This document shows positions 1 through 51,481 of a stretch of DNA of 51,481 nucleotides, in pieces; within the stretch, counting starts at the first letter, position 1, and every line of letters begins with the position of its first letter. A program made the translations under genes and the position numbers. The notes under the pieces were generated by a model. The model saw only the letters and a list, made by a program, of their open reading frames with translations. It had not been told where the DNA came from and searched no databases. This stretch comes from an archaeon (lineage in GTDB: Archaea > Nanobdellota > Nanobdellia > Woesearchaeales > GW2011-AR9). The stretch spans positions 1 through 51,481 of the forward strand of contig JAHFSD010000003.1 in the NCBI GenBank assembly GCA_023265925.1, written 5' to 3'.

Positions 1-1511
1 GTAAGTCCATAGGTTCCTGCTTGTGCAGATGTTGGCGTCCAGCTAAAAGTGGCAGTGCCATCCCAATGATTGACTAAACCAGCTCCTGCTGGCCAGCCGC
101 TCGTGGCAAAAATTAAAGCATCGCCATCCGCGTCCGTTGCCGAAACGGTAAATTGTAATAGTTCTCCTTCGTCCACACTTTGATCATCAACTGGTGCAAC
201 GACAGGAGCATTGTTAGTGTTGAGGACAGTAATCGTAACCGTCTCTAAATCATATAAAGCAGCACTATCCATCGCCCGGAAGGTTACTTGATGTTGTCCG
301 GCCTGGGTCAGAGTTGGCGTCCAGCTGAATTGTCCGGTTTGCTGATTAAAAGCTGCCCCTGTAGGGAGATTCGTTGATTCTAATGAGAAAGCATCACCAT
401 CAGGATCGCTGGCAGAAACAGTAAATTGCAGGAGTTGTCCTTCGCTTACCTGTTTATTGCCAATTGGATTCAATACCGGTGCACGATTAGTATTGGCTAC
501 CGTAATCGTATAGCTTTGTGTAACCGTACCTATTCCATCAGCAACCTGAACCGTTACGTCATGCTGTCCGGTCTGGTCAAAGGTCGGCGTCCAGCGCACC
601 ACATTGTTGGGCGTTAAGCTCATTCCTGCCGGCCCGGCCATCAGGGAAAAAGTCAAAGCATCTTCAGCATCGGCATCGGTTGCCGTGAGCGGATAGACAT
701 AATAAGCATTTTCTTTTCCCGGCGTAACCGGCGTAGAAGTAAATACGGGCAACCTATTGACGTCATTCACGGTAAAATCAGCATATTCCCAATTTCCAAA
801 GCGTTCTCCATCAAAAGCATGGAGGCGCATTCCTGCCGTTCGTTCGGCATTAGGATGTTTCACGAAATCAAATCCGGGCGTAAAGCTTAATGCGCCGGTC
901 TGTTGATTAAAAGTCATTCCTGGCAATAATCGGTTCTGGGAGGAAGGGGTAAATGCTTCCGCAACATTGCAGAGCCAGACACCTTTACAGTCACGCCGGG
1001 CAACATAGGTAACAGCATCGCCGTCAGCATCAGAGCCGGAAGCGGTTAATGCCAGCGTTGCCCCTTCATTGAGTTCCTGATCCGCGACCGGATTCATGGT
1101 GGGGGAGGTTTCGACGTGAAGATTGAGCCAGGCCGTCGAATCGCCATCAACATTGAGAACATGGACACGGACAAGATAATCACCAGCCAAATCACTGGTA
1201 GGAACATTAAAGGTTTGGAAATAGTTTGAATTTAAATTTGCCGGAACAAAGGTCTGGATGACTTCTTGTACCACCGTATTTCCCCGTAATACCTGTATCC
1301 AGAGGGCAAAATCGTTGGTGCTCGTGACCAAAACAAATAAGGGCGGGCTTTCACCCTGTGCAACAGCAATGGAATTGGTATTGCCGTCAGTCCATAAACT
1401 GGTCACAGCTATCGAATCAGCATAGGCAATGGAGGCGACTGTTGCCATCAGCATCACTAAACTGATTGTCCAGGCGATGATGTTTCGTGAGTTTCGTGAT
1501 GGTGTGTTCAT
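1..1511 (-). CDS. Secreted surface protein with tandem cadherin/putative-Ig (He_PIG-like) repeats; truncated at window start
   Basis: Hand-translated minus frame (not in the ORF track because it runs off the edge): MNTPSRNSRNIIAWTISLVMLMATVASIAYADS signal peptide, then at least 4 repeats of about 93 aa with DQxVxEG...SATDxDGD...FSWTPT motifs. GAGGA SD precedes ATG 1511; an upstream in-frame ATG lies at 1550. Confidence 0.8.
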   Translation of the reverse strand, partial: MNTPSRNSRNIIAWTISLVMLMATVASIAYADSIAVTSLWTDGNTNSIAVAQGESPPLFVLVTSTNDFALWIQVLRGNTVVQEVIQTFVPANLNSNYFQTFNVPTSDLAGDYLVRVHVLNVDGDSTAWLNLHVETSPTMNPVADQELNEGATLALTASGSDADGDAVTYVARRDCKGVWLCNVAEAFTPSSQNRLLPGMTFNQQTGALSFTPGFDFVKHPNAERTAGMRLHAFDGERFGNWEYADFTVNDVNRLPVFTSTPVTPGKENAYYVYPLTATDADAEDALTFSLMAGPAGMSLTPNNVVRWTPTFDQTGQHDVTVQVADGIGTVTQSYTITVANTNRAPVLNPIGNKQVSEGQLLQFTVSASDPDGDAFSLESTNLPTGAAFNQQTGQFSWTPTLTQAGQHQVTFRAMDSAALYDLETVTITVLNTNNAPVVAPVDDQSVDEGELLQFTVSATDADGDALIFATSGWPAGAGLVNHWDGTATFSWTPTSAQAGTYGL

Positions 1512-1566
1512 GTTTGATCCTCGCTGTTCGTTTCCTATTTTGTTTCCCATAGTGAAAATTAAAAAA

Positions 1567-3000
1567 TTAAAATCTAAACCGCAGGCCGCCACTGCTTACA
1601 ACTTCCTTCGTGTGGCTGTCTACCCCTAATTTTCCTTCCAGGCAGACTCGGTTTTTATAGCAGAGATCAACCTGCGCACGGGGAACGACCGAGTAAACTG
1701 TTCTGGCGCTGGTTTCTTCTCCCGTTACCACCTGAGCGTCGCCAACGAGGTTACCGGTACCGGCAGCGTCAGAAAGCTGAGTTGTTCTCATTGTTTCTGT
1801 CGTTGATTTTTCTTCTCCCCGATAGGCTGTTGCTCCTACTCCGGCAGCAACGGAGAAGCGTCTGCTGTTTCGTGGCCGGAAATCTCTCGTCCAGGCAGAA
1901 ACGCCGGCTCCAGCCAGGTAACGCATCTGTACTTCTGTTTCACTCTGTTCTAATGTTAGTTGCTGGTATCCTGATCCTACCGGAGAGGTTGTTGCCTCCG
2001 CAGAGGATGATTCTGATTCGACGGGTTGTCCACCAACCGCTTCTGCTCCGACACACAGTCGTCCTTTCTTTCCGACAGCACAGACATCTGCTCCCACGGC
2101 GGCAGCAGAAGCGCCACCAAAGTTCAGGTAGTCAGCATGCGGCTCGACGCTCCATTTTCGTGGATCGAGGCGATGGGCCAGATTGCCTTCAATGCGCCCG
2201 CGAAGTCTGGCGGCGCGCCAATCGTAGCCACGTTGTGCATCTGCACACTCTTCGGTTAATTTTTTAACAGCGCCGTCTTTCACTCGATATTCCTGTTCCA
2301 GTTTCTCAATTTGTGCTCTTAAGCTGGTGGCACGTTCGGTCCGCTGCTGGTCAGTCAGAGTAGTCTCAGCCTGCAATGCTAAGACTTGATCGTTGAGTCC
2401 TTTTCGTTGTGCCAAATAGGCATTTTCACCTTCTGCTACTTTTCGATGGGCTCCATATGCTTGCCCACACGTTCTCAGCATCGCATCTTTCTGCCCCGTA
2501 AGGTCAGCAAAGAGATTATTGACAATTCCCGTCAGATAGGTTAAGCCAGCACTTTTCTGCAGGTTCTCAACGGTTTGTCTGATGGTTGCGTAGCTTTCCA
2601 GACTGGTAATCATATCACTTATGACTTGCCGATTAGTTTGTGTCACTTCTGCCAATCCTGCTACTCTGCCTTGCCAGTCTCTTAATTCGCTTTCCAGCCG
2701 GCCAAGTTGTTTCTGGGTTCTGCTTGGGCCAACTTTCTTTTGGGGAGCTGGTGGGCATTGTTGTTGAGGTGGACATGTAGCTGGTTGTGCAGCTGCCGGT
2801 TTTCCTGACGGAGCTGGATCACGACCTGGCCGGACTCCTAATTCACCAGATCCCTGTGTGGGGGCAGCTGCCGGTCCTGATGGATCGGAAGCTTCCACTC
2901 CCCTGGCTTTAAGCTCCTGAGCATACCCAGTACTACCAGCCATCAGATAGGTACTAATTCCTAACGTTGTTCCGACAATCAAATTTTTGGCGAATGACAT
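1567..3000 (-). CDS. Secreted protein: signal peptide, Pro/Gln-rich linker, long coiled coil, C-terminal beta-strand-rich (barrel-like) domain
   Basis: 477-aa ORF with GGAGG SD, hydrophobic N-terminus, heptad-rich middle, amphipathic strands ending GGLRFRF. Confidence 0.75.
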   Translation of the reverse strand: MSFAKNLIVGTTLGISTYLMAGSTGYAQELKARGVEASDPSGPAAAPTQGSGELGVRPGRDPAPSGKPAAAQPATCPPQQQCPPAPQKKVGPSRTQKQLGRLESELRDWQGRVAGLAEVTQTNRQVISDMITSLESYATIRQTVENLQKSAGLTYLTGIVNNLFADLTGQKDAMLRTCGQAYGAHRKVAEGENAYLAQRKGLNDQVLALQAETTLTDQQRTERATSLRAQIEKLEQEYRVKDGAVKKLTEECADAQRGYDWRAARLRGRIEGNLAHRLDPRKWSVEPHADYLNFGGASAAAVGADVCAVGKKGRLCVGAEAVGGQPVESESSSAEATTSPVGSGYQQLTLEQSETEVQMRYLAGAGVSAWTRDFRPRNSRRFSVAAGVGATAYRGEEKSTTETMRTTQLSDAAGTGNLVGDAQVVTGEETSARTVYSVVPRAQVDLCYKNRVCLEGKLGVDSHTKEVVSSGGLRFRF

Positions 3001-3017
3001 TTTGTTTTCCTCCTTGC

Positions 3018-4754
3018 TTATTTGTAAAATTCCACAAATGGTTTATCATCTGCTATCCCTTCACAAACACCTCTTTCTTCAAGAGCAGATACAAATGGAC
3101 TTTCCGTTTCTTTGTATCCACCCATAGCAGTATGTAAATTTTTTAATCCTTTCTCACAACCTGGACCAGGAATTCTGACATATCTTAATCTACCGGTGTA
3201 TTCAGCAGCAATTCTGCTCAATGCTTTCGGATCACGAATGTTTGCCTTAATTCTTTCGGCAGTGGTTCCAGCAAGTGTGCGTTTCAGCTCGATTATTCGG
3301 TCTACTGCCACGTTATATCCTTCCCGGAATTGCTTTTCACCCTGCTCGGCCGTGTTCGCCCTTCGCATCTCAGCATCATACATCCCCTGCCAGGCTGCCT
3401 GTTCTTTCTTCCACAACGCTCCCGCCGACCCTTCTCGCAATCTTCTGGCTTCTTCATTCCGCGTTGAGTAATCGTGCTGCAAATCTTTATTCTCTTTACT
3501 TAGACTTTGAACTTGAACTGCTCTCGTGTAAGCAGCCTCCCGATATTTTGTAGCCTCAACTGTCATGAACTTGTATGCCACTACTGCTCCCACAACTGCA
3601 ACAGTTGCGAAAACACCTAAAAATTTATATCTCTTTAACTGTATCCTTTCCTGCTGCAATTGCTGATACAATATACCTGACTGCTTTTCCCGTTCTGCCA
3701 ACAGATCTGACCGCTTATCTCTTACTTTCTCGGCAGCTTCTCGAAATTCTCGTTCTCTTGATACCTCTCCCGCCAGGCGCAAATTCTCCGCTTTCGCTCT
3801 CAGACATTCAGGAAGCTGACTAACCAGGCGGCGATGTTCTTCTTCCATTAAATCGTCCAGAGTCTCAGTGATTTCTTCATCATCCCGATTAATCTGGAAA
3901 TGCTGGAGCCGTGCTTCTCCCTGTTTCTGTAGTCCCTGGATTACATATTGTTGTACCTGCTCCAAAGAATAGGGAAGATACATATCGTCTACATTCCGCG
4001 CAAAGGCGCTGGCAACGTTCACGGCAGCAATTTTGTCTTCGGGCGTTTCTGCCGGCTCAGCGAGCAATTTATCAAGAGTGTTAAGATAATGCTCGACAAC
4101 TTCAGTTCCCCGGCACTGCACCGTTTCGGCGAAGAACTCCAAAATATATTTTATCCTTTCACCAGCTTTGCCACTATGCGGCATACTTAATCCAGGATGT
4201 TGCTGCTCCAGGAAGGAAAAGTATTGTTCGTAGGCTATTCTGGCCGACATGAAATCGCCCGTGTCCCAGCCTGACTGCAATTTTGCGGTGAGGTCCTGTC
4301 GTAACTGCTGCCTGCGCAGGGTATCAGCTTCCTCATACAGTCCTAGCTCTACTTCGACCGGTTGGAGAGAAATGATTGTCTGATCAATTTCTGGCCGTGT
4401 TTCCAATGGAGTACCTGATGGAGCAGCAGCATTTCCTAATGATCTTTCCCCAACGATGTCGGTATCATCTACCAGAACATCTGCTCCATCCTCATCCGGA
4501 ACAGCATCTACCGGAACAGCACCAAATGCGCTCGTGGGCAGATATTGAAGAAGACACGTACGTACTTGAGCTTCGGGAACCAGAATTTCTTCTGAGGGTC
4601 TTTCCGGGTTGATCCGATAAAAATGTGAGCCTCTTATAATATAATTTCCGACCGAGAGGCTATCGCGAGCTTCCTCCAGAGTTAATTCTCTCCCTAGGAG
4701 CCGTACTACCGCTACTAATCTCTCCAAGGTATTCTCTTCTTCGATTGGTGCCAT
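3018..4754 (-). CDS. Hypothetical single-pass membrane coiled-coil protein
   Basis: 578-aa ORF with one TM segment (FLGVFATVAVVGAVVAYKF) flanked by charged helical regions; 17 bp upstream of the 1567-3000 gene. Confidence 0.75.
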   Translation of the reverse strand: MAPIEEENTLERLVAVVRLLGRELTLEEARDSLSVGNYIIRGSHFYRINPERPSEEILVPEAQVRTCLLQYLPTSAFGAVPVDAVPDEDGADVLVDDTDIVGERSLGNAAAPSGTPLETRPEIDQTIISLQPVEVELGLYEEADTLRRQQLRQDLTAKLQSGWDTGDFMSARIAYEQYFSFLEQQHPGLSMPHSGKAGERIKYILEFFAETVQCRGTEVVEHYLNTLDKLLAEPAETPEDKIAAVNVASAFARNVDDMYLPYSLEQVQQYVIQGLQKQGEARLQHFQINRDDEEITETLDDLMEEEHRRLVSQLPECLRAKAENLRLAGEVSREREFREAAEKVRDKRSDLLAEREKQSGILYQQLQQERIQLKRYKFLGVFATVAVVGAVVAYKFMTVEATKYREAAYTRAVQVQSLSKENKDLQHDYSTRNEEARRLREGSAGALWKKEQAAWQGMYDAEMRRANTAEQGEKQFREGYNVAVDRIIELKRTLAGTTAERIKANIRDPKALSRIAAEYTGRLRYVRIPGPGCEKGLKNLHTAMGGYKETESPFVSALEERGVCEGIADDKPFVEFYK

Positions 4755-4885
4755 AATTATTAGTCATAAACAACATTATACCACCCCGTTATCAGCTTCA
4801 ATACCACTCCAAAGTAGCCGCTTATATATAAATCTTTTGGATAATCTTTATCCCCTAAAGTAGTGACGGGAAAACGCCGTATCCC

Positions 4886-6073
4886 TCAAAAAAACACTTT
4901 CATGATCTGATAGAGAATGCCCAGCGCAAACATGCTTATTAAGGTTATGCCGACCGGTTTCAGCAGCGGAAGGCTGTATTCTGGTGTACGGTCCCCTTTC
5001 AGTTTGGCTTTCCAGTACATCAGGACGATTAAAATTCCATCTAACCCGCCCGACAAGACGCCGGTAACGCCCAGAACGGCTATAAATGTGGTGAGCTTAA
5101 AGACCGCAACAAGGAGTGGAAAGGAAAACGTGGCAAGAAGAGCAACATTCCTCGATATGTTATAATCATACTGATAGGTTTCCAGCAGCGCTAAGCCCAG
5201 GGTAAAAAAAGAGGTTGCCATGGTCAGGACGGCTAAGATGTTAGCCAGGATACCGAGGAGCGGGCTGGAATACAAACTTAAGGCGACGGTGGCAATGCGT
5301 TCATTCGGTTTCAGAATTTCGAATTGTTCTATTCCCACCATGCCCATAATGACGACGGTAAACAGCAGGTAGACAAAAATGGGAAAGATCGAGCCGATCA
5401 GAATGGCTTTTTTCATTTTTTTCTTTTCCCGCCCTAACTCTTCCTGCATTTCCGGGATCGCCGCCGAGCCGACAAAGGCAAATACGGTAATGCCATAGGG
5501 AAGGAGAAGTTTGGTCAGGTCGTGGCCGCTAAAATTGGCAGGATTAAGACGGTCCCAGGAGAGGAAACCAATGGCCAGCACAATCACTATCAGCGTCGAA
5601 ACTAAAATAAGTTCCGCCTCGCCGGTCGTTTTAATGCCGCGATAGACAATATAGAAAGCCAGAATAAAGAAGATGATGGTATAGAACGTCGGGGAGCCTA
5701 CTTTAAAGATGACCTGCAGCGCTGTCCCTTCCCCGATTAGATACGCGGTCAGGGCGCCATAAATGCCCACCAGCATGGAAAAAGCCATGATTTTTTTTCC
5801 CGTGGGACCCAGATATTTTCCGGCATAGCCGGTCAGCTGGTGCTGCTGTCTAGTGCGCAGAACGACTTCACCAAGGAACAGGTTGAGGAAGATGAACGAG
5901 ATGCCAATCAACACGATCAGGATCAATCCATAGAGAAAGCCCGCCCGGGCGATGGCGTAGGGTATACCTAAGATGCCGGCGCCAATCACCGTCCCGATTA
6001 AGGTGGTCGCAGCGATGGCAGTACGATGGCGCAGGAAAAAGCCAGTAGTCTGTTCACCTCTTTTTTTGAACAT
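4886..6073 (-). CDS. Aromatic amino acid permease (Trp/Tyr permease-like, APC superfamily)
   Basis: GTVIGAGILGIPY motif in TM1 and about 11 hydrophobic segments. Confidence 0.85.
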   Translation of the reverse strand: MFKKRGEQTTGFFLRHRTAIAATTLIGTVIGAGILGIPYAIARAGFLYGLILIVLIGISFIFLNLFLGEVVLRTRQQHQLTGYAGKYLGPTGKKIMAFSMLVGIYGALTAYLIGEGTALQVIFKVGSPTFYTIIFFILAFYIVYRGIKTTGEAELILVSTLIVIVLAIGFLSWDRLNPANFSGHDLTKLLLPYGITVFAFVGSAAIPEMQEELGREKKKMKKAILIGSIFPIFVYLLFTVVIMGMVGIEQFEILKPNERIATVALSLYSSPLLGILANILAVLTMATSFFTLGLALLETYQYDYNISRNVALLATFSFPLLVAVFKLTTFIAVLGVTGVLSGGLDGILIVLMYWKAKLKGDRTPEYSLPLLKPVGITLISMFALGILYQIMKVFF

Positions 6074-6149
6074 GAGTTTAGGGAGGCATTATAGACTATA
6101 TATAGGTTTTGCTGGCTAAGGCTATGTCTGTTGTCCCGAAACTACTTTA

Positions 6150-6184
6150 CATATAATTAACCACTTCAGGTGGTTAATTATATG
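6150..6184. repeat. Perfect 15-bp inverted repeat with 5-nt spacer
   Basis: catataattaaccac-ttcag-gtggttaattatatg, between the divergent permease and rps2 promoters. Confidence 0.9.
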
Positions 6185-6231
6185 AATAAACTATAAATGG
6201 GATAGCACACCTACCCCGAAGATGCAAAATG

Positions 6232-6239
6232 TTTATAAA
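6232..6239 (+). promoter_or_regulatory. TATA box for rps2 transcript
   Basis: TTTATAAA preceded by A-rich BRE-like gcaaaatg. Confidence 0.55.
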
Positions 6240-6377
6240 TAACGCCCGGTCCCAACAGGACAAAGCCAACGCCTATCTGTCATAGGGTAGCGCAGCGCTG
6301 CGTGAGGCGAAAGAAACCGCAGACAGGAAGTGAAGTTCTTCTTGCCGTGTGGTTTATTCCTTTGGAGGAAAATTAAC

Positions 6378-6980
6378 ATGGCCGAACAAGAAACTTTATT
6401 AATTGACTCGAACGAGTACCTGAAGTCCGGCATCCATATCGGCACTAAATTCAAGACCAAGTACATGGCCAACTTTATCTATAAGACCAGGCCAGACGGA
6501 CTCAGCGTTCTTAATCTGAAGCGGGTGGATGAACGAATCGGGCTAGCTGCCAACCTGCTGGCACAATATAACCCGGAAGACATCCTGGTGGTGAGCCGGC
6601 GGGAAAATGGCTGGAAGGCCCTGCGGCAGCTTAACAAATTGACTGGCATGCACGTGATTGTCGGCAGGTATCCACCCGGTATCCTGACCAATCCTAATTT
6701 GGAAACGTTTACCGAGCCAAAAATAATGGTGGTCTGCGACCCGTGGCCGGACAAGAATGCCGTTGATGATGCTGCTATTGTCGGCATTCCGGTGATTGCC
6801 ATCTGCGACACCAATAACCAATCCAATAAGCTGGATCTGGTGGTGCCCTCCAATAATAAAGGGAAGAAGTCGGTAGGATTAGTGTTTTACCTCATTTCCC
6901 GGGAGTATCTGAAAAAGAGGGGGATGATTCAGTCGGAAGAGGAATTCACGGCGAAGATTGAAGATTTTACGGAGGAGTAA
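6378..6980 (+). CDS. rps2: 30S ribosomal protein uS2 (archaeal type)
   Basis: YLKSGIHIGTK, RYPPGILTN, DPWPDKNAV, CDTNN motifs. GGAGG SD supports ATG 6378 over the ORF-track start at 6330. Confidence 0.97.
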   Translation: MAEQETLLIDSNEYLKSGIHIGTKFKTKYMANFIYKTRPDGLSVLNLKRVDERIGLAANLLAQYNPEDILVVSRRENGWKALRQLNKLTGMHVIVGRYPPGILTNPNLETFTEPKIMVVCDPWPDKNAVDDAAIVGIPVIAICDTNNQSNKLDLVVPSNNKGKKSVGLVFYLISREYLKKRGMIQSEEEFTAKIEDFTEE

Positions 6981-6985
6981 GAATC

Positions 6986-7258
6986 ATGACGGAAGAACTG
7001 CAGGAAGATGACCACACCATAAACTTATATTGGTTTCCGGAACCTTTATGTAAAGTACAGGAAAGTGAGTCTCTACTGGAGATTATAACTGCTGTAGAAA
7101 GAAAGGGATATTCAACACGGCACCTTTGTCAAACTCTTTATCATGGTGGAAAAGGGCATTTACAAATATATCGGGGAACTGAAAGGCAGGGTGTAGTAAG
7201 ATCGAAAGATGAAGAGGGAAAAGTAAAGTATCAGCTCTATCTTATGGTTGATGAATAA
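6986..7258 (+). CDS. Hypothetical protein
   Basis: 90-aa ORF starting 5 nt after the rps2 stop; no recognised motif. Confidence 0.55.
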   Translation: MTEELQEDDHTINLYWFPEPLCKVQESESLLEIITAVERKGYSTRHLCQTLYHGGKGHLQIYRGTERQGVVRSKDEEGKVKYQLYLMVDE

Positions 7259-7319
7259 ATTGTTTTGGAGCACCATTTTCCACAATCTTTAAAAGCGCTG
7301 TTTCAACTTCCAGCCCAGA

Positions 7320-8291
7320 ATGAAAAAAGTCGTGGTTATTGGTGGTGGAACCGGGAATTTTGTCGTTCTCCGTGGATTAAAGAACTTTCCCGTGGATTTG
7401 AGTGCGATCGTCTCGATGGCCGATGACGGCGGCAGCACCGGCATTCTCCGTGATGAGCTTGGTGTGCTTCCTCCCGGTGACGTGCGGCAATGTTTAGTGG
7501 CTTTATCCGATTCCAGCCGGCTGATGAGAAGCCTGATGAGTTACCGCTTTGAAAATGGCGGCTTGCAAGGACATAGTTTTGGCAATTTGCTGCTCTCGGC
7601 ACTGGAAAAAGTAACCGGCAGTTTTGAAAAGGCAGTGGAGGAAGCCGGGAAAATTCTCTCCATCAAAGGCAAAGTCATTCCGGTGACGACGCATCAAACC
7701 CGGCTGAAAATGGTCCTCAAGAACGGAAAAATGCTGGAGGGTGAGGGGCAGGTGTATGTATCACGGGAAATAGATCAAGGCTACAGCACTATCTACCTGG
7801 AACCGTTTCCCAAAGCTGACGTTCATGCTCTTGATGAAATCCGGAATGCCGACTTGATCGTGCTGGGACCGGGCGGACTCTACACCTCCTTAATTCCCAA
7901 CTTGCTGGTGGAAGGCGTCAGCCAGGCCTTACAGAAAACTCAAGCCAGGAAAGCGCTGGTGATCAATCTCATGAATAAGCACGGGCAAACGACCGGATTT
8001 CGGGCAAGTGATTACCTGCGGGAACTGCAGCGCTTTACCGGCAGGGACGTGTTTGATTTCATCATCGTGAATAACGGCAGGCCCGCAGCAGAATTGATTG
8101 AGATTTATGCTGATGAGGGAACCTTAGTCGAGAACGATCTTACCGATTCCCGCGTTATTGCTGCCGATCTGCTGGATAATCATAAAGCAGAGTATAGCAG
8201 TGCGGACGTGCTGGCCAGACATCGGGCCTTCATCCGCCATGATGCCAAAAAATTAGCCGCGGAGCTGATGGCTATTGTTGATAATCTTTGA
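7320..8291 (+). CDS. YvcK/GlmR (UPF0052, CofD-like) family protein
   Basis: VVIGGGTG, DDGGSTGILRDELGVLPPGDVR, GHSFGNL and GPGGLYTSLIPNL motifs. Confidence 0.92.
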   Translation: MKKVVVIGGGTGNFVVLRGLKNFPVDLSAIVSMADDGGSTGILRDELGVLPPGDVRQCLVALSDSSRLMRSLMSYRFENGGLQGHSFGNLLLSALEKVTGSFEKAVEEAGKILSIKGKVIPVTTHQTRLKMVLKNGKMLEGEGQVYVSREIDQGYSTIYLEPFPKADVHALDEIRNADLIVLGPGGLYTSLIPNLLVEGVSQALQKTQARKALVINLMNKHGQTTGFRASDYLRELQRFTGRDVFDFIIVNNGRPAAELIEIYADEGTLVENDLTDSRVIAADLLDNHKAEYSSADVLARHRAFIRHDAKKLAAELMAIVDNL

Positions 8292-8322
8292 TCCTTTCCG
8301 GAGGAAAGACTAAAAATTAAAA

Positions 8323-8802
8323 ATGTTAATCATTTTTGATTTGGACGGTACCTTGTATGATCGTGCCGGTCAAGTGCCGGATAATTATACTGAGCAGGAC
8401 CTTCAGCAGCTGAAACCTTTTCCTGGCGTGAAAGAATTCTTACAGTCCTTTTCCGGCACAAAAATATTGGTGACGAAGGAAACTGATCCAGGATTACAGG
8501 ATAAAAAGATTAATGCTCTGGGTATTCGCCCTTATTTCCATTCCATTTACATCTGCCATACTGATGAAGAAAAGAAAAAATCATTTCAGGAGATACAGCA
8601 ACAATTCCCCGGGGAAGAGCTGGTCGTGGTAGGCGATCGGATTGATCTGGAAGTGAAATTCGGCAAGGAGCTGGGGCTGAAGACGGTCTGGATGCGCCAA
8701 GGAAAGCATCGGGACCGCCGGCCTCAAGAGTATTGGGAAGTGCCGGATTACGAAATCTCGGAATTTTCCGAATTGGCGGAGGTGCTGCCCTCTCCACCAT
8801 GA
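8323..8802 (+). CDS. HAD-superfamily hydrolase
   Basis: Motif I IFDLDGTL and motif IV VGDRIDLEV. Confidence 0.9.
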   Translation: MLIIFDLDGTLYDRAGQVPDNYTEQDLQQLKPFPGVKEFLQSFSGTKILVTKETDPGLQDKKINALGIRPYFHSIYICHTDEEKKKSFQEIQQQFPGEELVVVGDRIDLEVKFGKELGLKTVWMRQGKHRDRRPQEYWEVPDYEISEFSELAEVLPSPP

Positions 8803-9515
8803 AAGCGGTCATTCTCGCTGCGGGGAAAGGGGTGCGAATGCTGCCTTTAACGGAAGATAAGCCCAAAGTTTTGATTGAGATCAGTGGAAAACCTTTTTTG
8901 TGGTATGTGCTTGAAAACCTGCGAAAGGCCGGCGTGACTGAACTCGGAATCGTGGTAAACCATAAAAAAGAGAAAATGGAAGAATTCCTGGAAAAATATG
9001 CGATTCCGGCAACAGTCATCCAACAGCTTGAGCCGCGGGGAACAGGCGATGCTCTCAAGCACGCCAAAGCCTTTTGCGGGAAAGAGCAGTTCCTGGTAGT
9101 GTCCGGGGATAATTTATATTCCGTTGAGGATTTGAACCTGGTGCAGCGTCCCGATGATTTTTGTTACATTGTTGGCAAAGAAGTTCAGGACTGGCAGCGC
9201 TATGGCGTGTTAGTGACAGAACGGGATAAAGAGACCGAAAGAGATACGCTAGTGCGAATCGTTGAAAAACCGAAAGAGTTTGTGGGTAATTTGATTAACA
9301 CTGGTTTATACAAATGTACTGCTGCTATTTGGCCTGCTTTGGATAAGATGGGGCTCTCCCCCCGGGGAGAATACGAACTGACCGAGGCGATTTCAATTTT
9401 AGCCCAAGAAGGGAAAGTGAACGTGCTGAAGTCACGTGGCTACTGGCTGGATTTGGGAAGTAAGGGGGATATACCTAAAATAGAGTCTTTCTTGAAGCAA
9501 GAGAACAGGCGATAA
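8799..9515 (+). CDS. Sugar-phosphate nucleotidyltransferase (GlmU N-terminal/RmlA-like)
   Basis: AVILAAGKGVRMLPLTEDKPK, GTGDAL, IVEKP, GEYELTEAI. ATGA overlap with the HAD stop sets the start at 8799. Confidence 0.9.
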   Translation: MKAVILAAGKGVRMLPLTEDKPKVLIEISGKPFLWYVLENLRKAGVTELGIVVNHKKEKMEEFLEKYAIPATVIQQLEPRGTGDALKHAKAFCGKEQFLVVSGDNLYSVEDLNLVQRPDDFCYIVGKEVQDWQRYGVLVTERDKETERDTLVRIVEKPKEFVGNLINTGLYKCTAAIWPALDKMGLSPRGEYELTEAISILAQEGKVNVLKSRGYWLDLGSKGDIPKIESFLKQENRR

Positions 9516-9577
9516 CTGGTGCGATGATTCTGATTCCGACTGCTCTATTCACAAAAAGGATACGAAGGAGGGGACGT

Positions 9578-10840
9578 TTAAGAACAGGCCAGCAACCATT
9601 TCCAGACCGGGATAATCATAATATTCTTGTTTTCTATGGACATTTCTTCTTCTTGCTCAGTGGTGATGATTATTCCTGTTTTTAGCTTAAAGTGCTCCAG
9701 TGCTTCTAAGAGCCCTTCTATTTCTCTCGTTTTATTCTGTTCGTTTAAGGTATGACAAACCTGTATCACTTCAGACGCTTTTGCTCCTTCCTTCACGACA
9801 AAGTCACATTCCCTTTTTCCAGAAAAGTAATAAATTTCTTTATTTTGTCGTTGTAGTTCTACAAAAACATTGTTTTCCAGGATGGGGCCCTTGTTTTCGG
9901 AAAAGGGTAATCCATTCAAACGATACATTGCTGAATCGATAGTGTAAATCTTCTTAGGGGCCGCTAGTTGCCGGCGCAGGGAAAAATCAAGTTTCTGAAG
10001 CTCAAAAATCAGGTAAGAATTATGTAAATAGCCAATGTATTCTTTTACAGTAATAGAATTAGCCAGACCTAAAGCCGACTTCAATGAGTTATACGTTACC
10101 TGTGAAGAAACACTGCGCAGGAGCAGCTGTACTAATTCTCTCAGTATTTTCTGTTTTTTTAGGGCATAACGGGAAATGATGTCTCGATATAAGATATTAT
10201 CATAAATAGTTTTCAAATAAGTATCATCGTTGTTTATGAGATATTCCGGGAAACCGCCTTTGCTGAGGTACTCGCCGAAAGACTGGAGCAGCTGTACTTT
10301 TTTCTCGGTGCTGTAGAACCAGTCTTTATTCCAGATTATCTTTTGGAAGGCCAGGAATTCCTGGAAAGAGAAAGGGTAGAGTTCTATTGCTTTGTATCTG
10401 CCGGTTAGTTTTGTCCCTAGTTCCTTGCTCAACAAGGTGGCGTTCGATCCGGTGAGAATAACTTTTTTTCTTTGGTCTTGCAGGCGGCGGACGAAAGCTT
10501 CAAATTTTTCGATGTTCTGAATCTCATCAAAAAAGTACAGTTGAGCAGGCCCGTAACATTCAATCAGCAATTCGTGTAAATCCTCAAAATCCTGAGCCTG
10601 GAAATCCAGAAATTGTTCATGTTCGAAATTGAGGTAACAACAGCCTTTTTTTTGCTGCATGATCTGTTTCAACAGCGTTGATTTTCCGCAGCGCCGTATG
10701 CCGGTAATGATAATAATACGGTTATCTTTGAACCATTCCGGAAGCTGATCAAGAACTTTTCGGGGCACAGTTTCTTGCGGAGAAGTGATTTCCTTCTTTT
10801 GCTGGGCGATAACCTGCCGTAAGGCTTCTTTCCGGATCAT
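9578..10840 (-). CDS. AAA+ ATPase with DUF4143 domain (AAA_14 family)
   Basis: Walker A GIRRCGKST, Walker B FFDEIQ, ILTGSNA, GGFPE, PKKIYTID, ILENNVF, ECDFVV. Confidence 0.9.
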   Translation of the reverse strand: MIRKEALRQVIAQQKKEITSPQETVPRKVLDQLPEWFKDNRIIIITGIRRCGKSTLLKQIMQQKKGCCYLNFEHEQFLDFQAQDFEDLHELLIECYGPAQLYFFDEIQNIEKFEAFVRRLQDQRKKVILTGSNATLLSKELGTKLTGRYKAIELYPFSFQEFLAFQKIIWNKDWFYSTEKKVQLLQSFGEYLSKGGFPEYLINNDDTYLKTIYDNILYRDIISRYALKKQKILRELVQLLLRSVSSQVTYNSLKSALGLANSITVKEYIGYLHNSYLIFELQKLDFSLRRQLAAPKKIYTIDSAMYRLNGLPFSENKGPILENNVFVELQRQNKEIYYFSGKRECDFVVKEGAKASEVIQVCHTLNEQNKTREIEGLLEALEHFKLKTGIIITTEQEEEMSIENKNIMIIPVWKWLLACS

Positions 10841-10923
10841 ACTAACTGCTAATTAGCACCAATATATAAATGTTATCATTGGTAATTAGTACTATTAGGG
10901 GTGGGTGGAACGACCAGGTTCAT

Positions 10924-11175
10924 TCAAAAGGCAGACGGATACCTCTTCTTAAACTTTTCGTGCATGGACTTTTTCATTCTCCTGCCTAATTCTATTGAGA
11001 ATTCCAAGGCCTCTTTTTCACTGAGTTTGGATTTAGAGACAATTGCTTTTAAAATTTGTAATTGGGCTAATTTCTGTCGGATGGCTTCACGAGCTACTTC
11101 GGACCAGTTCATTTCCGGACACCGATCCATCTTCAATTTCATTTCCTCAGGTATGGCTAAGGTTAATGCCGGCAT
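10924..11175 (-). CDS. Small ribbon-helix-helix (CopG-like) DNA-binding protein
   Basis: MPALTLAIPEEMKLKM...NWSEVAREAI pattern; GGAGG SD before ATG 11175. Confidence 0.7.
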   Translation of the reverse strand: MPALTLAIPEEMKLKMDRCPEMNWSEVAREAIRQKLAQLQILKAIVSKSKLSEKEALEFSIELGRRMKKSMHEKFKKRYPSAF

Positions 11176-11289
11176 AGGTTCCTCCTCCGGTGATGTAAAC
11201 AATACACATAATACACAGGAAATATATAAACCTTTCGCAGGATAAAACCAAGTGGAACAAATTACCGTGCAGAATCCGTTGCAGCAACG

Positions 11290-11297
11290 TTTATAAA
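11290..11297 (+). promoter_or_regulatory. TATA box upstream of the AMP phosphorylase leader
   Basis: TTTATAAA about 35 nt upstream of the uORF ATG at 11332. Confidence 0.55.
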
Positions 11298-11331
11298 CTA
11301 AGAATATTTATTTCTTACAAAAGAGGTTACT

Positions 11332-11409
11332 ATGAGATTCCGTGTGAAAGATACAAAAAAAATTGGTGATTTTTTGGTATCTTTAACCCTGAAGGTGATG
11401 CAAAAATGA
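11332..11409 (+). other. 25-codon upstream ORF (MRFRVKDTKKIGDFLVSLTLKVMQK) overlapping the AMP phosphorylase start (ATGA), within alternative hairpins
   Basis: GAGGT SD at 11323-11327; the stop TGA at 11407-11409 overlaps ATG 11406. Confidence 0.55.
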
Positions 11410-12878
11410 AGTTCAGGGTTAAAGACATGGACATTGCCACCGGCGGAACGCTGGTAGCGATTCTGAACAAGAAAGATGCCCGCCATCTGGATCTGCATAG
11501 CGGCGATCGTATTCTGGTGAAAGATGGAAATAAGGAAGTGCCCTGCATCCTGGACATCTCGGAAAGCAAGAAGGCTGTGCCAGAAGGAAAGATCGGCCTG
11601 TTTGAAGAAGTGTTAACCCGCCTGGGCGTGCACAGCGGGAGCATCATCAACATTAAGCTGACGGGAAAGCCGGAATCCGTTGCCCATATCCGCGACAAAC
11701 TGTATGGAAAACGGCTCAGCTATCAGGAACTGTACCACATCATGGATGATATTACCCATGATCGCCTGACCGACATCGAAAAAACGTACTTTGTCGCCGC
11801 TGGCTTTGCTAACGGCTTTACCCATGAAGAAGTAGTCGATATGACCAGAGCGATGGTGCATACCGGAAAGAAATTGAAATTCCCGGGCACGGTCGTTGAC
11901 AAGCATAGTATCGGCGGCATTCCGGGCAACCGTACGACCATGATCATCGTTCCCATTCTGGCTGCTGCCGGCTTTACCATGCCTAAAACCAGTTCCCGGG
12001 CGATAACTTCCCCGGCCGGCACGGCCGATACGATGGAATGTTTAGCCAATGTGGAGCTGACCGAAGAGCAGATTCAGCGTGTCGTCCGGAAAACCGGAGC
12101 CTGCATGGTCCATGGCGGCAGCATGAGTTTAGCGCCGGCCGACGATAAAATTATTGAAGTCGAGCATCCGCTCAGCATTGATGCCGAAGGGCAGCTGTTA
12201 GCGTCGGTGATGGCCAAAAAATATTCGGTCTCGGCCAAGCATGTGCTGATTGACATTCCCATGGGCAAAAGCACTAAAGCGAATAGCTGGGCGAAGGCCA
12301 ATCATCTGAAGAAAATGTTTGAATTGATTGGGAAGAAATTGGGAATGAATATTCACGTGATTATTACCGATGGCTCTCAGCCGATTGGCTATGGCGTCGG
12401 CCCGTTACTGGAAGCGCGTGATGTTCTGGCGATATTACGAAATGATCCCCAGGCGCCACCGGACTTAAAGAAGAAGGGCCTGATGATGGCCGGGGTATTA
12501 TTAGGCATGACCGGGAAATATAAAGACGGGCAGAAGAAAGCCCGCGAAATCCTGGAAAGCGGCCAGGCCTGGAAGAAGATGAATGAAATCATTGATGCCC
12601 AAGGCCGGAAAAGACTGCCGCCCCTGGGAGAATTTTCCTATCCGGTACGCAGTGGAAAGATTGGAAGGGTGCGGGGAATTAACACTGAAATCATCGCCAA
12701 GATTGCCCGGATGGCCGGTGCACCGGATGACAAGGGCGCGGGATTACACCTTCGCAAAAAGGTGCATGATCTGACGCAGAAAGGCGATTTGCTTTATACG
12801 GTCTATGCGGAAAGCAGGTTTAAGTTAGAGCTGGCCAAGGAAATGGGGAGGCAGAATTGCGGGTATCTGGTTGGATGA
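11406..12878 (+). CDS. AMP phosphorylase (archaeal thymidine-phosphorylase family)
   Basis: DKHSIGGIPGN, KTSSRAITSPAGTADTME, SVMAKK, QPIGYGVGP and C-terminal GAPDDKGAG; N-terminal double-psi-barrel-like domain typical of AMPpase. Confidence 0.93.
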   Translation: MKFRVKDMDIATGGTLVAILNKKDARHLDLHSGDRILVKDGNKEVPCILDISESKKAVPEGKIGLFEEVLTRLGVHSGSIINIKLTGKPESVAHIRDKLYGKRLSYQELYHIMDDITHDRLTDIEKTYFVAAGFANGFTHEEVVDMTRAMVHTGKKLKFPGTVVDKHSIGGIPGNRTTMIIVPILAAAGFTMPKTSSRAITSPAGTADTMECLANVELTEEQIQRVVRKTGACMVHGGSMSLAPADDKIIEVEHPLSIDAEGQLLASVMAKKYSVSAKHVLIDIPMGKSTKANSWAKANHLKKMFELIGKKLGMNIHVIITDGSQPIGYGVGPLLEARDVLAILRNDPQAPPDLKKKGLMMAGVLLGMTGKYKDGQKKAREILESGQAWKKMNEIIDAQGRKRLPPLGEFSYPVRSGKIGRVRGINTEIIAKIARMAGAPDDKGAGLHLRKKVHDLTQKGDLLYTVYAESRFKLELAKEMGRQNCGYLVG

Positions 12879-12905
12879 GGACGTGGAAGGATATGGATAA
12901 ATTGC

Positions 12906-13637
12906 TCACCATCCCAACGTTCTCAATTCTTCAGCAAGCCTTTCTCTTGGTATATTTCTTTTAGCTTTTCCATCCTGAAGCAGGACAAAATGGGGAACGG
13001 TCTGGTTCAATTTTCCCGGGTAAAGAAAGTTCCAGGTGGTCTGATCATCGAGGAAATAAGTTGGGAACGAGGGCCAATGCTTTTCCCGCTGCAATATCTG
13101 AATGGTCTCACCTAATTCCTTCCGATAAGTTTTGGGAGCTGTTGTTTGCTTCCGCTCCTGGAGAACCTCCTGGCTTTTCTTTATAATCTCTTCCAGTTCA
13201 GGATCATAGGGCGGGCCGTCATTAAAATCTTCCCGCAATCGGCGTATCCGCCTGATGCCGTACTCACCGTGATATCGCCTCTCGAGAGATTTGTCAATAT
13301 ATTTGCCAAGACTGTAATCAGTATTTTCCTGAACAACATCTTCGGCTAACGCACTGATAAAGGTTACTTTCGTTTTGTATCGCTCAGAGAGCGTGTTATA
13401 TTTAGGAAGGCCGTAAAGACAGGGATAACAATTAATCGCCCAGACGTAGACGAGCGTAGTGCCGGGAAGAGTATCAAGATAAGTTTTACGGAATTGCGCT
13501 GGATCATTCCTGGTGTCAAGAACATCATCAAGCGAATAGAGAAAAGGGCGGGATTCTGTCTGGCTGAGAGCAGGAATAGCAGGAATAAGGATGGCGGCGG
13601 CAATCCCTTGTAACAGCTCACGACGGGTGATGGTCAT
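12906..13637 (-). CDS. Exported thioredoxin-fold (TlpA-like) protein with Tat-like signal
   Basis: MTITRRELLQGIAAAILIPA N-terminus, WAINCYPC CxxC motif, late VPHFVLL cis-Pro motif. Confidence 0.75.
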   Translation of the reverse strand: MTITRRELLQGIAAAILIPAIPALSQTESRPFLYSLDDVLDTRNDPAQFRKTYLDTLPGTTLVYVWAINCYPCLYGLPKYNTLSERYKTKVTFISALAEDVVQENTDYSLGKYIDKSLERRYHGEYGIRRIRRLREDFNDGPPYDPELEEIIKKSQEVLQERKQTTAPKTYRKELGETIQILQREKHWPSFPTYFLDDQTTWNFLYPGKLNQTVPHFVLLQDGKAKRNIPRERLAEELRTLGW

Positions 13638-13779
13638 AGTTTAGAGAAAGGCTTCCAACTATAAAAATGTTGCTACTTCAGGATAATCTTCTCAATCGTA
13701 TCTCCTTGCCGTACCGTCCAATCAGGAATTATCCGTCGCGGGGAAAACTACTTATGAAAGCAAAAAGCTTTAAAATATC

Positions 13780-13797
13780 ATACGTATCTATACGTAT
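13780..13797. promoter_or_regulatory. Tandem palindromic operator-like motif
   Basis: ATACGTAT-ct-ATACGTAT just downstream of TTTAAAA (13770-13775). Confidence 0.4.
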
Positions 13798-13896
13798 AAA
13801 ATGTTGAGCCGCAAGGACCTGATCGTCCTCAACCTGCGTTTCAGTACTGGTCAAATCATCAATGGAAGTAGACTAAAATCGGTATCCTGATTAAAA

Positions 13897-14232
13897 ATGC
13901 CACGCTCTAAACTATTGCAGTATGCCTTGGACGCCATCAGGAAGCACCCGCAGGTATAGAGAACTGCGCAACTTATATCCTATTTGTGCGCAGTTCTAAT
14001 CTGGTAAACTGCGTATCAAAGTGTCAGATAAGCTACGCAGTTTACCATATTTGAAGCCCTGGCAGAATATGATAAAACCAGGAAATTGCCGAAGACCGTC
14101 TATCGGGAACGCATTAATCTGACCATTGATACCAACTTATTGCGGCAATTCAAGCAGCATGCTGCGGCGAAAGGATTGAACATGTCGCGGGTTATAGAAA
14201 AGCATATCAAGGAAGAGTTGGATCTTCAGTGA
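13897..14232 (+). pseudogene. RHH/CopG-family DNA-binding protein gene interrupted by a 93-nt insertion
   Basis: MPRSKLLQYALDAIRKHPQV, then TAG, then after 93 nt the same frame resumes FEALAEYDKTRKLPKTVYRERINLTIDTNLLRQFKQHAAAKGLNMSRVIEKHIKEELDLQ. The joined product is 80 aa. Confidence 0.75.
13955..14050. mobile_element. Twin-hairpin (REP/MITE-like) insertion flanked by a TAT direct repeat
   Basis: Stems agaactgcgca/tgcgcagttct (13960-13997) and tggtaaactgcgta/tacgcagtttacca (14002-14047); TAT at 13955-57 and 14048-50. Confidence 0.6.
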
Positions 14233-14340
14233 ACTACCACGAGTTTCGCTGCGGCTCAACTGAGGGGTTCGGCAGGCGCCGTGTACTAAACTCTTTCCCC
14301 CCTTTTTAAACCCCAGCTTCTGATAGAATTCGTGGACGTT
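14231..14340. repeat. About 110-bp element with imperfect terminal inverted repeats (IS200/IS605-end-like or REP-like)
   Basis: gaactaccacgag... pairs with ...ttcgtggacgttc; no TSD seen. Confidence 0.35.
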
Positions 14341-14372
14341 CTAAAAAAGTAATTTTAAGAATATCCAGAACT

Positions 14373-14774
14373 TTACCATGAGCGCAATTTGAGATATCTT
14401 CTTTTTGTTAATGGCTCATAATCCCCATCTCCGGAAAGAAGGAGGTCACACCCCGTAAGCGTGCAGGTTGCTGCCACCACTGAATCAATCAAAGGCACAT
14501 GAAAACTCAAGGAAAGGCGTGCGGCCTCTCTCGCAATGGCTTTGTCCACAAGAATTAGTTCTACATGTTCTGACGCTTCCACCCCGTCAAAAAATTGTTC
14601 GATGACGTCTTGTGAAATTCCCCGTTGCATCAGTTTTTTACTTGCTTCTGCATAGACCATAATGGAGATCACTATTCGTGTTTTTCCAGCCCTGGTTTCT
14701 TGAATGAGTGCCACCGCCTGAGGATTTTTGGAAAATGCTTCCAGGATGAACCAGGTATCTGCGCAATATTTCAT
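14373..14774 (-). CDS. vapC: PIN-domain toxin (VapC)
   Basis: YCADTWF, VYAEA, LIDSVVAAT, LLSGDGDY acidic PIN motifs. Confidence 0.9.
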   Translation of the reverse strand: MKYCADTWFILEAFSKNPQAVALIQETRAGKTRIVISIMVYAEASKKLMQRGISQDVIEQFFDGVEASEHVELILVDKAIAREAARLSLSFHVPLIDSVVAATCTLTGCDLLLSGDGDYEPLTKRRYLKLRSW

Positions 14775-15040
14775 GCTCTCTCTCGCCGACGCTCTTCTTT
14801 AACTTCTTTCCAGGCCGCGTGAGCATCAAATGGAGGTGCCTGGGCGATAGCCTCCAGCATCAAATCTTCCGGGAATTTTAGATGCTGTTTTCGTAAGAGA
14901 ATTTCTCCCCCGGGCAGATGGGTTACAATCAATATATCATTTTCGACGAGATGATCTTCGTCCCGGATGACTTTCGGAATGGTGATCTGTCCCTTCTTGG
15001 CCAGTTTTACTTTTTCAATCATAACAGTATGAAGTGACAT
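14771..15040 (-). CDS. vapB: AbrB/MazE/SpoVT-type antitoxin (VapB)
   Basis: KVKLAKKGQITIPKVIRD motif; 4-nt overlap with vapC. Confidence 0.88.
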   Translation of the reverse strand: MSLHTVMIEKVKLAKKGQITIPKVIRDEDHLVENDILIVTHLPGGEILLRKQHLKFPEDLMLEAIAQAPPFDAHAAWKEVKEERRRERA

Positions 15041-15164
15041 CGGTGGGAAGAAGCAGGCCGAGTTTATAAATATTTCGGAAAAATTACTTTAATCGGAAAT
15101 GTTGGTTTATTCTTTCAATAGGCCATATATTTCTGTGAGGAGCATTTTCTCCTGTCGCCGTGCA

Positions 15165-15587
15165 CTAAATTCCACTACTCCCGAACCCTTGTTCTCCCCG
15201 TGCCGTTTCATCCAGTTCTTTTACTTCCACAATCTGTTTCTGTTCCACGGGCTGAATCAGCAGTTGAGCTATTTTTGTTCCCGCCGGCACGATATACGGC
15301 TGAGTAGAGAGGTTGTGGATCAATATCTTTACCTCGCCGCGATAGCCGGCATCAATCACGCCGGCCATGGTTTTCAGGCCGTGGTTGGTAGCCAGGCCGG
15401 ATTTATCCCAGACCAAGCCAACATAGCCGGAAGGAATGGCCAGAGCGATGCCGGTAGAAATCAATTTCCGTTCCTGAGGAAGAATCGTGGTGGTTTCGGC
15501 CGAATATAAATCCAGGCCGGCATCGTGGGGATGGGCGTAGGAAGGAAGGGTGGCAGAGGGAAATAATTTCTTGACTTTAATTACCAT
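15165..15587 (-). CDS. dut: Trimeric dUTP diphosphatase
   Basis: AGLDL, KSGLA, AGVIDAGYRGE, KIAQL, RGEQGFGSSG. Confidence 0.97.
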   Translation of the reverse strand: MVIKVKKLFPSATLPSYAHPHDAGLDLYSAETTTILPQERKLISTGIALAIPSGYVGLVWDKSGLATNHGLKTMAGVIDAGYRGEVKILIHNLSTQPYIVPAGTKIAQLLIQPVEQKQIVEVKELDETARGEQGFGSSGI

Positions 15588-15591
15588 GGTT

Positions 15592-15999
15592 TTACCGATT
15601 CTTCAGTCCCAACTGCTGATCCACGTCTTTGGCAATATTCAGTAACCGTTCAAAAATCCGGTCAGTGTCAGCTTTCAACTCCTCAAGCGCCGAGTGCAGG
15701 CTACCACCCCTGAGCATAATTAGTTTTCTTTCCCGATAGACTAAGCCGGAATCCATCAGGTTGCGGACATGGTGGTTAATTCGGGCGGCCGTGACCAGCA
15801 GATCTTCGGCCAATTCTTCGCTGGGCACAGCCCTCTCGGCCGAGAAGCGTTTCAGGAAGTAGGTTAACACCCGGGGACTAATCCGGTCCACGTCCCGGCC
15901 ACTGTTCAGGCCTAAGCTTTCACAGACCCATTCAATGTCCTGCTCTAAGTACTTCTCCCGCGGCTTTTCCAGGTTACGGAGAGTGATTTCCTGATACAT
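15592..15999 (-). CDS. Winged-helix (ArsR-like) transcriptional regulator
   Basis: SEELAEDLLVTAARINHHVRNLMDSGLV HTH; divergent from groES. Confidence 0.8.
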   Translation of the reverse strand: MYQEITLRNLEKPREKYLEQDIEWVCESLGLNSGRDVDRISPRVLTYFLKRFSAERAVPSEELAEDLLVTAARINHHVRNLMDSGLVYRERKLIMLRGGSLHSALEELKADTDRIFERLLNIAKDVDQQLGLKNR

Positions 16000-16041
16000 A
16001 GTTTGAGGGAAAAGCCTTTTCCTATTTAAATCTTATTAACT

Positions 16042-16069
16042 TTAGTTGAGTTGATATCTATTTAACTAA
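16042..16069. promoter_or_regulatory. Imperfect palindrome between the divergent wHTH and groES promoters
   Basis: TTAGTTgAgttGATATCtatTtAACTAA centred on GATATC. Confidence 0.45.
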
Positions 16070-16093
16070 GAACCTGTCAATCCTTCCATAAAA

Positions 16094-16101
16094 TTTATAA
16101 A
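16094..16101 (+). promoter_or_regulatory. TATA box for groES-groEL
   Basis: TTTATAAA preceded by an A-rich BRE. Confidence 0.55.
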
Positions 16102-16160
16102 GAGGCAGCCTGCTGAAGTGCTATTATCGCAGTAATTATTTTCAATAGGAGGGTGAGACT

Positions 16161-16430
16161 ATGGGTATCATACCGATGGGTGAACGGGTGCTGATAAAAC
16201 CGGTCGAGGAAGAAAAAACTGCCGGCGGGATTTACATTCCTGAATCAGCCATGAAGGATAAGAAGGAAGGCTGGGTGGAAGCGGTCGGCACGACTAAAGA
16301 AGGCAAGGAATTGCCGGTCAAGAAAGGCGACCGGGTCATCTATGGCGGCTACAGCCATGAGGATATCGAAGTCAACCGGCAGAAATTCATCCTGGTGGAA
16401 TTCAAAGATATCGTGGCTAAAGTGGAATAG
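16161..16430 (+). CDS. groES: Co-chaperonin GroES (bacterial-type group I)
   Basis: IPMGERVLI, KTAGGIYIPESA, VKKGDRVIY, DIVAKVE. Confidence 0.96.
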   Translation: MGIIPMGERVLIKPVEEEKTAGGIYIPESAMKDKKEGWVEAVGTTKEGKELPVKKGDRVIYGGYSHEDIEVNRQKFILVEFKDIVAKVE

Positions 16431-16514
16431 GATGGAATAAATAAGATAGAATTAATAGACAAGTAAGTAGACAAGTAAGGATAGATAGAATTGATAGACA
16501 ATGACAGAATATAG

Positions 16515-18137
<1,623 letters not shown>

Positions 18138-18244
18138 AAGGTTGTTGGGCAATAATCTTTTTTTTCTCTTTCTGAATAACTAGAGGCGGCAGACTCTTTC
18201 TACTATTGAGAAACCCCTTACAAGTAACAAAAACCACCACAAAA

Positions 18245-18252
18245 TTTATAAA
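18245..18252 (+). promoter_or_regulatory. TATA box upstream of the RNA ligase gene
   Basis: TTTATAAA. Confidence 0.5.
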
Positions 18253-18301
18253 TAAAGCCCCCTTTGAGCTTCTTATTCGCAAGGGAGAATCAACAATGGA
18301 G

Positions 18302-18491
18302 GTATTTGTTTAGCACCTTCGAAATCCCTGATGCGGTATCCGCAGGAGCTGCGTCCCCGTAGGGGGCAACCCCCCGCGACGCTCTCGACGTAGGCCCCGC
18401 ATGGATTTCGACCTCCTCAGAAACGTGACGCGTTTCTGGGATGCCAAAAATAGGGACGCTATTTTTGTGCATTAGGGTGCTAAACAAATAC
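18302..18491. mobile_element. MITE, 190 bp, 16-bp perfect terminal inverted repeats, 8-bp target-site duplication
   Basis: Left TIR gtatttgtttagcacc (18302-18317), right TIR ggtgctaaacaaatac (18476-18491). CAATGGAG at 18294-18301 and 18492-18499 (alternatively a 17-bp TIR with a 6-bp TSD). Internal GC-rich hairpin and no ORF. Confidence 0.85.
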
Positions 18492-18507
18492 CAATGGAGA
18501 ATTAACC

Positions 18508-19119
18508 ATGCCCAAAGACATGCCTAAACTGGAGTCACCGTTTGTCCGCCAGATGAGCGCCGACGGTGAAGCGTACCTGGTCACGCCGGAAGTAGCTGAA
18601 AGCATGAGCTGGGTGTTTGATGATCCTACCGTTCTGGCCACGGAAAAGCTGGATGGCACTAACGTCAGCATTGTCATCGAGAACAAGCAGATTGTCAGCA
18701 TCTGGAATCGGACGGAACAGATCCCTTTCTTCAGCAAGGGCAAGTCGCACATTGTGGAAGGCGTGATTGAAGCTTTTAAAAGAGGGTTCTGTGAGCTTCC
18801 TGACGGGCAGCATTTTGGTGAGCTGATCGGTGAGAAAGTCAATGGCAATCCCCTGAAGATCCAGGGCCATCTGTGGGTGCCGTTCAATACCTACTGCCGG
18901 GAGCATCTCGCCTACAAAAGCTGGGGAAAATATTCCAAGGACTTTGAGACGATCAGCAAATGGTTTAAGGACGACTTGTTTTCGCTCTGGGTACGGAAGA
19001 AAGGCGTAGTGCAGCCTGCTGAGGGCGTAGTATTTGTCCAGCCTTCTACCGGGAAGATGGCAAAATTAAGGCGGGACATGTATGCCTGGTTTGAAGGGAG
19101 AAAGCATAAAGGGAGTTAG
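18508..19119 (+). CDS. ATP-dependent RNA ligase family protein (Rnl2/RLIG1-DUF5565-like)
   Basis: Nucleotidyltransferase motifs I ATEKLDGTN, III GELIG, VNGNP, IV EGVVF, V MAKLR. Confidence 0.8.
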   Translation: MPKDMPKLESPFVRQMSADGEAYLVTPEVAESMSWVFDDPTVLATEKLDGTNVSIVIENKQIVSIWNRTEQIPFFSKGKSHIVEGVIEAFKRGFCELPDGQHFGELIGEKVNGNPLKIQGHLWVPFNTYCREHLAYKSWGKYSKDFETISKWFKDDLFSLWVRKKGVVQPAEGVVFVQPSTGKMAKLRRDMYAWFEGRKHKGS

Positions 19120-19177
19120 TTCTTGGTGTGGAGTACCTAAATCTTTATAAAATTGGTCGGTATTAGAACACCCCAAC

Positions 19178-19549
19178 ATGGGTAGACGTCGGTATTGGGC
19201 TGGTGTGGCGGGAATGGCCCTAGTAAGTTCGGTCTTTACCTATTCTATTATTTTTCTACCGCGCGATATTATCAAAAGCAGGCCAGCAAGAACGCTGGAG
19301 GGTGTGGTAGTGGAAGAGAGCTATGTGCCCTCTCGTCGATTCATGGGCGTTGAAGAATACCACCTCTCGTTCAATGACAAGACTGCAGGGAAAGTGAGTG
19401 TTAGAATTCTTCCCGGGATAAGATCTATCGGGAGTATCGATGTTATGGTCCAGCAGGGAACTCGTCTGAACGTAAACGCTTATGAGTTCAGCCCGGGAGT
19501 GTACACCGCCTACGCTGACGAGGTACGGTTCCTGCCACAAGATCACTAA
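19178..19549 (+). CDS. Hypothetical membrane-anchored protein
   Basis: 123-aa ORF with an N-terminal basic plus hydrophobic segment; own TATA-like box at about 19143. Confidence 0.65.
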   Translation: MGRRRYWAGVAGMALVSSVFTYSIIFLPRDIIKSRPARTLEGVVVEESYVPSRRFMGVEEYHLSFNDKTAGKVSVRILPGIRSIGSIDVMVQQGTRLNVNAYEFSPGVYTAYADEVRFLPQDH

Positions 19550-19680
19550 TTTTCTTAGCTTTAAATCACACAGTCCATACTATCCAGCACCATAGGCACC
19601 ACTATCCCCTAGAGGTGGACCAGAGGCAGCGTCTGTAACTAACACCTAACTGTTAGTAACTAACAGTAATGATTTCACTA

Positions 19681-20415
19681 CTACAACTTCCTACAGAACG
19701 TCACAAACCCGGTATGCCCCAGCATCTCAAACTCCGGCCGGACAATTCTGTCGTCAATTTTCCATTTGCGCTCCAGCAATTCGATGGTCTCCAGGATAGT
19801 TATGGAAGTATCCCTGGTGGATTGAATAAATTCTTTCATCTGCAGCAAATTCGGTAAGTACACCACCAGAAATCCCCCCACTTTCAGGGCTTTTTCGGCG
19901 TGTTTCGTAACTTTCCACGGTTCCGGAAGGTCCAGGGTAATGAGGTCTACTTCTTTCTCGGCAATCCCCTTGGCAATATCTTCCTGCTTCAGTTTGATCT
20001 GCTTGAAGCCAACCAGGGCAACATTCTTGGCCAGGATGCGGAAATGTTCAGGATTATTCTCATAGACAGTAACTTCCTTGCAGACATTGGCGAGAGCCAG
20101 ACAGAGGGAGCCAGAACCGCCACCAGCATCCACGACGACAGAATCTTTATTTACGCCAGTCTTCGCCAGGATCAGGCCGATGTCCTTCTGAATCAGCACC
20201 TGCGGGCCGCGTTCCAGGTTCTCCCAGAGGTCAGGGAAAGAGGGCTGGAGAAGGATAAACGATTGGCCTTTGCTGCTGGTAACGACTGTTTTCCCCGAAG
20301 CTAATTCTTTCTTGGGGATGATGCCCCGGGAGGTATGGAAATCTTCCTCCAGGTCTTTGACCAGATATTTCTTGCCGGTAGGTGGTTCAATCAGGATTTT
20401 TTGGATGGGTCTCAT
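19681..20415 (-). CDS. trmI: tRNA (adenine-N1)-methyltransferase, TrmI/Gcd14 family
   Basis: RGPQVLIQKD, VVDAGGGSGSL, LDLPEPW, HTGFVTF. Confidence 0.9.
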   Translation of the reverse strand: MRPIQKILIEPPTGKKYLVKDLEEDFHTSRGIIPKKELASGKTVVTSSKGQSFILLQPSFPDLWENLERGPQVLIQKDIGLILAKTGVNKDSVVVDAGGGSGSLCLALANVCKEVTVYENNPEHFRILAKNVALVGFKQIKLKQEDIAKGIAEKEVDLITLDLPEPWKVTKHAEKALKVGGFLVVYLPNLLQMKEFIQSTRDTSITILETIELLERKWKIDDRIVRPEFEMLGHTGFVTFCRKL

Positions 20416-21299
20416 CTGGAAAGGTATTTTTGATATTCTTTTAAATATCTTCTAAATAAATGCAAGAGAAATATTTTATCCTGTTTAGTGATTTGAGCCC
20501 GCTCTAAAGCATTATAATAACTGTCCCTGTTGGTATACTTAATATTCAACATTGGAAAACTATGTTGGTGTAACACAAAATTCATTAATAATCGGGACAT
20601 CCGACCATTCCCATCACTAAAAGGGTGAATGCTCACAAATTTTAATTGAACGAGTGCCGCCAATTCTACCGGATGAATTTTCTTTTTAATGGTATTATAC
20701 CACTGAAGAAATTCCCGCAGCAGAGTCTCTATTTCTGCTGGAAAGGGAAATTCAGCTTTACTTCCGGCCACTTTTACCTGGTGGGTCCGTATTTTACCGG
20801 CAATATCTCCCTGTGTTTCGCCCAGGAGCAGCCGATGCCAGTAGAGCATCATGGGGAGTGACAGGCCTTTTTTGTAATTGATCATGGTATAAAATACCTT
20901 TCGATGTGCTTCCGTCTCTTTAATGTCATTGAGCGGTTTTCCTACTGGCGCAATTCCCTGTTCTAGAATTTTGGCAGTTTCCTTGAGTGTAATGGTGCTG
21001 CCTTCAATCCGGTTGGTATCATAGGTGAATTTAATCATAAAATAGTTCAAATATTTTTCCCGCGCCGAAGGCGGCATTGCTCTCGTTTCTTCAGCAAATG
21101 TTTTTCTGATGGCATCGAAGAAATTAAAGTATTTTTCTTTCATAATTTCATACATAAAATTATTCCTGATCTCTTCAATATTTGTGGGTATTTCCGTGCC
21201 CAAATAGAGCTCTTTTTTAAGCACTTTATGCTGTTCTCGTAACGAGTGTTCCAAGTAAAAATAAGTCTTTTGGCCTAGCTTCTTCCGTTTAATGTTCAT
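20412..21299 (-). CDS. Fic-domain protein (class II, with intrinsic inhibitory helix)
   Basis: Canonical HPFSDGNGRMSR and upstream TNRIEG inhibitory motif. Confidence 0.92.
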   Translation of the reverse strand: MNIKRKKLGQKTYFYLEHSLREQHKVLKKELYLGTEIPTNIEEIRNNFMYEIMKEKYFNFFDAIRKTFAEETRAMPPSAREKYLNYFMIKFTYDTNRIEGSTITLKETAKILEQGIAPVGKPLNDIKETEAHRKVFYTMINYKKGLSLPMMLYWHRLLLGETQGDIAGKIRTHQVKVAGSKAEFPFPAEIETLLREFLQWYNTIKKKIHPVELAALVQLKFVSIHPFSDGNGRMSRLLMNFVLHQHSFPMLNIKYTNRDSYYNALERAQITKQDKIFLLHLFRRYLKEYQKYLSR

Positions 21300-21389
21300 A
21301 TCCTAGCTTACCCCTACATATTTATAAATATTTCGATAAATCAGTAAAGTGTAGGGGTACGACAGGGGCAAGTTTTATATTGAGACCCG

Positions 21390-21488
21390 CTATTGAGTGT
21401 TTTGAATAACTAGTCAAAACACTCTTAGAGGGCGTTGAATTAAGCACAAATTGTGCTAGCTACGAAGGTTATTCAAAGCCCTCTATTG
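21390..21488. repeat. Twin-hairpin element flanked by CTATTG direct repeats (93-nt period)
   Basis: gagtgttttga/tcaaaacactc (21395-21424) and tagagggc..ttgaat/attcaa..gccctcta (21426-21485); CTATTG at 21390 and 21483. Confidence 0.6.
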
Positions 21489-21514
21489 GGTTCCATGACC
21501 ATTGGAAATCTAAA

Positions 21515-22063
21515 ATGCCCTTCCTCAACGAAAAAAAGACTTTTCTGGCCAAGCAGGATAAAAGCAGGAAGGGCGAGATGGATGAGAAAGTAATCCCTCT
21601 TGTGCAACTCCTCAATCGTCTGCCGGATTACTATACCACTTCTTCCTGTTCCGGCCGGGTCTATCTGTGGAAGGGAACGGGCAAGAAAAACCAGACACAG
21701 TGGCTGAAGGTAAGCCATGAGCTGATTACAGCGGATTTCTTGGATAGTGACGATAAGGTCGGATTAATCTGGCTACGATTAGAGCCGTTAATTCTGCACG
21801 TCGCCTGCAAGGATTTGGCAGCGGCCAATACCCTTCTGGAGCTGGTGCGTCGCCTTTACAAGAAAAGCTGTTTATTGAGCATCCAGAACAAAATTATCGT
21901 GGAAGTGCGCGGCAGCGAATTTATGGAGATGCCGCTCTATCTCAATGGAACGCGGCTGTTTGCCGGTGAGAAGGGCTGGCTGGTAGAGGTGGTTAATGAG
22001 AAGTTGAAAAAGATGGGGGAAGGGAGGGAAAAGACCGAGAGAATAGTAGCAGGATGGTCTTGA
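21515..22063 (+). CDS. taw3: tRNA wybutosine/wyosine-synthesis protein 3 (Tyw3/Taw3 methyltransferase)
   Basis: DKSRKGEMDE, YYTTSSCSGR, WLKVSH, ILHVAC. Confidence 0.88.
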   Translation: MPFLNEKKTFLAKQDKSRKGEMDEKVIPLVQLLNRLPDYYTTSSCSGRVYLWKGTGKKNQTQWLKVSHELITADFLDSDDKVGLIWLRLEPLILHVACKDLAAANTLLELVRRLYKKSCLLSIQNKIIVEVRGSEFMEMPLYLNGTRLFAGEKGWLVEVVNEKLKKMGEGREKTERIVAGWS

Positions 22064-22373
22064 AGGTCTCCTGGTTGTTCCACGGCGTACGTTCCCCGGG
22101 GAAAGTTGTTATTTCAAATAGTGTCAAAAAGTGTCACTTTTCAGAATACTGCCGAAATGTTTAAATACTTGCCACTAATGAATATTTACTATGACAGCAA
22201 AATCAATGATTAATACCTGCAGCAGGAAAGAGCCTGTTAGTTTTAACATCATTCTTTATTATTATCTACTGGTCTGAACCTGTCTTTCCAGGCCGTAAAG
22301 TTTTCAAATTGCATATACAGTTCTGGATTATTTGTTCAGGCCGCCAATGGTTTCATTTAGGCTTGGCGATATT

Positions 22374-22444
22374 CTCTCCATAGCTCAATGGCAGAGCAAT
22401 CGGCTGTAACCCGGTGCGTGCCGGTTCAAATCCGGCTGGAGAGA
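22374..22444 (+). tRNA. tRNA-Tyr (GUA), intronless
   Basis: Cloverleaf with acceptor ctctcca/tggagag, anticodon loop CT-GTA-AC, T arm gccgg-ttcaaat-ccggc. C1:G72 and A73 match archaeal Tyr identity. Confidence 0.85.
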
Positions 22445-22479
22445 TTCAAAATGGCTTGCAACCAAAACTGTAGGAGGTA

Positions 22480-23175
22480 ATGAAAATGGGCTTATTAACA
22501 CCGGATGAAGAAATTATTCGTGAGATGAGGGAAGGTATCCCTAAACATAAGAATATTTGTCCATCTCTTGAAACCAGGACATTGGAGAATAGAAAATTGG
22601 ATTGGCCACCAACAACAGGAACAATAGACGGCCGGTTTGAGGCAGGATGCTTGGCTTTGACAAATACCAGTGAAATAGAACAAATCGCAAGGATTTATCG
22701 TTTAGGATTTCCAGAACTTTTTGGAGGTGTTTATGAGGATTTGCATTTCCCGGCCAGATATGCTGGTTTAACCGAACAAATGAAAATATTGGTGCTGAGG
22801 GATTTGCAGCAGAATAATAAAGTCGTATCTGCTTGGACTCTAACGCCTAGTGAAGCTAATATGAGTGTTGAATTCTCGTTGACAGTAACTGATCCTGATT
22901 ACAGAGGTAAAGGTCTTTGCAAAGAATTTACAAAGATAGCTGATAAATTAGTAGAAGAAACTGGTGCCGAACTGGGAATTGCCTATTGTGCCACATTTCA
23001 TAAAACAACCCAGAGGATTTTCCAGGAATTAGGATTCGGGAAACAAGCAATATTAAAAGGATTCATACTTGCCAATATCGGTGAAGGAAGATATGCCAGA
23101 GACAGTGTTGTTATGTATACTAAATTTTACAATAATGCAGATAGATTATGCTCCTCTGGCATCCGCTTGTTGTAA
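22480..23175 (+). CDS. GNAT-family acetyltransferase
   Basis: VTDPDYRGKGLCK acetyl-CoA-binding motif A; AT-rich codon usage. Confidence 0.8.
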   Translation: MKMGLLTPDEEIIREMREGIPKHKNICPSLETRTLENRKLDWPPTTGTIDGRFEAGCLALTNTSEIEQIARIYRLGFPELFGGVYEDLHFPARYAGLTEQMKILVLRDLQQNNKVVSAWTLTPSEANMSVEFSLTVTDPDYRGKGLCKEFTKIADKLVEETGAELGIAYCATFHKTTQRIFQELGFGKQAILKGFILANIGEGRYARDSVVMYTKFYNNADRLCSSGIRLL

Positions 23176-23240
23176 TAGAACCGGAACGCCCTTCAGAGGA
23201 GCACAGGAGATTTATAAAGTTCCGTTCATTCTGGAGCTGG

Positions 23241-23588
23241 ATGGAAGCAGAACAAAATGTCTTTATTGAAATCCTGGGCGACACGCCGGTTATCCGCGTG
23301 CTTGATTTTTTAATTACGGGAAGGGACTATGACTACACTTTGACTGATCTGGCTACAAAAGCAGGAGTAAGCTGGAGTACCTTGCACCGGATTTTTCCTG
23401 GTTTCATTTCCCGTAAAGTGGTGGTAGAAGTACGTACCGTCGGAAGGGCAAAGTTATACAAGCTTAACCTGGATAATCCACTGGCAGGAAGGATGGTAGA
23501 TCTGTACGATAGTTTACTTCTGGAAACATTGAAGAACAGTGCCGAAGCGGAGATGGTGGCACTGACGGCATCTTCCAGACGGGTGTAG
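23241..23588 (+). CDS. Winged-helix DNA-binding protein (paralogue of 29584-29907)
   Basis: GDTPVIRVLDFLI...YTLTDLATKAGVSWSTL...GRAKLYKLN; GGAG before ATG 23241. Confidence 0.8.
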   Translation: MEAEQNVFIEILGDTPVIRVLDFLITGRDYDYTLTDLATKAGVSWSTLHRIFPGFISRKVVVEVRTVGRAKLYKLNLDNPLAGRMVDLYDSLLLETLKNSAEAEMVALTASSRRV

Positions 23589-23638
23589 AATTCGGAGCGG
23601 GGCGTTGAAAAGAAAAAAAAGAGAAAGAAAGAATGCTT

Positions 23639-26600
23639 CTACGGCTTCCTTCTCACCATCATCACCATCACTCCCAGCAGCACCGCCATGAAGACGAGCA
23701 CGACAAAGGCGGCCAGCAGGAATAAGTAGGTGTCAGTATCGCGGAAGGAAGTGCTGACTCTGACATCCGGCTGAGACTGAACAGCTTGCCTTGCCTGCAA
23801 CTGCTTCTGCATCTCGTCGGCTAACTTCTGGCTGGCCACGTCAATGACGACTTCTTTCTTCTGCTCCGCAGGCTGAGCAGTTGTTCCCGGAGTCGTTGTT
23901 GGCTGAGCACAGGCTTTGACTTCCAGGCTTACCTCTTTCGTATCATCTAGTTTTCCATCACGATAGACTTCGACGGTAAGCGGATAGGTTCCGGCAGGAG
24001 CGTTCTCGGCATTGACTGAAAACAAGACCCGCTGCTCGTTATCGTTGCCAGCAAAGTCGTCCAGTTCAATGTTGCGTTTAGCCTGATCCAGACCTAACGC
24101 GGTATTTCTCGCTTTGATTTCCACGTCATCCTCGTTACTCTTGCCGATGTTCTGCACCGTCACTTGCAGGTTGGTCTGCCGCTGGCATTGCAACGTTGCC
24201 TGATCTAAAGTTGCGGTCTTGACGGCAACGTTGTGGTTCTCTAATTCCAATTTCACTATCTGCGTTACCATCGTGGTATGCCGCGTGCCATCTTTGGCTT
24301 CTCCTTCCACAACGATTTCCATCGTGAACTCTTCGTTACTGACATCTTCATTGCGCAGGTCGAAGTCCAGCTCAACGTCATCATCACGCCCGGACTTAAG
24401 GTCGAATTCATCGGACTCTTCTTCCAGCTCGTCTTCATTGATGTTTTTCAGCGTCACGGTAACCTGAATGTCTTCCAGGTCCTGATTAAGCTCGTTCTTC
24501 ACGTCCACCTTGACGGTATTGGTGTCATCCAGCTTAAACTTCCCATCGGTTTTGCCGTTGATTTTAACGCTTTGGACGGTTAAGAAGCTTTTGGGGTTGA
24601 GGAAGATGGGAAGATTAACTGTTCCCTGATTGCTGACAATTCTCAACGTGCCAATGGAATGTTTTCCCGAGGCTTCTCCGGCAGGAATGGTGAGGCTAAG
24701 CTGTAACGGCGTTTGTCCCCCGGCAGCGAGCGTCGAAGATAAAGTACCGGTTAATTGGGCATTGTAGGTTGCATTTACTCCCAGCAGTTGAGCACTTAAG
24801 CCGGTCAATGATTCATGTGTACCGGTATTGGAGATTGTTACCGTTGTATTTACCGCCTGTCCGGTGTTAACGTTATCGAACAAGATCTCAGTTGCCGGAA
24901 GAACTGTTAAAGCCGCTGCCCGTTCTTCCTCGACCACATAGGTGGAAAAGCCGGTAACAGTAAAGACCAATTGGCTGGCAGTATTACTGACAATCTGACA
25001 GATGGTTGCCGGACATTTGGTTAGTGTACCACTGTTAAACCCGCTGGATACGGAAATTCGCGGATTCGTAAATGGCGCAGTACGCGGTAAGGTAACAGTT
25101 GCACTTCGTCCGCCTAAACCAGGTGCAGCAGCGGTGTTAACAGCGATGGTATCTTTGTTACTTTGATGGCTGATTTGGATAACATTGTCGAGCATCAAAT
25201 TATTTTGCAGGATGCCGGTTAAGTCTACTGCCTGATTGAACGTAATCTTTCCGTTGCTGTTCTCTACCACAAATCCCTGGTAGTTGGCCGAATCTTTAGT
25301 TTCATCAAAGTTAGGGAGGTTAAGGTTGGTAGTTCTAGGCTTGTTGGTTACGGTGACATCCCAGGAATGGCTTTCCATCAAACCCAGATCAGTCTGCAGG
25401 CGGACTTCCACGGTATGCACTCCGGGCGCCAGCGTTCGCACAATGCGCATCTGCTTGGAAGAAGTTAAGCTTCCATCAATGTACCATTTCAGGAACTGCT
25501 TAAACGTTGACTCAGCAATATTAGCCTGGAAGGTAAGCATGGTGTTCGGTCGTACCAATAGTTCATCCTCGGCAGGCGTAAAAGTTGTCAGGCAATCGCT
25601 TACTGTCAAAGGAACTTCCGCGCTACTTCCCTGGAAATCGGTAAAGTCAGGATTGACCAGATAGACAAACAATTTATTTTGTCCCGGTTCAAGATTCGTT
25701 AGATTCAGGGAGAACTGGGCCGTTGCGGTCGCTCCCGGCTGCAGAGCAGTGGCACTCAAAGCTTCATTCAGCAATTCTTCGCCCGTAAATTCTCCGGCAT
25801 CGGCATCAAATTCAAATTGCTGTTCACCATAGACTAACAGTTGGGGTGTAACGGCATTATCTCCCGTGTTAGTAGCAGTTACCGTCAGATCGGTCACGCG
25901 GTTGCACGAGAGGGTATTGTCCGTCAACGTCGCCGAGGAAATCTCCACATCAGCTTCTTCCCGCACAATATTAAAAGTAAGATCAAACGTATCCTGGAAA
26001 GTGCCCTTGAAACTATTGTGGCTTAAACTCAATCGTACTGTAAAAGAATTGCCACTGACAGCCAACGGGACGGTAAAAGTAAATTCATCATCTTCCACTT
26101 CGCCGGCAAACAGGGCCCATTCCGTCGCCTGGTGGTTGACAAAATCCGTCCCGACCGTGAGATGCGCTTCTTTGCTCACGGAACCAAGCGCTTTATTGAA
26201 ATTGTTGGCAAAATTGTAGCTGACGGTGACCTGATTTCCCGGAGAGACGTTGAGCTGATCATTGGCATCAAAAATATCTCCACCGGCCTGAATTTCAACG
26301 GAGTTCTGGAGGATTTCTAAAGCCGGATCAACAGTGAGAGTAAATGTTTTTGCCGCGGAAGTGGCTTGCCCGTCCGTCACGCGCAGGTTTACCGGAGCAG
26401 AGCCTTTATCATTTGCCGTTGGTGTTCCAGTGATAGTCAATCCATTCACTGTTAGCCACGCGGGCAGGCCCGCCGGATCAATGGAAATATCAGTAACGGG
26501 GTTATCAACGTCACTGACACCAGTAGCAGGCAGGGTAAAACTAAAGGGAACAGCTTCGACTGCAGTCAGGTTGGCAATGGTTGCCGTAATGGTCGGAGCA

Positions 26601-26962
26601 TCGTTAACCGCTGCCACAGTAAGCGTAAAGGAACCTGAAACGGAATTCGGCGGAACTTCCGAATCATTGACTGTAACTTGTACGGTACTTGTTCCACTTT
26701 GGTTAGCAACAGTAGTACAATTAAGCGTGAATCCATCGGCTGCTAAAGCACAATTAATCACGCTGGCGTTGGATTGGGAATTGAGCGTAAAGTTGAGAGG
26801 ATTATTTTCCGGATCTGAGGCAAACGTTCGTAAATCGTAGGCGGTCGTTCCGGAATCTTCCTGAAGGTTGAAATTTCCTTGAGAAAAATCCCAGGTGGGC
26901 GGTGCGGCTAAGATCAAGGGCACCAAAATCAACGACAGCAACAGTAAGAGTATTCTTTTCAT
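23639..26962 (-). CDS. Large S-layer-like surface protein with cadherin/Ig and CARDB-like domains and a C-terminal TM anchor
   Basis: Signal peptide, VNDAPT/He_PIG-like repeats, VTVxNxG CARDB-like modules, Pro/Thr linker, C-terminal TM followed by RRKP. Confidence 0.85.
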   Translation of the reverse strand: MKRILLLLLSLILVPLILAAPPTWDFSQGNFNLQEDSGTTAYDLRTFASDPENNPLNFTLNSQSNASVINCALAADGFTLNCTTVANQSGTSTVQVTVNDSEVPPNSVSGSFTLTVAAVNDAPTITATIANLTAVEAVPFSFTLPATGVSDVDNPVTDISIDPAGLPAWLTVNGLTITGTPTANDKGSAPVNLRVTDGQATSAAKTFTLTVDPALEILQNSVEIQAGGDIFDANDQLNVSPGNQVTVSYNFANNFNKALGSVSKEAHLTVGTDFVNHQATEWALFAGEVEDDEFTFTVPLAVSGNSFTVRLSLSHNSFKGTFQDTFDLTFNIVREEADVEISSATLTDNTLSCNRVTDLTVTATNTGDNAVTPQLLVYGEQQFEFDADAGEFTGEELLNEALSATALQPGATATAQFSLNLTNLEPGQNKLFVYLVNPDFTDFQGSSAEVPLTVSDCLTTFTPAEDELLVRPNTMLTFQANIAESTFKQFLKWYIDGSLTSSKQMRIVRTLAPGVHTVEVRLQTDLGLMESHSWDVTVTNKPRTTNLNLPNFDETKDSANYQGFVVENSNGKITFNQAVDLTGILQNNLMLDNVIQISHQSNKDTIAVNTAAAPGLGGRSATVTLPRTAPFTNPRISVSSGFNSGTLTKCPATICQIVSNTASQLVFTVTGFSTYVVEEERAAALTVLPATEILFDNVNTGQAVNTTVTISNTGTHESLTGLSAQLLGVNATYNAQLTGTLSSTLAAGGQTPLQLSLTIPAGEASGKHSIGTLRIVSNQGTVNLPIFLNPKSFLTVQSVKINGKTDGKFKLDDTNTVKVDVKNELNQDLEDIQVTVTLKNINEDELEEESDEFDLKSGRDDDVELDFDLRNEDVSNEEFTMEIVVEGEAKDGTRHTTMVTQIVKLELENHNVAVKTATLDQATLQCQRQTNLQVTVQNIGKSNEDDVEIKARNTALGLDQAKRNIELDDFAGNDNEQRVLFSVNAENAPAGTYPLTVEVYRDGKLDDTKEVSLEVKACAQPTTTPGTTAQPAEQKKEVVIDVASQKLADEMQKQLQARQAVQSQPDVRVSTSFRDTDTYLFLLAAFVVLVFMAVLLGVMVMMVRRKP

Positions 26963-27005
26963 TTTATTTTACCTCATCATTTTTTAATCAGTATTTTCAT
27001 TAGTA

Positions 27006-28478
27006 TCATCTAATCAACATCACCAAAAACACCACAATCAAGGCCACGACCATGACAATGGCCACCAGGGTCATCCCCAACAGGAAATCCTGCCGACTGT
27101 AAGGATTTTCTACTGTTTCCACAACCGTCGCTGAGGAAAGGGGTGTTGGCGTAGCCGTGGTTCCCGTCGGTGGCGCTAATTGAGCACCGGGAGCGGTTAA
27201 TGCTGGAGCTGTTCCTGCGGCGGCCGATTCTTCTTCTCCCGCTGGCGGTTGTTCCTCCGTCGGTAGCGCGGCCGGAGCTGCTACCGGAGCAGGCTCTTCC
27301 GCTTTCGGACAGGCTTCCACGACCAGATCCATTCTCTGGGAATCCATTTGTTCATCACCGCGGATGAAGGCAATGACGTCTAACGGATAGGTGCCCGCCT
27401 TTTTTCCCGCTACATCCACTGAAACTGTTTTTGTAATGGTATCGTCATCATCATCAAATTCATTCAACACCAGGTTCTGGAACTTCTGGTTTACTCCCAA
27501 TTGCTGGTTGAAGACGGCGAAGGCCGCAGCACTCTGGCTTTTAGTGCCAAAATTCTTCACTTCCACCTGTAAGGAAGCAGTAGTTCCGGGACAGGCTTCC
27601 ACTGTTTCCGGCGTCAGGATAGTTTTGCTGATACGAACATCATTCTTGGCCCGTTCGACCTTCAGCACCAGCGTCCGGTCCAGCCGGTGGCGGACATTCT
27701 TGCCGTCTTCCGCTTCGATGGTAATGTCAAACGTATATTCTTTGTCATCAGCTTCCTCGTCAACGGTAAAAGTAACCGTCAATTGCCCGTTTTTCTCGGC
27801 GTCAATGTCCTCAAGATCATAATCCTCATCGACATCAGTCTTGTATAAATCGTCATCATCCACGTTCAGGGTGAGCTGCACATTTTCCAGCGTGCTTTTT
27901 CGGTCATTATAATCACGGTCAAAGAAGTTCTCCAGACGGAAGGTCAGTTTCACTTCTGTTCCCGGCCGGACCGGGTCACGCAGTTTCATGGCCTGCTCAT
28001 TCGTGCCAAAATCGTCATCCTGAGCTTTACCGTCCTTATCCATATACTCGGCCGTTACTTCATCAAACTGCAGCATCGATTTTGTGCTCTGAGTTAAAGA
28101 AGCCGTATCCTGTGCTGTCCCGCTGACGGAAGCGGTAATGGTGCCAATGCTGGTATTGCCCGAGTTTTGAGTGTGAGGGACATTCAGAGTGAAGGGGACG
28201 GTGATGGCCGAATTGGCATTAACCGTTTGATTGCTGATGGCGTTCAGGGTGTATCCGGAAGGCAGTCCACTGATTGAAACCTGGACAGTCGCCGCCGCCG
28301 CGGGATCAGTGTTGCGCAGGGTTAATTGGCCATTGACCGCGATGGTCGTCTGATCTCTATCCCGAAAGAGGTTATAATCGGCATTAATGGTCACCTGCGG
28401 TTCGACAATCTCAATGGCGGCGGAAACAGCGGTGGCGAGCAGTACAAAAATAAGGATTCCTGACAGTAGTTTCTTCAT
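27006..28478 (-). CDS. S-layer-like surface protein (shorter paralogue of 23639-26962)
   Basis: Signal peptide, modules matching the C-terminal half of the neighbour, Pro/Ala/Thr linker, C-terminal TM. Confidence 0.85.
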   Translation of the reverse strand: MKKLLSGILIFVLLATAVSAAIEIVEPQVTINADYNLFRDRDQTTIAVNGQLTLRNTDPAAAATVQVSISGLPSGYTLNAISNQTVNANSAITVPFTLNVPHTQNSGNTSIGTITASVSGTAQDTASLTQSTKSMLQFDEVTAEYMDKDGKAQDDDFGTNEQAMKLRDPVRPGTEVKLTFRLENFFDRDYNDRKSTLENVQLTLNVDDDDLYKTDVDEDYDLEDIDAEKNGQLTVTFTVDEEADDKEYTFDITIEAEDGKNVRHRLDRTLVLKVERAKNDVRISKTILTPETVEACPGTTASLQVEVKNFGTKSQSAAAFAVFNQQLGVNQKFQNLVLNEFDDDDDTITKTVSVDVAGKKAGTYPLDVIAFIRGDEQMDSQRMDLVVEACPKAEEPAPVAAPAALPTEEQPPAGEEESAAAGTAPALTAPGAQLAPPTGTTATPTPLSSATVVETVENPYSRQDFLLGMTLVAIVMVVALIVVFLVMLIR

Positions 28479-28615
28479 GGTCTTCCCACCCCCTTGTTTT
28501 TATTCTAAAGTAGTCAACCGCTTTTAAAGATTTGTATTCTGCAGTATACGGGTTTGAGGCAGTCCCCTATTTATAGAAACGAGAGGGGATGCAGAATACT
28601 GCTTTATTTACTCCC

Positions 28616-29125
28616 TTATTTCTTCCCACCCATGTAAAAGTACTTCTCAATCGAGACTTCTTCCTGCTTATAGCTGCCGGTGCGGGGATGGGACGTGGAT
28701 TCGGAGCTGGCAGCTGGTTTGGCTGTCGGAGCAGGATTATGGGCTGGCTCCGCCGATCTGCTGAACAGCATTTTCTGCTTCAGGGAAGAGACTTCTCCTT
28801 CTAGGGCGGTAATCTTTCCCTGGAATTCCTTAATCGTTTTGACCAGAAATTGGCTGTTTTTCTCTAAAATTTCCTGAATCTTGTCTGATGATAAAGCTAC
28901 TTGCTGGGCTGCTGAGGAAGCTGCTCCGGAGAAAGCCGCTTTCTGCTCGACGATCCTGCTTTCTGAACTTCCTTCTTTGGTTATCTTCAGCGCCTGGGTA
29001 TCGCCGGACAGATCCTTAAAGAACTTTTCAGCCTGAGTGACAGCATCCTGCCGATCGGTGGCCATGCCCTTGCGCAGCAACTCCATCGCCATCGCATTAA
29101 TCTTCTGAATTCGTTCGACATCCAT
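28616..29125 (-). CDS. Hypothetical protein with coiled coil
   Basis: 169-aa ORF, GAGG SD, heptad segment IKEFQGKITALEGEVSSLK. Confidence 0.75.
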   Translation of the reverse strand: MDVERIQKINAMAMELLRKGMATDRQDAVTQAEKFFKDLSGDTQALKITKEGSSESRIVEQKAAFSGAASSAAQQVALSSDKIQEILEKNSQFLVKTIKEFQGKITALEGEVSSLKQKMLFSRSAEPAHNPAPTAKPAASSESTSHPRTGSYKQEEVSIEKYFYMGGKK

Positions 29126-29232
29126 GATCGTCGGCCTCTTTTAATTGGAATAGGGTGCGCAAAGAACGGCGGTATATAACGTTTTCGATTCTGGGGGAGA
29201 TAGGAGAAAACCATATTGCCTTCGTCATACGT

Positions 29233-29481
29233 TTATTGAAGATATTTTTCTATCTCTGCTCTTCTTCGGGGATTCAGCGATACGTGCAATCCATACGATG
29301 TAGGCTTGGGAATAAGAATCTCTTCTTTAATCAACTCCTTTGCTGCTTCTTTCACCTCGCCTTTGACGTGGCCAGCCAGACCTTTCTTCAGATTCTCAAT
29401 ATCAGTATGCCTTCCTCCAACATAACCATGATGGAATAATTTCTTGACAATAAAACCTTTCAGCTGCTCCAATTCCATCAC
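29233..29481 (-). CDS. Small hypothetical (winged-helix-like) protein
   Basis: 82-aa ORF with GGAG SD, divergent from the wHTH gene at 29584. Confidence 0.7.
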   Translation of the reverse strand: MMELEQLKGFIVKKLFHHGYVGGRHTDIENLKKGLAGHVKGEVKEAAKELIKEEILIPKPTSYGLHVSLNPRRRAEIEKYLQ

Positions 29482-29583
29482 TTCTCCAGAAAAATCTAAT
29501 GGTATAAAAATGTTTTTATTACAAAAAATGTAACCACCAACACCAAAAAGTATATAAACAAGTATTACTTTTTAACATCAACC

Positions 29584-29907
29584 ATGGATGAGCAATCAAT
29601 TTTCATCAGGACGTTTGGTGATTATCCCTTAATCAGAATACTGGACTTCCTGATTTACTCCCGTGACTTTGATTACCCTATTACTGAAATTGCCAAGAAT
29701 GCCGAGGTGAATTTTCAAACTTTAAAGAAAGTTTGGCCGCAACTGGAACAGAATGGAATCATTGTTTCCACCAGAACGCTGGCCGGTGCAGTTCTCTACA
29801 GGATCAATACCGCTAATCCCGTCGCCCAAAAAATCATTGAGCTGAATAACTTTCTGTGTTGGGAATACGCAGAAAGAGCAGAACAGGAAAAAGAAATTAC
29901 CGCCTAA
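29584..29907 (+). CDS. Winged-helix DNA-binding protein (paralogue of 23241-23588)
   Basis: GDYPLIRILDFLI...YPITEIAKNAEVNFQTL...AGAVLYRIN. Confidence 0.8.
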   Translation: MDEQSIFIRTFGDYPLIRILDFLIYSRDFDYPITEIAKNAEVNFQTLKKVWPQLEQNGIIVSTRTLAGAVLYRINTANPVAQKIIELNNFLCWEYAERAEQEKEITA

Positions 29908-29912
29908 TTCCT

Positions 29913-30056
29913 TTACCCACACACTAACGGTATCTTGAACGGCAATACTCCTTTTGTTCCCAATAACACCAACACAAACCCGATAATCAGGCCCAGAATC
30001 AGGCCGCCCAAAAAGTACTTAAATTCAATGATCCCTAGTTGCCCCTTTTTATCCAT
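29913..30056 (-). CDS. Small pilin-like membrane peptide with class III signal peptide
   Basis: MDKKGQ-LGIIEF followed by a hydrophobic helix; true start ATG 30056 lies within the 102-aa ORF call. Confidence 0.65.
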   Translation of the reverse strand: MDKKGQLGIIEFKYFLGGLILGLIIGFVLVLLGTKGVLPFKIPLVCG

Positions 30057-30101
30057 AATACGATAGAAAAACAACAACCTATATAAATTTTTTCCGAAAG
30101 A

Positions 30102-30109
30102 TTTATAAA
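30102..30109 (+). promoter_or_regulatory. TATA box for tfb
   Basis: CCGAAAGA-TTTATAAA (BRE plus TATA). Confidence 0.6.
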
Positions 30110-30159
30110 GGGGAAGAGGAAAAATCATCTCTTCGCCCTGCTGGTGATAGTTCTGCCCT

Positions 30160-31116
30160 ATGCCTACCCCTCTCCTCCGCAAATCTATTCGGGAATGCCC
30201 GGAATGTGCCAGCAAGAACATCTACCGGGACGTGGAGCGCGGCGAAACCATCTGTCGGGACTGTGGCTTAGTCATTGAAGACCGGATGATTGATTTCTCG
30301 CAGGAATGGCGTGAATTTGATGATGACGGCGGCGAGAGTAAGCGAAGAACAGGCGCTCCGGCCAGCCAGACCCAGTTTGATCAGGGTTTAGGAACGGAAG
30401 TGGGGACGACTGCTGATTTCTATAAGCTCGGCTCAGATCGGGACCGGGATAAATTCTTTCGCTTGCGGAAATGGAACATTCGCATCAGCACTGCCATTGA
30501 ACGGAATCTGAAGGTAGCTCTCGCTGAATTAAAACGGGTAAGCTCCTTTTTGAAACTGCCTAAATCGGTGGAAGAGGAAGCCGCCCGGGTGTATCGTCTG
30601 GCCGTGCAGAAAGGATTAGTGCGGGGACGATCGATGGAATCGGTCGTAGCCGGAGCACTGTACGCGGCCTGCCGGCGGCATGAAATTCCCCGAACGTTAG
30701 ATGAGATGGGCGAAGCCTCCGGCATTGAAAAGAAGGAAATCGGCCGGACCTATCGCTTTGTGACCAGGGAACTGGATATCAGCATCAAGCCGAGCAATCC
30801 GGCAGACTACATTCCCCGGTTTGCCTCAGCCTTAAAATTAGCACCGGAGACGCAGTCCAAAGCCGTGGAAATTCTGGAAATGGCCCGGGACATTGAGCTT
30901 ACCTCTGGCCGGGGGCCGACCGGGATCGCAGCTGCGGCGTTGTATGTTGCCAGTTTGTTACGCGGCGAGAAGAGAACGCAGCGGGAAGTGGCTGACGTGG
31001 CCGGTGTTACCGAAGTGACGATCAGGAACCGGTATAAAGAGTTAATCAAGCGCCTGAAGTTAGGGAAGAAAGTGGAAAAGAGCAAGGAAGGGAAAGGGAG
31101 CAAGAAAAAGAAGTGA
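30160..31116 (+). CDS. tfb: Transcription initiation factor IIB
   Basis: Zn ribbon CPEC...CRDC, EWREF B-reader, two cyclin repeats, TQREVADVAGVTEVTIRNRYKEL. Confidence 0.98.
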   Translation: MPTPLLRKSIRECPECASKNIYRDVERGETICRDCGLVIEDRMIDFSQEWREFDDDGGESKRRTGAPASQTQFDQGLGTEVGTTADFYKLGSDRDRDKFFRLRKWNIRISTAIERNLKVALAELKRVSSFLKLPKSVEEEAARVYRLAVQKGLVRGRSMESVVAGALYAACRRHEIPRTLDEMGEASGIEKKEIGRTYRFVTRELDISIKPSNPADYIPRFASALKLAPETQSKAVEILEMARDIELTSGRGPTGIAAAALYVASLLRGEKRTQREVADVAGVTEVTIRNRYKELIKRLKLGKKVEKSKEGKGSKKKK

Positions 31117-31539
31117 GGTGAGCGGATGTTCTGGAGGAAAAATGGGAGAAGTAATACCGTCTAAGCCAGGGGAAATAAAAATCCCAATCGCCCAAAGGGA
31201 TGGGGTATTTTAAGTAATGGGGATTTTTAATGTTGTGAACCCCGCTCGATAATATGATTATAGGAGGATACCCAATCGCTGCAAGCAGCGGGGTATCACA
31301 ACAAATGAATGCGTATGATTTCGTGAATTGTGGGACGGCTTCCCGTGTTAAACTCGTCGACCATACAAAGTGAGGTCGACCGACGAACGATAGTGAGGAG
31401 AGTTTCTTTCCACCGTACGTCGAGATTGGCACCGTAGCGTAGCCGAGTGATATTTAAATAGTGTAGTAGAATGAGGAGGGGCATAATGCGATAGCAATCT
31501 TTTTAAGGTTCCTCACATTTTTTCGATAAAAGAGGTATA

Positions 31540-32859
31540 ATGATGAGAGAATCAGAAAGTCTTGAATTAAAGAAGTCAACTTCAGAACTTAAAGAGGCGA
31601 TAATTTCTATAGTTTCAATTCTTAACAAGCATCAGAAAGGAGAAGTTTATTTTAGCATTAAGAATGATGGCGCTGTTGTCGGGCAAACCGTTACCGAAAA
31701 TACTATCAGAGAGATTTCTAAGGCAATTTCTGATAATATTGAGCCAAAGATATTTCCTAAAATCAATGAAGTTCTATTGGAAGAAAAGAAATGTATTCGC
31801 GTTGAATTTTCTGGAGAACATAATCCGTATTATGCTTTTGGAAGAGCCTATATTCGTGTCGGAGATGAAGATAAGAAAATCAGTTCGCAGGAGTTGGAAA
31901 AGTTTATTCTGAAGAAAAATAAAGTTTTATGGGAAGAAGAAATTTCGGAAAAGACTTTAAAGGATGTTAATGAGGAAACGCTCAAAGATTTTGTTGAACG
32001 AGCAAATGTAGCAAAACGGATAGACTTCAAATTTACGAATACTAAATCGGTGCTTAACAAATTAGGTTTGATGAAAGGTGATAAATTACTCAAAGCTGCT
32101 GAAGTCTTGTTTTGTGATAATAATCATTTGGAAGTTCAAGCAGCTGTTTTCGCTGGAATCAATAAACTCACGTTTCTTGACATCCGACAGTTTAAAGGAA
32201 ATGTCTTCCAACTCTTGCAACAGTCAGAATCTTACATTAAAGAACATATCGATTGGCGAGCTGAACTGAAAGAGCGTGTGCGGAAAGAAATACCAGAAAT
32301 TTCTGTAAGAGCAATTACAGAAGCATTAGTGAACTCATTATGCCATCGTGATTATACCAACAGGAAAGGCAACGAAATAGCTATTTTTAAAGATCGCGTG
32401 GAAATTTATAATCCTGGTCAGTTTCCCGAAGGCTATACACCTAAAGACTTCATCAAAGGAACAGAAAGGTCAATTCTCAGAAATCCGCTTATTGCTCATA
32501 CGCTCTACTTGAGTAAAGACATCGAGCGCTGGGGTTCTGGGTTGAAAAGGATTTATGATGCTTGTGCTGATGAAAAGGTTAAAGTTGAGTTTCAGGAGCT
32601 GAAGAGTGGGTTTCTGGTAGTGTTTGGCAGGAAGTTCGGAGGTGCTGGCGGTGAAATGTTCGGAGAAGGTTCGGAGAAAAGTTCGGAGAAGATTTTAGTC
32701 TTAATTAAAGAGAACAAATCCATTTCTGCACGAGAGATGGCTGTGATTATTGGTATTTCCCAAAGGGCGGTAGAGAAGCAACTAGCTATTCTGAAGAAGG
32801 AGAAACGTATTAAAAGAGTCGGGGGAGCAAAAGGAGGGTATTGGGAAGAAAAGGATTAA
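31540..32859 (+). CDS. Schlafen/AlbA_2 domain + HATPase_c_4 (RecG C-terminal-like) + wHTH protein
   Basis: ESESLELKKS, EALVNSLCHRDY, IFKDRVEIYNPG, LRNPLIA, IERWGSG, C-terminal GGAKGGYW; markedly AT-rich. Confidence 0.88.
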   Translation: MMRESESLELKKSTSELKEAIISIVSILNKHQKGEVYFSIKNDGAVVGQTVTENTIREISKAISDNIEPKIFPKINEVLLEEKKCIRVEFSGEHNPYYAFGRAYIRVGDEDKKISSQELEKFILKKNKVLWEEEISEKTLKDVNEETLKDFVERANVAKRIDFKFTNTKSVLNKLGLMKGDKLLKAAEVLFCDNNHLEVQAAVFAGINKLTFLDIRQFKGNVFQLLQQSESYIKEHIDWRAELKERVRKEIPEISVRAITEALVNSLCHRDYTNRKGNEIAIFKDRVEIYNPGQFPEGYTPKDFIKGTERSILRNPLIAHTLYLSKDIERWGSGLKRIYDACADEKVKVEFQELKSGFLVVFGRKFGGAGGEMFGEGSEKSSEKILVLIKENKSISAREMAVIIGISQRAVEKQLAILKKEKRIKRVGGAKGGYWEEKD

Positions 32860-32863
32860 AGAA

Positions 32864-32977
32864 ATGATCCCCGAAAGGCATATCTGCTTCTTCGTGGAGG
32901 AGTTTGTCGAATCTCTCGATTTCTCCAACTTCGACCTTATTTATGCCGGAGCAGGCCATCCCGCCTACCCTCCCCGC
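32864..32977 (+). pseudogene. IS1182-family transposase N-terminal remnant
   Basis: MIPERHICFFVEEFVESLDFSNFDLIYAGAGHPAYPPR resembles the DUF772 N-terminus (G-x-P-A-Y-x-P); the frame degenerates after it. Confidence 0.65.
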
Positions 32978-33013
32978 ACTAATCCTTTCTGCACTGCCGA
33001 CCCCCTAACTGCC

Positions 33014-34009
33014 TTATTTTTCATCCACTAACCGCTTCAACCCTTCCCCATCCAACCTCTCGATCTTTACCCCTTGCTGCTCAACTATTCTCGCTGCCAT
33101 TAACGATCCCAGCCGCCCCGCCTTTTCCAGCGTCCACCCCCGGCAATACCCATACAAAAATCCCGCCGCATAGGTATCGCCCGCTCCGGTCGTGTCAATG
33201 GCTGTAGCCGGGAAGGAATCTATTCTGGTAATCGTGCCTTTATGACCAATGAATGAGCCGTGCTCTCCCCTTTTGACAATCGCGATCGAGACCAGTTTCT
33301 GTAATTCCCTCACCGCGTTCTCAGCATTAAAGCCCGTCAATTCTCTCGCTTCTTCCTCATTCACGAAGACAATGTCGGCATATTTTTTGATGAGCTCCTG
33401 CAGAAAAGTGGTATTCCTCCGTATCACCCCGGGATCAGATAAGTCCAGCGACACCAGAGTATCATGGCTCTTAGCCAACGTGATGGCCTGCAACACCATC
33501 TCCCTCGTCGGCCCTTCCAGCTGATAACCTTCCAGATGAAGAATTTTGCTGTTTTTGATGTCCTCTTCCACCAGATCTTCTTGGGCCATATTCACGGCTG
33601 CTCCCAGATGTACGGAAAAAGTTCGCTGGGCGTCCGGCGTGATAAAAGCCAGGGCGTGGCCCGTGAGAGCAGGATGTTTGCTCAGGCGCGAATGAACACC
33701 GGCTTTCTCGAGCTCGTTGATATAATGGTGGCCGTGTTGATCATGGCCTACTTTCCCGCAAAAGATGGCGTGCCCCCCTAAATGAGCGATAGCCCGGATA
33801 GTATTCGCAACGGAACCGCCCGGAACCGTTTCCAGCCGATAGTGGCTAAGTAAACTTAATAATTCTGCAGCCTGCTCTGCTGTAGCCAGATGAAATTCGC
33901 CCTTCTTCAAATTCAATTGGGTTAATTTTTGGTCATCCACTTCCACCAGAAAATCCATAATGGCATTGCCTATACCTATAACATCATACTGTTTTTCTGG
34001 TGGTGTCAT
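33014..34009 (-). CDS. PfkB-family (adenosine kinase-like) kinase
   Basis: GIGNAIMD, PGGSVANT, VKRGEHGS, DTTGAGDTYAAGFLYG. Confidence 0.92.
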   Translation of the reverse strand: MTPPEKQYDVIGIGNAIMDFLVEVDDQKLTQLNLKKGEFHLATAEQAAELLSLLSHYRLETVPGGSVANTIRAIAHLGGHAIFCGKVGHDQHGHHYINELEKAGVHSRLSKHPALTGHALAFITPDAQRTFSVHLGAAVNMAQEDLVEEDIKNSKILHLEGYQLEGPTREMVLQAITLAKSHDTLVSLDLSDPGVIRRNTTFLQELIKKYADIVFVNEEEARELTGFNAENAVRELQKLVSIAIVKRGEHGSFIGHKGTITRIDSFPATAIDTTGAGDTYAAGFLYGYCRGWTLEKAGRLGSLMAARIVEQQGVKIERLDGEGLKRLVDEK

Positions 34010-34033
34010 TGCCTTTTGTTTTCTTTAAATCAG

Positions 34034-34573
34034 TTACTCTCCTTCAAACTCAATGAGATGAAATGGTGCGTACTGCTGTAATTTTTCTTCTCCTTTCAAA
34101 TCGGAAAGGCTGATAACAAAGGCTATTCCCGCGATCGTGCCACCTAATTTTTCTACCAACTGACAGGCAGCTTGGGCAGTTCCCCCGGTGGCTATTAAAT
34201 CGTCAATAATGAGGACCTGATCTCCTTTCTGTATGGCATCCTTATGAACTTCAATTTTATCCGTGCCATATTCCAGCTGATATTCCTGTGCTTCCGTCTC
34301 GGCGGGCAATTTTCCCTTTTTCCGCAGCAGGACGAACGGCAATTTTAATTCATACGCCAGAGCAGCCCCAAAAATAAAGCCTCTCGATTCAATCCCGGCG
34401 ATCTTGGTGATAGTCTTCCCCTGATAATGCTGTCGAAACTGCCTGATCACTTCCTGAAAAGCTGCAGGATTTAGCAGCAGCGTGGTAATGTCGCGGAACA
34501 TGATGCCTGGCTTGGGCCAATTGGGGATAGTGCGGATAGTTCCCTTGATGTTGATCACTTTGCTATCGGCCAT
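34034..34573 (-). CDS. apt: Adenine phosphoribosyltransferase
   Basis: WPKPGIMFRDIT, GIESRGF, RKKGKLP, YQLEYG, IIDDLIATGGT. Confidence 0.96.
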   Translation of the reverse strand: MADSKVINIKGTIRTIPNWPKPGIMFRDITTLLLNPAAFQEVIRQFRQHYQGKTITKIAGIESRGFIFGAALAYELKLPFVLLRKKGKLPAETEAQEYQLEYGTDKIEVHKDAIQKGDQVLIIDDLIATGGTAQAACQLVEKLGGTIAGIAFVISLSDLKGEEKLQQYAPFHLIEFEGE

Positions 34574-35368
34574 TTATACACCACCCATGATCGCCGTTTT
34601 GACATCTTCCCGGCATTGACAAGGCCAATCGCTGATGTTCGGAATAGTGTGCAGGAATAATTGGATTACTTTTTCGACGTTCTGATGAAAGACCTTCAGC
34701 ACTTCTTCCCAGGTGACTCGCTCTGTTGCGGAACGCCAGCAGTCATAGTCAGTACTCATGGCAACGGCAGCATAACAGATGCCGGCTTCCCGGGCGAGGA
34801 CCACTTCAGGAACCGTGGACATGTTAATCACGTCAGCGTTCCAGCTGCGGAACAGGCTTGATTCTGCTCTGGTCGAGAAACGCGGGCCTTCAATCGTGAC
34901 GACTATACCCCGGGGATGATGGGACAATTTTAATTCGGTGGCAGCGGAGGTAAGAATCGCTCTCAATTTTGGGCAGAATGGTTCCGCCATGGAGATATGA
35001 CAGACTTTTCCTTCTTCATATAAAGTTTGCTTTCGTTTGGTGGTACGGTCAATGAATTGGTCAACGAACACAAAATCGCCGGGCTTGATTTCTTCGTTCA
35101 ATGAGCCGCAGGCCGTCGAGGCAAAAATATGGGTACAGCCCTGCTCTTTCAAAGCCCAGATATTGGCTTGGTTATTGACCTTGCTGGGCATGATGGAATG
35201 ATTGCGGCCGTGGCGGGCTAACAGAACTACGTCAATGCTTTGGATTTTTCCGATTTTTAATGGTGAGGAGGGCTTTCCATAGGGTGTGAGAACATCAATA
35301 TCCTTTGCTTCTTTCAGTATAGCGGGGTTATCGAGTCCCGAGCCGCCGATGAGGCCGATTTTGAGCAT
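34574..35368 (-). CDS. mtnP: 5'-methylthioadenosine phosphorylase
   Basis: [47 protein letters not shown]. Confidence 0.94.
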
Positions 35369-35470
35369 GGTTGTATCTCTGAGCTTGCTCTTCTTAAGTT
35401 TTGTGGAAAGTGTTTCTGGATACTACAAGAAGTGTTTCGGGAGTGTACTTAAAGACGGGCGAATGGGATC

Positions 35471-36124
35471 CTAAAAAAATTTCATCTCTTGGTTACCAAT
35501 CACTTCCTGTGCCATCATATTGTTCCACAGCAGCATCGCGGATGCCAGTGCACCCGGTTCATCTTTTTTACCAAATAACTGAAGAATATTTTTCTTGGAC
35601 AGATTGTTAAAAATATCGGCAGATTCACGGGCACTTTTACCCCGCAGAAGCGCTAGCGCCAATTCATTTGAAGGCTGTAGGAAGAGTTGAGCAATTTTAT
35701 CTTTTAATGGTGTTGTTGATCTGCTGGTATCAATCCAAAAGCTAAATGGCTGGTTATAACCAATAAAACATCCCCCTTCCTGGGTGCTTGCTCTTCCCAA
35801 TGATGCCGCGGCACTACAAGCCCGAGCATAGGTTAATTTTCCCTGAAGCAGCTGGTGATTCTGACCTTCCCTGATTAAATATTCGGTTTCGGTGCCAATT
35901 TTATCCCCGTAAATGGTCTGCTCATCTCCATGGGCATTAAACAGCAGTAATTGGGGTTGCCGTTTTATGATACTGGTTTCAACATTATTTCTTCTTAATC
36001 TGGGGCGTTTAAATTGACTGATGGGGATACCATTATCTTCAGCAAACTTGACAAGTTCCTCAGCATAGCAATAAAAGTAAGAAGTAGCATCATCATAATT
36101 GGGCAGGGTAATAATTGCTTTCAT
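35471..36124 (-). CDS. Putative caspase/gingipain-fold (clan CD) cysteine protease
   Basis: LLFNAHG (His65) and YARAC (Cys103) each at the end of a predicted beta-strand, followed by CFIGY; ATGA-coupled to the upstream gene. Confidence 0.6.
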   Translation of the reverse strand: MKAIITLPNYDDATSYFYCYAEELVKFAEDNGIPISQFKRPRLRRNNVETSIIKRQPQLLLFNAHGDEQTIYGDKIGTETEYLIREGQNHQLLQGKLTYARACSAAASLGRASTQEGGCFIGYNQPFSFWIDTSRSTTPLKDKIAQLFLQPSNELALALLRGKSARESADIFNNLSKKNILQLFGKKDEPGALASAMLLWNNMMAQEVIGNQEMKFF

Positions 36125-36348
36125 TCTGCTATGGCCCTGGAGAAGTCACCACTTGCTAACGCTTTCATAAAGTTTAGCTGCATTTTAGCAAACATTACTC
36201 CAATGTCATCCCCCTTTTCTACATGTTGTTTTAGTTCTTCTTTGGTATAAGTGCCTTTAGTACCTACTGACAACTTAAAGTTCGGAGGGATAGCTTCCAG
36301 CTTCCACAACACTATTTTCTTCAGCTCTTCCGATATTTTTTCAGTCAT
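36121..36348 (-). CDS. Small hypothetical protein, paralogue of 36345-36548
   Basis: 75 aa; 4-nt overlaps with both neighbours. Confidence 0.75.
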   Translation of the reverse strand: MTEKISEELKKIVLWKLEAIPPNFKLSVGTKGTYTKEELKQHVEKGDDIGVMFAKMQLNFMKALASGDFSRAIAE

Positions 36349-36548
36349 AGTAAGCCCAACTTTTTTAGTATTTTTAATATTTTCCTTCCCGTTTCTGACC
36401 CACTCTTAACTTCTATCGTTGCCGCCACCCAGGTATAAGGATTATCATCCACAACGGCAATTACTTCTTCAGACTTCACTTTTTGAGGAAGATTAGCAAA
36501 GGCTTTAAGAAATTTTGTTCTGAGAAATTGATAGTCATCTTTGGCCAT
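36345..36548 (-). CDS. Small hypothetical protein, paralogue of 36121-36348
   Basis: 67 aa; own minus-strand TATA (TTTATATA, about 36571-36578). Confidence 0.75.
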   Translation of the reverse strand: MAKDDYQFLRTKFLKAFANLPQKVKSEEVIAVVDDNPYTWVAATIEVKSGSETGRKILKILKKLGLL

Positions 36549-36651
36549 ATTCCTTACTAAATAAGTGACCTATATAAAGTTTCTTGTGTGCGGAGTGAGG
36601 GGATATTTCCTGGAGGCTGGTCTAGCCCTGAGCCGCCAATGAGGCTGATCT

Positions 36652-37083
36652 TCAATTTTTGTCTCTCTTCCATTCTTTAATAAGTGGTGAGAAGTCCAGT
36701 TGATAATCAGGAATGCCCAGTTTTAAACCGTATTTCGTAACATCTCTATATCGTTCTGGTTTAGTGCGTTCAACTTTGAACACTTTGTGGCGAAAAATAA
36801 TATAATGAAATTTATCGTTTTTGAAATCAGCATACCAGGAATGTTTAGAATCCAATGCTGTACTCAGCTCCTTGGCAACCATCTTAGCTTGATTCTCTGG
36901 AATTTCAACCGTGTGTAAAGTCCATCGTTTAACCCAGGGGGTCTGGTGGTTTTTAGTAACTTTTTCAATTTTCGTTTTGACAATTCTTACTTTTTGCAGA
37001 ATAGTTTTATTTTCCAGGCTTTCCTCAATAATAACACCAATGAAATAATCTACACTTTGTGGCATCCTTATTTTTTGAACCAT
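36652..37083 (-). CDS. Hypothetical protein
   Basis: 143-aa ORF starting 1 nt after the HEPN stop; IIEESL, WYADFK and GIPDYQLDF segments; no function recognised. Confidence 0.75.
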   Translation of the reverse strand: MVQKIRMPQSVDYFIGVIIEESLENKTILQKVRIVKTKIEKVTKNHQTPWVKRWTLHTVEIPENQAKMVAKELSTALDSKHSWYADFKNDKFHYIIFRHKVFKVERTKPERYRDVTKYGLKLGIPDYQLDFSPLIKEWKRDKN

Positions 37084-37084
37084 T

Positions 37085-37612
37085 TTATGTATCCTGCAGG
37101 ATTAACCCTATTTTTGCCACAAATTTCGTGGCATTTTCAAAAACTTCCTGCAATCTTCTCTCCGTGTAGGTTGTAATCGCTGAATAGCGCGCAATATGAC
37201 TTTCAGTTTTGGCATCCTCAAAATAATGAACATATTCATCCTCAAAAATTTTGTGGGACTGGTTAAGAATTTCTAAATCTTCCCTTTCCAGCTTATCCGG
37301 CACTAATAAGTGCCCCAGGGCAATCTGAGCGGCGTCATGGTCTTGGACTTCATAGCCTTTAAACAAAATTGCTGCCTTAGCTGCATACAGCATCGAATAA
37401 TAGAAACTGGTCATGGCCCAATAATCCCAATACATTCTTGGTGGCTGGTCTTTAGTTGGTTTTAAGTCTTTAATATGCTTGGCAATCAGCAGGCTATTCT
37501 CAGCTTTAGCCAGAAATAATTTAATCTTGAAGGTCTCCAATGATTTTTTAATCCTGTTTTCTGCCAGAGCAGTCTTGAATAGATTGGCATAAGCTCTTCG
37601 GTCAAATTCCAT
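37085..37612 (-). CDS. HEPN-domain protein
   Basis: FLAKAENSL, FYYSMLYAAKAAIL, HDAAQIAL pattern; overlaps the MNT gene. Confidence 0.8.
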   Translation of the reverse strand: MEFDRRAYANLFKTALAENRIKKSLETFKIKLFLAKAENSLLIAKHIKDLKPTKDQPPRMYWDYWAMTSFYYSMLYAAKAAILFKGYEVQDHDAAQIALGHLLVPDKLEREDLEILNQSHKIFEDEYVHYFEDAKTESHIARYSAITTYTERRLQEVFENATKFVAKIGLILQDT

Positions 37613-38174
37613 GTAACACTAACCCCCAAAACGCTTCCGGATTATTAAGTATAATATGATTCTTTAAAGCTTGTTTTCCCACGTTTTCTTCCTGAGCATG
37701 GAGCATCTTTTTAAATTCTTTGGCGGTAATGAAGATGGGGCTAATTCTTTTCCTGAACAACAGCTCATATTTAGAAAAAGAGAGAGATTTCTTCCCATCT
37801 TTATTAATCACCAATAGATCAATATCACTTTTTTCGGTTTCTTTGCTTTTAGCATAGCTGCCAAAAAGAATAACGGTGTCTTGGGTATCCAATTCACTGG
37901 CAATTTTTTTAAGAATAGGCTGCCGGGGAAGAAATTCCTTCCGTTCCTCATCGGAAGAGACTGTAAGATGGGCTTTTACGACGGGGTTTTTGGTCTTCAG
38001 GCCCATTGTTTTAGATTTTCCAACTGTTTCAATTTCTAAAACATCGCTCATCTGCTGAACCGCCCGGTAAAAACTAGCGTAAGGAATACCCACTAACTTA
38101 CTCAGCTCGTGCATCGTAAAGCGCTTTTCCAGCTGCTTTCCCAGATAATTGATGATTTTATGCTTATTATCCAT
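37602..38174 (-). CDS. HTH + minimal nucleotidyltransferase (MNT antitoxin-like)
   Basis: N-terminal HTH, ILFGSYAK...SDIDLLVI (GS-x10-DxD). Confidence 0.88.
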   Translation of the reverse strand: MDNKHKIINYLGKQLEKRFTMHELSKLVGIPYASFYRAVQQMSDVLEIETVGKSKTMGLKTKNPVVKAHLTVSSDEERKEFLPRQPILKKIASELDTQDTVILFGSYAKSKETEKSDIDLLVINKDGKKSLSFSKYELLFRKRISPIFITAKEFKKMLHAQEENVGKQALKNHIILNNPEAFWGLVLHGI

Positions 38175-38288
38175 TTTTGGATAACATTAATCATAAATGA
38201 TATATAAACTTTATGCTTTTGTGCTCCGGATTTATGAACTGCCCCAAGCCACCGATAATACCCTTTTTGACCATGTTGGCTTTAAGCC

Positions 38289-39545
38289 TCACGTCCCTTC
38301 CTGCCAACTGGTCAGATAGCTGTTCTGCTCGGCGGTCAAGACGTCTTTCCTGATTCCTAACGCTTCCAGCTGCAATTCGGCGATCGTCTGGTCTATCTCC
38401 GGAGGAAGGACGTTAACACCCACTTTCAATTTTCTTTTATTTTTCACTCCGTATTCAATCGCCAACGCCTGCCCGCAGAACGATTGCGCCATCACCACCG
38501 AAGGATGCCCCTCGGCGGCAGCGAGGTTGATCAGGCGGCCTTCTCCCAGCACATATATTTTTTTCCCGGTATCGAGAGTGAATTCTTCCATGAACGGCCG
38601 TATCATGCGGCACTGTTGGGCTCTCTCCCGCAACTTGTTCACATTGATTTCCGCATCAAAATGGCCAGAATTGGCCAGGATGGCCCCGTCTTTCATCCGT
38701 TGCAGGTGCGGAATATCAATGACATTTTTATTACCCGTTACCGTGATGAAGATGTCTCCTTCTTCGGTCGCATTCATGATTGGCATGACCCGATAGCCAT
38801 CCATCACCGCCTGCAAGGCGCGGAAGGAATCAACTTCCGTTACGATGACGTTAGCGCCCATGCCTTTCGCCCGTAAGGCTACACCCTTTCCACAGGGCCC
38901 ATAGCCGCAGACCACCACGTTCTTTCCAGCCAGAAGAATGTTAGTAGCCCGCGTTATGCCGTCGAGAGTGCTCGCTCCCGTTCCGTAAAAATTATCAAAC
39001 AGATGTTTCGTCTTCAGGTCATTAATGGCCAATACCGGGTATTTTAAGGCGCCAGCCTTTTCCATTGCCCTGAGGCGAATAATTCCCGTCGTCGTCTCTT
39101 CATTCCCAAACCAGATTTGCGGGATTAAGTGGGGATAGCTGGTATGAATCTCCGACACCAGATCACAGCCGTCATCAATGGTGATTTGCGGCTGGGAAGC
39201 AATGACACTGCGCAACGCTTCATAGTATTCTTCCTTGGTCTGCCCTTTTTTGGCATAGACCTGGAAACCTTCCTGGGCCAAGGCAGCGGCCACATCATCC
39301 TGTGTTGATAAAGGGTTGCAGGAGCAGATGGCAATCTCAGCACCGCCTGCCCGTAGCGTGCGGACAAGAACAGCAGTCTCTTTCGTGACGTGAAGCGCGA
39401 TGCCAATCTTTAATCCGGCAAAGGGCTTTTCCCGGGCAAAGCGCTCCCGCACTTTCAGCAGCGCGCCCATCTGCGCTTCGGCCCATTCGATGTTTCTCAA
39501 GCCCTGATCAGCTAACGATAAATCTTTTACTTTGAAATTTCCCAT
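38289..39545 (-). CDS. ahcY: Adenosylhomocysteinase
   Basis: SCNPLSTQD, IDDGCDL, EETTTG, KHLFDNFYGTG, GHFDAEI, EGRLINL, EGHPS. ATG 39545 is preferred over the track start at 39572. Confidence 0.97.
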   Translation of the reverse strand: MGNFKVKDLSLADQGLRNIEWAEAQMGALLKVRERFAREKPFAGLKIGIALHVTKETAVLVRTLRAGGAEIAICSCNPLSTQDDVAAALAQEGFQVYAKKGQTKEEYYEALRSVIASQPQITIDDGCDLVSEIHTSYPHLIPQIWFGNEETTTGIIRLRAMEKAGALKYPVLAINDLKTKHLFDNFYGTGASTLDGITRATNILLAGKNVVVCGYGPCGKGVALRAKGMGANVIVTEVDSFRALQAVMDGYRVMPIMNATEEGDIFITVTGNKNVIDIPHLQRMKDGAILANSGHFDAEINVNKLRERAQQCRMIRPFMEEFTLDTGKKIYVLGEGRLINLAAAEGHPSVVMAQSFCGQALAIEYGVKNKRKLKVGVNVLPPEIDQTIAELQLEALGIRKDVLTAEQNSYLTSWQEGT

Positions 39546-39727
39546 AGTCTCACTTTCTGAATATTGGTGCAAGATATGGTCAGGATAAGCATTTTTCTAC
39601 GTCGCACGCCACGGGTGGCGCTTTATCGTGGGGTTTCCGAGCAAAGCGAGGAATACCCCACCTGATCATCTCGCCTAGGATACTGGCAGCATAACCTATA
39701 TAAATGTTTAGAAAATAACATCCTTCC

Positions 39728-41014
39728 ATGCCCCAGCCCGGTGATAGAATCAAAATAACCACAAAGCAGGAAACACTAGAAGGCCTGCTGCTGCCCAGCT
39801 TTCAGGAAGGAGTAGTTTTGATTAAGCTGGACAATGGCTATAACCTGGGGTTTCCCAAAAAAGAGATCACTAAAATGGTGGTCCTGGAAAAAGTACATGA
39901 GAAAAAACCTGTTCGTTCCCCCCTTCCTGAAAAAAGCCATCTTCCAACTATTGCTATCCTGCATACGGGAGGAACGATCGCTTCCCGGGTTGATTACCGC
40001 ACCGGCGGCGTCGTGGCTCGCTTCAGCCCCGAAGAGTTAGTCTCCCAATTTCCGGAGTTGTCAGAGCTCGCTACCATCCATTCGGAATTGATTTCACAGA
40101 TGTGGAGCGATGATCTCCGGTTTAAGCATTTCTCGTTGATCGCCAGAAAGATCGAAGAGCAGGTCAAAAAAGGAGTTCGCGGCATCATCATCGGCATGGG
40201 CACGGATAATTTAGCAGTAGCAGCTGCTGCTCTTGCCTTCATCGTGGAAAAAACACCGGTACCTATTCTCCTGGTGGGCGCGCAACGCTCTTCCGACCGC
40301 GGCAGCAGCGATGCGGGAATGAACCTGATTTGTGCTGCCCATTTCATCGTCAGGACGGAATTTGCCGGCGTGGCCATCTGCGTCCATGAAAAGTCCGATG
40401 ATCAAACCTGTGCGATATTGCCAGCTGGCAAGACCGCAAAGCTGCACAGCTCGCGAAGGGATGCGTTTAAAGCCGTGAATGCCGAAGCCATAGCAAGAGT
40501 TAATTATGCCACAAAAAAAGTTGATTTCCTCCAGAAAGAATTTCTAAAGCATGGCGGTCCGCTCGTTCTGAAACCAAAGATGGAAGAAAAAGTGGGCTTG
40601 TTAAAAATCCACGTCAACATGTTCCCGGAGCAGTTTGAATTCTTTAAAGGGTATAAAGGATTGGTCATCGAAGGAACCGGCTTGGGCCATACGCCCGGCC
40701 AAGTGCCCAATCCGGAAGCGGCCCTTCACAAGAAAATCTATCCGGCCCTGAAAAAAGTGATTGACAGCGGCTGTATCATCGTCATGACAACGCAATGTTT
40801 ATTTGGCGGGGTCAACATGAACGTCTATGATAAAGGCCGGGATTTGCTGAATCTGGGCGTGATTTCAGGAAAGGATATGCTGGCCAATACTGCCCTGGTG
40901 AAATTATCCTGGCTGCTGGCCAATCATTCTAAAACGGAGGTCAGGAGGTTGATCGGTGAAAATTTGCGGGGCGAGATCAATGAGCGGCTGGCGTATGAAG
41001 AAGAGTTCTTGTAA
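39728..41014 (+). CDS. gatD: Glu-tRNA(Gln) amidotransferase subunit D
   Basis: KLDNGYNLG, HTGGTIASRVDYRTG, GAQRSSDRGSSD, HSSRRDAF. Confidence 0.95.
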   Translation: MPQPGDRIKITTKQETLEGLLLPSFQEGVVLIKLDNGYNLGFPKKEITKMVVLEKVHEKKPVRSPLPEKSHLPTIAILHTGGTIASRVDYRTGGVVARFSPEELVSQFPELSELATIHSELISQMWSDDLRFKHFSLIARKIEEQVKKGVRGIIIGMGTDNLAVAAAALAFIVEKTPVPILLVGAQRSSDRGSSDAGMNLICAAHFIVRTEFAGVAICVHEKSDDQTCAILPAGKTAKLHSSRRDAFKAVNAEAIARVNYATKKVDFLQKEFLKHGGPLVLKPKMEEKVGLLKIHVNMFPEQFEFFKGYKGLVIEGTGLGHTPGQVPNPEAALHKKIYPALKKVIDSGCIIVMTTQCLFGGVNMNVYDKGRDLLNLGVISGKDMLANTALVKLSWLLANHSKTEVRRLIGENLRGEINERLAYEEEFL

Positions 41015-41038
41015 AGAATATGCAGTATATGTTTTTGA

Positions 41039-41626
41039 GTGGTTTTTCGAAAGGTTTATAAAGAAGTGGGCTGGGGCAGGGAGCTACCGATGGGAATCGA
41101 ATCACAACTTAATCTGGATAGGTTGGGAAGAGCGATCTATGATCATCTTCCCCAGGAATCAGATGCCCGGCGAATTACCGGAAAAAGCCGGATTGTCAGG
41201 ATTTCTGATACCGGTAGCGGACAGCCGCGGCGAGGATTGTACTACAGTGAAACTGAACCTCTCCGTGATATTATAGGGGTGGGAAGTGAGTATGTGGGGG
41301 TTGCTCTGGAAAAGATTCGTGGCCTTTACCAGCTGCAGGAACAGCAGATTCAGCATCTCCTGCTCACCTCGGTAGAACCATTTGAGCTGTTTGTGGGTGA
41401 TGCCAGTTATGAAACTACCAAAACGTATGTGCGTCACATTGCCCAGGCACTTTTAGAACGAAGGAGTATCTACACCGGAAAAAAGCCAACCGTCTGCCTT
41501 GTCGAGCCCCAACCAGGAATCGTGCAGCGGTTTAACGCTGCCTATGATCAATTTGAGTTGCGGTTTGTCCCGGCAACACGATATCATGAAATGTTAGATG
41601 TGAATTTATCCGGGCCGGGCCGCTGA
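41039..41626 (+). CDS. Hypothetical protein
   Basis: 195-aa ORF filling the gap between gatD and the tRNA; the start codon is uncertain. Confidence 0.6.
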   Translation: MVFRKVYKEVGWGRELPMGIESQLNLDRLGRAIYDHLPQESDARRITGKSRIVRISDTGSGQPRRGLYYSETEPLRDIIGVGSEYVGVALEKIRGLYQLQEQQIQHLLLTSVEPFELFVGDASYETTKTYVRHIAQALLERRSIYTGKKPTVCLVEPQPGIVQRFNAAYDQFELRFVPATRYHEMLDVNLSGPGR

Positions 41627-41659
41627 AATTGGACAAGCTGCTGAATTTCTTCGTTAACC

Positions 41660-41667
41660 TTTTAAAT
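41660..41667 (+). promoter_or_regulatory. TATA box of tRNA-Leu
   Basis: TTTTAAAT about 25 nt upstream of the tRNA 5' end. Confidence 0.6.
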
Positions 41668-41691
41668 CACACCATAATCATAGCTGAAGAT

Positions 41692-41926
41692 GCGGGGGTG
41701 GGAGAGCCTGGCCAAATCCGCTAGAGGGTAAACAACCTGGCGAACTTGAGGGGCTAGTCCCTTAGAGCCTTTCAGAGAAAGCCTGAGAAAGAGGCTTGCC
41801 TGAACGGCGAGGAGTGGGTACGCGTGTTCAAAGGCCAGTTACACTAGGCGAGTCGTACTCAGGTGGGGCATAAAGCCCCACGACACTGACAAATAGTGTA
41901 ACGGTGTGAAAGTCACGTCCCCCGCA
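41692..41926 (+). tRNA. tRNA-Leu (GAG) with three non-canonical introns (41725-41744, 41766-41814, 41833-41912)
   Basis: Exons 41692-41724, 41745-41765, 41815-41832 and 41913-41926 join to an 86-nt type II cloverleaf: acceptor gcggggg/cccccgc, anticodon ctagc-TT GAG GG-gctag, T arm gcgtg-ttcaaat-cacgt, A73. Each junction forms a BHB-like motif. Confidence 0.88.
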
Positions 41927-41970
41927 CTTTTACTAAAACTATTTAAAGAAGGGAAATTTCTGCTTACCCC

Positions 41971-42771
41971 ATGAAACCCCGCTGGGAACTCACTCAGGAA
42001 ACTAAAACCCTCCCTAAACTAGACCGTCCCTTATTCATCGAAGGGCTTCCCGGCATCGGCAACGTCGGCAAGATCGCCGTCGATTTCCTGGTCGATGAAT
42101 TTAAAGCCGTGAAACTGTACTCTTTTTTCTGCACCAAGTTTCCCCACTCGGTGTTTGTGAATGACCAGAACCTGGTGGAAATGCCCAAGATCGAGCTGTA
42201 CTACAAAAAATTCAATGGCGAGGGAACGCGGGACCTGCTGCTGCTGACGGGCGACATCCAGCCCATCGACGAAGAAAGCTGCTTCACGTTCTGTGAGGAG
42301 ATCCTGACCATCGCCAAGCAATTTAACTGTTCTGAAGTTATTACCACGGGCGGCATTGGCATGCAGCATGTCCCGGACAAGCCGCGCGTTTACTGCACCA
42401 GCAACGATGCGGCTTTGTTGAAAGAGTATGCCCAGCCGGGATTGGGAGTAGAGAAAACGATTTTTGGCGTGGTAGGGCCGATCATCGGCGTTTCCGGCGT
42501 GCTGATTGGCCTGGGCCGGAAACGCGGTGTGAAAGGCGTGGCCTTGCTGGCTGAGACTTTTGGCCATCCGATGTATCTGGGCATCAAGGGAGCACAGGAA
42601 ATGTTGCGTGTTTTAGAGGGAAAATACCATTTAGGCATCAGCCTGCAGAAGATGGGGAAAGAAATCATCCGCCTGGAGCAGGAGCTGATGAAGAAAACCA
42701 AAGAGTGGGCGCAGGTGGCCGAGCAGGCCGGAGCGAAAGCCCGGCAGAAAGAAGCAGGGTATATTGGGTAA
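41971..42771 (+). CDS. Proteasome assembly chaperone PAC2-family protein
   Basis: EGLPGIGNVGKIA, FPHSVFV, ITTGG, GPIIGVSG, CLLAET-like ALLAETFGHP. Confidence 0.92.
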   Translation: MKPRWELTQETKTLPKLDRPLFIEGLPGIGNVGKIAVDFLVDEFKAVKLYSFFCTKFPHSVFVNDQNLVEMPKIELYYKKFNGEGTRDLLLLTGDIQPIDEESCFTFCEEILTIAKQFNCSEVITTGGIGMQHVPDKPRVYCTSNDAALLKEYAQPGLGVEKTIFGVVGPIIGVSGVLIGLGRKRGVKGVALLAETFGHPMYLGIKGAQEMLRVLEGKYHLGISLQKMGKEIIRLEQELMKKTKEWAQVAEQAGAKARQKEAGYIG

Positions 42772-42861
42772 AGTTCTCTTACAGCCCCTGCTGTTTTTCT
42801 TCCTGAATTTCTTCCCTAAACACCCATCATAACCTTTATAAACCATCAGACTATTCTCTCC

Positions 42862-44850
42862 TTGATGTACCAAAAGAGGTTTGACGTAGATTTTAGTAGG
42901 CAGGGTAATCGGCCTTTTACCAGTAAAAAAGCTCAAGTGACGGTATTCATCATCCTGGGCTTGCTGTTCCTGCTGGCATTGATCCTGGTAGTAGTGTTCC
43001 GCCGGGAAGTCATTACGATTAAGCCGGAAGAATTGCTGCCGACCAAGAAAGGTAAGATTGAAACGTTCATCAGCAACTGCATCGCCACTGCCGGCCGGGA
43101 GGCGTTAACCAAGGTAGGATTGCAGGGCGGCTATATCGTTGTTCCTTCTGACCTAGCGAATGATGGCGGCCGGCATTTACGGACTTCTCCTTTTACAGTC
43201 ATTCCTTACTGGGCTTATGGGCCGACGACGAGTATTCCCTCATTAGATGAAATCAAGGCACAGGTTGATGGGTATCTGGAAAAGAACGTGCGTCCCTGTT
43301 TGCTGGATACAGAATCCTTCCAGCAGGAATTCACGCTGGTGGAAAAGAGTGCCATTGAAGCGGACACGCAGATCGTTGATGCCAAAACAATCTTCAATGT
43401 CCATTGGGTGATAGAAATCCGTGACAAAGCTGGAGAAATCATCACCGAGTTAGCTGATCATACCGCTGATTCTCCCATTAAGCTTAAGCGCGTCTATGAA
43501 ACTGCCAAGCGGATCGTGGAAACAGAGATGGCGACACTCAAGCTGGAAGACCTTACTCAGGACTTGCTGGCCCTGGAGCATCCTGACGTTCCCCTGGCTG
43601 GGTTTGAAGTCAGTTGTGGGCAGAAAAAGTGGCCGATCAGCAAAGTAAAAGAAACTATTCAAGACCTGCTGCGGGTCAATCTGCGTGAATTACGAATGAG
43701 CGGGACTGACTACGTGCAATTTCCCGATACGTTGCCTTACTACCAGCACCATTACATCATGGATCTGGGTGAAGATTTTTCCCAGCCGCAGGTAAGCGTG
43801 TTGTTTGAATACCAAAATAATTATCCGTTTGCCTTTGAGGTTACGCCCAGAAGCGGGAGCTCCTTACGCAGCAATCAACTGGGAGGGGGAAATGAACTCT
43901 TGTCGCTCTTCTGCCTGCAATCGTGGAAATTTGTCTATGACGTGAGTTATCCGGTCAAAGTCACGGTGCGGGATGAAACTACGGATTATCCTTTCACTGT
44001 GGCAATGACGGTCCACCTGAAACGCAACATTCCTGACCGCAGCGATACTGCCCAATTCCGTAAAACCGTCTTCTTCGACGAGGTGAGTGACGAAGAATTC
44101 TGTTCAAACGCACGCTTGCCCATGACCGCGCTTACCTATGAATTGATTGAAGAAGAAAAAAGCGGCATCTATACCCGCGATCCACTTGAAAACGTGCAGC
44201 TTAGCTTTACCTGCCTGCGCTATACCTGTCCTCAGGGGAAAACCGTGTACGGCTTTGCTAACCTGGGCCCGGTGGCAGCCTATACCACCAACTATCCCTA
44301 TTGCGTCGGCGGGATTCTGCGGGGAAAAAAGGAAAAGTATAAAGAAGCCTGGGAACGGGTCGTAACCTCGCCGGGGAAAGTGGTAGAATTAAATCTGGTT
44401 CCCCTGCAGAGTATCCCTGTTGGAAAAATCAAAGTCCTGAAACATGAATATAAAGAACAGCCTTTCCCGCAGGTCAGTGCTGGCCAGGAACTCAAAAAAT
44501 CAGAGGCTGCCGTCATCTCCCTGAAATACTATAAGCACAACCAGCCGTTCCAGGAATTAAGTGCCGTGCGTTCCGCGCAGTTTGATCCAAAGATCGTCGA
44601 TGAGCAAACGATGGATTTCCTGGCAAAAGCTGACTTTCCTTATGTGGTGGAGGTGAAAGTGTTTGATGGCGAGAATTTTGTGGCGGGCTATGCCGGCAAC
44701 TGGACTGTTCCCTGGGAACAGCTGCAGAAAGCGCAGGAAATCGTGTTTCATACGGTCTCGCGAGCCGGCAGTGAAGAAGACCAGTTTGAACTGCTGCTTG
44801 GCCTCGATGGATTTAGCGCTTTTGTCCCAAAACCGGAAATCAAGACCTGA
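42862..44850 (+). CDS. Large pilin-like/adhesin protein with class III signal peptide
   Basis: SKKAQ-VTVFIILGLLFLLALILVVVF prepilin motif plus a 630-aa extracellular region with several Cys; the start may be a few codons downstream. Confidence 0.8.
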   Translation: MMYQKRFDVDFSRQGNRPFTSKKAQVTVFIILGLLFLLALILVVVFRREVITIKPEELLPTKKGKIETFISNCIATAGREALTKVGLQGGYIVVPSDLANDGGRHLRTSPFTVIPYWAYGPTTSIPSLDEIKAQVDGYLEKNVRPCLLDTESFQQEFTLVEKSAIEADTQIVDAKTIFNVHWVIEIRDKAGEIITELADHTADSPIKLKRVYETAKRIVETEMATLKLEDLTQDLLALEHPDVPLAGFEVSCGQKKWPISKVKETIQDLLRVNLRELRMSGTDYVQFPDTLPYYQHHYIMDLGEDFSQPQVSVLFEYQNNYPFAFEVTPRSGSSLRSNQLGGGNELLSLFCLQSWKFVYDVSYPVKVTVRDETTDYPFTVAMTVHLKRNIPDRSDTAQFRKTVFFDEVSDEEFCSNARLPMTALTYELIEEEKSGIYTRDPLENVQLSFTCLRYTCPQGKTVYGFANLGPVAAYTTNYPYCVGGILRGKKEKYKEAWERVVTSPGKVVELNLVPLQSIPVGKIKVLKHEYKEQPFPQVSAGQELKKSEAAVISLKYYKHNQPFQELSAVRSAQFDPKIVDEQTMDFLAKADFPYVVEVKVFDGENFVAGYAGNWTVPWEQLQKAQEIVFHTVSRAGSEEDQFELLLGLDGFSAFVPKPEIKT

Positions 44851-44858
44851 ACTACGAC

Positions 44859-47800
44859 ATGAAATCAAAGAAAAAAGTTATTGTTGGACTATTTCTCATT
44901 GTTCTTGTACTTAACTTTCCCTTGCTAAGCGCCTTGCAGATCTCGAATGTTCGTGCTGAAGATGTTACCGACACAGGTGCGGTAGTTAAATGGCAGACGG
45001 ATGAGCCCGCCGACAGTTTTGTGTTTTATGGAACCAGCCCGGAAAGCCTGGCTGCGCTGGGCGATGCCAACCCGGTATTGAATCACCAGCTGCCCCTTAC
45101 CGGACTGACACCATTTACTTCCTACCAATACAAAGTGCAAAGCAATGATGGTACTGACGATAATCAGGGAAATCTTTATTCTTTCACCACCCTGGGGCCG
45201 GATACGACTGCGCCCACCCTGGCGGTACTTCTGCCACCAATCGTCAAGGGAAATAAAGTGGAGATCACCGGCTCAACTGAAGCTAATGCCAACGTACGTT
45301 TGTTCGTCAATGATAACCTGGCCGGAAGCACGACGACGCTTACAGGCAACTTTACCTTCCTGGAAATTCTGCTTGTAGCAGATCAGGATAACACCATCCG
45401 GGTGGACGCGGAAGATTCTGCCGGCAATCTGGGCACATTTTCCGGAACAGTGTTCCCGGACACGCTGAAGCCCGTCATCAAGCTACAGCCCCTTCCTGAA
45501 TTGGTAGAAACAAAAGCGGTGGAAATCAAGGGAACGATTTCTGAGCCGGCAAAATTTCAAATCATCGTCAACAATAAATCGGCGGCCCAGGGCGAAGGAC
45601 AGAATTTCAGCCAGAGCGTTTCGCTGGAAGAAGGAAAAAATCATTTAATCATCTCTGCTGCTGACCGGGCCGGATGGGAAAGCAGTACCGAGGTAGAGGT
45701 TACTTCTGATACACAGCCACCTCCCCTCCAGGCGGAACTGGAACGGGGAACGGAATATTATGAAGGCCGGGCCGAATCGTCTATTCATGGCACGACGGAA
45801 CCAGGGGCGACTGTTTTCCTCTACATCTATCGTCCTCTGGGCTATGAATTCCAGCCGGATTTTAAAAGAGCGCGGGCTAAAGTCACTGCCAATGAGCAGG
45901 GCGAATTTACTTTTAAGGACGTCGAATTCATCATTTCCGTCTTCGACCAGAAGCTGGAAGACATCGCGCCGCGGGAAGTGCCCGCCGGTTTGAAGGAATA
46001 CAGCATCTTCCCCATTCAGGAAGTGGCACAGCAGCAGCAATTTGCCTATTACGTGTTTTTGATTGCAGAAGATCAAACCGGCAAGGGCAGTTACTGGCAG
46101 ACGACGGTCAATGTGCATACCTGTTTCTCACAGAATCTGGACTTTAGCGTCGAATCGCTGCCAAAATTCCAGACGCCGTTGCGGTTAGTGCCGCAATTAA
46201 TGGATGACGGCCGGCAGGAGATTCAGGCGGTGTTCCAGTTCAATTATCTGGGTGGGAGCGTGCCAAAACAAGTTGGTGAGATTGTGGTCGAGCCTGCCGC
46301 GAAAGTCAGCAGCGTCAAAATTGAGCCGGCCTGTACGGCCGCGACATTAAAAGATGACAAGTTTAATCTGGGCTGTAAGATTCTGCCGGCCCAGGGAAAC
46401 CTGATCAAGAACAATGACGGTTCCGTTGCCTATGTCACCTGGAAGCTTCGTCCTACTAATGAAATCAGCAAGCGTGAGGACGATTTCTGGAATGATTTCA
46501 AGAAACGCGAATTGATCATTCCCCTGAAAATTACATTGTACTATCAGGAGCGGGAAGGGGAGAACAAGTATGGCCAGGGGAAATTCCAGACGTCCTGCAC
46601 CGATTTAGGATACTTTATTGACATTCCACTGAAGAGCAGCGAGCTGATTCCGGATTTTCTGGCAGATGAAGGTGTGGAATTTCTCGATGAAAGTGTCCAG
46701 AAACTGACTACGGCGCGGGAATTTCTGGAGAAGGCGTTTATCGTTGCCGGCTTCGGCTGCATGGGCTCGTTTTTAGGCCGGACAGCGGGACGATGGGTCA
46801 GGATTGTGACATCGAAGTTTGAACAGTACACGTCCTATTTTAAGTTTTCGGGGATTAAGAGGGATGAGATAGATAAAGAAAGTAAAGGTTGTAAGAATCC
46901 CAGCGATTATTATCTGGAAGAGGAAATAAAGTATTACCTTACCTTTGAAAATCCTCCACAAGAAATAAAGGGTGCTAATAATAATCCAACTGAATTAGGT
47001 AAGTTAACCTTGGAAAAGCGCTGTCCCAACACGGCCGCAGCCTGGAAGTTTGAAGCCTTGATGAATGCAGCTTATCGCTGGAGCTGTGACCGGGCTTTCT
47101 GCAGTAAAGTTCCGGCAGCCTGGACGGCTGATGCTAAAGACGATGCCATTGGCGCCGCGATTGTCAAACAGCAGGAATGTGCCGTGACCGGCCGAGGCAT
47201 TCCGCTGATTAAGAGGGAGAATTGCCAGGAATTGGTGAAAACTGCCGTCACGGCCAAGCCGGTCGAAATCAAAGGCGGAGTGTGCTGGCAGACGGCAAAA
47301 GGAACATTGTATTTTAATGATGAGAGTGTTTATTTTAATGATGAGAGTGTTCAAAATAGAGAACAAGCCAGCAAAGGCATATTTTTGTTGAAACCAGTGT
47401 CAGCCCAGCTGGGAGATTTAAAAGTTCCGGAGACGCCACTTAAGGTGTACAAGCCGGAAGGAGCAGATAACTATGTTGTCGGTAGGGAGGAGAGCTGTCA
47501 AACCGTCTGTAAGAATCCGCGACGGCCCGGATTCCAGGCGGATACGGACGGTGGGGTTGTGGATGTAGTGGAAGGAAAAACAGTGAAAAATGGCTGTTAC
47601 ATTGAGAATATTCAGGGTGGGGAAGTGGAATTAATTGGAAATGGTGGTGTTAAATTCAAAAACATCAATAAAGAGGGAAAAGCCAGATACATGGCTGGAT
47701 ATACCTCTGATTGTTTTGTTGAGCCGGATGAAACGTCGTCGGTGGTTAAACAATGCGTGTGCATCAAAGATGAAAGTCAAAAGCTAACAGTAGGAGAGAA

Positions 47801-50189
47801 AGTGCACGTCGCCGGCACAAAAGAAAATGGTGAACCTCTCAAGGAAAAATGGTTCTACCACCAGGAGCGGGTGTTCCAGGAAAGCGGGAAAAAGAAAGGA
47901 ACCTATTATCCGGAAATCCGTTATTTCTCCGAGCGTGACTTCTCGGGCGCCTTTGGCCAGAACCATCTATTGGATGTGGTGACTGGTAAAAAAGACATTC
48001 CCACTGTTGATCCCCATGCCCAGTTTGTAGGTGCATTACAGACCGTGTGCTTATCGTCAACGCTAAAGAATATCAGAATGCTGGAAAGTATCATGACCGG
48101 GATGAGGAATTGCCTGGTGGAAGCCAAGAAAACCGGCCTACAGGATGCCGGGATGTGTAAAACACTCTTTACCCAGCATGTCTGTGGCCTGATTTACAAA
48201 GCTATCGCCTACATTGCCGGTGGCTGCAATCCCGTTAATATTGAAGATTATAACAATGAAGGAAGGTTTGGCGATGTGGGTGTTCTGTTTTCCACCGGTT
48301 TAGGGGAAATACCTAACGCTTTGGAAAGTTCAGTGAAAGATCTCAAGGACGATTACGGCAATGCGCAGCTCAATCAGTATTTCAAGGCCGGCGCGCAAGG
48401 TTTTGTCCAGACCATCTGTTTAGCAGCTTTGGGCATTGAGTTCCCCCTGTTCAGCAAGGAATTTTTGCTGGATGCGGCCTATGCCGTGCCGATGAAAACC
48501 AGCGTGGTGATGGCGCCCAGAGAGCGGGAGCTTAGCACCTATAACCCCGCCAAGCAGACCGCGGTGTTTAACTACAACATCGGCGGCATCATTCTGCCCG
48601 GCTGCCGGATACGGCAATGGAGCGTCTCCCTGAAATGTATCGGTCCGGAAGATGTAGAACTGCCAGGGATAGATCGGTCCTGCAATGGGAAAGGCTGTGA
48701 CTGCATCAATGCGCAGAGTGTGAGTTCGCCGTTGGAAGGGGAGAAGACCGCACTGTTAAAAACCGGGTTTGATTTGAAATCAGGCGAAATGTTCAGCATT
48801 CCTCTGGAATCGCCCCTTCCCCTTGATAAGCATTACCGCTACGATCACCTGAAAGTGGAGCTTACACTTGACCAGTCGGAGAAAGGCAATGAAGATAAAT
48901 GTTTTGATGAAGGCTATTTTGTCGGTGGAAAAGGCGTGTTCTATGAGCCGTTGATTGATACTTCTCCAGTTGTAGAAATTTCCTGTAAAGCCAACCTGTT
49001 GACGGGACGATACGAGTGCCCGGAATTAGCTTCGCTCCTGGGCTTTGGCGGTGCAGCCTTTGAAGAGCCCTATGCGGACTGCTGGAGCAGCCGGCTGAAC
49101 CAATGGATCAGTTGTGACAGCCCCAACCTGTTTATAACGGGCGATGAAATTAAAGTGCGGCTGCACCTGAATCTCGATGATAAAGGGAAATGCCTGAAAC
49201 GGACCGTGCAACCTATTGTGCCGGGAATACCGTCTGAAACAAACCCGATCATGCTCGCTGAAAACATGCCGGGGCAATTGTTGAAAGAACAAACCCTGGG
49301 GACGGTGAATGAAGCGATGTTTGGTGGCATTACCAGCAATATTGTTCTGAAACAGGGAAGTAATCCGGGATGTGGGCTGGGGCGGCTATCTTTTCCTGCT
49401 GAAAGCAGCCCGGGAGAATATCAGTTTCAGTTTATTCAGCAGGGAGCTAATGCCGAATTGGTCGTTCCTTCTGGTGCCGTGATTGAAACTTCTGGGTATT
49501 CTACAACTCCTGATCGCAAGCTGAGTAAGAATGGACAAACGCAGTTTACTGTTGATGAGGTCAATCAGGTTACTTTTAACTTTGGCGGATTCAAAGTAAA
49601 TACTATCCTCGGAACGATCAATCCCACTCTCCCCAATCAGCTTACTGCCTGCATCTACCAGATCACTTCCGGGCAGCAGCTCTCATCCGGCCTCAATACC
49701 CGGGAGATTCACGTCACCTATGAACTGCTGGAGCGGGATGAAGGGGGCAGCTGCGGCTCGGCAAAAATTCCGGTCAAAAGCCAGAAAGCGATTCACACCA
49801 TTAAGATTCGATTGCAGAAGCAGGCCCAGGAATTAATTGGCCTGCATGACAATTTTAAGAGCGGGAATTACGATTCCGTGCAGGCGTCCGCTGCCGACAT
49901 TATCAAGCTGATGGGGGGAGACTTGAATAATGCTTTGGCAATTTATTATTGGGTGGCCAGCCTGGTGATGAAAGGGCCAGGGGTAACCCCGAATAATAAT
50001 GCGGAAATTAAGAATTTGCTTACCCTGTTCTTTGAACGGAAAGACTGGCAGGGGCAGACGGCGCAGCCATATAATCTGGGCACAACTTCCTCAGTTGAGT
50101 ATCAGAAAATTAATGCTTATCTGTGTGAAATAGCCAAAACACCCCAGGTGAATTATCAACCGCTACCAAGAAACTGTCCAGCACCATAA
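44859..50189 (+). CDS. Giant secreted Cys-rich protein with FnIII/purple-acid-phosphatase-N and Ig-like N-terminal domains
   Basis: Signal peptide, VVKWQTDEPADSFVFYG...HQLPLTGLTPFTSYQYKV FnIII motif, DTxAP/DTxPP Ig repeats, long Cys-rich remainder. Confidence 0.85.
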   Translation: MKSKKKVIVGLFLIVLVLNFPLLSALQISNVRAEDVTDTGAVVKWQTDEPADSFVFYGTSPESLAALGDANPVLNHQLPLTGLTPFTSYQYKVQSNDGTDDNQGNLYSFTTLGPDTTAPTLAVLLPPIVKGNKVEITGSTEANANVRLFVNDNLAGSTTTLTGNFTFLEILLVADQDNTIRVDAEDSAGNLGTFSGTVFPDTLKPVIKLQPLPELVETKAVEIKGTISEPAKFQIIVNNKSAAQGEGQNFSQSVSLEEGKNHLIISAADRAGWESSTEVEVTSDTQPPPLQAELERGTEYYEGRAESSIHGTTEPGATVFLYIYRPLGYEFQPDFKRARAKVTANEQGEFTFKDVEFIISVFDQKLEDIAPREVPAGLKEYSIFPIQEVAQQQQFAYYVFLIAEDQTGKGSYWQTTVNVHTCFSQNLDFSVESLPKFQTPLRLVPQLMDDGRQEIQAVFQFNYLGGSVPKQVGEIVVEPAAKVSSVKIEPACTAATLKDDKFNLGCKILPAQGNLIKNNDGSVAYVTWKLRPTNEISKREDDFWNDFKKRELIIPLKITLYYQEREGENKYGQGKFQTSCTDLGYFIDIPLKSSELIPDFLADEGVEFLDESVQKLTTAREFLEKAFIVAGFGCMGSFLGRTAGRWVRIVTSKFEQYTSYFKFSGIKRDEIDKESKGCKNPSDYYLEEEIKYYLTFENPPQEIKGANNNPTELGKLTLEKRCPNTAAAWKFEALMNAAYRWSCDRAFCSKVPAAWTADAKDDAIGAAIVKQQECAVTGRGIPLIKRENCQELVKTAVTAKPVEIKGGVCWQTAKGTLYFNDESVYFNDESVQNREQASKGIFLLKPVSAQLGDLKVPETPLKVYKPEGADNYVVGREESCQTVCKNPRRPGFQADTDGGVVDVVEGKTVKNGCYIENIQGGEVELIGNGGVKFKNINKEGKARYMAGYTSDCFVEPDETSSVVKQCVCIKDESQKLTVGEKVHVAGTKENGEPLKEKWFYHQERVFQESGKKKGTYYPEIRYFSERDFSGAFGQNHLLDVVTGKKDIPTVDPHAQFVGALQTVCLSSTLKNIRMLESIMTGMRNCLVEAKKTGLQDAGMCKTLFTQHVCGLIYKAIAYIAGGCNPVNIEDYNNEGRFGDVGVLFSTGLGEIPNALESSVKDLKDDYGNAQLNQYFKAGAQGFVQTICLAALGIEFPLFSKEFLLDAAYAVPMKTSVVMAPRERELSTYNPAKQTAVFNYNIGGIILPGCRIRQWSVSLKCIGPEDVELPGIDRSCNGKGCDCINAQSVSSPLEGEKTALLKTGFDLKSGEMFSIPLESPLPLDKHYRYDHLKVELTLDQSEKGNEDKCFDEGYFVGGKGVFYEPLIDTSPVVEISCKANLLTGRYECPELASLLGFGGAAFEEPYADCWSSRLNQWISCDSPNLFITGDEIKVRLHLNLDDKGKCLKRTVQPIVPGIPSETNPIMLAENMPGQLLKEQTLGTVNEAMFGGITSNIVLKQGSNPGCGLGRLSFPAESSPGEYQFQFIQQGANAELVVPSGAVIETSGYSTTPDRKLSKNGQTQFTVDEVNQVTFNFGGFKVNTILGTINPTLPNQLTACIYQITSGQQLSSGLNTREIHVTYELLERDEGGSCGSAKIPVKSQKAIHTIKIRLQKQAQELIGLHDNFKSGNYDSVQASAADIIKLMGGDLNNALAIYYWVASLVMKGPGVTPNNNAEIKNLLTLFFERKDWQGQTAQPYNLGTTSSVEYQKINAYLCEIAKTPQVNYQPLPRNCPAP
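47310..47351. repeat. Perfect 21-bp in-frame tandem duplication (YFNDESV x2)
   Basis: tattttaatgatgagagtgtt at 47310-47330 and 47331-47351. Confidence 0.9.
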
Positions 50190-50217
50190 ACACCGTTGCA
50201 GCCAAAAGAGGCTCACC

Positions 50218-51481
50218 ATGAACAAACAAGAATTGGCGTTTATCCTGCAGGAAGGGGAAGGACTGAAACTAGAGTTTAAAGAGAGCGTGAGCAATATTGA
50301 TAAAGAAATGGTGGCGTTTGCCAATACTTCCGGCGGGCGGATTTTCGTGGGGGTGGATGATACGGGATTAGTGAAAGGGATTACTATTACCAATAGCCTT
50401 AAATCGCAAATTCAGGACCTCGCCAACAACTGCGATCCGGCCATCCCCATTACCTTCAGCCGCCTTGACAATATTCTTATTATTGAAGTAAAAGAAGGCC
50501 CGGACAAGCCCTATAAATGTAAAGAAGGCTTTTTCCTGCGCCTCGGGCCCAATGCTCAGAAAATGAGCCGGGACAAGATTCTTAGTCTGGCTGTAAGCGA
50601 CGGGAAAATAAAGTTCGATGAGTTGGTCAATGGCCAATTTCGTTTCCCCCAGGATTTTGATCGTGCTAAACTACGAAATTATTTACGACGAACCGGCATC
50701 TCTGTCGCCCTGCCGGTTGAAAAAATATTGCATGAATTTACCGTTCTCGAGAAAGGCGAAAAAATGAACAATGCCGGAATTTTATTTTTCGCCAAAGAAC
50801 CGCAACGATTTATCTCCCATTCGGTTTATACCTGTGTGCTGTTTCGGGACAAGGAAGGGAGTGATGTCATTGACAGAAAAGAAATCAAAGGTGATTTATT
50901 CACAATTGTTGAGGAAGTTATGAATTTTGTGGAAAAAGATACCCGCGTGGCCTATAAGTTCACCGGTAAACCACAGCGGGAAAATATCTATGAATATCCT
51001 CTCGAGGCAATCCGCGAGGCCGTTCTCAATTCTGTCATTCATCGGGATTATTTTGAAACTGGACATAATAATATTTTACGGATTTTTCCTGATCAACTCA
51101 CCATCACTAATGTCTGGCTGAAACCGTCCTGGTTTGAGCTTGACCGGGATACCTTTCGCCGGAATGAGATTGTGGCTGAGCTATTCTTTAGAATAAAAGA
51201 GATTGAAAAAATAGGTTCAGGGTTAGCTAGAATGAAGCGGTTCTGCCGGCAGGCCCAAGCTCCGCCATTTAAACTGGATGTCGATGAGAAATACTTCCGG
51301 ATTATCTTTTTTAAGAGCAAGGAGTACCTCAACCTGGCGAGACGGGGGACAGTAAACGTCCCTGTAAACGTCCCTGTAAACCAGCGGAAAACTGTGGAGA
51401 AAACTGTGGAGAAAACTGTGGAGAAGATTCTTGCTTTAATAAAAAAAAATCCAAAAATAACTCAAAAAGAACTTTCAGAAA
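50218..51481 (+). CDS. Second Schlafen/AlbA_2 + HATPase_c_4 + wHTH protein; truncated at window end
   Basis: Hand translation: MNKQELAFILQEGEGLKLEFKES, VAFANTSGG, EAVLNSVIHRDY, IEKIGSG, then VNVPVNVPVNQRKTVEKTVEKTVEKIL. Confidence 0.88.
   Translation, partial: MNKQELAFILQEGEGLKLEFKESVSNIDKEMVAFANTSGGRIFVGVDDTGLVKGITITNSLKSQIQDLANNCDPAIPITFSRLDNILIIEVKEGPDKPYKCKEGFFLRLGPNAQKMSRDKILSLAVSDGKIKFDELVNGQFRFPQDFDRAKLRNYLRRTGISVALPVEKILHEFTVLEKGEKMNNAGILFFAKEPQRFISHSVYTCVLFRDKEGSDVIDRKEIKGDLFTIVEEVMNFVEKDTRVAYKFTGKPQRENIYEYPLEAIREAVLNSVIHRDYFETGHNNILRIFPDQLTITNVWLKPSWFELDRDTFRRNEIVAELFFRIKEIEKIGSGLARMKRFCRQAQAPPFKLDVDEKYFRIIFFKSKEYLNLARRGTVNVPVNVPVNQRKTVEKTVEKTVEKILALIKKNPKITQKELSE
51352..51423. repeat. 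Two adjacent 12-bp tandem arrays in the AlbA_2 protein linker
   Basis: (gtaaacgtccct)x2.5 at 51352-51381 and (aaaactgtggag)x3 at 51388-51423. Confidence 0.9.

Follow-up and report, generated by a model that had tools for sequence, protein, structure and literature searches.

The gene for an archaeal-type AMP/thymidine phosphorylase in the window, the 51,481-nt stretch of DNA analysed here, is preceded by a short leader that is probably a conserved cis-acting translational element, coupling synthesis of the enzyme to translation of the leader itself. The leader recurs in many tiny Woesearchaeales (DPANN) and, judged by comparison among genomes, seems to be an archaeal translational-coupling switch that has not been described before. 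A sequence-only reading of the locus had described an upstream ORF (uORF) and a bistable hairpin that together duplicate the start of the gene. We confirm that this observation is correct and far from chance.

All features of the locus lie on the + strand. Direct reading places a predicted TATA box of the leader-plus-gene transcript (TTTATAAA) at 11291-11298 and a Shine-Dalgarno (SD) sequence, AAGAGGT, at 11321-11327; AAAGAGG is conserved ahead of the uORF in most leaders. The uORF itself, MRFRVKDTKKIGDFLVSLTLKVMQK, occupies 11332-11409, with its ATG at 11332, 25 codons and a TGA at 11407-11409. The phosphorylase gene (490 aa, 11406-12878, assigned from profile matches) overlaps that stop codon with its ATG, as ATGA at 11406-11409, and its own SD, GGTGAT, is at 11394-11399. 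These positions bear out the earlier description of a 25-codon uORF that has an SD of its own and a TGA overlapping the main ATG. Codons 2-7 of the uORF (R F R V K D, 11335-11352), the start mimic, copy codons 2-7 of the gene (K F R V K D), whose product begins MKFRVKDM. The F-R-V-K-D codons are synonymous, as had been stated: the uORF has ttc cgt gtg aaa gat where the gene has ttc agg gtt aaa gac. The uORF also contains the stretch AAAGATAC.

Two hairpins connect these parts. Hairpin A (11347-11384) lies entirely within the uORF; AAAGAUAC pairs with GUAUCUUU in its basal stem, and an A-run pairs with a U-run in its apical stem. The 5' arm of hairpin B, also within the uORF, is an anti-start segment (11380-11393) antisense to main-gene codons 3-7, and its first 5 nt are common to hairpin A. 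The 3' arm is formed by those codons themselves (TTC AGG GTT AAA GA, 11412-11425). The arms are complementary at 14 of 14 positions across an 18-nt spacer, and the main SD and ATG are looped out, which agrees with the perfect 14-bp stem reported before. The reported match of 14/17 between the antisense copy and the uORF copy likewise holds, for 11338-11354 against 11377-11393. A repeat search extends the self-pairing to 11338-11361 with 11370-11393 (24 nt, 83% complementary).

The 151-nt region folds at -37.7 kcal/mol (z = -2.95). By itself, hairpin B has an energy of -21.0 kcal/mol and hairpin A one of -10.6 kcal/mol. The minimum free energy (MFE) structure holds hairpin A together with an 11-bp form of hairpin B, rivalry being confined to approximately UAUCUUU, and in this genome B is preferred over the A-side pairing by ~10 kcal/mol. 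The term 'bistable' is therefore only partly right. Alternative pairings are present, but they share only 5-8 nt, both hairpins coexist in the MFE structure and B dominates here.

Such a structure is rare in the genome. Perfect hairpins of at least 14 bp with a loop of 4-40 nt number only 23 in its 1.2 Mb and 0 in shuffled genomes. When all ORF starts were scanned for upstream ORFs with five or more of the seven N-terminal residues in common, the start-mimicking uORF proved unique to this gene. A second mimic candidate, at 8275/8323 of the window, overlaps the upstream gene's end and was rejected as a coincidental match, and a genome-wide habit of this organism was rejected as well, this locus being the sole clean case in the scan. 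No further copy of the leader segments was found in the same genome, and the idea of a trans antisense RNA was dropped. An origin from the mobile twin-hairpin insert at 13955-14048 was also discarded, as the insert has no sequence relation to the leader. Rfam gave no gathering-score match in the window except one tRNA; at E <= 1 on 11250-11500, the sole match was a spurious plant miRNA (19 bits).

Searching with a covariance model recovers the leader upstream of this gene in 27 genomes. The window's family accounts for 18 of them, from 13 genera and out of 113 genomes, and seven other families of the order for nine, making eight families in all. Outside the order, a 401-genome sample of the class yielded no leader match. 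Two hits of the model were discarded as false positives, one (G112) comprising the gene start only and the other (G187) an unrelated palindromic element in two copies. The leader-bearing records are Woesearchaeota/Nanoarchaeota MAGs from several independent isolate/assembly series. Absence from close relatives had been named as the sign of a recent duplication-inversion accident. Instead the leader is widespread, though the sole same-genus relative is without it, and on the evidence of its distribution it is not a recent accident. On a tree of the enzyme, leader-bearing genomes are scattered in a way that forces at least nine gains or losses, and a single origin visible as one clade was rejected. 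Because it has been gained or lost at least nine times and is missing from the same-genus relative, the leader is dispensable. One genome carries two tandem modules; in both, the anti-start fits the start that follows it, and ATGA occurs at all three junctions.

The TATA box of the window starts 41 nt before the uORF ATG (start to start). At least 16 of 25 leaders carry a motif, AAAC.TATATAAA, 30-40 nt ahead of the uORF, and leaderless relatives have the same motif 40-49 nt ahead of the ATG of the gene. The TATA-to-uORF spacing thus equals the TATA-to-gene spacing of leaderless relatives, which argues against a transcription start downstream of 11395. Such a start, which the sequence-only reading had listed as fatal to its proposal, is counter-indicated by the predicted TATA position.

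Counts of frame, spacing and overlap are based on 25 complete leaders. All 25 have an open uORF frame, against 1 of 25 for each other frame, and this frame has no stop in 537 codons, against 0.09-0.11 stops per codon in the other frames. The two ATGs are 65, 68, 71, 74 or 119 nt apart in 23 leaders, always 2 mod 3 in these 23. Indels within the uORF are multiples of three, and a 45-nt in-frame insertion in the leader of one genome still keeps the spacing rule. Stop and start codons overlap in 19 leaders, as TTGA in one. The overlap is 10 nt in one further leader, and in five the stop is 2-6 nt upstream of the main start, a distance still in the working range for coupling. A purine-rich SD-like motif stands 5-10 nt ahead of the main start in nearly all leaders. 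To judge by its frame, the leader of 20-25 codons is probably translated. Since the main gene retains its own SD, some independent initiation is possible.

The pairing between anti-start and gene start is also conserved. In an alignment fitted to the structural model, which inflates pairing counts, hairpin B is paired in 88.7% of cells, with compensatory changes at 7 of its 14 pairs. It scores 0.428 for covariation; shuffles score 0.201 +/- 0.017 (0/500), and sliding the partner gives no more than 0.136. A two-hairpin model (R2; 27 rows), fitted in the same way and so with counts inflated likewise, has double changes in 9 of 14 hairpin A pairs and in 6 of 8 inner B pairs, and scores 0.403 vs 0.172. 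The 3' arm of hairpin B covers approximately +5 to +25 of the main ORF in the 25 leaders, and the loop measures 10-28 nt. Its predicted pairing probability is above 0.5 in 18 of them. In the other seven, the predicted ensemble is without hairpin B (P < 0.11), and the helix between the upstream copy (segment 1) and the anti-start (segment 2) prevails over that between the anti-start and the gene start (segment 3). Across species, the two states differ by a predicted ddG of between -14.7 and +7.9 kcal/mol (mean -1.4), with a helix overlap of 5-8 nt. Positions +7..+20 of the main ORF have a predicted unpaired fraction of 0.19 in leaders vs 0.44 in leaderless relatives. Transcription attenuation at the T-run of hairpin A was considered and rejected, the T-run not being conserved in other lineages. 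Across eight families, the reading frame of the uORF, the overlap of its stop with the main start and the helix between anti-start and start are conserved and covary, and this comparative evidence strongly supports the 'coupling switch' of the sequence-only reading.

We propose the following course of events. The mRNA is predicted to start ~10 nt ahead of the uORF. Hairpin B is predicted to mask the main start region, with codons 3-7 paired to the anti-start and the SD and AUG held in a closed loop. Ribosomes would load at the uORF, which appears to retain the gene's SD, its first seven codons and the ancestral distance to the promoter. Those translating it would cross the anti-start and melt hairpin B, and termination at the UGA overlapping the AUG (AUGA) would be followed by reinitiation on the enzyme ORF, so that enzyme synthesis would depend on leader translation. 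The upstream start copy AAAGAUAC would pair with the 5' part of the anti-start to form the base of hairpin A. In doing so, hairpin A may retain the anti-start behind a passing ribosome and tune the re-forming of B.

Strict coupling at ATGA overlaps has been experimentally demonstrated in Haloferax volcanii and E. coli (PMC6728339), and models of coupling by RNA unfolding and reinitiation have been reviewed (PMC12548453). As in the ATGA-coupled pairs (PMC6728339, PMC10666635), the two ORFs are co-directional with a 4-nt (-4) overlap, here at 11406-11409, the downstream SD lies within the upstream ORF and the overlap is conserved in relatives. Unlike in those pairs, the upstream partner is a leader of 20-25 codons and not a normal gene, and it copies the first seven codons of the downstream gene and carries a dedicated anti-start segment. 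RNA-unfolding coupling, known from phage MS2 coat-lysis, phage f1 VII-IX and E. coli rpmI-rplT (PMC12548453), shares with the proposed switch a downstream start that is closed by pairing and opened by upstream translation. An inhibitory helix between the main start region and a uORF-internal sequence is present here too, and is preserved by compensatory change. It differs from the known cases in that the +5..+25 coding region is masked with the SD and AUG in the loop, and in that the start mimic is a third segment competing for the masking strand. The leader is moreover archaeal, and its module is iterable in tandem.

A pure coupling model leaves the retention of uORF codons 2-7 at the amino-acid level without explanation. 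The uORF N-terminus, M-K-F/L-x-V-K-D, is preserved in this sense across saturated synonymous sites. Compared with the main gene of the same genome, 69 uORF codons are identical, 55 synonymous and 26 non-synonymous, and among uORF codons that differ between genomes 58% are synonymous vs a neutral expectation of 18%. The enzyme residue is matched at Lys6 in 25 of 25, at Asp7 in 21 and at residue 3 (F or L) in 24, in four genomes by way of different Leu codons. Arg and Leu are retained through first-position synonymous changes (CGT/AGG, TTG/CTT, CTC/TTG, CTA/TTA). Judged from these codon comparisons, the uORF N-terminus is under amino-acid-level selection. Recent gene conversion was rejected as the cause of the mimicry, third positions agreeing at 3.08 of 6 with the own gene and 2.71 with the genes of other genomes. 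RNA pairing was rejected too, as the outer pairs between segments 1 and 2 are often broken and do not covary. It is possible, if on balance doubtful, that the leader peptide is functional through its mimicry of the enzyme, either as a nascent chain that senses within the ribosome or as a free amphipathic beta-strand docking on the N-terminal domain of the AMP phosphorylase (AMPpase).

In leader-peptide attenuators such as ermC and cat, and in the sensors SpeFL and TnaC, a short translated leader with alternative helices controls a downstream start. The locus shares with these systems its short leader, its alternative leader-internal helices and a controlled downstream start. It could be a signal-sensing attenuator, in which a metabolite- or charging-dependent stall on the conserved N-terminal part would shift the balance between the segment 1:2 and segment 2:3 pairings and switch enzyme translation. 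Three segments with overlapping alternative pairings and a cross-species ddG centred near zero fit such a device, and selection on the N-terminal heptapeptide would be expected of a nascent-chain sensor. We nevertheless find it rather unlikely. The helices here overlap only partly and mostly coexist, and the SD and AUG lie in a loop, outside the stem, only the early coding region being paired. Known arrest peptides have their critical residues near the stall site; this peptide mimics the regulated protein, its C-terminal half changes frame between lineages, and conserved rare or diagnostic codons were not seen in the leader. The leader stop also overlaps the main start, a conserved ATGA arrangement that a pure stalling switch does not need.

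The same mimicry could mean that the uORF is a small-protein gene. Its product would be an amphipathic beta-strand resembling beta-1 of the enzyme and acting on AMPpase, for example by capping or modulating assembly mediated by the N-terminal domain, and the ATGA coupling would fix the stoichiometry. Replacements in the peptide are conservative only (K/R, F/L, V/I, D/E), its third positions are no closer to the own gene than to the genes of other genomes, residue 3 is matched even where the Leu codons differ, and the motif MK.K[IV] is shared as far as the Thermococcus enzyme. Overlapping coupled gene pairs, furthermore, often encode subunits of a complex (PMC10666635). We consider this improbable all the same, given that only ~7-10 residues are conserved and that the RNA hairpins determine the remainder of the peptide, whose frame differs from lineage to lineage. 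A small protein is compatible with the anti-start hairpin but offers no explanation for it.

The retained Lys6 and Asp7 also recall programmed translational bypass, in which ribosomes would take off at one of these leader codons and resume at its counterpart in the main ORF, the seven residues of the leader becoming the N-terminus of the enzyme. The T4 gene 60 bypass has the same layout of repeated codons on either side of a structured gap, the first copy being accompanied by a hairpin and the second preceded by an SD-like motif. Here, too, a hairpin starts where take-off would occur and an SD-like motif lies ahead of the place of landing, and bypass would account for mimicry at the amino-acid level. 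It is very unlikely, since codon 8 is Thr or Asn and not a stop, the gap is an open, conserved frame running on to the ATGA overlap, for which bypass has no need, the second copy comes with a separate SD and AUG, and the 3' landing site is inside a stable stem. Just as improbable is a DNA-level element, with the inverted repeat, downstream of the promoter, forming a cruciform or serving as an operator for a dimeric transcription factor. A perfect 14-bp repeat, palindrome-like and close to a promoter, invites that thought, but its arms covary freely with synonymous changes and hold no fixed recognition sequence, its spacer varies from 10 to 28 nt, and conservation of the uORF frame is irrelevant to an operator. 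That the leader is a neutral, functionless relic of a duplication-inversion of the 5' end of the gene is hardly credible, for all its resemblance to a direct plus an inverted copy of the start, its ready scarless loss by direct-repeat recombination, its patchy distribution and its tandem reduplication, in view of the frame kept in 25 of 25 leaders with indels in threes, the compensatory changes in both helices, the selection on amino acids despite saturated synonymous sites and the presence of the leader in eight families.

The enzyme passes PRK04350 (589 bits) and TIGR02645 (553.6 bits, cut-off 434.6). Its score against the equivalog model TIGR03327 (AMP_phos), 530.3 bits, is under the cut-off of 535. 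The best PDB match is 4GA5/4GA6, the Thermococcus AMPpase (E = 2e-111). No match to RuBisCO (PF00016) or to ribose-1,5-bisphosphate isomerase (PF01008) was found in the same genome, which is 86% complete. Because of the sub-cut-off AMP phosphorylase score and the missing RuBisCO and isomerase matches in a genome of that completeness, the earlier suggestion that the leader controls nucleotide catabolism is uncertain.

Conserved leader-peptide and uORF switches are textbook material in bacteria. To our knowledge, they are almost undocumented in archaea, and we know of none in DPANN. Literature searches turned up no described AMPpase uORF or archaeal leader of this kind. Comparative genomics alone yields 27 instances, marked by a conserved frame, covarying helices and selection on the peptide, and these are a well-defined candidate for the first family of translational-coupling leaders in archaea. 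The system is unusual in three respects, all open to experiment in Haloferax, Thermococcus or cell-free systems: the N-terminus is duplicated at the amino-acid level, modules are lost without a scar or reduplicated in tandem, and two helices contest one pentamer encoding Lys-Asp. If the peptide does act by mimicry, the module would amount to a self-referential device for feedback, a tandem-stackable 'protein-mimic leader peptide', and would represent a class of translational control undescribed in any domain of life. For archaea with genomes of ~1.2 Mb that appear to lack the usual downstream pathway enzymes, a regulated nucleotide/nucleoside phosphorylase is likely to be important.

The AMP/thymidine phosphorylase gene of the window begins at an ATG at 11406 on the forward strand and encodes a 490-aa product with the N-terminus MKFRVKDM. 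Upstream on the same strand, an SD (AAGAGGT, 11321-11327, read in 11101-11640) precedes a 25-codon uORF, MRFRVKDTKKIGDFLVSLTLKVMQK (11332-11409), whose TGA overlaps the main ATG. Sequence reading and the ORF list thus recover all the elements listed by the sequence-only reading. The perfect 14-bp stem that it had described as looping out the SD and ATG, hairpin B, is returned by a repeat search (11380-11393 with 11412-11425), with GGTGAT and the main ATG inside its 18-nt spacer. The same search finds a second inverted repeat of 24 nt, 83% complementary (11338-11361 with 11370-11393). The 151-nt leader region folds at -37.7 kcal/mol (z = -2.95), and the isolated hairpins are predicted at -21.0 kcal/mol for B and -10.6 for A (11347-11384, inside the uORF). 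The 1.2-Mb genome holds just 23 perfect hairpins of at least 14 bp, and shuffled genomes none; another of these rare hairpins lies at 6150-6184. An eight-A run within the uORF (ACAAAAAAAATT, 11355-11362) forms the 5' side of the hairpin A apical stem. Ribosomes could slip on it, but other lineages do not conserve the run. A genome-wide scan found no start-mimicking uORF at any other gene of this genome, nor does the genome hold further copies of the leader segments. A 12-codon ORF at 8275-8345 (TTG LIIFDPFRRKD) was considered as a second mimic. It overlaps the end of the upstream gene and has 5 of 7 residues in common with the next gene start (M LIIFDLDG, HAD-type), but was judged a chance match since it lacks an inverted repeat.

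The main product belongs to the archaeal AMP/thymidine-phosphorylase family, with PRK04350 and TIGR02645 above cut-off and the AMP_phos equivalog below it (530.3 vs 535). The closest solved structure, Thermococcus AMPpase 4GA5, carries the same motif in its N-terminus (MKAKIRILDM). No match to RuBisCO (PF00016) or to the ribose-1,5-bisphosphate isomerase/IF-2B family (PF01008) was found in the genome, a MAG of 57 contigs that is 86% complete. The phosphorylase may act in the salvage of bases or nucleosides instead of in the AMP-RuBisCO pathway. The divergent neighbour (10924-11202, minus strand) encodes a 92-aa RHH/VapB-like protein, a weak NCBIfam match. A second TATA-like motif (AAATATATAAAC, 11219-11233), some 25 nt away from the start codon of this gene, suggests a leaderless divergent transcript.

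Alignment of orthologue upstream regions shows the same leader in other genera. Using a covariance model built from five leaders, we found it in 18 genuine genomes of the 113 in the family, representing 13 of 58 genera; one further match, to a gene start only, was discarded. Among 401 sampled genomes of the order, eight more, from seven further families, have it. Sampling the class, again with 401 genomes, added one leader genome and gave no match outside the order. The conservation for which the sequence-only reading had looked to relatives therefore holds across genera and families, though the same-genus relative (83% protein identity) is without the leader. This closest relative (L002, from genome G001) has a longer 5' region in which a small hairpin (CCCAG...CTGGG), different from the leader hairpins, sits between TATA box and SD, some 55 nt upstream of the enzyme ATG. 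Model matches on two contigs of another genome, G187 (L058 and L061, 1501-1607, minus strand), were rejected. They mark an unrelated multi-stem palindromic element of about 105 nt in at least two copies, with hairpin-A-like sequence (AAAGATACTGAAAAATGC...GCATTTTTGGTATCT) and not adjacent to the phosphorylase gene; downstream of one copy are an acidic small ORF and ribA.

The uORF frame is uninterrupted between its own ATG and the main start in all 25 complete leaders, compared with 1 of 25 for each of the other two frames. It contains no stop in 537 codons; the other frames have 0.09-0.11 per codon. Of the 25 leaders, 23 have an ATG-to-ATG distance of 65, 68, 71, 74 or 119 nt, so indels occur in threes, a 45-nt insertion included. 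The uORF stop overlaps the main start in 19 of 25 (ATGA, once TTGA) and by 10 nt in one, while five uORFs end 2-6 nt upstream. Taken together, the comparative evidence suggests that the uORF is translated. The 45-nt (15-codon) in-frame insertion, in L048/L066 of genome G050, separates hairpin A from the anti-start and brings two extra small hairpins; that uORF is open over 40 codons and retains its ATGA end.

The first uORF codons mimic those of the enzyme. Within genomes, codons 2-7 of the two ORFs are identical in 69 cases, synonymous in 55 and non-synonymous in 26, with 18 of the last at codon 4, which is variable. The three codon positions account for 21/19/73 differences, and 18% of random single changes are expected to be synonymous. 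First-position synonymous changes also occur (CGT/AGG for Arg; TTG/CTT, CTC/TTG and CTA/TTA for Leu). Between genomes, the synonymous share of differing codons is 58% for the uORF and 66% for the enzyme. At third positions the uORF is barely more like its own gene than other genomes' genes (3.08 vs 2.71 of 6), so the duplication is old and is not being homogenised. Amino-acid-level selection maintains the heptapeptide M-[KR]-[FL]-x-[VI]-K-[DE] across saturated synonymous sites. uORF residue 3 (F or L) equals enzyme residue 3 in 24 of 25 genomes, and the remainder of the peptide follows the RNA, changing frame between lineages.

Both helices covary, a check that the sequence-only reading had proposed. 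Hairpin B, in which the anti-start pairs with enzyme codons 3-7, has 88.7% paired cells over 24 sequences, and both sides have changed in 7 of 14 pairs; it scores 0.428 for covariation, shuffles give 0.201 +/- 0.017 (0/500), and slid partners reach at most 0.136. A second model of both hairpins, realigned on 27 rows, gives double changes in 9 of 14 pairs of hairpin A and 6 of 8 of inner B, with an overall score of 0.403 vs 0.172, all from alignments fitted to the model. The hairpin B 3' arm always covers main-ORF positions from about +5 to +25, and the 10-28-nt loop of this hairpin contains the SD and AUG. The predicted unpaired fraction of +7 to +20 is 0.19 in leaders vs 0.44 in leaderless relatives. 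In per-sequence folds, hairpin A apical stems are quite different among species (for example A-run/U-run, GAAGAAC/GUUCUUC, AGCAAAC/GUUUGU, AGUAAGC/GCUUACU, UGAAAAU/AUUUUCA). The two hairpins have only UCUUU or UAUCUUU in common; its pairing partner can be AAAGA(UA) from either copy of the start, where both ORFs encode Lys-Asp. The long helix between uORF start copy and anti-start that the sequence-only reading had proposed lacks covariation in its outer part, yet folding predicts it as the ground state for 7 of 25 species. ddG(B-A) ranges from -14.7 to +7.9 kcal/mol among species (mean -1.4), with B winning by about 10 in the window. Of the alternative pairings in the sequence-only reading, competition for the anti-start thus stands, but a clean two-state switch does not.

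In the window a TATA motif precedes the uORF ATG by 41 nt, and at least 16 of 25 leaders have it at a similar distance; in leaderless relatives it lies 40-49 nt ahead of the gene's ATG. The uORF thus starts at the position of the ancestral gene start. The leader is scattered over a maximum-likelihood tree of 49 enzymes and occurs in both deep clades; 17 changes are needed under parsimony, and at least 9 are forced by well-supported branches. The two direct start copies could recombine and so delete the leader without a scar, in keeping with an old element lost independently many times. One leader, L052 (genome G294, JAHWHD010000087, 1441-1800, minus strand), carries two modules in tandem, with three ATGA overlaps joining a permease (membrane-protein) gene to uORF1, uORF1 to uORF2 and uORF2 to the enzyme. 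Both uORFs begin MKFKVK, and each anti-start matches its own downstream start (CCTTTGACTTTGA vs TTCAAAGTCAAAG). By alignment, L054 (G326) and L059 (G481) have degenerate extra start-mimic and anti-start copies (CTCAAAATCAAAGACAAT ... AAGCCTTTGATTTTG) 70 nt upstream of the uORF, which look like relics of further tandem duplication. L059 has an additional fragment resembling enzyme codons 6-11.

Comparison across genomes indicates that the leader is a real, conserved regulatory element. Its observation by the sequence-only reading is confirmed, and its interpretation as a translational attenuator or coupling switch partly supported. Transcription would start about 10 nt ahead of the uORF, and hairpin B would block direct initiation on the enzyme ORF. 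Ribosomes translating the leader would melt hairpin B, terminate on AUGA and reinitiate on the enzyme ORF, and the base of hairpin A would re-form behind them, holding part of the anti-start. ATGA-type overlaps show strict termination-reinitiation in Haloferax and E. coli (PMC6728339), and coupling by RNA unfolding has been reviewed (PMC12548453). Five rivals to this coupling model were weighed: a stalling-dependent attenuator, a functional micro-protein with stoichiometric coupling, a neutral relic, bypass during translation, and an operator in the DNA. Coupling does not account for the amino-acid-level selection on the heptapeptide. Searches of Rfam and the literature returned no description of the element. 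By analogy, the leader would work like known coupling and unmasking devices, but it differs from them in being archaeal, in pairing the regulated gene with a dedicated upstream leader that mimics its product, in a third segment that competes for the masking strand, and in being an iterable module.

What the first reader, a model, noticed from the sequence alone, without database searches (positions are those of the whole stretch)
35471..36548. Coupled three-gene module: two small paralogues plus a caspase/gingipain-fold protease
Seen: three AT-rich genes chained by ATGA overlaps behind one TATA box. The 67-aa and 75-aa products align with each other: L(R/K)..(F/V)L...(L/I)P..(V/F)K ... YT ... 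(E/H)V..G...G. The 217-aa product has LLFNAHG (H65) and YARAC (C103). Established: the strand-HG / strand-xC dyad is the clan CD (caspase, metacaspase, CHAT, gingipain C25) signature, and in prokaryotes these proteases often act in cell-death or defence circuits. Inference: a compact proteolytic switch in which the twin small proteins are sensor/inhibitor and substrate/effector. I do not recognise it as any named defence or TA system.
Basis: partly seen in the sequence, partly recalled or inferred. Interest (0 to 1): 0.78.

Follow-up and report, generated by a model that had tools for sequence, protein, structure and literature searches.

The report
Minimal caspase-like protease three-gene cassette
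Three overlapping genes in a tiny symbiotic (DPANN) archaeon encode two related small proteins of unknown fold and a stripped-down caspase/gingipain-type cysteine protease; the trio always travels together through variable, toxin-antitoxin-rich parts of DPANN genomes and matches no described system, so it is probably a new protease-based conflict module, though its function is untested.

Summary
Three minus-strand genes (67, 75 and 217 aa) are joined by ATGA overlaps behind a TTTATATA box 30 nt upstream of the first ATG.

- **Protease.** The 217-aa protein models at pLDDT 95.9. Its best structural matches are the CHAT domain of SAVED-CHAT and caspase-11/-4. His65 and Cys103 are invariant in 52 relatives of 25-50% identity. 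One relative passes Pfam's Peptidase_C25 threshold.
- **Small proteins.** BLASTP finds no similarity between them. Profile comparison with deep alignments supports distant paralogy (hhalign 83-87%, far above shuffled controls). The 75-aa model matches no known fold.
- **Linkage.** The same gene order recurs at about 95 of 98 loci with enough sequence, across DPANN lineages.
- **Distribution.** The trio is patchy (27 of 301 genomes), sometimes multi-copy or decayed, and lies near HEPN-MNT, VapBC, Fic, restriction and Bro/ORF6N genes.
- **Local context.** Here it is one of two AT-rich cassettes inserted between the SAHH and MTAP genes, each bounded by a leftover MTAP start.

No PADLOC, PHROG, NCBIfam or literature match exists. 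My best reading is a toxin-antitoxin-like or abortive-infection-like switch in which the paralogue pair docks on and restrains or directs the protease. The fold and genetics are shown. The protein complex, trigger and targets are inferred.

The parts
36571..36578 (-). TATA box (TTTATATA) of the cassette's own promoter. It starts 30 nt upstream of the S1 ATG, a spacing that implies a leaderless or near-leaderless transcript.
   Evidence: Read directly. TATA-like octamers peak at -31 to -29 upstream of S1 in 82 other loci. DNA similarity to other triads extends to 36589-36597.
36345..36548 (-). S1: 67-aa small protein with family signature F..(Y/F)AN(L/V)PE..(R/K)..I..V.D.(K)P(Y/F)(T/S)W..A..E(I/V)....T..GKKIL. 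Its stop overlaps the S2 start (ATGA).
   Evidence: It is always the first gene of the triad. The S1-S2 overlap is -4 nt in 44 of 49 loci measured.
36121..36348 (-). S2: 75-aa small protein, a probable distant paralogue of S1 with an extra C-terminal helix. Modelled topology is helix, beta-hairpin, then three helices.
   Evidence: AF2 model pLDDT 79.6. hhalign against S1 gives 83-87% with controls. No fold match in PDB or BFVD.
35471..36124 (-). Minimal (217 aa) clan CD cysteine protease. It has a caspase/CHAT-like alpha/beta core carrying His65-Gly66 after strand 59-62 and Ala102-Cys103 after strand 97-100, followed by a C-terminal helical bundle (residues 143-205) and a last strand (206-210).
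   Evidence: AF2 pLDDT 95.9. Foldseek finds SAVED-CHAT 8tl0 at E 2.5e-7 and caspase-11/-4 at about 3e-4. H65, G66, G73, C103, G110 and G122 are invariant in 52 diverse relatives. Family member P0235 passes the Peptidase_C25 gathering score.
36614..36655 (-). Leftover copy of the MTAP gene start ([14 protein letters not shown]), differing from the functional start mostly at synonymous positions. It marks the upstream boundary of the triad cassette.
   Evidence: Direct repeat D1, 26 of 32 nt. Sequence read. The motif occurs only at the three MTAP-start sites in the window and nowhere in 39 other loci.
35331..35368 (-). Functional 5' end of the MTAP gene ([13 protein letters not shown]), the downstream boundary repeat of the triad cassette.
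36652..38174 (-). Neighbouring cassette made of an MNT nucleotidyltransferase (37602-38174), a HEPN protein (37085-37612) and an unassigned 143-aa ORF (36652-37083). It has its own TTTATATA box and 37.6% G+C.
   Evidence: Pfam NTP_transf_2/Polbeta and HEPN hits. PADLOC PDC-M05A and PDC-S09 hits. Weak NCBIfam MntA hit. G+C. Promoter read.
38236..38274 (-). Second, more decayed leftover MTAP start (MVKKGIIGGLGQF), 14 nt after the SAHH stop codon. It is the likely original junction between SAHH and MTAP.
   Evidence: Relative G138 has SAHH, about 70 nt, then MTAP with nothing between.

Best explanation
This is a self-contained, horizontally mobile three-gene proteolytic conflict module of DPANN archaea, resembling a toxin-antitoxin or abortive-infection system. 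One promoter drives a leaderless-type transcript. Translational coupling through the ATGA overlaps produces S1, S2 and the protease together. S1 and S2 are distant paralogues with a helix/beta-hairpin/helix domain. They most likely pair with each other and dock on the protease, either keeping its Cys103-His65 site latent or selecting what it cuts. Loss, displacement or degradation of the small proteins (through infection, stress or loss of the cassette) would free a minimal caspase/gingipain-type protease to cleave cellular or invader proteins.

Shown here:
- the operon anatomy;
- near-strict linkage of the three genes;
- the clan CD fold with an invariant dyad;
- patchy, multi-copy and decaying distribution;
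- residence in an inserted cassette and in islands rich in toxin-antitoxin and restriction genes.

Inferred, not shown:
- the S1-S2-protease complex;
- inhibition of the protease;
- the trigger;
- the substrates and cleavage specificity.
For: Operon and coupling are shown. The order S1, S2, protease holds at 30 of 32 places in a phylum-wide genome sample and at 65 of 66 usable loci in the GTDB genome collection.

The protease model has pLDDT 95.9. Foldseek's top hits are SAVED-CHAT (E 2.5e-7, TM 0.59) and caspase-11/-4. H65 and C103 are invariant at 25-50% identity. A relative passes Pfam Peptidase_C25 at 29.2 bits against a cutoff of 23, over residues 45-215. S1-S2 paralogy is supported.

The module behaves as an accessory element. 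It is in 27 of 301 genomes of the phylum, with up to 3 copies per genome. Tandem copies exist (L081), as does a deletion-decayed S1-protease fusion. DNA similarity to other triads starts and stops exactly at the cassette, 35472-36597.

The insertion site is documented. An empty SAHH-MTAP junction exists in G138. The same spacer in a same-genus genome holds VapB/VapC. Leftover MTAP starts bracket the cassettes.

Neighbouring genes at other loci include HsdR, HsdM, PIN-MazE, Fic, MNT/HEPN, Bro-N, ORF6N, RhuM and a Schlafen-like ATPase. MNT-like ORFs are 3.2 times denser near triads than in the own genome (18 seen against 5.6 expected, P 2.5e-5).

A distant paralogous protease (L036) follows a 438-aa protein whose C-terminus matches the S1 profile (E 6.7e-5). 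This fits S-type domains acting as adaptors that dock on the protease.
Against: There is no functional data of any kind. No toxicity, complex formation or cleavage has been shown.

Guilt by association is weak in DPANN genomes, which are full of toxin-antitoxin genes. The own genome has 18 MNT-like ORFs in 1.2 Mb. The enrichment test borrows that genome's density for other genomes.

Some loci lie next to giant surface-type proteins and pilus ATPases instead, and one neighbourhood is entirely unannotated.

S2 shows no antitoxin-type DNA-binding fold (RHH, HTH or AbrB). No PADLOC or PHROG model matches. The cassette was not found on IMG/VR viral contigs. No integrase lies in the window cassettes.

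The S1-like match in L036 is weak (8.9 bits). The H65-C103 distance in the model was not measured.
Confidence: 0.5

Rival explanations
1. This is a processing or tagging system. S1 and S2 are the dedicated substrates of the protease rather than its inhibitors. They would be cleaved to mature or activate them. Alternatively the enzyme acts as a transpeptidase, as the clan CD enzymes PorU (C25 family) and the GPI transamidase do, attaching or releasing the small proteins as tags.
For: The only Pfam family reached is Peptidase_C25; from general knowledge this family includes the sortase-like PorU. Strict 1:1:1 linkage and translational coupling fit an enzyme with dedicated substrates. Both small proteins carry a mostly basic residue at the same position after the conserved LP turn. 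S1 and S2 have no recognisable regulatory fold.
Against: No conserved cleavage motif could be defined; the basic position is not invariant (alignments). The proteins are very small, with no C-terminal Gly-Gly or sorting-signal-like tail. No conjugation or target genes are linked. The patchy, island-borne, decaying distribution is more typical of selfish or conflict modules.
Confidence: 0.2
2. This is an accessory physiological protease unrelated to genetic conflict. It might, for example, act in the DPANN-host interaction or in turnover of surface proteins, with S1 and S2 as chaperone-like or specificity subunits.
For: Two loci place the triad directly after giant (about 1500-1700 aa) surface-type proteins and near type IV pilus-like ATPase genes. 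The family is restricted to DPANN lineages. The weak top fold hits of S2 are to prefoldin beta subunits (E 0.3, not significant).
Against: The protease and the small proteins have no signal peptide or membrane segment (sequences). The neighbourhood is not conserved. Only about 9% of sampled genomes carry it. In this window it is an inserted cassette beside HEPN-MNT.
Confidence: 0.15
3. The 217-aa protein is a catalytically dead scaffold with a caspase-like fold, and the triad is a non-enzymatic complex.
For: Inactive caspase-like domains exist in other proteins (general knowledge). No activity has been measured here.
Against: His65, Gly66 and Cys103 are invariant across 52 sequences at 25-50% identity, while most of the rest of the protein varies. 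This is hard to explain without catalysis. In the 34-sequence alignment the only exception was one sequence with Gln in place of His.
Confidence: 0.05

Closest known systems
CHAT protease domain of SAVED-CHAT (PDB 8tl0) and related CHAT/Craspase effectors of CBASS and type III CRISPR systems
   Same: It is the best structural match (Foldseek E 2.5e-7, probability 1.0, TM 0.59 over the query). It shares the His-then-Cys dyad on a caspase-like sheet and serves in prokaryotic conflict systems.
   Different: There is no sequence-level CHAT hit. The protein is 217 aa with no SAVED, TPR or other sensor domain. No cyclic-nucleotide or CRISPR genes are nearby. Its partners are two small proteins rather than a fused sensor.
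Peptidase family C25 (gingipains, PorU), Pfam PF01364
   Same: It is the only curated sequence family reached. Five of 52 relatives match, and one (P0235) exceeds the gathering score over residues 45-215, which spans the His and Cys motifs.
   Different: The window protein itself does not match. C25 enzymes are large, secreted, multidomain bacterial proteins, whereas this one is a cytoplasmic-looking minimal domain in archaea.
Caspases (caspase-11, caspase-4, caspase-1)
   Same: Fold matches at E of about 3e-4 to 6e-2 and TM of about 0.47. His follows one strand and Cys follows the next, in the same order.
   Different: Sequence identity is only about 12%. There is no QACxG pentapeptide (here YARAC), no prodomain and no evidence of cleavage into large and small subunits. 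Specificity is unknown.
Three-gene type II toxin-antitoxin operons such as omega-epsilon-zeta or toxin-antitoxin-chaperone systems
   Same: Two small upstream genes are translationally coupled to a larger downstream enzyme. Distribution is patchy, multi-copy and decaying. The location is among other toxin-antitoxin cassettes.
   Different: No known toxin-antitoxin toxin has a clan CD protease fold, as far as PADLOC, NCBIfam, Pfam and the literature searches show. The small proteins are paralogues of each other and lack known antitoxin folds. Toxicity is untested.

Membership tests
Clan CD cysteine peptidases (caspase-hemoglobinase fold) | An alpha/beta/alpha sandwich whose central sheet matches caspases, CHAT or gingipains | tested here: met
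   The AF2 model has pLDDT 95.9. Foldseek finds SAVED-CHAT at E 2.5e-7 (TM 0.59) and caspase-11/-4 at E of about 3e-4. All nine hits with E <= 1e-3 are CHAT or caspase chains.
Clan CD cysteine peptidases (caspase-hemoglobinase fold) | Catalytic His (usually His-Gly) at the end of one strand, followed in sequence by catalytic Cys (usually Ala/Gln-Cys) at the end of the next core strand | tested here: met
   Strand 59-62 is followed by N63-A64-H65-G66. Strand 97-100 is followed by R101-A102-C103.
Clan CD cysteine peptidases (caspase-hemoglobinase fold) | The dyad is conserved throughout the family | tested here: met
   H65, G66 and C103 are invariant in 52 representatives of 25-50% identity. C103 is invariant and H65 is at least 90% conserved in 34 closer sequences.
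Clan CD cysteine peptidases (caspase-hemoglobinase fold) | His and Cys side chains are adjacent in space | not testable with these tools
   Model coordinates are not exposed (one search lists the files available). Adjacency is only implied by the fold match.
Clan CD cysteine peptidases (caspase-hemoglobinase fold) | Peptidase or transpeptidase activity that depends on the Cys | not testable with these tools
   This needs biochemistry.
Pfam Peptidase_C25 (PF01364) | Score at or above the family's gathering threshold (23 bits) | tested here: inconclusive
   The window protein has no hit. Five of 52 relatives hit. P0235 scores 29.2 bits at E 7.2e-7 over residues 45-215. This indicates a distant relative, not a plain member.
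Pfam CHAT (PF12770) | Sequence match to the CHAT profile | tested here: not met
   No CHAT hit for the window protein or among the 25 Pfam families most often matched by the 52 relatives. The resemblance is structural only.
Type II toxin-antitoxin systems | Small co-directional, overlapping genes forming an autonomous operon with patchy, mobile distribution | tested here: met
   plus insertion-site evidence.
Type II toxin-antitoxin systems | An antitoxin with a recognised DNA-binding or neutralising fold (RHH, HTH, AbrB, Phd/YefM and similar) | tested here: not met
   No Pfam, NCBIfam or PDB sequence match. The S2 model has no significant fold match. S1 was not modelled.
Type II toxin-antitoxin systems | The toxin arrests growth and the cognate antitoxin relieves it | not testable with these tools
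   This needs expression experiments.
Known anti-phage defence systems (PADLOC-DB v2) | Match of any component to a defence-system model | tested here: not met
   No hit for S1, S2 or the protease at E <= 1. Only the neighbouring MNT matches (PDC-M05A, PDC-S09).

The most novel reading that the evidence does not exclude
The triad is a new class of conflict system found only in DPANN archaea. Its toxin or effector is the smallest known caspase-type protease. It is controlled not by a fused sensor but by a heterodimer of two paralogous adaptor proteins with a previously unseen fold. The same adaptor domain can be fused to larger partner proteins, as in the 438-aa protein at L036. It would then act as a modular 'protease-docking' domain, analogous to the effector-associated domains of bacterial conflict systems.
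Probability: 0.35. Interest if true: 0.78.

Novelty: new variant of a known kind. Interest (0 to 1): 0.62.

Why it matters
Caspase-type (clan CD) proteases are central executioners of immunity and cell death in animals, plants and bacteria. Known bacterial examples include CHAT/Craspase and gasdermin-activating proteases. Here a roughly 215-aa version, close to the bare catalytic core, forms a large family: 1465 clusters at 50% identity. The family is uncurated and confined to DPANN archaea, and it is always sold as a package with two tiny paralogous partners.

If it is a toxin-antitoxin or abortive-infection switch, three things follow:
- It would add a protease-toxin class to archaeal conflict systems.
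- It would show how a caspase can be regulated in trans by minimal adaptors.
- It would provide a very small, tractable caspase-like enzyme for structural and specificity work.

It would also document cassette-wise turnover of conflict genes at a fixed chromosomal spot in genomes of only about 1 Mb.

Tried and rejected
- **Sequence libraries.** Pfam, PADLOC, NCBIfam and PHROGs gave no meaningful hit for the three window proteins.
- **PDB by sequence.** Searches with the single protein and with profiles of all three families found nothing significant.
- **Finding the C25-matching relative.** The Peptidase_C25 signal appeared only when 52 relatives were scanned. Three further batches were needed to find the matching member (empty, positive).
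- **Paralogy of the small proteins.** BLASTP and shallow-profile comparison failed. Only deep alignments showed it.
- **Fold of the 75-aa protein.** Foldseek against PDB and BFVD gave no significant match. The prefoldin-beta hits (E 0.3, rmsd above 11 Å) were rejected as topological coincidence.
- **Viral origin.** The A2 profile was too diverse for the pattern scan. A1 found no relative on IMG/VR contigs.
- **MTAP-start remnants at other triads.** None were found, so the MTAP duplication is a feature of this insertion site and not of the cassette itself.
- **Other copies in this genome.** No further S-like or protease-like genes exist in the own genome.
- **Literature.** Searches for DPANN plus caspase, for C25 plus archaea plus toxin-antitoxin, and for caspase-like three-gene defence found no description.
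- **Considered and rejected.** A secreted sortase-like role was rejected because there are no signal peptides. A link to CRISPR or CBASS was rejected because no such genes lie in any neighbourhood seen.
Full report
**1. Observation**

The minus strand carries three ORFs: 36345-36548 (67 aa, here S1), 36121-36348 (75 aa, S2) and 35471-36124 (217 aa). Both junctions are ATGA overlaps. A TTTATATA box lies at 36571-36578, starting 30 nt before the S1 ATG. In 82 related loci, TATA-like octamers pile up at -31 to -29 from the S1 start. The cassette therefore has its own archaeal promoter, with spacing that implies a leaderless or near-leaderless mRNA.

The triad has 40.3% G+C against 46.9% for the window.

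**2. The 217-aa protein**

No curated library names it, and PDB sequence search is empty. It nevertheless has 118 close homologues, all in DPANN metagenome-assembled genomes. A profile search of 1.84 billion representatives found 1465 clusters at 50% identity (234 at E <= 1e-30). The 150 best listed are mostly about 215 aa long.

In 52 representatives at 25-50% identity, the invariant positions are H65, G66, G73, C103, G110 and G122. An AlphaFold2 model built on 34 sequences is very confident, with pLDDT 95.9 and pTM 0.92. Strand 59-62 is followed by N-A-H65-G. Strand 97-100 is followed by R-A-C103. There are two further core strands, a three-helix C-terminal bundle and a last strand.

Foldseek against the PDB gives nine hits at E <= 1e-3, all of them CHAT or caspase chains. 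They are SAVED-CHAT 8tl0 (E 2.5e-7, TM 0.59) and caspase-11 and caspase-4 (about 3e-4).

At the sequence level, 5 of 52 relatives touch Pfam Peptidase_C25. One of them, P0235, exceeds the gathering score: 29.2 bits against 23, over residues 45-215 against profile positions 215-374.

I conclude with high confidence that this is a minimal clan CD cysteine protease, or possibly a transpeptidase. It forms a new family distantly tied to C25 and structurally nearest to CHAT.

**3. The two small proteins**

S1 has 40 close homologues and S2 has 64. None carries a useful name in any source.

BLASTP between them finds nothing, and hhalign on shallow alignments gives 3%. I then harvested diverse copies from related loci. 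The first run gave probability 87% and E 3.8e-6 over 48 columns. With 89 and 79 sequences it gave probability 83%.

In a separate run with a different match-column setting, the native score was 24.9. That compares with a mean of 9.4 ± 1.5 and a maximum of 13.6 in 60 column shuffles, and 16.6 for the reversed profile.

The shared signature has four parts in order:
- an amphipathic helix;
- an (L/I)P turn followed by a mostly basic residue;
- a beta-hairpin ending in (Y/F)(T/S);
- a helix carrying E(V/I)...(T/D)..G(K/R).

They are probably distant paralogues.

An AF2 model of S2 (pLDDT 79.6) has helix 7-19, hairpin 25-28/32-35 and helices 36-45, 48-66 and 68-74. It has no significant match in the PDB or BFVD. 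The best hit is prefoldin beta at E 0.3 with rmsd above 11 Å, which I discount. The fold is unassigned and S1 was not modelled.

**4. Linkage**

In a sample of 301 genomes of the phylum, 27 carry the protease, some in 2-3 copies. At 30 of the 32 places found, S1, S2 and the protease are adjacent in that order. The two exceptions are a degraded fragment and a distant paralogue.

In the GTDB genome collection, 71 loci were found. They come from Woesearchaeota, Pacearchaeota, Nanoarchaeota, Aenigmatarchaeota, Nanohalarchaeota, Altiarchaeota and Parvarchaeum. A few records are labelled Methanosarcinales or Euryarchaeota. Of the 66 loci with upstream sequence, 65 have the full triad.

The S1-S2 overlap is -4 nt in 44 of 49 loci. 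The S2-protease junction is mostly -8 to +2 nt.

**5. Mobility and context**

The window's own 1.2-Mb genome has exactly one triad and no other S-like genes. DNA similarity to other triads begins at the protease stop (35472) and ends 40-50 nt upstream of S1 (36589-36597). The conserved unit is therefore the 1.1-kb cassette with its promoter.

The cassette sits between the SAHH gene (38289-39572) and the MTAP gene (34574-35368). The MTAP start occurs three times:
- the functional one, with ATG at 35368;
- a copy at 36655-36614 ([14 protein letters not shown]), differing mostly at synonymous positions;
- a decayed copy at 38274-38236 (MVKKGIIGGLGQF), 14 nt after the SAHH stop.

These copies bracket two AT-rich cassettes. 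One holds MNT, HEPN and orf143 (36652-38174). The other is the triad.

A relative, G138, has SAHH, about 70 nt and then MTAP with nothing between. A same-genus genome, G301, has a VapB/VapC(PIN) pair in the same spacer. This spot is thus a hot spot where toxin-antitoxin-type cassettes come and go. No integrase is present here, so the insertion mechanism is unknown. It could be site-specific integration in trans, or recombination through the conserved gene start.

Elsewhere the triad's neighbours vary:
- HsdR, RadC, PIN-MazE and Bro-N;
- a Schlafen-like ATPase, Bro-N, RhuM and MNT;
- MNT, UvrD and Fic;
- HsdM, three ORF6N genes and two MNT pairs;
- a Dam-like methylase, ORF6N and an SbcC-like ATPase;
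- MNT and NYN;
- MNT-HEPN directly after the triad in L026, with MNT and/or HEPN homologues also nearby in L018 and L017.

Two loci instead lie beside giant surface-type proteins, and one neighbourhood is wholly unannotated.

MNT-like ORFs are 3.2 times denser within ±3 kb of triads than in the own genome: 18 seen against 5.6 expected, Poisson P 2.5e-5. The caveat is that the background density is taken from one genome only.

Signs of decay and duplication exist. L081 has two tandem triads. L061 has an ORF that fuses S1 to the C-terminal helices of the protease. The cassette was not found on IMG/VR viral contigs.

**6. A lead on the role of the S domain**

At L036, a distant protease paralogue (218 aa, FSHG...VACK) is not preceded by S1 and S2. 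It is instead preceded by a 438-aa protein abutting it. The C-terminus of that protein matches the S1 profile (residues 369-415, E 6.7e-5 in a one-sequence search), and it has a second FxNVPE-like fragment upstream. A Phage_integrase gene lies next door. The match is weak. It nonetheless fits the idea that the S-type domain is what docks a partner onto the protease.

**7. Mechanism**

My best reading has confidence of about 0.5. It is a toxin-antitoxin-like or abortive-infection-like proteolytic switch. The co-translated S1-S2 pair binds the protease and restrains or directs it, and loss of that control unleashes cleavage of cellular or invader proteins.

The following are shown:
- the operon anatomy and gene linkage;
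- the clan CD fold with an invariant dyad;
- accessory and mobile behaviour;
- island context.

The complex, the inhibition, the trigger and the substrates are inferred.

The rivals are:
- a dedicated processing or transpeptidation system in which S1 and S2 are substrates or tags (0.2);
- an accessory physiological or symbiosis protease (0.15);
- a dead scaffold (0.05, contradicted by the invariant dyad).

**8. Comparison and novelty**

The closest known things are these:
- CHAT domains of SAVED-CHAT and Craspase, by structure;
- Peptidase_C25, by sequence and distantly;
- caspases, by fold;
- three-gene toxin-antitoxin operons, by genetics.

It fails sequence membership of CHAT. It is borderline for C25. 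It matches no PADLOC system. It lacks a known antitoxin fold. No paper in the searchable library describes it.

Two earlier notes of this scan flagged the same cassette in other genomes and reached a similar reading. I treated them as leads and re-derived the evidence here.

I rate it a new variant of a known kind: a protease-based conflict module built on a new clan CD family with a new pair of partner proteins.

Noticed in passing
window 35331-35368, 36614-36655, 38236-38274 (minus strand): The start of the MTAP gene is present three times: one functional copy and two leftovers. The copy at 36614-36655 differs mostly at synonymous codon positions. The three copies bracket two inserted AT-rich cassettes between SAHH and MTAP. 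No integrase is present, so the insertion mechanism is unexplained.
   Followed up: partly
window 36652-38174 (minus strand): A HEPN-MNT toxin-antitoxin pair (37085-37612 and 37602-38174) is followed by an unassigned 143-aa ORF (36652-37083) that has no family hit and no paralogue in the genome. Together they form their own cassette with a TTTATATA promoter.
   Followed up: partly
L057 (G301:C19) 162-821: A same-genus genome carries a VapB/VapC (PIN) pair in exactly the SAHH-MTAP spacer where this window has the two cassettes. The spacer appears to be an insertion hot spot for toxin-antitoxin-type cassettes.
   Followed up: yes
L036 (G229:C2) 197-3498: A distant paralogue of the protease follows a 438-aa protein whose C-terminus weakly matches the S1 profile. 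A tyrosine recombinase with a zinc ribbon lies adjacent. This may be a variant system in which the adaptor domain is fused to a larger protein.
   Followed up: partly
L061 775-1167 and L081: L061 holds an ORF that fuses S1 directly to the C-terminal helical part of the protease, a deletion-decayed second triad. L081 holds two triads in tandem.
   Followed up: partly
L001 1-2770 and L003 1-3336: In two distant loci the triad lies directly downstream of very large (about 1500-1700 aa) Cys-rich surface-type proteins. One of these loci is also close to type IV pilus-like ATPase genes. This context does not fit the defence-island picture.
   Followed up: no
It resembles the MTAP-start leftovers and may be the same kind of recombination scar.
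   Followed up: no
own genome (G000): The 1.2-Mb genome holds about 18 MNT-like nucleotidyltransferase ORFs, a very high load of HEPN-MNT-type modules for its size.
   Followed up: partly

Follow-up and report, generated by a model that had tools for sequence, protein, structure and literature searches.

A tRNA-Leu(GAG) gene with three predicted BHB introns in a Woesearchaeales archaeon that encodes one predicted alpha-type EndA

Introduction

Can a tRNA gene that is interrupted three times still yield a functional tRNA in an archaeon of the Woesearchaeales, and what kind of splicing endonuclease would have to process it? The question is raised by a 235-nt locus (41692-41926, +) in a stretch of 51,481 nt (contig JAHFSD010000003.1 of assembly GCA_023265925.1; the window), which an initial annotation had read as a tRNA-Leu(GAG) gene with three non-canonical BHB introns. 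The gene is of an already known kind, the multi-intron archaeal tRNA with BHB introns. Such genes, with introns at 30/31, 59/60 and other sites, a maximum of three per gene and transposition of introns, are classic for the Thermoproteales (PMC4033280, PMC4390854, PMC8450103), where three-intron genes are exemplified by pre-tRNA-Glu(UUC) from Pyrobaculum calidifontis as well as pre-tRNA-Pro(UGG) from P. islandicum (Sugahara 2007/2008; PMC4390854, PMC4033280, PMC8450103). Here we describe the spliced product, the evidence for its exon-intron borders, the origins of the three introns, and the splicing machinery encoded by the genome. Relatives are cited as G plus a number, with G000 for the genome itself, and contigs as C plus a number.

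Results

The predicted spliced product is a class II tRNA-Leu(GAG)

Removal of the three introns listed in Table 1, which make up 149 of the 235 nt (63%), joins exons of 33, 21, 18 and 14 nt into an 86-nt product (GCGGGGGUGGGAGAGCCUGGCCAAAUCCGCUAGCUUGAGGGGCUAGUCCCUUAGUGGGUACGCGUGUUCAAAUCACGUCCCCCGCA) that ARAGORN calls as tRNA-Leu(gag). Its cloverleaf has a 7-bp acceptor stem, a 5-bp anticodon stem with the loop UUGAGGG, and the T-loop UUCAAAU; with a long variable arm, A73, a Leu anticodon and a 3-bp D-stem in the ARAGORN cloverleaf, it has the features of a class II tRNA-Leu. The 5′ end and the variable arm are shared with the other Leu genes of the genome. The anticodon, the clean cloverleaf, the exact coordinates, the three intron positions and the intron content given in the initial annotation are all borne out.

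Table 1 Features of the tRNA-Leu(GAG) locus in the window and BHB geometry of its introns (shuffle rate, fraction of 200,000 shuffles of each intron with equal or better geometry)
Feature	Position	Strand	Description	H	h	h′	Shuffle rate
TTTAAA, TATA-box-like	41661..41666	+	26-31 nt upstream of tRNA position 1; read from sequence				
Exon 1, 33 nt	41692-41724	+	tRNA positions 1-30: acceptor 5′ strand, D-arm, anticodon stem 5′ part				
Intron 1, 20 nt	41725-41744	+	30/31, within anticodon stem	CGCU/GGCG (one G-U)	0 bp	4 bp, GGGU/ACCU	3.5e-5
Exon 2, 21 nt	41745-41765	+	positions 31-47 region: C31, loop UUGAGGG, anticodon stem 3′ strand, variable arm 5′ half				
Intron 2, 49 nt	41766-41814	+	loop of long variable arm	CCUU/GAGG (one G-U)	2 bp	3 bp, onward as GCC.UUCAG/CUGAA.GGC	1.8e-3
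Exon 3, 18 nt	41815-41832	+	variable arm 3′ half, T-stem 5′ strand, T-loop positions 54-59				
Intron 3, 80 nt	41833-41912	+	59/60, T-loop	UUCA/UGAA	5-bp T-stem	GCC/GGU past 3x1 internal loop	1.9e-2
Exon 4, 14 nt	41913-41926	+	U60, T-stem 3′ strand, acceptor 3′ strand, discriminator A73; CCA not encoded				
TTTT run	41928..41931	+	directly 3′ of gene; read from sequence				

In its unspliced form the gene receives no ARAGORN call with intron mode on or off and no Rfam match, either at the gathering score, a mode whose speed filters also passed over the intronless orthologues of G018 and G001, or at E<=1, the mode in which the orthologue of G018 matches RF00005 with 48.3 bits. The expectation that standard callers would miss the gene thus holds for both programs.

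The locus is intergenic, with an ORF without Pfam domains (41039-41626) on one side and a PAC2-family gene (41971-42771) downstream. To judge from the sequence, the TTTAAA box would be an archaeal promoter element, and the TTTT run is likely an archaeal transcription stop. TTTAAA or TTTATA boxes lie at a similar upstream distance in the G001, G004 and G021 orthologues.

Intronless orthologues fix the exon-intron borders

BLAST searches with two queries, the gene in 60 relatives and the stretch from exon 2 through exon 3 in 300 genomes of the order, gave 26 distinct Leu genes. Twelve of these (including G018, G050, G043 and G001) lack introns and run colinear with the spliced product over all three junctions; that of G018 is 94% identical to it. 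The borders are therefore fixed by comparison and not by a structural model. Exon 1 is approximately 91-97% identical to the same stretch of the intronless orthologues, while the exon 2 stretch is 100% identical in more than 20 relatives. In G001, which belongs to the same genus, the orthologue lies directly upstream of the orthologous PAC2 gene and has none of the three introns. On contig C51 of G001 (reverse strand, just upstream of PAC2), the intronless orthologue is followed by a 60-nt insert flanked by a 46-nt direct repeat of the 3′ part of the tRNA (TTAGTGGG...CCCCCGCATTCTTTTCAC), an att-like duplication. A split or permuted tRNA gene was also considered for the present locus and rejected; the four exons are colinear, on one strand and within 235 nt.

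All three inserts lie in BHB register

The BHB register was taken as 4 nt of helix H plus 2 nt at the end of the 5′ exon, 1 nt at the start of the intron, 4 nt of H plus 2 nt at the end of the intron, and 1 nt at the start of the 3′ exon. At the borders defined by the orthologues, all three inserts form a 4-bp central helix with the splice sites 2 nt 3′ of the helix strands (Table 1), and the central helices named in the initial annotation are therefore present in the correct register. Its claim of 3-nt bulges holds for four of the six splice sites but not for the 3′ site of intron 1, which lies in a 5-nt bulge, nor for the 5′ site of intron 3, which lies in a 3x1 internal loop.

The three motifs differ in how far they depart from the strict hBHBh′ form with 3-nt bulges and outer helices of at least 2 bp. 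Intron 2, with bulges AG/A and AG/U and an h′ helix that encloses a 5-bp hairpin, is the only one near that form and conforms to it; introns 1 and 3 are relaxed, a form already known among archaeal BHB introns. In intron 1, the 5′ bulge AG/A is a clean 3-nt bulge between the 4-bp H and the 4-bp h′, whereas the 3′ site AA/C sits inside a 5-nt bulge closed by merely 2 bp that use G34 and A35. By the strict rule its h helix has 0 bp, which makes it a relaxed BHB of the HBh′ type.

Orthologues fix the borders independently and shuffled introns rarely reproduce the BHB geometry (Table 1), which excludes chance as its source. When the borders were moved by up to 6 nt, a fit was found in only 0-2 of 168 cases per intron. 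Enumeration of BHB-compatible excisions followed by an ARAGORN filter left one solution among 101 length-compatible combinations, and this solution has the coordinates of the initial annotation.

The minimum-energy fold of the 235-nt precursor has a free energy of -98.5 kcal/mol (z = -3.9) and a closed acceptor stem. A fold forced to hold all three BHB cores lies just 5.4 kcal/mol above it, so no obligatory order of splicing is implied. At intron 1, a competing 6-bp helix (CGCUAG/CUGGCG) is approximately equal in energy to the BHB conformer (-7.3 versus -7.6 kcal/mol) and occurs in the unconstrained minimum-energy fold. In these computed structures intron 1 is the weak point.

Two of the three introns belong to wider families

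Intron 1 has no paralogue in the genome, none of the other 25 Leu genes in the comparison carries it, and by sequence it is an orphan. An unrelated intron is found at 29/30 in G224.

Intron 2 also lacks a paralogue in the genome. Its homologues occupy the identical variable-arm site (UCCCUUAG/UGGG) in Leu genes of other genomes, namely Leu(GAG) of G004 and G021 from the same family, Leu(CAG) of G036 from a second family, and Leu(UAA) of G136 from a third. The first 33 nt are the same in G004 and G136, while the copy of the present genome differs at six positions. The tree of the intron is at odds with that of its hosts, which points to mobility and not to vertical descent. In the Leu(CAG) gene of G036 (C9, locus ~1369-1624, +) the homologue, of 45 nt, is one of four apparent inserts; the others lie in the D-arm (~28 nt), the anticodon loop (~57 nt) and the T-loop (39 nt). 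If these candidate inserts are introns, the gene would carry four, against a published maximum of three for archaeal tRNA genes.

The body of intron 3 consists of a 9-bp P1 helix (GUUACACUA/UAGUGUAAC), a GUCG/CGAC helix and a UGGGGC/GCCCCA hairpin. The intron belongs to a family with at least nine copies at 59/60 in the T-loops of other tRNA genes in this genome (on C5, C34, C37, C51 and C55, with three copies on C37 and two on C55), one of the genes with a T-loop element being the tRNA-Ser(UGA) on C34. Another copy lies in the anticodon loop of tRNA-Ala(UGC) (C44, ~12190-12266, -), so that the family holds at least two different tRNA positions. In addition, three fragments are found outside T-loops, at C5:50027-50080 (-), C14:50522-50541 and C27:13844-13880. 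The first is identical to intron 3 of the Leu(GAG) gene at 54 of 54 nt; the third adjoins, in inverse orientation, a duplicated 3′ end of tRNA-Ala(CGC). The family is present in at least 11 of 60 relatives and had no match in the same-genus G001.

Compensatory changes in the family alignment support the 9-bp closing helix, the GUCG/CGAC helix and the variable-loop hairpin. The fourth pair of the H helix at 59/60 covaries with T-loop position 57, being A57-U (UUCA/UGAA) here; G030 and the C55 Val gene have G57-C (UUCG/CGAA) instead. Many T-loop copies also have relaxed motifs, with just three pairs in the H helix. Rfam gave no match on 41600-42000 at E<=1, including to a group I or II ribozyme core, and inserts of 20-80 nt are too short for self-splicing introns of either class, which were rejected. 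No C box (UGAUGA) was found inside the introns by eye. A K-turn at the internal loop of intron 3 was likewise rejected, the GA/GA arrangement there being unlike that of a canonical K-turn.

Over the 26 Leu genes, at least eight intron positions are seen and the number of introns ranges from zero to three or four per gene, which together with the 12 intronless genes indicates fast intron turnover. On an evolutionary reading of these sequences, the introns would be recent, turnover-prone passengers, intron 3 being one of the copies by which a structured element has come to occupy many tRNA genes of this genome.

The sequence comes from a metagenome-assembled genome (MAG) of 57 contigs, and one may ask whether a chimeric contig or a binning error has mimicked an interrupted tRNA. 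We regard such an artefact as barely credible. The locus is well within a 51-kb contig and in a gene order conserved in relatives, with PAC2 downstream, homologous introns occupy the same sites in independent assemblies, and a chimera would not give BHB geometry at three inserts.

The gene appears to be the sole decoder of CUY codons

No second tRNA-Leu(GAG), which if intact was one part of what the initial annotation had named as telling against it, turned up in the assembly, which is 86% complete. Elsewhere in it, 12 uninterrupted GAG anticodon-arm patterns occur, all in non-tRNA contexts. One candidate, a 79-nt 'Leu(gag)' solution at C23:13686-13829 (+), was rejected; its position 73 is G, neither its 5′ end nor its variable arm is of the Leu type, and many alternatives score equally. 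That locus, a 144-nt class II-like tRNA with at least two inserts and conflicting automated anticodon solutions, is probably a tRNA-Ser. The whole assembly holds four Leu-type genes, with anticodons TAG, GAG, CAA and TAA. CUU and CUC make up 25% of its Leu codons, and the Leu(GAG) gene appears to be the sole decoder of CUY codons. A tRNA-Leu(CAG) was not found in the assembly, yet CUG is the commonest Leu codon (37%).

A scan anchored on the acceptor stem and T-arm located 39 tRNA loci, whose spans have a median of 144 nt; across the genome Rfam finds 8 tRNAs and ARAGORN approximately 16. All but three of the anchored loci (36 of 39) span more than 95 nt, Leu(GAG) being the longest, and splicing of such inserts must therefore be routine in the organism. 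At least 36 of the 39 loci are taken to be interrupted. We use locus spans alone as evidence, and not intron counts per gene, because the relaxed solver, which allows three of four H pairs, is permissive: it returned many alternatives per locus and some wrong isotypes, such as 'Pro(agg)' for the Ala(UGC) gene on C44.

These data bear on the possibility that the locus is a decaying pseudogene, into which mobile DNA has inserted and whose RNA never matures, with CUY codons read by Leu(UAG) or by an unassembled copy. The incomplete assembly leaves room for such a copy, the same-genus relative has none of the three insertions, the intron 3 family also occurs as fragments outside T-loops, and the motif of intron 1 is relaxed and faces a competing helix. 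Even so, we consider a pseudogene improbable. The exon sequence is intact throughout and agrees with that of the orthologues, no helix of the cloverleaf is lost, the TATA-like box and the T-run are retained, and all three inserts lie in BHB register far beyond chance. The assembly offers no other Leu(GAG), and inserts cannot mean gene death in a genome where at least 36 of 39 tRNA loci, including the single-copy Trp, Met, Cys and His genes, are interrupted likewise.

A single EndA that by alignment has no insertion at the known loop sites

EndA is encoded by one gene (C53, ~25240-25725, -; PF01974, 1.8e-29; PF02778, 8.8e-19), whose product of approximately 197 aa from MAKKQ onward combines an N-terminal with a C-terminal endonuclease domain and carries the Tyr/His/Lys triad. 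Its best solved relatives are the alpha subunit of N. equitans and the alpha4 enzyme of M. jannaschii, to which it aligns without gaps. Relative to the latter, no insertion is present at the N. equitans loop site or in the aligned N-terminal region. Six residues that the basic loop of N. equitans has in addition (K93-R97; 'L3' in Kaneta 2018) are missing from it, and we place this loop between the catalytic Tyr and His on the basis of the text, and not the figures, of PMC3488258 and PMC5829648; the Tyr-His spacing is 10 residues as against 16 in N. equitans. The segment FRVYDRG(V/I)KPG(E/Q)DHA is invariant in 11 relatives. Close relatives of the protein were found in MAGs that carry the label Candidatus Woesearchaeota or Nanoarchaeota, and groundwater is the source of many of these. 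In most members of the family the N-terminus is extended by 20-80 Lys/Glu-rich aa that include the conserved motif EAAE(P/T)ETS.

Neither a beta subunit nor a second EndA was found in the genome at E<=1; as the assembly is 86% complete, it may lack an accessory subunit. Among 40 relatives, exactly one PF01974 gene is present in 38, including single-contig genomes estimated to be 100% complete, and none in the other two. Given the single gene in these relatives and the absence of a loop insertion, the enzyme is most simply read as an alpha4 homotetramer without known specificity loops, and from its sequence we predict that it is presumably an alpha-type homotetramer. CSL, ASL and NEQ-type loops have been linked to cleavage of relaxed motifs (PMC5829648, PMC3488258), and the initial annotation had expected a broad-specificity endonuclease. 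The EndA type can now be named, but alpha is not among the types known for broad specificity, and the genome encodes no (alpha-beta)2 or epsilon2 EndA with a CSL, ASL or NEQ-type loop. The Lys-rich N-terminal tail might provide extra RNA affinity.

The ligase RtcB (PF01139) is encoded over two contig ends, at C3:7-657 (+) and C30:1-549 (-); as far as can be seen, this split reflects an assembly gap and not a broken gene.

With such an enzyme, intron 1 might be cut only after introns 2 and 3 have left and the tRNA body has refolded, or with a helper factor, the gene itself being functional. The h helix of intron 1, which reaches 2 bp only with a 5-nt bulge and the use of the anticodon bases G34 and A35, and the lack of an insertion at the known loop sites of EndA fit such a delay, which we nevertheless judge unlikely to a similar degree as a pseudogene. 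The fold with all three BHB cores costs little, intron 1 has at its 5′ site a clean 3-nt bulge flanked by two 4-bp helices, and M. kandleri splices relaxed HBh′ introns in vivo although its enzyme is without a specificity loop (PMC5829648).

Discussion

Taken together, the data make it highly probable that 41692-41926 (+) is a functional, single-copy tRNA-Leu(GAG) gene whose three introns would be removed by the alpha-type EndA and RtcB, the splicing being predicted from the sequence. A precursor of approximately 235 nt would be transcribed from the TATA-like box about 30 nt upstream. Each insert would pair with its flanking exon to form a BHB-type motif, the three motifs coexisting with a closed acceptor stem in the computed fold. 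The sole EndA, presumably a homotetramer of the alpha type, would cut the six sites, and, by analogy with established archaeal tRNA splicing, RtcB would ligate the four exons into the 86-nt class II tRNA while the introns would probably be released as circles. Archaeal LeuRS is reported to recognize the loop of the variable arm, among other parts of the tRNA; in the precursor, this loop would arise only after removal of intron 2.

Like the Thermoproteales, the present genome combines up to three BHB-type introns per gene, non-canonical positions including 30/31 and 59/60, a mixture of strict and relaxed motifs, and a wealth of interrupted tRNA genes that standard callers miss. In contrast, the host is not a crenarchaeon but a DPANN archaeon of the Woesearchaeota type, and its one alpha-type EndA is without a CSL, ASL or NEQ-loop insertion, whereas the Thermoproteales have an (alpha-beta)2 enzyme with the CSL. 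Unlike the three-intron Thermoproteales genes named above, the tRNA is of class II and one of its introns lies within the loop of the variable arm.

Translocatable tRNA introns were described in Thermoproteales by Fujishima et al. 2010 (summarized in PMC4033280 and PMC4390854), and the situation here is similar in that different tRNA species of one genome share near-identical introns, which are not confined to a single position. As of a 2015 review, no translocatable intron was known in the class II tRNAs, Leu and Ser (PMC4390854). Introns 2 and 3 of this tRNA-Leu depart from that statement in belonging to multi-host or multi-copy families, and tRNA-Ser(UGA) departs from it as well.

Within DPANN, alpha4-type EndA has been associated with more tRNA disruption, and tRNA sets are incompletely predicted, probably hiding disrupted genes (Kaneta et al. 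2018, PMC5829648). The organism resembles ARMAN-2 and N. equitans in belonging to a DPANN lineage with many non-canonical introns (PMC5829648, PMC3488258). Its enzyme differs from those of both: ARMAN-2 has a three-unit epsilon2 enzyme with the ASL, and N. equitans has alpha and beta subunits and a basic loop (residues 90-98), as opposed to a single alpha gene that aligns ungapped to the M. jannaschii alpha4 enzyme.

Three features go beyond the literature with which we compared the locus. Both introns of the family type reside in a class II tRNA, one of them within the loop of the variable arm; a single EndA without insertion at known loop sites is accompanied by relaxed motifs in two of three introns; and the Leu(CAG) gene of a relative appears to exceed the published maximum by one insert. 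It is possible, although on balance rather doubtful, that a whole DPANN order of the Woesearchaeales type splices dense multi-intron tRNAs with a loop-less homotetrameric alpha4 EndA, and that mobile introns have colonized its class II tRNAs, including a family that targets the variable-arm loop common to Leu isoacceptors. If this is true, interruptions would affect more than 90% of tRNA genes, the number of introns per gene reaching three here and, it appears, four in a relative, with part of the motifs relaxed, and the proposed rule by which enzyme architecture and loops co-evolve with tRNA gene disruption would be broken. The Lys-rich N-terminal tail of EndA might then be a compensating feature.

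Genomes of this lineage will seem deficient in tRNAs without intron-aware curation, as Kaneta et al. 2018 (PMC5829648) foresaw for DPANN. In a single conserved tRNA gene, the orthologue series shows clearly how fast introns come and go; it also provides an instance of mobile introns in class II tRNAs, including one that lies within the variable arm. The precursor, whose three intron positions offer two relaxed BHB motifs and a near-strict one, is a test substrate, and the resemblance of EndA to the narrow-specificity M. jannaschii type bears on whether relaxed motifs require loop insertions.
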